Below are positions 1 to 19,146 of a DNA stretch of 19,146 bases, one piece after another. The notes beneath the pieces are model-generated. The model did not search any database. It saw only the letters and a list, made by a program, of their open reading frames with translations, and was not told the DNA's origin. A program made the translations under genes and the position numbers. How positions within the stretch are numbered: the first letter of the stretch is position 1; every line of letters begins with the position of its first letter. This DNA is from a bacterium (GTDB lineage: Bacteria; Arandabacterota; Arandabacteria; Arandabacterales; JALGWA01). The stretch is from NCBI GenBank assembly GCA_050125095.1, contig JASFEA010000055.1:1-19146 (forward strand), in the 5' to 3' direction.

Positions 1-1002
1 CTTATCTTCCTGCCAGTAGAAGAGAGCGTCCGCCAGGCGCGCCTTGAGGACTCTCTCATTGCCCCTGAGTATATACCCCTCCGGGTCGCTGGCCGTATTG
101 GCGACCGCGACGAAACTGGGAAGCAGGTTTCCCCTGCCGCCCGTTATCGAGAAGAAGTTCTGATGCTCTTTCATGGCCGTTCGCACGACTTCCCCGGGCA
201 TGCCCAGGAACGCGGGATCGAATTCGCCCAGCACGGCGAGCGGGTACTCGACCTCGAAAGTCACTATCTCAAGAAGGTCATCGTCCTCGATCAGACGGCC
301 GCCGGCCGACGAAGCGGCCTCCTCGACCATGGCCGCGATCAGGCGCTTGCGTTCCTCGTGGTCGGCGATCACGTGAGCGTCCTCGAGCGCCTTCATGTAA
401 TCGCCCGGCGCATTTATCTCAAATTCCCCGGGGCTCAGGAAGCGATGCCCGCGGGTCTTCCTGCCCGCCTTGAGGTTCGCCCAGGTGAGCTCGACAACGT
501 CCCCGTCCAGGAGGGCCACCAGCCATCTCACCGGTCTGGCGAAGAGCGTCTGGCTCTCCTCCCACTTCATCGTCTTCGGAAACGGCACGCCGCCGATGAC
601 GCCCAGGAGAACGCCGGGCATGACGGCGGCGGCGGGTTCGCCCCCGTGCTTCACTTCCGCGCAGACATAATCGCCCTTCTCCGTCTTCTCGGTACGCAGT
701 TCCGACAACTCCACGCCGAAGCGGCGGGCGAAACCCAGAGCCGCCCTGGTGGGCTTGCCGGAATCGTCGTAGGCCGCGCTCGCCGGCGGGCCGAAGACCA
801 CCTCGGACATTTCGCTCTGTCTGCCTGCAAGGCCCTCCACGAGTACCGCCAGCCTGCGCGGCGTCCCGAAGGTGCGTATGCGGCTGCAGTCCAGCCTTGC
901 CTCTTTAAGTCCGGCGGCCATCTTCTCCTCGATGGCCCCCAGGGCCGGCCTTACGAACGAAGGGGGAAGTTCCTCTACTCCTATTTCAAAAAGAAGTTCC
1001 AA
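1..1002 (-). CDS. glyS: Glycine--tRNA ligase beta subunit, partial (3' end beyond window edge)
   Basis: Not in the ORF track. Manual translation: TTG at 1002 gives (M)ELLFEIGVEELPP, and the same frame at the window edge reads GNERVLKARLADALFYWQEDK; both are GlyS hallmarks. Lies directly downstream of glyQ. Confidence 0.96.
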   Translation of the reverse strand, partial: MELLFEIGVEELPPSFVRPALGAIEEKMAAGLKEARLDCSRIRTFGTPRRLAVLVEGLAGRQSEMSEVVFGPPASAAYDDSGKPTRAALGFARRFGVELSELRTEKTEKGDYVCAEVKHGGEPAAAVMPGVLLGVIGGVPFPKTMKWEESQTLFARPVRWLVALLDGDVVELTWANLKAGRKTRGHRFLSPGEFEINAPGDYMKALEDAHVIADHEERKRLIAAMVEEAASSAGGRLIEDDDLLEIVTFEVEYPLAVLGEFDPAFLGMPGEVVRTAMKEHQNFFSITGGRGNLLPSFVAVANTASDPEGYILRGNERVLKARLADALFYWQEDK

Positions 1003-1030
1003 TCTGTGCCTCTTCTTCCGACTATTCCCA

Positions 1031-1945
<915 letters not shown>

Positions 1946-1946
1946 G

Positions 1947-2714
1947 TCAGCTTTCCCTTATTCTCTCGAGGAACTCGAGCGACTTCACTCTTGCTCCCTC
2001 ACCCATCACCATTCTTACGAAAGCCGTGAGTATATCACAGGCCCCCCGGCTTGTCTCCACCGGGGCGGGCTTTTTTCTTATCTGCTTGACCGTCTTCTTC
2101 TCGAAGGTCCTCATGAGTTCCAGCACGTCGGCGTCCAGGTCGATTGCGTTGATGTCCCTGTCGATGCAGGACTTGCACAGCACGCCGCCCGACAGGAGCC
2201 CGAACCTCACTATTCCGTCCCCGATGTCCTTGCCGCACTTGACGCAGGTGGAGAGAGAGGGCCCGTACCCCACGAGATGGAGCATCTTCAGAAGATAAGA
2301 GGCGAGGATCACATCAAGCTCCTCCCTCTTTGCGGCGTCGAATTCGCGGAGCGTGAGAATCACGTGGTCGAACAGGTCTTCATTGGGCTCCTCGGGGGGC
2401 GCGAAGCGCTCGAGTATCTCTACAGCGGCGCTCGCATAGGCGAGCTTGGCGAAATCGGCTTTGACTTCGGAGAACGGGTTCAGGGTCTCGCTGTGGCTCA
2501 GCGTGTGTACGTTGCGGTTTTCCTTGGCGTAATAGATTATGAGCGAGTGGGTGAGTATCTCCAGGCTCGAGCCGAACTTGCTTTTCGGCCGCAGGCTCCC
2601 CTTGGCCATGGCGGACACCTTGCCGAATCTCTTCGTGAAGAAGACCACGATCTTGCTGGTCTCCCTCACCTTCCTGGCCCTGAGCACTACGGCTTCGCTT
2701 CGATTGATGCCCAT
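1947..2714 (-). CDS. recO: DNA repair protein RecO
   Basis: N-terminal OB-fold pattern ([38 protein letters not shown]), Zn finger CVKC...GGVLCKSC, and position just upstream of glyQ. Confidence 0.96.
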
Positions 2715-2723
2715 TAGCCCAGC

Positions 2724-3386
2724 CTATCCTTCCCTTTCGATCCTGTCTTCAGGCACCCTGCCGCCCGCGGATTTCGATTTTGCGGCCGCCCTGACCGGGT
2801 CCACGTCGCGCTCGGCCACCATGCCCGCCGTGATGATCATCCTGATGCCGTCCTCGACGCTCATGTCCAGCACTTTTACGTCGGAGGCCGGCACCACCAT
2901 CATGAATCCCGATGTCGGATTGGGGCTGGTGGGCACGAACACGGTGACATTGTCCTCTTTACTATCCGCTAACCCCATTCCGAAGTTCTCGGAAGTAATG
3001 AAGCCGACGCAGTAGGCGCCCCGCCTCGGGAACTCGACCAGTCCCACCTTCCTGAATCCCGTGGACTGGTCCTTAAGAACGGCCTCGCTTACCTGCTTGA
3101 GTGTCCTGTATATGGAGCTCAGCACCGGTATGCGGCCGAGCAGCCGGTTATACCAGTCGATGAGCTTCCTGCCGATCACGTTGCTGGCGAAGAGCCCCGC
3201 GAGGAGGACAATGACTATGATGGCGGCAACCCCGATGCCGGGCACGTCGAGGCTCGTATGCGTGGCGATGAGGCTCCTCAGCAGGTTGTCGAGAAAAACG
3301 AAGAGCTTGTAGAGCACCCACAGCGTGATAACCGTGGGCAGCAGAATCGCGAGACCCGAGAAAACCACGCGGCGCAGCCATTTCAT
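2724..3386 (-). CDS. DUF502 (COV1-like) membrane protein
   Basis: Two N-terminal hydrophobic helices, RIPVLSSIYRTLKQ, VEFPRRG, VFVPTSPNPTSGF and MSVEDG motifs. Confidence 0.93.
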   Translation of the reverse strand: MKWLRRVVFSGLAILLPTVITLWVLYKLFVFLDNLLRSLIATHTSLDVPGIGVAAIIVIVLLAGLFASNVIGRKLIDWYNRLLGRIPVLSSIYRTLKQVSEAVLKDQSTGFRKVGLVEFPRRGAYCVGFITSENFGMGLADSKEDNVTVFVPTSPNPTSGFMMVVPASDVKVLDMSVEDGIRMIITAGMVAERDVDPVRAAAKSKSAGGRVPEDRIEREG

Positions 3387-3390
3387 GCCT

Positions 3391-4674
3391 CTAGAGCTCC
3401 TCCACCTTGGCGCTCCCGCCCAGTCCCTTGCCGATTATGCGCACGCGCTCTATGCGCTGCCCGGCGACGCGGTCGACGACGAACCGGAGTCCGTCGGCCT
3501 CGTGTTCGTCACCCTGTGACGGCACCTTCCCCAGCAGATTATATAGATACCCGGCGATTGTGTCATAGTCCTCTTCCTTGTTAAGCCCCGTGCCCAGTAT
3601 CTCGTTGAGTTCCTCTATGTGCGTCTTGCCGGCCACGAGCACTTCGTCCGGGCTTACGACCTGGACGAGCTTCTCCTCCTCATCGTACTCATCGTAGATC
3701 TCCCCGACGATCTCCTCGATCACGTCCTCGAGCGTGACCAGCCCGACCACGCCCCCGAACTCGTCCACCACGACCGCCATATGGGTCTTTCGCTTCCTGA
3801 GCTCCTTGAGAAGCGAATCCACTTTCATGCTCTCCGGAATGAAATAGGCGTTCCGGAGGATGCCGCTTATGGGTGAGGCGACGTCGCCGCCGGCTATGAA
3901 ACCAATGAGATCCCGCGCGTGCATGATGCCTATGATATTGTCCACCGTCTTGTTATAAACCGGGATTCGCGAGTGCCCGCCCTCGGAGATCACCTTCATT
4001 GCCTCACCGACCGTCGTGGTCGCCTCGGCGCATACCATGTCTATCCGGGGGACCATGACCTCGCGGGCGAGGGTGTCTCTCATCTCGAAGATGCCGTTGA
4101 TCATCTCCTGCTCGTCGCTTCCTATGCCGGCTCCTTCGCCCTCCGCCCTGGCGATCGCTCTGAGCTGGCCCGCCTTGAGCACCATCTCCCTCGCTTGGGC
4201 TCCGGCCAGGAACAACCCCTGGGTCAGCAGGTAGACGCCCTTTACGAAAGGATAGAGCGGCAGGAAAAGCACATATACCGGCCGGGTCACGGCGACTACG
4301 GCCGAGACGGGGTCATGCGCCACGTAGACCCTGGGCAGAAGCCGGGTGAGTATGGCGATCATTATGGCGACGAGCAGGAGCGCGACCGCGGCCGCGACCA
4401 GGTGCCCAGTCCCCTCGGGATAGGCCCGCCACGCTATTCTCAGCGCGAACAGGGCCACGAGGACATTGCAGAATGAGCTGGAGACCAGCAGCTTTATCAT
4501 GAGCTCCTGCGGGGAAGACAGCATCCTGAGCGCCATCCTGGCCCGCCTGCTGTTCTCTTCCTCAATCTCAGACCTCGACACCGAGAAAAAAGCGAACTCA
4601 CCTGCCGAGAAGAGCGCAGACAGACACAGAAACGCCGCCAGAAGAAGCACATCCGCCAGTGTCGACGGGTCCAA
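3391..4674 (-). CDS. HlyC/CorC-family (CNNM + CBS pair + CorC_HlyC) transporter-associated protein
   Basis: SALFSAGEFAFFS, REVMVPRIDM, GHSRIPVY, HMAVVVDEFGGVVGLVTLEDVIEEIVGEIYDEYD, DYDTIAGY. Start moved to TTG 4674, 9 nt after AAGGAGG (4684-4690); ATG 4683 abuts the RBS. The track start at 4800 overlaps ybeY. Confidence 0.92.
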   Translation of the reverse strand: MDPSTLADVLLLAAFLCLSALFSAGEFAFFSVSRSEIEEENSRRARMALRMLSSPQELMIKLLVSSSFCNVLVALFALRIAWRAYPEGTGHLVAAAVALLLVAIMIAILTRLLPRVYVAHDPVSAVVAVTRPVYVLFLPLYPFVKGVYLLTQGLFLAGAQAREMVLKAGQLRAIARAEGEGAGIGSDEQEMINGIFEMRDTLAREVMVPRIDMVCAEATTTVGEAMKVISEGGHSRIPVYNKTVDNIIGIMHARDLIGFIAGGDVASPISGILRNAYFIPESMKVDSLLKELRKRKTHMAVVVDEFGGVVGLVTLEDVIEEIVGEIYDEYDEEEKLVQVVSPDEVLVAGKTHIEELNEILGTGLNKEEDYDTIAGYLYNLLGKVPSQGDEHEADGLRFVVDRVAGQRIERVRIIGKGLGGSAKVEEL

Positions 4675-4699
4675 TCTGATCATCCTCCTTATGTACTCG

Positions 4700-5161
4700 T
4701 TACTGCCGGAGGCCCGAGGAGAACTTCTCCACGATTCTCTCCTGGAGTTCCTCCATCTCCCTCCGCTCTGAAGAGGATCCGTCCGTGTATCCCAGCACAT
4801 GCAGCGTGCCGTGGGCGACCAGGCGCAATAGCTCCTCGTTCCGGCTTACACCGAAACGCCTGCTGTTGGCCAGGGCGGTATCCAGCGAGATGTAGACGTC
4901 TCCCACCCTGTCCAGCGGGAGCCCTTCTTCAGAAAGGTCAAAAGCGATTACGTCGGTGGGGCGGTCCCGCCCCAGGGACTCGCGGTTGATTCGGGTAATC
5001 TCATCGTCGTCGGTGAATGTGATGGAAAGGGCGTATTTCTCCACGCCCTGGCTTCTTAGGATTTCCCGGATGACTTGCTCGAACAGAGGGCGCAGAGACC
5101 CAAGGGCGCCCGAAAGGCCGCCTATGTGTACTGATTGACTATGGTCGTCGGACTCTTCCAT
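4700..5161 (-). CDS. ybeY: rRNA maturation endoribonuclease YbeY
   Basis: EITRINRESLGRDRPTDVIAF, GDVYISLD, LVAHGTLHVLGY; between phoH and corC as is usual. Confidence 0.95.
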   Translation of the reverse strand: MEESDDHSQSVHIGGLSGALGSLRPLFEQVIREILRSQGVEKYALSITFTDDDEITRINRESLGRDRPTDVIAFDLSEEGLPLDRVGDVYISLDTALANSRRFGVSRNEELLRLVAHGTLHVLGYTDGSSSERREMEELQERIVEKFSSGLRQ

Positions 5162-5245
5162 GCTCCGCCTTTGTACTACACAACTCGGCCGGCGATATCA
5201 AGCGCGAATGAGATCCGCAACAGGATCCTCAACGGGATCCGCCGG

Positions 5246-6250
5246 CTACGAGCCCGGTCCCTTGCCGCCGGGCCCGTATTTATCGAAGGCCCGTATGATC
5301 TCCTGAACGAGCCTGTGTCTTACGACGTCCTTCCCGCTCAAGTATATGAATTCAATGCCCTTTATGCCTTTAAGTATCGACTGGATAAGCACCAGTCCTG
5401 AATCCTCTTTTCGAGACAGGTCGATCTGCGTGACGTCACCCGTGATGACCGCCTTGGAGTTAAAACCCAGTCGCGTGAGGAACATCTTCATCTGGTCGAG
5501 CGTGGTGTTCTGGGCCTCGTCGAGGATCACGAACGAGTTGTTCAGGGTCCTTCCCCTCATGTACCCGAGCGGCGCGACTTCTATGACGCCTATCTCCAGC
5601 GACTTTTTGATCTTCTCGGCGGGCATCATCTCATACAGGGCGTCATAGAGCGGCCTCAAGTAAGGCCCTACCTTTTCCTCAAGATCGCCCGGCAGGAATC
5701 CCAGGCTCTCGCCGGCCTCCACTGCCGGCCTGACCAGCAGGATGCGGTCGATGTCCTTGCGCCTCAGCGACCACACCGCCTGCGCCATGGCGAGATACGT
5801 CTTGCCCGTGCCGGCGGGGCCTATGGAGAACACGATGTCGCACGATCGCATCGCCTCCACGTACTCCTGCTGGCCCAGCGTCTTTGCGCGGACGATCTTC
5901 CTTAAACCCGGGAACTCCGCGCGGTCCTCGAAAGAGGATTTGTCGTTCCTGCCTCCGCTGCCGGCTGCGTCGCCTTTCGCGCCGGAGTCGTTTCGCATGG
6001 AAACGGCGTATCTGAGATCGCCTTCCCCGACCTGGTCGCCCCGGCCTGCCATGTCTATCAGGTCCTCTATTACGGCCGCCACCTTCTCCACGCGCTTGCG
6101 CTTGCCCTCGATCAGCAGCTTCTCGCCGCGAGCGACGATCTTGACTTTGAACTCTTCGCGCAGCGACCTCAGATTGGCGTCGTTCTCGCCGAATAGGCGA
6201 ACCTGGTCGACGCCCTCGAGACTCATCTCTTTGCTAACGGTATCGCTCAC
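5246..6250 (-). CDS. phoH: PhoH-family ATPase (YbeZ-like)
   Basis: [73 protein letters not shown] start preceded by GAGGGA. Confidence 0.97.
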
Positions 6251-6261
6251 TGAAGTCCCTC

Positions 6262-6301
6262 ATAAAGAAAGCTCTTGGTCTGCAGGGCAGACCAAGAGCT
6301 T
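6262..6301 (-). terminator. Intrinsic terminator after the LysM gene
   Basis: Perfect 15-bp inverted repeat AAGCTCTTGGTCTGC (6269-6283) / GCAGACCAAGAGCTT (6287-6301) running into TTTCTTT on the minus strand. Confidence 0.75.
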
Positions 6302-6360
6302 CAAGAATGTTTTGCCTTCTCCAACAATCCCTTACGTCCGTCCAATATTTACCGGAGGAA

Positions 6361-7035
6361 CTACCTCGGGATGTCGAGGACCTGATCCGGATGAATCATA
6401 TCCGGGTCCGAGATCTTGTCCTTGTTGGCCTCGTAGATCCGAGTCCACTGGCGCCAGTTGCCGTAGATCTCCCAATAGCCCGCGATCTTGCCCAGGTAAT
6501 CGTCGGCGACCACGGTGTATTTCATGGGAAGGCCCCTCGGGATGGCGAGGACCTGGTCCACGTAGATCAGGTTCGGGTCCTCGATCTGGTCCCTGTTGGC
6601 CCTGTAGATTCTCGGCCACTTGGTGCCGTCGGCGTAGATCTCCTCGTAACCGGAGATCTTGTACAAGGACTCACCGTACTTGACCGTCCACTTGGTAGGC
6701 AGAGAGTTGTAGTAGTCAATCTCCTTCTGGAGCTTGGCCGCCTCCGCCTTCATGGGATTGAGCTCGGCGTCGACCTTGGCGATTTTCGCCTTGAGGTCGG
6801 CGACCGCCTTCTGCTCGGCATCGAGCTGGCCCTGGTAGTCCGAGAGCATGTCCTTCTGCTTGTCCATCTCGCCTGCAAGCGAGGCGCAGTAGGCCTCTCT
6901 CTCATCGCCGGACAACTTCTGGTATTCCTCTTCGGTGTAGAACTGACCTTTGCTTACGTCAGCCGCAAGAACGCCCGTTGCGAGGGTCACTACGAGCGAT
7001 AATGCGGCCAGCATAATGATAAGTCTTGTCTTCAT
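6361..7035 (-). CDS. Secreted coiled-coil protein with two C-terminal LysM domains
   Basis: Signal peptide (MKTRLII...VLA-A), heptad-rich middle segment, and two LysM copies: WTVKYGESLYKIS..IY..WPRIYRANRDQIEDPNLIYVDQVLAIP and YTVVADDYLGKIA..IYG..WTRIYEANKDKISDPDMIHPDQVLDIP. RBS GGAGG. Confidence 0.92.
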   Translation of the reverse strand: MKTRLIIMLAALSLVVTLATGVLAADVSKGQFYTEEEYQKLSGDEREAYCASLAGEMDKQKDMLSDYQGQLDAEQKAVADLKAKIAKVDAELNPMKAEAAKLQKEIDYYNSLPTKWTVKYGESLYKISGYEEIYADGTKWPRIYRANRDQIEDPNLIYVDQVLAIPRGLPMKYTVVADDYLGKIAGYWEIYGNWRQWTRIYEANKDKISDPDMIHPDQVLDIPR

Positions 7036-7046
7036 TTCGCTGCCTC

Positions 7047-7331
7047 CTATCGCCCGCTGCCCTTCTTCAACATCTCGAGCTCTTTCTCGAGATCCTGGCT
7101 CTTGAGTTTCTTGAGCTGGGCTTCCTTGTCCTTGAGTTCTTGTTCTAGCTTTGCCCTCTCCGCGCTGGCCGCGTCGAGATCCGCCTTGACACCGCTAGTC
7201 TGGTCCTGGACTGCCCTGACTTCCTCAGGCGGCACAGGACAGGGCGGTTTTGGCCCGCACCCCACCACCAAGAATGAAGCCAGCAGGGCCAGAACCACGG
7301 TTGTGATTGCCAACCGCCGCTTAAGCATCAC
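7047..7331 (-). CDS. Small coiled-coil lipoprotein
   Basis: Basic N-terminus, hydrophobic core, lipobox VVG-C, Pro-rich linker, then a coiled-coil-like segment. RBS AAGGGGGTG; start is GTG 7331 or ATG 7328. Ends 11 nt before the LysM gene. Confidence 0.85.
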   Translation of the reverse strand: MMLKRRLAITTVVLALLASFLVVGCGPKPPCPVPPEEVRAVQDQTSGVKADLDAASAERAKLEQELKDKEAQLKKLKSQDLEKELEMLKKGSGR

Positions 7332-7355
7332 CGATCACCCCCTTCTGAATAGGTG

Positions 7356-7364
7356 ATTATACCA
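7356..7364 (-). promoter_or_regulatory. Extended -10 promoter element TGGTATAAT
   Basis: Perfect TGnTATAAT about 25 nt upstream of the lipoprotein start; no good -35. Confidence 0.5.
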
Positions 7365-7399
7365 TACGCAATAGATGCATTTCCCCCTGAATCTGCGCC

Positions 7400-7428
7400 A
7401 CTTTAACAATACCCCCGATGGCTGTCAA
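7400..7428 (-). promoter_or_regulatory. Sigma70-type promoter TTGACA-N17-TAAAGT with TGn
   Basis: Consensus -35 at 7423-7428, 17-nt spacer, -10 at 7400-7405, facing the lipoprotein/LysM genes. Confidence 0.55.
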
Positions 7429-7439
7429 GGGAAAAGCCC

Positions 7440-7520
7440 TTTTGGGGGTCACTTTTGGGGGTCAGGTCTTGAAATGCACAACCCGTTTTCCGGGGGTCAG
7501 GTCTTGAAATGCACAACCCG
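7440..7520 (+). repeat. Tandem 29-bp direct repeat GGGGGTCAGGTCTTGAAATGCACAACCCG (REP-like)
   Basis: Identical copies at 7457-7485 and 7492-7520, plus a partial TTTTGGGGGTCA at 7440-7451. Confidence 0.9.
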
Positions 7521-7690
7521 GGCGCGACCCGCCCGGCGACCCCATCCTTATGCCCATAAACCAATTAAGCACCCCCGTCGGCACCCCTACCCTCTTAGAC
7601 GCCCGGAAGCCTCCAGAATCTGCTTTTACTCTTGCCCTGTTGATGCTAAGAATAGTCGAGAACCCAGCAGATCAAATTAAGGAGGCCCTG

Positions 7691-8401
7691 ATGAGAAGCA
7701 CGCATTTGCGGGGCAACAGCCTCAAGGTGATCCCCGGGCTGCCCCCTAAGCTGCTTCCGGTAATAGGAGGGGCTGTCCTGGCAGCTCTCTTCCTTCTCTC
7801 CTGCAAACCCGATTCGGGTTTCAACACGGTCAGCGATTACGACCTCGTGGCCACCTTCTACGCTCAGGATGCGGTATTCGACACCCTGAACACCTACGCC
7901 ATCCCCGACACGGTCATGCACTTCCGGGATCCCGACGACACGTCCAGCGATGATATCTCGAGGGAATTCGACGGGCTCCTGCTCGACCTGGTACGTACCA
8001 ATTTCGAGGCACTTGGCTACGAGGAGGAAGCCGACCCCGGCTCGAACCCGCCCGACGTATTCGTAGTAGTGTGGGTTACAACCGCCGAATGGCTCCAGAA
8101 CTCCTCGGAAGACTGGTGGGACATGTGGGGCTGGTATCCCCACTGGCCGCCTGCATGGGGGCCCGGCTGGGTAACGCTCTATCCGCATCCGGTGGAGTAC
8201 TTCTACCGGCCCGGGTCGGTTTTCATCGACATGATCGATGATGTGGAAATCGAAGAAGGTGAGGACCCTTACATTCTGGTTTTATGGGCGGCTTCCGTGA
8301 ACGGCATCCTGATTGACACTTCGGAGGGAGCCCGGCAGAGGCTGACCGACAACATCAACCAGGCCTTTGACCAATCCCCGTACCTGGCAACCGGAGAGTG
8401 A
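7691..8401 (+). CDS. DUF4136-like lipoprotein
   Basis: AAGGAGG RBS before ATG 7691, lipobox LLS-C, DYDLVATFY..F..TYAIPD, Trp/Gly/Pro-rich segment, Y.PGSVFIDMID, INQAFDQSPYL. Family assigned by recalled pattern. Confidence 0.78.
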   Translation: MRSTHLRGNSLKVIPGLPPKLLPVIGGAVLAALFLLSCKPDSGFNTVSDYDLVATFYAQDAVFDTLNTYAIPDTVMHFRDPDDTSSDDISREFDGLLLDLVRTNFEALGYEEEADPGSNPPDVFVVVWVTTAEWLQNSSEDWWDMWGWYPHWPPAWGPGWVTLYPHPVEYFYRPGSVFIDMIDDVEIEEGEDPYILVLWAASVNGILIDTSEGARQRLTDNINQAFDQSPYLATGE

Positions 8402-8433
8402 CCGGTCGTGAAAACGAGAGGAGGAAAACCGGC

Positions 8434-9030
8434 ATGAAATGGGCGATTGTCGCATGCGCCGTCGTGATGTGCCTGTCTGCTCCCGCTCTTGCCGCGACCG
8501 GCATCGGCGGCTTCACGTATGACATTGCGCTTCCCACCGGCGACACCAAGGACTATGCCGACAACACGAGCTTCAGGGGCTTCGGCGTGGAGGCCAGATG
8601 GTTCAGGAGCAAACACACCGCCATTGGATTCACCTGGCACTGGAACGTGTTCCACCAGCAGCTGACCGGCACATATGAAGTCGACAACGGCCACGTAACC
8701 GGCCACCAGTTCCACCGCATTTATTCCTCACCCGTTCTCCTCACATATTACCTCCAGTGGGGGGACGCCAAATACAGCAAGGGCACGCTCTACTACGTCG
8801 GGCTCGGGGCCGGGGCCTACTGGATGGAAAAGAGGCTGGAAGTGGGAACGGGAATCCACCAGACTACCAACTGGCACGTGGGGCTCTGCCCCGAGCTCGG
8901 CTTTTACTACGGGCTCAGTTTCAACGCCTATCTCAACATCTCGGCCAGGTACAATTACGCATTCAGGTCGGGGGACAGCACGAGCCAGTCGTACTTCTGC
9001 ATGTGCCTGGGAATCGCCTGGGCCAGGTAG
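8434..9030 (+). CDS. Outer-membrane beta-barrel protein (OmpA/OmpW-like small barrel)
   Basis: GAGGAGG RBS before ATG 8434, signal peptide ending ALA-A, alternating aromatic/Gly strands (GFGVEARWF, YYVGLGAGAY, LNISARYNYAF, LGIAW). Confidence 0.8.
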   Translation: MKWAIVACAVVMCLSAPALAATGIGGFTYDIALPTGDTKDYADNTSFRGFGVEARWFRSKHTAIGFTWHWNVFHQQLTGTYEVDNGHVTGHQFHRIYSSPVLLTYYLQWGDAKYSKGTLYYVGLGAGAYWMEKRLEVGTGIHQTTNWHVGLCPELGFYYGLSFNAYLNISARYNYAFRSGDSTSQSYFCMCLGIAWAR

Positions 9031-9076
9031 AAGCGGGATACCACATCGAATCAACGGGGCGTAGGGTGGAGAGACT

Positions 9077-10387
9077 ATGAGTAACAAGACACCGAATGGA
9101 ATCCAGGGCCCGCCTGGCTTCCACGTTATGGCCAAGCCCGTGGGCCCTGTCTGTAACCTCCGCTGCGAATACTGCTTCTATCTCGAGAAAGAAGCTCTCT
9201 TTCCGGACGGCGAGAAGTACAGGATGTCGGATGAGGTACTCGAGGCTTACATCAGGAAGAACATCGCCTCGCAGGACCCGCGCGTCCCCGAGATTCTCTT
9301 CGCATGGCAGGGCGGCGAGCCCACTATGCTGGGAGTCGATTTCTTCAGGAAGGCCGTAGACCTGGAGCGCAAGTACGCGCCGCGCGGAAAGGCCATAGTC
9401 AACACCTTCCAGACAAACGGCACGCTTCTCAATGACGAATGGTGCAGGTTTCTCAAGACGAACAACTTCCTCATCGGCCTCTCCCTCGACGGACCGCGGG
9501 AGATCCACGACAGATACCGGGTCGACCGCAGCGGCGGGCCCACGTTCGACAGGGTCATGCGGGGCCTCGACCTCCTCAAGAGGCACGGAGTGGACTTCAA
9601 TGTCCTTGCCTGCGTCAACGAGGAGAGCTCGGGCCGGCCGCGCGACGTTTACAGGTTCTTAAAGGGCGAGGGCGTCAAGTTCATTCAGTTCATACCCATA
9701 GTGGAGCGCCTGCCAGACCCGCGCGCGGAGGAGCTGGGGCTCGATCTCGCCGTCCCTCCCGCTCTCGACATGGAGGACGCCTGGGACGCCGTGACGCCGT
9801 GGACGGTGCGGCCCGAACACTTTGGCGACTTCATGATAGGGGTCTTCGACGAATGGGTGAGGAACGACGTCGGGGACATGTACGTCATGAACTTCGAGTG
9901 GACCCTCGCGGCATTCGCCGGCCTCCCGGGAGTGGCGTGCTTTTTCATGAACCGGTGCGGGCGCGCGGTCATTATAGAACACAACGGCGATATCTACTCC
10001 TGCGACCACTTCATGTATCCCGACTACAGGCTGGGCAACATACTCACAGACGATCTCGCGCGCATGGTAAACTCCGACAAGCAGGTTGCGTTCGGGGCGC
10101 TCAAGGAAACCACGCTCCCGCGCTACTGCAGGGAGTGCGACGTTCTCTTCGCCTGCCGGGGCGCCTGTCCCAAGCACCGCTTCCTCAAGAGCCCGCACGG
10201 CGAGCCGGGCCTCAATTACCTGTGCGAGGGATACAAGAAATTCTTCAACCATGTACGACCCTATATGAACGTCATGATCCAGCTCATGGAACGCGGCCTG
10301 CCGGCTCACAGGGTAATGGAAGCTCTCAAGGGTCCGATACTGCTTGACCCCGAACACGGCGGTGGTAGAATCTCAATCGGAGAATAG
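9077..10387 (+). CDS. Anaerobic sulfatase maturase (radical SAM/SPASM; anSME/AslB/ChuR family)
   Basis: AKPVGPVCNLRCEYCFYLEK, FAWQGGEPT, QTNGTLL, GLSLDGP..HDRYR, QFIPIVE, EHNGDIYSCDHF, CRECDVLFACRGACPKHR, NYLCEGY. Confidence 0.95.
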   Translation: MSNKTPNGIQGPPGFHVMAKPVGPVCNLRCEYCFYLEKEALFPDGEKYRMSDEVLEAYIRKNIASQDPRVPEILFAWQGGEPTMLGVDFFRKAVDLERKYAPRGKAIVNTFQTNGTLLNDEWCRFLKTNNFLIGLSLDGPREIHDRYRVDRSGGPTFDRVMRGLDLLKRHGVDFNVLACVNEESSGRPRDVYRFLKGEGVKFIQFIPIVERLPDPRAEELGLDLAVPPALDMEDAWDAVTPWTVRPEHFGDFMIGVFDEWVRNDVGDMYVMNFEWTLAAFAGLPGVACFFMNRCGRAVIIEHNGDIYSCDHFMYPDYRLGNILTDDLARMVNSDKQVAFGALKETTLPRYCRECDVLFACRGACPKHRFLKSPHGEPGLNYLCEGYKKFFNHVRPYMNVMIQLMERGLPAHRVMEALKGPILLDPEHGGGRISIGE

Positions 10388-10439
10388 AGGCAAGCGCCGG
10401 CGAAGCCCCTGCCGGAAGGTCCAGCACACGGAGGTCATC

Positions 10440-10988
10440 ATGAACAAACCAATCCTGCTCTTTATCGCTGTCATCCTGTCCTTAACTGCGCTCGCGCACG
10501 GTGAGGAAGCCGCGGCACCCGCTTACAGCGAGGAACCGTTTCAGCTGGCGCTCTGGTCGCCCCTTGCGGCCCGCCCGGACGATGTGGGTATCACGATCTT
10601 CAGGCTGAACCTGATCTACGGGCGCAATGTGTCAATCAAGGGGCTCGACCTCGGCATAGCCAATCACTGCACGGGCGGCGTGAGCAAAGCCTGGCAGGTC
10701 GGCATCATCAACTCCTGCGAGGGCGATTTCATCGGGTGGCAGGACGGCTGGGTGGTGAACTACACCTCGGGTAAGTTCATCGGCTTCCAGTCGGGCATAT
10801 ACAATGACGCCGAGGAGGCAGAGGCCTTCCAGTGGGGGATCATCAACAGGGCCGGCAAGATTAGCGGTTTCCAGCTGGGATTCGTCAACTGGTGCGAGAG
10901 CATGTACGGCCTGCAGATCGGCCTCGCCAACTACATCGCAAGCAAAGAGACGCTGCCCTTCTTCGTATTTGTCAACTGGTCGTTTTAG
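10440..10988 (+). CDS. Secreted/outer-membrane protein with G-x-Q-x-G-x-x-N repeats (LA_2272/VC2662-like)
   Basis: GGAGG RBS before ATG 10440, signal peptide AHG-E, repeats GLDLGIAN, AWQVGIIN, GFQSGIYN, AFQWGIIN, GFQLGFVN, GLQIGLAN, and C-terminal VFVNWSF. Confidence 0.8.
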   Translation: MNKPILLFIAVILSLTALAHGEEAAAPAYSEEPFQLALWSPLAARPDDVGITIFRLNLIYGRNVSIKGLDLGIANHCTGGVSKAWQVGIINSCEGDFIGWQDGWVVNYTSGKFIGFQSGIYNDAEEAEAFQWGIINRAGKISGFQLGFVNWCESMYGLQIGLANYIASKETLPFFVFVNWSF

Positions 10989-11011
10989 GGGTCAGGTCTG
11001 GAAATGCACAA
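10983..11011 (+). repeat. Dispersed copy of the REP-like repeat
   Basis: TTTTAGGGGTCAGGTCTGGAAATGCACAA matches 7453-7481 at 27/29 positions. Confidence 0.85.
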
Positions 11012-11900
11012 TCGCCTCAGGGCCCTCGCCCTAATCATCCTGATCGCCCTTGCCGCGGGCTGCGGCGAGCGCGAGCGGCAGCCGGACGGGAAGGTACATG
11101 AATCTCCCCCGAAGACTCGGGCTGCGACCCCCGGCGCGCCCGTCGCCTATGACTGGACCCCCGACAGAATAGACCGCAAGCTGCTGCAGACCAATCCGGG
11201 GTACAAGGGTGAGGCCCTCTACCAGATACAGGACGGGCAGGTGGTCGCGCTGCACCTGAGCGGCACCACAATCACCAGAATGCCGTTTCTTAAGGAAATG
11301 GGAGTTCAGGCGCTTGACCTGAGGGGGATCCCACTGGCCGACCTGGAGCAGCTCAGAGGGCTCGACCTGGTTGAGCTCTACCTGGAGGACACGGATATCA
11401 GGGACCTGGAACCCCTCAGGGGAATGCCGCTCCGGCAGCTCTATCTTTCAAACACTTATGTCACCGACCTCAGTCCGCTCGAGGGCATGCCGCTCGAGCA
11501 GCTTAACCTCCTGGGGACGGACGTGGAGGACATATCCCCTCTTGCGGGCATGCCCCTCGTGTTCCTGTGGCTCAACCAGACTCCGGTCTCAGACATCTCC
11601 CCGCTATCGACTTGCGGGCGCCTCATGAGCCTAACCCTGCACCGAACCGGGGTGAGCGACCTCAGCCCGCTGGCGGGCACGGGCCTTCTGAGGCTTCACG
11701 TGGGCGAGACGCCCGTCACGGATCTTTCGCCTATCCGCGACCTTAAACTCAAGCGGCTCATCTTCACCCCGGATAACATCAGGAAGGGTCTCGACATCGC
11801 CCGGGGTATGGAGTCCCTGGAGGAAGTGGGCACGACATTCGAGAACCGTATGCCCGCCGCTGTCTTCTGGCACCTTTACGACACCGGAGATCTTCCTTAG
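11004..11900 (+). CDS. Leucine-rich-repeat lipoprotein
   Basis: Lipobox LAAG-C and about 8 repeats of roughly 21 aa, LxxLxLxxTxVxDLSPLxGMP. Confidence 0.88.
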   Translation: MHNRLRALALIILIALAAGCGERERQPDGKVHESPPKTRAATPGAPVAYDWTPDRIDRKLLQTNPGYKGEALYQIQDGQVVALHLSGTTITRMPFLKEMGVQALDLRGIPLADLEQLRGLDLVELYLEDTDIRDLEPLRGMPLRQLYLSNTYVTDLSPLEGMPLEQLNLLGTDVEDISPLAGMPLVFLWLNQTPVSDISPLSTCGRLMSLTLHRTGVSDLSPLAGTGLLRLHVGETPVTDLSPIRDLKLKRLIFTPDNIRKGLDIARGMESLEEVGTTFENRMPAAVFWHLYDTGDLP

Positions 11901-11910
11901 TCGCGATGCA

Positions 11911-11943
11911 CCGAGGTGGACCCGGGCCGCCGAGGTGGACCCG
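11911..11943 (+). repeat. 14-bp direct repeat CCGAGGTGGACCCG x2
   Basis: Exact copies at 11911-11924 and 11930-11943, just after the LRR stop codon. Confidence 0.8.
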
Positions 11944-11989
11944 CAGCATCCCGATGAGCCGTCCGCGCGCCCGGCCCGGTTTTTTCTTT
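11922..11989 (+). terminator. Possible intrinsic terminator
   Basis: CCGGGCCG (11922-11929) can pair with CGGCCCGG (11972-11979), followed by TTTTTTCTTT. The loop is unusually long. Confidence 0.4.
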
Positions 11990-12015
11990 ACCATCGCCTC
12001 AATGCCGGGTATTAT
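11987..12015 (+). promoter_or_regulatory. Sigma70-type promoter TTTACC-N17-TATTAT
   Basis: Near-consensus hexamers with a 17-nt spacer upstream of the DUF481 gene. Confidence 0.45.
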
Positions 12016-12025
12016 GCTTTGATTG

Positions 12026-13084
12026 ATGGGAACATCACGCTGCCATGACAGGTATAATTGCCGCCTCGCCATGCTTTTTCTTGCCGTGGCGACCTTCCTG
12101 GCCGGCCCCGCGCCCGCCACAGCAGCCCGAACCGACGTAGTGATACTGCGGAACGGTGACCACATAACGGGCGAGATAAAGAGCCTGAGTTACGGAAAGC
12201 TCGAATACAAGACGGACGACATGAGCACCATCTATGTCGAATGGGAAAAGATCCACCATATCACGAGCGTGCACAGGTTCGAGGTGGTGGACACCGAAGG
12301 GCTCAGGCGCTGGGGATCACTGGAGAGAACCGACGTTCCGCAGGAGGTAATCATTATGACCTCTGTGGGACCGGACACGCTGCCCCTGCTTGACGTCGTT
12401 CGTCTGACTCGCATAAAGGAGACCTTCTGGCGCCGCCTCAAGGGCTCTGTCAACATCGGCTTCAGTTACACCCGGGCGACAAAGACAGCCGAGTCGGAGC
12501 TGGGAGGGGATACCAGGTATCGCAGCGAGAAATACAGCGGCAGGGTCTTCTATGACGCCTACATAACCGACCAGGCCGAAGCGCGTACAAGCAGGTACAG
12601 TTTCGGTTTCGACCTGGACAGATTTCTCCGGAAACGTTGGACGCTGGGCGGCGCCGTCGGCCTAGAACACAATGAGGAACTCGGGCTGGACAAACGAGAG
12701 AGCCTTACTGCAACGGGCAGCAACTACCCATATGAGACAAACAGGACAGTGGTCAGAGCATCCGCGGGCATCTCCGGCACCCGGGAGACTTACATCCACA
12801 GCGACAGCACATCCTACAACATGGAAATCCCGCTGACTCTCAGTTATTCGCGTATCCAGTTTCATAATCCTGAAAGCAGCATCGAGCTCGCTGCGGCGCT
12901 CTTCCCCAGTGTTACTACCGAGGGGCGTTACCGCGCGTCCGTGACCGCCCAGATCGACCACGAGATCTATGCCGATCTTTATTTCATGATAAGCTTCTAC
13001 TATGACTATGACAGCAAACCACCCGAGGGCGCGGCCAAGGACGATTACAGGCTGAGCACCGGCATCAAATGGACCTTCGGATAG
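12026..13084 (+). CDS. DUF481 (YdiY-like) outer-membrane beta-barrel with small N-terminal domain
   Basis: Signal peptide ending ATA-A, TDVVILRNGDHITGEIK, W..LKGSVNIGFSY, NEELGLDKR, YYDYDSKPP, terminal GIKWTFG. Start uncertain (12023, 12026 or 12071). Confidence 0.85.
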   Translation: MGTSRCHDRYNCRLAMLFLAVATFLAGPAPATAARTDVVILRNGDHITGEIKSLSYGKLEYKTDDMSTIYVEWEKIHHITSVHRFEVVDTEGLRRWGSLERTDVPQEVIIMTSVGPDTLPLLDVVRLTRIKETFWRRLKGSVNIGFSYTRATKTAESELGGDTRYRSEKYSGRVFYDAYITDQAEARTSRYSFGFDLDRFLRKRWTLGGAVGLEHNEELGLDKRESLTATGSNYPYETNRTVVRASAGISGTRETYIHSDSTSYNMEIPLTLSYSRIQFHNPESSIELAAALFPSVTTEGRYRASVTAQIDHEIYADLYFMISFYYDYDSKPPEGAAKDDYRLSTGIKWTFG

Positions 13085-13085
13085 A

Positions 13086-13117
13086 CGCTGTATTTCACGA
13101 TAAGGCGATATTTCGCG
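13086..13117. promoter_or_regulatory. Imperfect 32-bp palindrome, copy 1 (putative operator)
   Basis: CGCTGTATTTCAC-GATAAG-GCGATATTTCGCG; related to 13555-13586. Confidence 0.55.
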
Positions 13118-13134
13118 ACTTATGGGATTGAAGC

Positions 13135-13163
13135 TTGACACGAGTAGCCCGCCCCGCTAACCT
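13135..13163 (+). promoter_or_regulatory. Sigma70-type promoter TTGACA-N17-TAACCT
   Basis: Consensus -35 at 13135-13140 and -10 at 13158-13163, upstream of the GGAGG RBS of the HTH gene. Confidence 0.55.
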
Positions 13164-13206
13164 CCCCGCGAGACAAGTAAATTTCCAGGTCATGGAGGAC
13201 GCGATA

Positions 13207-13584
13207 ATGCAGGAAGAAGCGCGGGATATCGACTCCCTCAAGGCCGAACTCGACCAACGTATGAGAGAGCTCGTCGGGGACACCTCCGATAGGGCCCCGA
13301 GGCGGGCAGAGGCCGGGCAAACCGAATCCATACAGCATAGGCCGACGAAGCCGGAGATTGAGGTCAGGGAGTTGAGGCCCGGAATCCCACCCGAGGACAG
13401 GCCGTTTCCGACTCTTGAAGAGGTCGAGCGACGATACATAGTGAGTGTCCTGGAGAACCATAACTGGCGGATCTCAGGTCCCAAAGGCGCGGCCCGCATA
13501 CTCGGGCTCAACCCGTCAACCCTGCGCTCGAGAATGAAAAAGCTCGGGATTTCCCGCTATATTTCACGTAACCGCGAAATATAG
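13207..13584 (+). CDS. Fis-type (HTH_8) DNA-binding protein; FhlA/NtrC-like C-terminus without AAA+ domain
   Basis: TLEEVERRYIVSVLENHNWRISGPKGAARILGLNPSTLRSRMKKLGI is the typical FhlA/HyfR-like tail. No Walker A or GAFTGA motif. GGAGG RBS before ATG 13207; 125 aa. Confidence 0.82.
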   Translation: MQEEARDIDSLKAELDQRMRELVGDTSDRAPRRAEAGQTESIQHRPTKPEIEVRELRPGIPPEDRPFPTLEEVERRYIVSVLENHNWRISGPKGAARILGLNPSTLRSRMKKLGISRYISRNREI

Positions 13585-13587
13585 CGG
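13554..13587. promoter_or_regulatory. Palindrome, copy 2 (putative operator), overlapping the HTH stop codon
   Basis: CCGCTATATTTC-ACGTAACCGC-GAAATATAGCGG, with perfect 12-bp arms. Confidence 0.6.
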
Positions 13588-13823
13588 ATTAGCGCCCTAT
13601 TGTGGTGTCGATGCTGTCTTGGTAAGAGGCCAATACCTGCAGGAGGTCGCCCGAAGCGGAACGCCGTCACTTGTCCCGGAGTGACCTTCGCACCCTACAC
13701 GCACCACCCCTTCAGGAGGTGTGACTTCATCGACTACGCCGGCGCGCAATTCCGACGCAAACGGCCATAAGTAATCATACGGCTCATTTATGCATCCTTA
13801 TATATTGCCGGAGGATTTTTTCC

Positions 13824-13852
13824 TTTACATGATTTCGATGTCAAGATAAACT
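13824..13852 (+). promoter_or_regulatory. Sigma70-type promoter TTTACA-N17-TAAACT
   Basis: Near-consensus hexamers with a 17-nt spacer in an AT-rich stretch about 40 nt before the 13894 start. Confidence 0.5.
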
Positions 13853-13893
13853 CTCGACCAAACACTGGTATGCTGAGAAAGGAGCGTAAGAGA

Positions 13894-14352
13894 ATGTACA
13901 GAATCACGACGTCGGCAATGGTCGCAATCATCATCCTCATCTCCGCCTCGTTTCTCCTCGCGGGCGAGCATGAGTTGGGCGTATTCGTTGGAGACACACG
14001 CCACGATCAGGTCGGGGCTTTGACTCTCGGTGCGGGTTATGAATACAAATGGAGTGCCACGGCTGGCGTCGGCATTGTGTTCGAATACGCGATGGGAGAA
14101 AGGCACATAAGAGATTACATCCTGGGTATTCCGTTCTATGTTCACCCGCATGGCGGGCTATACATGTGCTTCGCTCCGCTGTTTGTCGCCGAAGACCATG
14201 ATGGAGAGACCGTGAACAGGGGCGCGCTGCGAGTGGGATTCGGTTACGCCATTAAAGACGGGAATTTCGCATTTACACCCAAGTTCAACGTCGACTTCAT
14301 CGATGACACGGCATACATAGTCTATGGTCTCGGATTCGGTTACATGTTCTAA
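13894..14352 (+). CDS. Small outer-membrane beta-barrel protein
   Basis: AAAGGAG RBS, signal peptide, amphipathic strands (LGAGYEYKW, VGIVFEY, LRVGFGY) and C-terminal YGLGFGYMF beta-signal. Confidence 0.82.
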   Translation: MYRITTSAMVAIIILISASFLLAGEHELGVFVGDTRHDQVGALTLGAGYEYKWSATAGVGIVFEYAMGERHIRDYILGIPFYVHPHGGLYMCFAPLFVAEDHDGETVNRGALRVGFGYAIKDGNFAFTPKFNVDFIDDTAYIVYGLGFGYMF

Positions 14353-14528
14353 CCCAGGACCGTCGTCATAGACACTTCCAGCCCTAGGCGAGTGAATCCG
14401 GGGAATCGTTGTATGCCGGCCAGGCGGCTCGAGTGCGCCGTCCGGGGACCGAATCGAGAAAGGCCGCCCTCCAACGGCCGGTCTGGCCCATAGCGGCCGA
14501 CGCCGGACCGACCGGCTTAAGAAATCCA

Positions 14529-14557
14529 TTGACATAGTTCGTCACTACTGACAAAAT
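14529..14557 (+). promoter_or_regulatory. Sigma70-type promoter TTGACA-N17-CAAAAT with TGn
   Basis: Consensus -35 and 17-nt spacer upstream of the 14612 gene. Confidence 0.5.
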
Positions 14558-14611
14558 AGCCCCAAATTGCCCGGTGGAATGCTATATACGCGGTTGAAAG
14601 GAGGAGTACCG

Positions 14612-15358
14612 ATGAGATCGCTTACCCTTGCTTTGTTGCTGGTGGCTCTGGTGGCAATACCTGTCCTCGACCAGGCACAGGCCAAGGAAAAGGAATGGGA
14701 TGACTGGAAATTCGACATCGGCATATACGTCCCATTGACGCATGTATCCGGTGACGTTTCCACTCTTACATTCAGGGATATCGTCGACAATTGGAAGGGC
14801 GGCATCAACGGCACGTTCGGCCTCAAGCGGGAAAGATGGAGCTTCAACCTCGACCTGGGGTACGTCAAACTAGAGAAGGAACAGTCCATGGCCGTCGCTG
14901 CATACGCGGAAGATGATTACAAGATCACGACCGCACTCGCGATAAGCGAGCACGAAGCGTTCATAGGCTATCAGATCAGTGACCCGGATGAAGGTGTTTC
15001 GGAGATCATCTTCGGTACCCGCTACATAGGACACAGCATCGACGTCGCCGACGAAGAGACTGCCAACGAGAACTGGTGGATGGGTTTCCTCGGGGCTCGT
15101 TACATGGGTTCTCTCTTTGGCGCCGAAACATGGATGATGATAATACGGGCCGATGTGGGTGCGTTCGACACGTCCGGTAGAATAACCTGGCGGGGGGACC
15201 TTGGCGCCCACTGGAGATTCACGGATCATTTCAAGCTCGTACTTATGTACAAATGGATGGGCGTCGACTACAAGAAGGGCATGCCCGAAGACGACGACTA
15301 TTACTACTACAAGGCTACTGAGCACGGGCCGGTGGTCGGTCTCGGTATCAGTCTCTAA
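14612..15358 (+). CDS. Outer-membrane beta-barrel protein, uncharacterised
   Basis: AAAGGAGG RBS before ATG 14612, signal peptide AQA-K, strands WKFDIGIY, WSFNLDLGY, FGTRY, RADVGAF, YKWMGVDY, HGPVVGLGISL. Confidence 0.82.
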   Translation: MRSLTLALLLVALVAIPVLDQAQAKEKEWDDWKFDIGIYVPLTHVSGDVSTLTFRDIVDNWKGGINGTFGLKRERWSFNLDLGYVKLEKEQSMAVAAYAEDDYKITTALAISEHEAFIGYQISDPDEGVSEIIFGTRYIGHSIDVADEETANENWWMGFLGARYMGSLFGAETWMMIIRADVGAFDTSGRITWRGDLGAHWRFTDHFKLVLMYKWMGVDYKKGMPEDDDYYYYKATEHGPVVGLGISL

Positions 15359-15382
15359 TAAGGAAATAGAAGCACAGGTAGC

Positions 15383-15426
15383 AGGGGTCAGGTCCTGGTT
15401 TCAGCCGTTTCAACCTGACCCCTTTT
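15383..15426 (+). repeat. Inverted pair of the GGGGTCAGGT motif; REP-like hairpin / probable terminator
   Basis: AGGGGTCAGGT (15383-15393) and ACCTGACCCCT (15413-15423), followed by TTT; an extra CCTGACCC at 15434-15441. Confidence 0.75.
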
Positions 15427-15469
15427 CATTTGTCCTGACCCGGCGTGGCCGGGCACAAAGGAGAGAGCG

Positions 15470-16210
15470 TTGGCCAAGAACTACATGGTCTTGTATGGCA
15501 AGAACCCGGTTCTCGAGCGGCTGAGGGCAAACCCTGCGTCGGTCAGGAAGGTCTTCCTGGCCGACAAGTTCAATGAACCCGAAGTCTTGAGGCTGATCGA
15601 GGAGCGCGGGATCGAGGTAGAGAGGCTCTCGGCGGAGGATCTCGCTAAGAAGAGGCCGGCCAAGGACATGCAGGGAATCTACGCCAAGATAGACAGGTTC
15701 CGGTACGCCGACTTCGACGGCCTGATTGACAGAGACGAAACTGTGAAGCCGACGCTTGTCTTTCTTGACCGCGTGAACGATCCCCACAACCTGGGCGTCA
15801 TACTCCGCACCACGGCCTGCTTCGGCGGATTCGCGGTCGTCATACCCGAACACGAGGCCTGCGAGGTCACCGAGACGGTCCTGCACGTTGCGTCGGGCGG
15901 CGAGAACTACACGCCCGTATCGAGGGTGACCAACATCTCGAAGGCCATTGAGAAAGCCAAGACCTCAGGCTACTGGATTGTGGGCGCGGTGGTCGATGAG
16001 GGCGCGCGGAATCTCATTGATACCGACCTTCCGTTTCCCATGGGGCTCGTGCTCGGCTCGGAGGGCTCCGGCATAAGGCCGGGTATTCGCAAGCACCTCG
16101 ATATGGAGGTGTTTATACCCATGAAAGGGGCCCGGCTCTCTCTCAATGTCAACATCGCATGCGCCATCTTCTGCCACGAGATCGCCCGTCAGATCGCAGG
16201 GGCCGCTTAA
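15470..16210 (+). CDS. rlmB: 23S rRNA Gm2251-type 2'-O-methyltransferase (TrmH/SpoU family)
   Basis: LYGKNPVLE, QGIYA, LDRVNDPHNLGVILRT, VASGG, LVLGSEGSGI, IPMKG..SLNV; TTG start after AAGGAG. Confidence 0.85.
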   Translation: MAKNYMVLYGKNPVLERLRANPASVRKVFLADKFNEPEVLRLIEERGIEVERLSAEDLAKKRPAKDMQGIYAKIDRFRYADFDGLIDRDETVKPTLVFLDRVNDPHNLGVILRTTACFGGFAVVIPEHEACEVTETVLHVASGGENYTPVSRVTNISKAIEKAKTSGYWIVGAVVDEGARNLIDTDLPFPMGLVLGSEGSGIRPGIRKHLDMEVFIPMKGARLSLNVNIACAIFCHEIARQIAGAA

Positions 16211-16234
16211 CGGCGGCAACATGAACCGGTTTGC

Positions 16235-17656
16235 CTAGCGCGCGGGGCGCTCCACCGTGAAGAGGCTGTCGAGACGCATCTGGAAAAAGGCCCGCCCCGC
16301 GGCTTCCACCCCTTCGCTGTTTACCAGCTCACGGACAAGCGCCGGTATGTCGCGCCGCAGCCTGACGGTGACCTCATCGCCTCCCGCGCCGGCGAATCTG
16401 GCCCACGCGGGCTCGGGCGCCTTCGCAACCATGATATTGCCTTTGCCGAGCGTGCAGCCGCTTCCGATCTGTACGCCGTCAATGAGGCATGACCTGGGTG
16501 TTTCCAGAGGCGAATGCACCTGCGCCGAGACGCCGAAATGCCCTTCGGACCCTAGCTCGCTGAGGGCCAACCTGGCCATGCGATATCCGATCACCACATA
16601 CGGACCAAGATGCCCGTGAAACGCCCTTAGCAGTGTCTCTGCAGGCACCTCGGGCGCGAGGCTTGGAGCATGCCGCTGGACGGGACCATATGCGTACAGG
16701 CGGCGGAGCGCATTCAGGGCGCCTTCGGTGTCGACCAGTCTTGCGACGGATATATTCCCGGACGATGAAGGGGTCAGCACAAACGTGCCCGTGTCGGTCT
16801 TCTCGGCCTCGTAGGTCCGGCTATCGAAGCCCAGCAACTCATCGCGCAGGAAGCCTATCGCCGCCATTTCATCATACAGCATGACATGGGGGGACCTGTC
16901 ACCGAGGCTTCCGACGAGCTGCTCCATATAGAGCACCGGGGAAGACTCGCCCTCAAGAGAAGACAGGAAATCGATGCCGTCGAGGCCCTCGGCCCCCGAG
17001 ATGTCTATGATGACCACCCGGGGTGCGGAGGTGAGCACCATTTCCGACGCCTCAATGTCGAAGGTGAGGTTGAAGCCGGAAAGGGCGCCTTCGGCCAACA
17101 CCGAGGGGATATAGACCGTCTCTATGTGACGGAAACCGTGCGGATCCCCGATTGCCAGCGCCATTAGATTGCTTAGAGGCCCGAGGGCCAGATACTGGAG
17201 GCCGGGATTGTTTTCGGCGAGGGCGCCCAGACTCCCGGGGGTGAATTGCATCGCCTCACTATTCCTCGGAGGTGGAAAAACGGCTCCTCCCAGGCTGTTC
17301 GCGGTCTGTCGCCAGGGCGGGGCGTCTAGGCCGGCCCGCCTGCTGCCCATTATGACCGGGATCGAATTCGACCGGCTGGCTTCCAGAAGACCGATGAGGT
17401 TATCGGTACCCTTTCCAAGGGCAGCAGAGCCTTCCACCGTAACGAAAGCCTCGATATGCAGGGTGGAATCCGCGAGCAGGGCGAAAACGGCCCGGACGTC
17501 ATCGAGTCCCATGTCGGTATCGACTACTACATGCCTCCGGGTTTCCAGTTCATGCTCAGTATGAGCGTGGCAGGCAGCTACCTGAAGCGCTGAGAGCGCA
17601 AGCAGAACCACGAGCGCCCTGCCGCATGTGCACATCGTTATTCGTCTGGACCTCAT
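16235..17656 (-). CDS. Exported fusion: inosine/uridine nucleoside-hydrolase-fold domain plus C-terminal FmdE domain
   Basis: CAGGAGG RBS before ATG 17656, signal-peptide-like N-terminus, VVVDTDMGLDD, LGPLSN, FNLTFD, LYDE (nucleoside hydrolase); FHGHLGPYVVIGYRM, SCLIDGVQIGSGCTLGKGNI (FmdE). Confidence 0.88.
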   Translation of the reverse strand: MRSRRITMCTCGRALVVLLALSALQVAACHAHTEHELETRRHVVVDTDMGLDDVRAVFALLADSTLHIEAFVTVEGSAALGKGTDNLIGLLEASRSNSIPVIMGSRRAGLDAPPWRQTANSLGGAVFPPPRNSEAMQFTPGSLGALAENNPGLQYLALGPLSNLMALAIGDPHGFRHIETVYIPSVLAEGALSGFNLTFDIEASEMVLTSAPRVVIIDISGAEGLDGIDFLSSLEGESSPVLYMEQLVGSLGDRSPHVMLYDEMAAIGFLRDELLGFDSRTYEAEKTDTGTFVLTPSSSGNISVARLVDTEGALNALRRLYAYGPVQRHAPSLAPEVPAETLLRAFHGHLGPYVVIGYRMARLALSELGSEGHFGVSAQVHSPLETPRSCLIDGVQIGSGCTLGKGNIMVAKAPEPAWARFAGAGGDEVTVRLRRDIPALVRELVNSEGVEAAGRAFFQMRLDSLFTVERPAR

Positions 17657-17742
17657 GCGCGACCTCCTGGCTTTCCAATTCTGCAATCGCGTAAATGCCC
17701 AGTGCCGGGGCGTCGGCGCAGGCATTTCAACGTCTCGGGACC

Positions 17743-19146
17743 CTACTGCGTTTCCATCCGGGCGGTCAAAAACACCGTCCGGCCGGGCATGGGATACCCC
17801 GGCTGGAAGCAGTAGTCTTCATCCGTCAGATTCTCTATTTCCAGAGATAATTCAATCGGCGCCCCCGTGAAGTCGGCAAGCGGGAATCCCACGCCCGCGT
17901 TGGCGACGAAATATCCCGGCAGCATCTCCATATCAAGTAACTCCCCCTCCCCGCTCCGCGCATTGTAGGCGTATTGCCGGGCCACATATTCAAGGTCGAG
18001 AGTAAGACGCAGCCATGTCATGGGCTCGAAGTTGGCCCCGGCGGAGCCCGAGAACTCCGGCGAGCGGGGTGTTTTCTCCATGGCGGGGTCGAGCAGCGTA
18101 AGCGCGGCGTAGAGTGAGATGCCCCTTCGCATATCGATCGCCGCGGAGATCTCGAATCCGGTGACTTCGTATTCACGAACGTTTACCAGACCGGCCGGGG
18201 TCCACTGCATGAGATTGTCGGCCCGGTCGCTGAATACGGACGCCTGCAGCCTCAAACCGGCGCCCCATGAAGCATTCACACCGGCTTCAACATGGTCGAG
18301 CACCTCCGCCTCGAGGCTGTCCACCGTGGATGAGGCAACACCGAGCGAGTAGACACCCGGATAAGAGATACCCCTCGAATAGGCGGCAAAAGCCGTGTAG
18401 TCGCGCCACTTGAATATAAGTCCCGCATGCGGAGCCGACTCGGAGGCGAACCTGGAGTGATTGTAGTATCGCAATCCCACGGACGGAACGACAGAACTCT
18501 TGCCCAGGGCCACCTTGTATCGGGCTGCCAGCGCGGGCGCCACCGTGGTGAAACGCCCCTCGTACTCGAAAGGTACATAGCCGGATATGGTCGTATTACG
18601 GAACTCGCCGCCCTCATCCTCAGCCTCGAGCCCGATCGTAACACCCAGGTCCCCCAGGAGGATGTCCTCCGAACCGCGGAATCCATAGTTGTTCCAGTCG
18701 GTATCCGAGTTGCCGGCGGGGCTTTCGGGGCCGCTGATATGGTCCTTCTCCCAGCGAATCCTCCCTTCCTCATAGTAGAGAACGGCATAGCCGCTGAGGC
18801 CGACCCCTTCATGGTCGAGCCTTATGTTGTGGGTGAGGGTATTGGTCGCGAACCTGTCGCGCTCGGGCGTCGGCCCGTCGGCATGACCAGGATCGCGGCT
18901 CCAGTTGTCTGTATATTGAAGCGTATAACCCAGGTGGAGGCCCTCGCGCGCATCGGCCCCGAGCCGCAAATAGAGCGAGCCTGTCTTACCGTCTGCGTGG
19001 GGGCGGTGCCCATCGGACGCCTTGTAGCTTCCCCCCAGATAGTAGTCCAGCCCCCCGGCCTTCCCGCCATGGCGAAGCACGCCTCCTTTAGAATCATACT
19101 CGCCCAGGACGAGCTCGAAAGAGGTCTCATAGCCGGGCTGGACTCG
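17743..19146 (-). CDS. TonB-dependent outer-membrane receptor, partial (plug and 5' end beyond window edge)
   Basis: The frame stays open from 19080 to the window edge. Long run of beta strands, GLRY, LEAE..EAG, and the C-terminal IENLTDEDY..GYPMPGRT motif typical of TonB receptors. Confidence 0.92.
   Translation of the reverse strand, partial: RVQPGYETSFELVLGEYDSKGGVLRHGGKAGGLDYYLGGSYKASDGHRPHADGKTGSLYLRLGADAREGLHLGYTLQYTDNWSRDPGHADGPTPERDRFATNTLTHNIRLDHEGVGLSGYAVLYYEEGRIRWEKDHISGPESPAGNSDTDWNNYGFRGSEDILLGDLGVTIGLEAEDEGGEFRNTTISGYVPFEYEGRFTTVAPALAARYKVALGKSSVVPSVGLRYYNHSRFASESAPHAGLIFKWRDYTAFAAYSRGISYPGVYSLGVASSTVDSLEAEVLDHVEAGVNASWGAGLRLQASVFSDRADNLMQWTPAGLVNVREYEVTGFEISAAIDMRRGISLYAALTLLDPAMEKTPRSPEFSGSAGANFEPMTWLRLTLDLEYVARQYAYNARSGEGELLDMEMLPGYFVANAGVGFPLADFTGAPIELSLEIENLTDEDYCFQPGYPMPGRTVFLTARMETQ

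Follow-up and report, generated by a model that had tools for sequence, protein, structure and literature searches.

A TonB-dependent receptor gene and a gene for a predicted exported protein, in which a nucleoside-hydrolase (NH) fold is joined to an FmdE domain, form a gene pair whose domain architecture and receptor link are conserved among homologues. The nickel-responsive regulator gene nikR and a NikR-type operator are linked to the pair in orthologues and in other lineages. The region is therefore interpreted here, with a probability of roughly 0.6, as the final two members of a NikR-repressed operon for nickel acquisition that would comprise three genes, i.e. nikR, the receptor gene and the NH/FmdE gene. 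The head of this operon (NikR operator, nikR and the part encoding the receptor N-terminus) would be located beyond the end of the contig. Nickel would be the cargo of the receptor, and is probably handled by the NH/FmdE protein after its entry into the periplasm.

Outside Helicobacter, little is known about the passage of nickel through the periplasm following TonB-dependent import, or about the chemical form in which it enters. As a conserved and widely distributed family with a confidently predicted fold, the NH/FmdE proteins are a candidate for this missing step, by which the long-unexplained FmdE domain gains a concrete and testable role in nickel handling. Moreover, the possibility is raised that the active site of a nucleoside hydrolase was recruited into metal acquisition.

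Organization of the receptor and NH/FmdE genes

The window, i.e. the whole analysed stretch of 19,146 nt, represents the entire contig C55 of an assembly that is 91% complete and consists of 268 contigs. The relevant features are compiled in Table 1. In the first-pass annotation, a TonB-dependent receptor had been described as being followed 86 nt later on the same strand by a signal-peptide-bearing protein with IU-nucleoside-hydrolase and FmdE domains; this arrangement was confirmed on the minus strand, and both domains were recovered with Pfam. The longest open reading frame of the fusion gene starts at position 17725. Translation likely begins at the ATG at 17656, because AGGAGG is located 6 nt upstream and the orthologues begin at the equivalent methionine, and it is this start that yields the 86-nt gap and the 473-aa product. 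Neither a promoter-like site nor a minus-strand terminator was seen in the spacer between the two genes. The 3′ boundary of the operon is marked by the convergent rlmB gene, which is likewise found 3′ of the fusion gene in the loci L099 and L021.

Table 1. Positions of the features within the window.
Feature	Position	Strand	Basis or remark
rlmB (23S rRNA 2′-O-methyltransferase), convergent	15470..16210	+	TIGR00186 RlmB, 172.9 bits (cut-off 160)
IU-nucleoside-hydrolase/FmdE fusion, predicted exported	16235..17656	-	Pfam; 473 aa, stop codon included
FmdE domain, residues 346-448	16313..16621	-	Pfam PF02663
Cys401	16454-16456	-	In FmdE domain
Cys390 (SC = 389-390)	16487-16489	-	In FmdE domain
FHGH (346-349)	16610-16621	-	In FmdE domain
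His-enriched interdomain linker, residues 323-345	16622..16690	-	Homologue alignment
IU-nucleoside-hydrolase fold domain, residues 43-312	16721..17530	-	Pfam PF01156; DTDMGLDD at 17498-17521
Predicted mature N-terminus HTEH (His1, His4)	17552..17563	-	Sequence comparison
Predicted signal peptide, residues 1-31	17564..17656	-	MRSRR, hydrophobic core and CHA, read by eye
Intergenic spacer, 86 nt	17657..17742	-	Shine-Dalgarno AGGAGG at 17663-17668
Inverted repeat AAATGCC...GGCATTT	17693-17727		In receptor-fusion spacer, read from sequence
TonB-dependent receptor, C-terminal 467 codons (beta-barrel part), 5′ end open	17743..19146	-	NCBIfam TonB-siderophor and L099 orthologue

The reading frame of the receptor runs off the contig end. 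Within TonB-dependent receptor models, the fragment aligned solely to the C-terminal barrel; the best match was NCBIfam TonB-siderophor (5.3e-18, below the cut-off) over model positions 400-647 of 649, and nothing was matched in Pfam at E ≤ 0.01. The fragment shares 86.6% identity with residues 184-647 of the full-length 650-aa receptor of L099, a metagenome locus with an 82% identical fusion protein and with downstream synteny to the window (rlmB and further genes). Due to this match, approximately 183 N-terminal residues, comprising signal peptide, TonB box and plug, are considered to be missing from the fragment. They were not found in the assembly by tblastn with three full-length orthologous receptors as queries; only the fragment of the window and one unrelated receptor on contig C98 were returned. 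Plug and barrel domains of Pfam are both present in the receptors of L050 and L094, and no NCBIfam equivalog assigned the subfamily above its cut-off in the six receptors examined.

The predicted exported two-domain protein

Both domains were present in all of at least 120 homologues among the matches listed. In a collection of 1.84 billion representatives, the number of sequence clusters in the family was 38 at E ≤ 1e-30 and rose to 371 at E ≤ 1e-10. For residue counts, 109 homologues with 37-81% identity to the protein of the window were aligned. The AlphaFold2 model of the fusion protein reached a mean pLDDT of 90.4 and a pTM of 0.78. A Sec-type signal peptide with cleavage between CHA and HTEH was predicted by eye, and the model contained a helix at residues 11-29 followed by low-confidence or disordered residues 29-37; export, as assumed in the first-pass annotation, is thus upheld as a prediction. 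The statement therein that no function has been characterised for this architecture agrees with our literature searches, in which no paper on the NH/FmdE fusion was found.

Histidine is enriched outside the two domains, amounting to 9.9% in the N-terminal tails and 10.6% in the interdomain linker versus 2.5% in the domain bodies (109 homologues). A histidine directly following the small-x-small site was found in 19 of 22 homologues with at least 49% identity and in 30 of 109 overall. The linker carries two or more histidines in 85 of the 109 homologues, and only one in the protein of the window.

The FmdE domain and its putative metal site

The FmdE domain was matched by PF02663 with 5.6e-19 and 69 bits (cut-off 22.9). 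The FHGH and SC motifs already noted from the window sequence turned out to be nearly invariant: H347, C390 and C401 were present in 109 of 109 homologues and H349 in 108. In the structural description of PDB entry 2GLZ, the metal ligands of the core domain are His15, His17, Cys19 and Cys55, and the site is described as occupied by mixed Zn/Ni with zinc predominating; nickel resin had been used to purify that protein (PMC2954224). H347, H349 and C390 align with His15, His17 and Cys55, i.e. with three of these four ligands, Cys19 is replaced by an invariant glycine (Gly351), and the additional invariant C401 aligns with a cysteine of 2GVI. The three conserved ligands and the nickel in the 2GLZ site speak for nickel as the metal handled here, the predominance of zinc and the use of nickel resin against it. 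With the FmdE/FwdE structures 2GLZ, 2GVI and 3D00, the fusion protein shares the core domain (E 3e-6 to 2.5e-3) and three of the four metal-site ligands (in FHGH and at Cys390), whereas it is predicted to be exported, is joined to a hydrolase fold and is devoid of the C-terminal zinc finger.

A general proximity of PF02663 genes to metal transporters was noted as early as 2010, most of them being described as adjoining such genes (PMC2954224). Pfam scans of the window revealed no genes of a formylmethanofuran dehydrogenase operon. A second FmdE gene of the assembly, on contig C23, encodes 138 aa and is without transporter neighbours.

Linkage to nikR, a NikR-type operator and further nickel markers

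The order nikR, receptor, fusion on one strand was present in all five closest loci that retain upstream sequence (L021, L022, L024, L099 and L101), the fusion proteins of which are 54-82% identical to that of the window. The nikR product of L024 was matched by Pfam NikR_C with 3.5e-30. Just upstream of nikR, a 27-bp palindrome of the NikR type was found in all four closest loci extending that far; in L099 it reads GTATTACGAAATTGACAATCGTCATAC and overlaps the -10 box. A degenerate pattern generalised from these palindromes gave nine hits in 1,159,223 bases of 126 loci, while block shuffles gave 0.11 on average and at most 1 in 100 shuffles. Apart from the four hits preceding nikR in the closest loci, one was located in the spacer between the divergent receptor and fusion genes of L049, one in the promoter of an operon of receptor, fusion, CbiM, CbiQ and ABC genes in the verrucomicrobial L063, and three in Thermoplasmatales loci with nikR near a stand-alone fmdE (L067, L076 and L095).

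As stand-alone FmdE relatives we took those matches in the fetched loci that comprise FmdE alone, mostly at 37-43% tblastn identity; nikR was present within the fetched flanks of 17 of these 26 loci. The L084 locus is arranged as nikR / ZnuA-like binding protein - FmdE - ABC ATPase - ABC-3 permease - HypA. CbiM/CbiQ genes directly follow the fusion gene in L063 and L088, and DUF4198 is encoded beside it in six loci. DUF4198 has been shown experimentally to be a secreted nickel-binding protein, with TonB receptors and NikR described among its neighbours (PMC12537917).

The first-pass annotation had proposed a metal- or nucleotide-containing cargo. The metal part of this proposal is supported by the linkage to NikR; the examples given for it, a corrinoid riboside and a pterin, are not, since NikR as regulator points to nickel rather than to either of them. 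A nickel demand of the organism is indicated by HypA and by three matches to [NiFe]-hydrogenase large subunits in the assembly. Several observations count against nickel, however. Any nickel marker (nikR, operator, DUF4198 or CbiM) was found in only 16 of 52 two-domain loci, i.e. the 50 loci of the general set plus L099 and L101. In the 91%-complete assembly itself, NikR was matched neither by tblastn nor by the NikR_C profile, and none of the inner-membrane nickel transporters CbiM, NicO and HupE/UreJ was found, which speaks against a nickel relay. Within the window, nikR and the operator are out of view because the contig stops inside the receptor gene.

Looser operator-like palindromes also occur in the organism's own genome. 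Three were inspected (on C244, C60 and C94) and taken as chance occurrences, because all of them are located inside long open reading frames; 25 others were present at ≤1 half-site mismatch.

Receptor linkage and gene neighbourhoods across lineages

Of the 50 two-domain loci, 25 have a receptor of the same BLAST cluster directly adjacent to the fusion gene, and a further 7 have one within three genes of it. This linkage (32/50) bears out the earlier suggestion that receptor and fusion protein are a functional pair, and it extends over loci labelled in their records as Eisenbacteria-like, Krumholzibacteriota, Calditrichia, Latescibacteria, Desulfobacterota, Verrucomicrobiota, Abyssobacteria and Acidobacteriota. 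Against it stand 18 of the 50 loci with no receptor within 7 kb, eight of which have full 8-kb flanks on both sides.

Loci of the Krumholzibacteriota type had zero nickel markers, which likewise counts against nickel. Their neighbours are Usp, Na/sulfate symporter, PAP2, PMT_2 and S9 peptidase genes, with Macro also being conserved. These genes were rejected as functional partners and read as lineage synteny, because they are confined to related loci of this type.

The nucleoside-hydrolase domain and alternative explanations

The N-terminal domain was matched by IU_nuc_hydro (PF01156) with 9.3e-21 and 75.2 bits (cut-off 34.2), covering model positions 1-294 of 297. In Foldseek, plant and protozoan nucleoside hydrolases were the best matches of the predicted structure (E 4e-16, target TM 0.75-0.79), at 12-21% identity to solved nucleoside hydrolases. 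The DxDxxxDD motif corresponds to D46-T-D48-M-G-L-D52-D53, with D48, D52 and D53 present in every one of the 109 homologues and D46 in all but one. The following residues are numbered according to the C. fasciculata enzyme, in which Asn168 and Asp242 are ligands of ribose and calcium and Glu166 binds the ribose 5′-OH. The equivalents of Asn168 and Asp242, placed by HMMER alignment to 4KPO, are N196 and D262, each present in 109 of 109 homologues. The equivalent of Glu166 is lost, position 194 being Gly in the window and G (42), D (23), A (20), S (12) or C (7) among the 109 homologues. The leaving-group residue before Asp242 distinguishes His, Trp and Cys classes of nucleoside hydrolases; at this position (His241) the protein of the window has Tyr261, and the homologues have Y (69), F (17), H (15), C (6) or S (2). 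Taken together, the fusion protein shares the fold, the DxDxxxDD motif and the Asn168/Asp242 equivalents with IU-nucleoside hydrolases (RihA/B/C, C. fasciculata IU-NH, plant NRh), and differs from them by its predicted periplasmic location, the constant FmdE partner, the absent Glu166 equivalent and Tyr, Phe or His at the His241 position.

A pure metal relay leaves this invariant active site unexplained, which counts against it. Since the predicted active-site residues are invariant in the 109 homologues, a ribosyl-cleaving step could take place, and the gene neighbourhoods point to no substrate for it. In one such scheme, the receptor would import nickel on a ribosylated ligand, either a nickelophore or a nickel cofactor obtained by scavenging, and the hydrolase would cut the N-glycosidic bond in the periplasm, releasing nickel onto the adjacent FmdE site, in parallel to the esterases acting on ferric siderophores. 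The conserved catalytic residues, with an aromatic residue or His at the His241 position in 101 of 109 homologues, the complete nucleoside-hydrolase fold suggested by the structural model and the constancy of the two-domain fusion argue for this scheme, as does the FmdE groove, described as roomy enough for a fairly large ligand (PMC2954224). It is nevertheless rather unlikely, given the lost Glu166 equivalent, the use of stand-alone FmdE without any hydrolase in archaeal nickel operons, and the finding that ribose- or base-utilisation genes are missing from the 25 most frequent neighbour families on each side. Transporters of the CbiMNQO type take the free ion, so that the partners in L063 and L088 also count against it, and we know of no ribosylated nickelophore. 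In its most explicit form, which we consider a distinctly unlikely but consequential variant, the fusion protein would be a two-step machine, an active periplasmic N-ribohydrolase destroying a ribose-bearing nickel carrier imported by the receptor and an FmdE site catching the freed nickel. This carrier could be a new nickelophore or a scavenged nickel cofactor, e.g. the nickel-pincer nucleotide. If true, a metallophore-cracking enzyme for nickel would be described for the first time, and a new class of nickel chelators would be indicated.

Salvage of corrinoids or other metallo-tetrapyrroles is improbable. Here, a cobalt or nickel tetrapyrrole would be imported and the fusion protein would strip its riboside part, e.g. 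the lower-ligand nucleoside. Exported tetrapyrrole-methylase-like proteins (PF00590) are indeed encoded directly upstream of the fusion gene in loci of the Desulfobacterota type, 6 of the 118 upstream neighbour ORFs scanned overall matched PF00590, and in P0099/L033 this domain is fused to the NH/FmdE protein, but no methylase-like neighbour occurs in the window's clade, where NikR is the regulator. Similarly, the receptors matched BtuB models weakly and below threshold, and none attained the BtuB cut-offs. CbiM-type transporters, which serve cobalt as well as nickel, would suit this explanation. The cobalamin, Moco or NiCo riboswitch that the first-pass annotation had considered upstream of the receptor did not materialise: at the Rfam gathering threshold, none of 20 loci had a riboswitch ahead of a receptor, and no Rfam family matched the window, L099 or L101. 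The matches obtained in the 20 loci were a cobalamin riboswitch approximately 7 kb from the fusion gene of L058, which would favour tetrapyrroles, nhaA-I in L059 and 16S rRNA in L073.

Plain periplasmic nucleoside scavenging, by which base and ribose would be released and the FmdE domain would be an appendage with a structural or zinc-binding role that has nothing to do with nickel, is very improbable: the hydrolase site is intact, but in the closest relatives the operon begins with nikR and the NikR operator, the metal ligands of the FmdE domain are invariant, ribokinase, ribose transporter and nucleobase transporter genes are absent from the commonest neighbour families, and the RihA, RihC and UriH models gave 19-37 bits, far under their cut-offs of 382-450. 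That another metal (zinc, cobalt or iron) is acquired in this organism and the NikR link holds for its relatives only can hardly be expected, since the missing nikR, the mainly zinc-occupied 2GLZ site (PMC2954224) and the ZnuA-type binding proteins accompanying archaeal FmdE genes are outweighed by the syntenic 82%-identical orthologue with nikR and operator and by a fragmented, incomplete assembly in which the contig simply stops inside the receptor gene.

Proposed nickel route and related systems

For the preferred nickel-acquisition operon, the following route is proposed. When nickel is scarce, the receptor would carry nickel, either free or in chelated form, across the outer membrane, the exported two-domain protein would receive it in the periplasm and would then hand it to an inner-membrane importer. 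As candidates for nickel binding, the protein offers a His-His-Cys(-Cys) site in its FmdE domain as well as a His-rich N-terminal tail and linker.

A comparable exported protein is IsDUF4198 (Nat Commun 2025), which also has receptor and NikR neighbours, and for which the source describes a histidine as mature N-terminus and proposes metal transfer rather than catalysis (PMC12537917). The NH/FmdE fold is unrelated to it, and the N-terminal histidine is clade-specific in the NH/FmdE family; the main text of that source contains no occurrence of FmdE or nucleoside hydrolases. On the side of the receptor, FrpB4 and FecA3 of H. pylori are similar by description, as TonB-dependent receptors under a NikR operator in a nickel-needing organism with [NiFe] hydrogenase. 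Further Ni(II) receptors have been reported with CntO, NikH and Daro_3944 (PMC11247825). None of these five receptors is described with a periplasmic NH/FmdE partner, and in contrast to them, the operon of the receptor itself starts with nikR in the closest relatives of the gene pair analysed here.

Organization of the receptor-fusion unit

The window, which is the entire contig C55 (19,146 bp), belongs to an assembly of 3.35 Mb in 268 contigs with 60% G+C and 91% completeness. The first-pass annotation had described a receptor followed 86 nt later on the same strand by an exported two-domain protein, and this description is correct: the receptor frame, the 86-nt gap, a signal-peptide-like N-terminus (judged by eye) and two Pfam domains, IU_nuc_hydro (residues 43-312, 75 bits) and, beyond a linker, FmdE (residues 346-448, 69 bits), were all recovered. 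The AlphaFold2 model of the fusion was confident (pLDDT 90.4, pTM 0.78), with nucleoside hydrolases as its closest structural matches. The receptor frame matched TonB-dependent receptor models in profile searches over the C-terminal barrel only. Aligned to the 650-aa receptor of the metagenome locus L099, it shows 86.6% identity over that protein's residues 184-647, by which comparison about 183 N-terminal residues are absent; these were not found in the rest of the assembly.

Downstream, the unit is bounded by a convergent rlmB gene. The receptor-fusion spacer contains neither a promoter-like site nor a minus-strand terminator. It carries a 7-bp inverted repeat (AAATGCC ... GGCATTT) with a 21-nt loop and without a T-run behind it, which may serve in the processing or stability of the mRNA. 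Elsewhere in the window, an envelope-type gene run surrounds a radical SAM/SPASM protein and encodes DUF4136, an OMP beta-barrel, an unassigned 214-aa ORF, an LRR protein and DUF481. In the syntenic L099 a number of these ORFs reappear in the same size and order.

Positions of the features in the window and in related loci (L-numbers)
Feature	Sequence	Position	Strand	Remarks
Receptor fragment (C-terminal barrel)	window	17743-19146	-	open frame running in from contig end to stop at 17743
NH/FmdE fusion gene	window	16235-17656	-	473 codons, ATG at 17656, AGGAGG ahead
Spacer inverted repeat	window	17693-17727	-	
Envelope-type gene run	window	7550-13084	+	
Radical SAM/SPASM protein	window	9077-10387	+	
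PF00590 tetrapyrrole-methylase-like gene	L094	7052-7945		directly upstream of NH/FmdE gene
PF00590 tetrapyrrole-methylase-like gene	L068	4680-5663		directly upstream of NH/FmdE gene
PF00590 tetrapyrrole-methylase-like gene	L072	6756-7715		directly upstream of NH/FmdE gene
PF00590 tetrapyrrole-methylase-like gene	L065	5019-6032		directly upstream of NH/FmdE gene
PF00590 tetrapyrrole-methylase-like gene	L069	731-1639		directly upstream of NH/FmdE gene
Thermoplasmatales operon	L084	6454-11164		nikR | ZnuA-like binding protein - FmdE - ABC ATPase - ABC-3 permease - HypA - ParA/NUBPL-like ATPase
Cobalamin riboswitch	L058	16330-16526		
nikR with in-frame TGA codons	L022	3-404		

Family size and linkage to the receptor

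Searching 1.84 billion representatives exhaustively with HMMER returned 1862 proteins at E<=0.001, of which 371 reached E<=1e-10 and 38 reached E<=1e-30. Both domains were present in all 120 homologues listed, which carry no annotation beyond 'nucleoside hydrolase', 'formylmethanofuran dehydrogenase subunit E', 'FmdE family' or hypothetical. In GTDB, with one genome per species, 531 stretches encode a relative, and the best 80 of these were fetched, giving 78 distinct loci. For the analysis of linkage, ORFs were called and neighbours clustered by BLAST in 50 two-domain loci including the window. The conservation of a TonB receptor in the neighbourhood, as anticipated earlier, was supported: the receptor cluster directly adjoins the fusion in 25 of the 50 loci and lies at most three genes away in 7 more. 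No receptor occurs within 7 kb in the remaining 18, 8 of which have full flanks on both sides. The adjacency recurs across at least 8 phylum-level groups (by record titles), with the two genes either in tandem or divergent, which speaks against mere inherited synteny and for a pair that functions together.

NikR and its putative operator

A nikR gene lies ahead of the receptor in all five of the closest loci that retain upstream sequence, namely L021, L022 and L024 (the L024 product has 137 aa and matches NikR_C at 3.5e-30) and the metagenome loci L099 and L101. The fusion of L099 is 82% identical to that of the window. In 4/4 of those loci that reach past nikR, a 27-bp palindrome immediately precedes the gene, and the L099 copy shares bases with a TATAGT -10 box downstream of TTGACA. 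The palindrome resembles the E. coli NikR operator, with its two half-sites GTATGA/TCATAC. A degenerate pattern of it had 9 matches in the 1.16 Mb of fetched loci versus a mean of 0.11 in block shuffles; apart from the 4 ahead of nikR, matches were located in the divergent receptor/fusion spacer of L049, in the promoter of a verrucomicrobial receptor - fusion - CbiM - CbiQ - ABC operon (L063) and in three Thermoplasmatales loci (L067, L076, L095), each with nikR near a stand-alone fmdE. In the window the operon head upstream of the receptor lies beyond the contig end, and neither nikR nor a NikR_C match was found in the 91%-complete assembly. In L022, an Eisenbacteria-labelled MAG, the nikR gene contains two TGA codons in frame, at positions that encode Trp and Arg in relatives; it could be a pseudogene or recoded, or the sequence could be in error.

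A cobalamin, Moco or NiCo riboswitch upstream of the receptor, raised in the first-pass annotation, was not detected: Rfam scans of 20 related loci placed no riboswitch ahead of a receptor, and scans of the window, L099 and L101 gave no match. A cobalamin riboswitch (66 bits) is located about 7 kb downstream of the acidobacterial fusion - nikR - receptor cluster of L058.

Other nickel markers

DUF4198 lies beside the fusion in 6 Desulfobacterota-type loci; according to PMC12537917, this family is secreted, binds nickel with a Kd of 18 nM and neighbours TonB receptors and NikR. Histidine makes up 9.9% of the mature N-terminal tail and 10.6% of the interdomain linker versus 2.5% of the domain bodies, an approximately four-fold enrichment. 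Since histidine is the predicted first mature residue (HTEH in the window) in 19/22 close homologues versus 30/109 overall, the N-terminal histidine is a trait of the window's clade and not family-wide. The window genome has genes for large subunits of [NiFe] hydrogenase and for HypA, and no match to the CbiM, NicO or HupE/UreJ importers was obtained in its 91%-complete assembly. No nickel marker (nikR, operator, DUF4198 or CbiM) was present in 36 of the 52 two-domain loci examined, and none in the flanks of Krumholzibacteriota-type loci.

The FmdE domain

Twenty-six fetched loci, mostly archaeal, match through the FmdE domain alone, and nikR occurs in the fetched flanks of 17 of them as well as in 6 further metagenome loci. 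The Thermoplasmatales operon of L084, whose 134-aa FmdE has no signal peptide, resembles a nickel importer of the ZnuABC type under NikR control, its FmdE being cytoplasmic. According to PMC2954224, a structural study of 2010, an FmdE metal site formed by His15, His17, Cys19 and Cys55 held a mixture of Zn and Ni, and PF02663 genes mostly adjoin metal transporters. In the alignment with that site, H347, H349 and C390 of the window fusion fall at three of the ligand positions; the Cys19 position is an invariant Gly in the NH/FmdE family, and an additional Cys (C401) is invariant. The FmdE-only loci with nikR, together with the FmdE metal site, provide independent support for the nickel link.

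Relation to known systems

TonB-dependent nickel import repressed by NikR is a known kind of system, as with FrpB4/FecA3 of H. pylori. Further nickel receptors are catalogued in PMC11247825. No published description of the NH/FmdE periplasmic partner was found in a literature search mostly below full-text level, and the fusion is not described in the available part of PMC2954224. The window unit was classed as an ordinary nickel-regulated receptor operon plus a widespread periplasmic component without published description.

The nucleoside hydrolase domain and methylase-like neighbours

In the aligned homologues D48, D52, D53, N196 and D262 are kept in 109/109 and D46 in 108/109; the His241 position is aromatic or His in 101/109, and the Glu166 equivalent is lost in the family. 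No gene neighbour indicates a substrate. By this conservation the hydrolase site has not decayed, and binding or cleavage of a ribosyl group is a serious possibility, because a docking or scaffold role alone would not require a conserved site.

Tetrapyrrole-methylase-like genes (PF00590) precede the NH/FmdE gene in five loci, and in L033 such a domain is fused to the NH/FmdE protein (P0099). All PF00590 proteins of these loci have an N-terminal signal peptide and retain the GxGPAGP motif. A SAM-dependent methylase fold would be odd in the periplasm, and these proteins may bind tetrapyrroles or have another role in metal loci.
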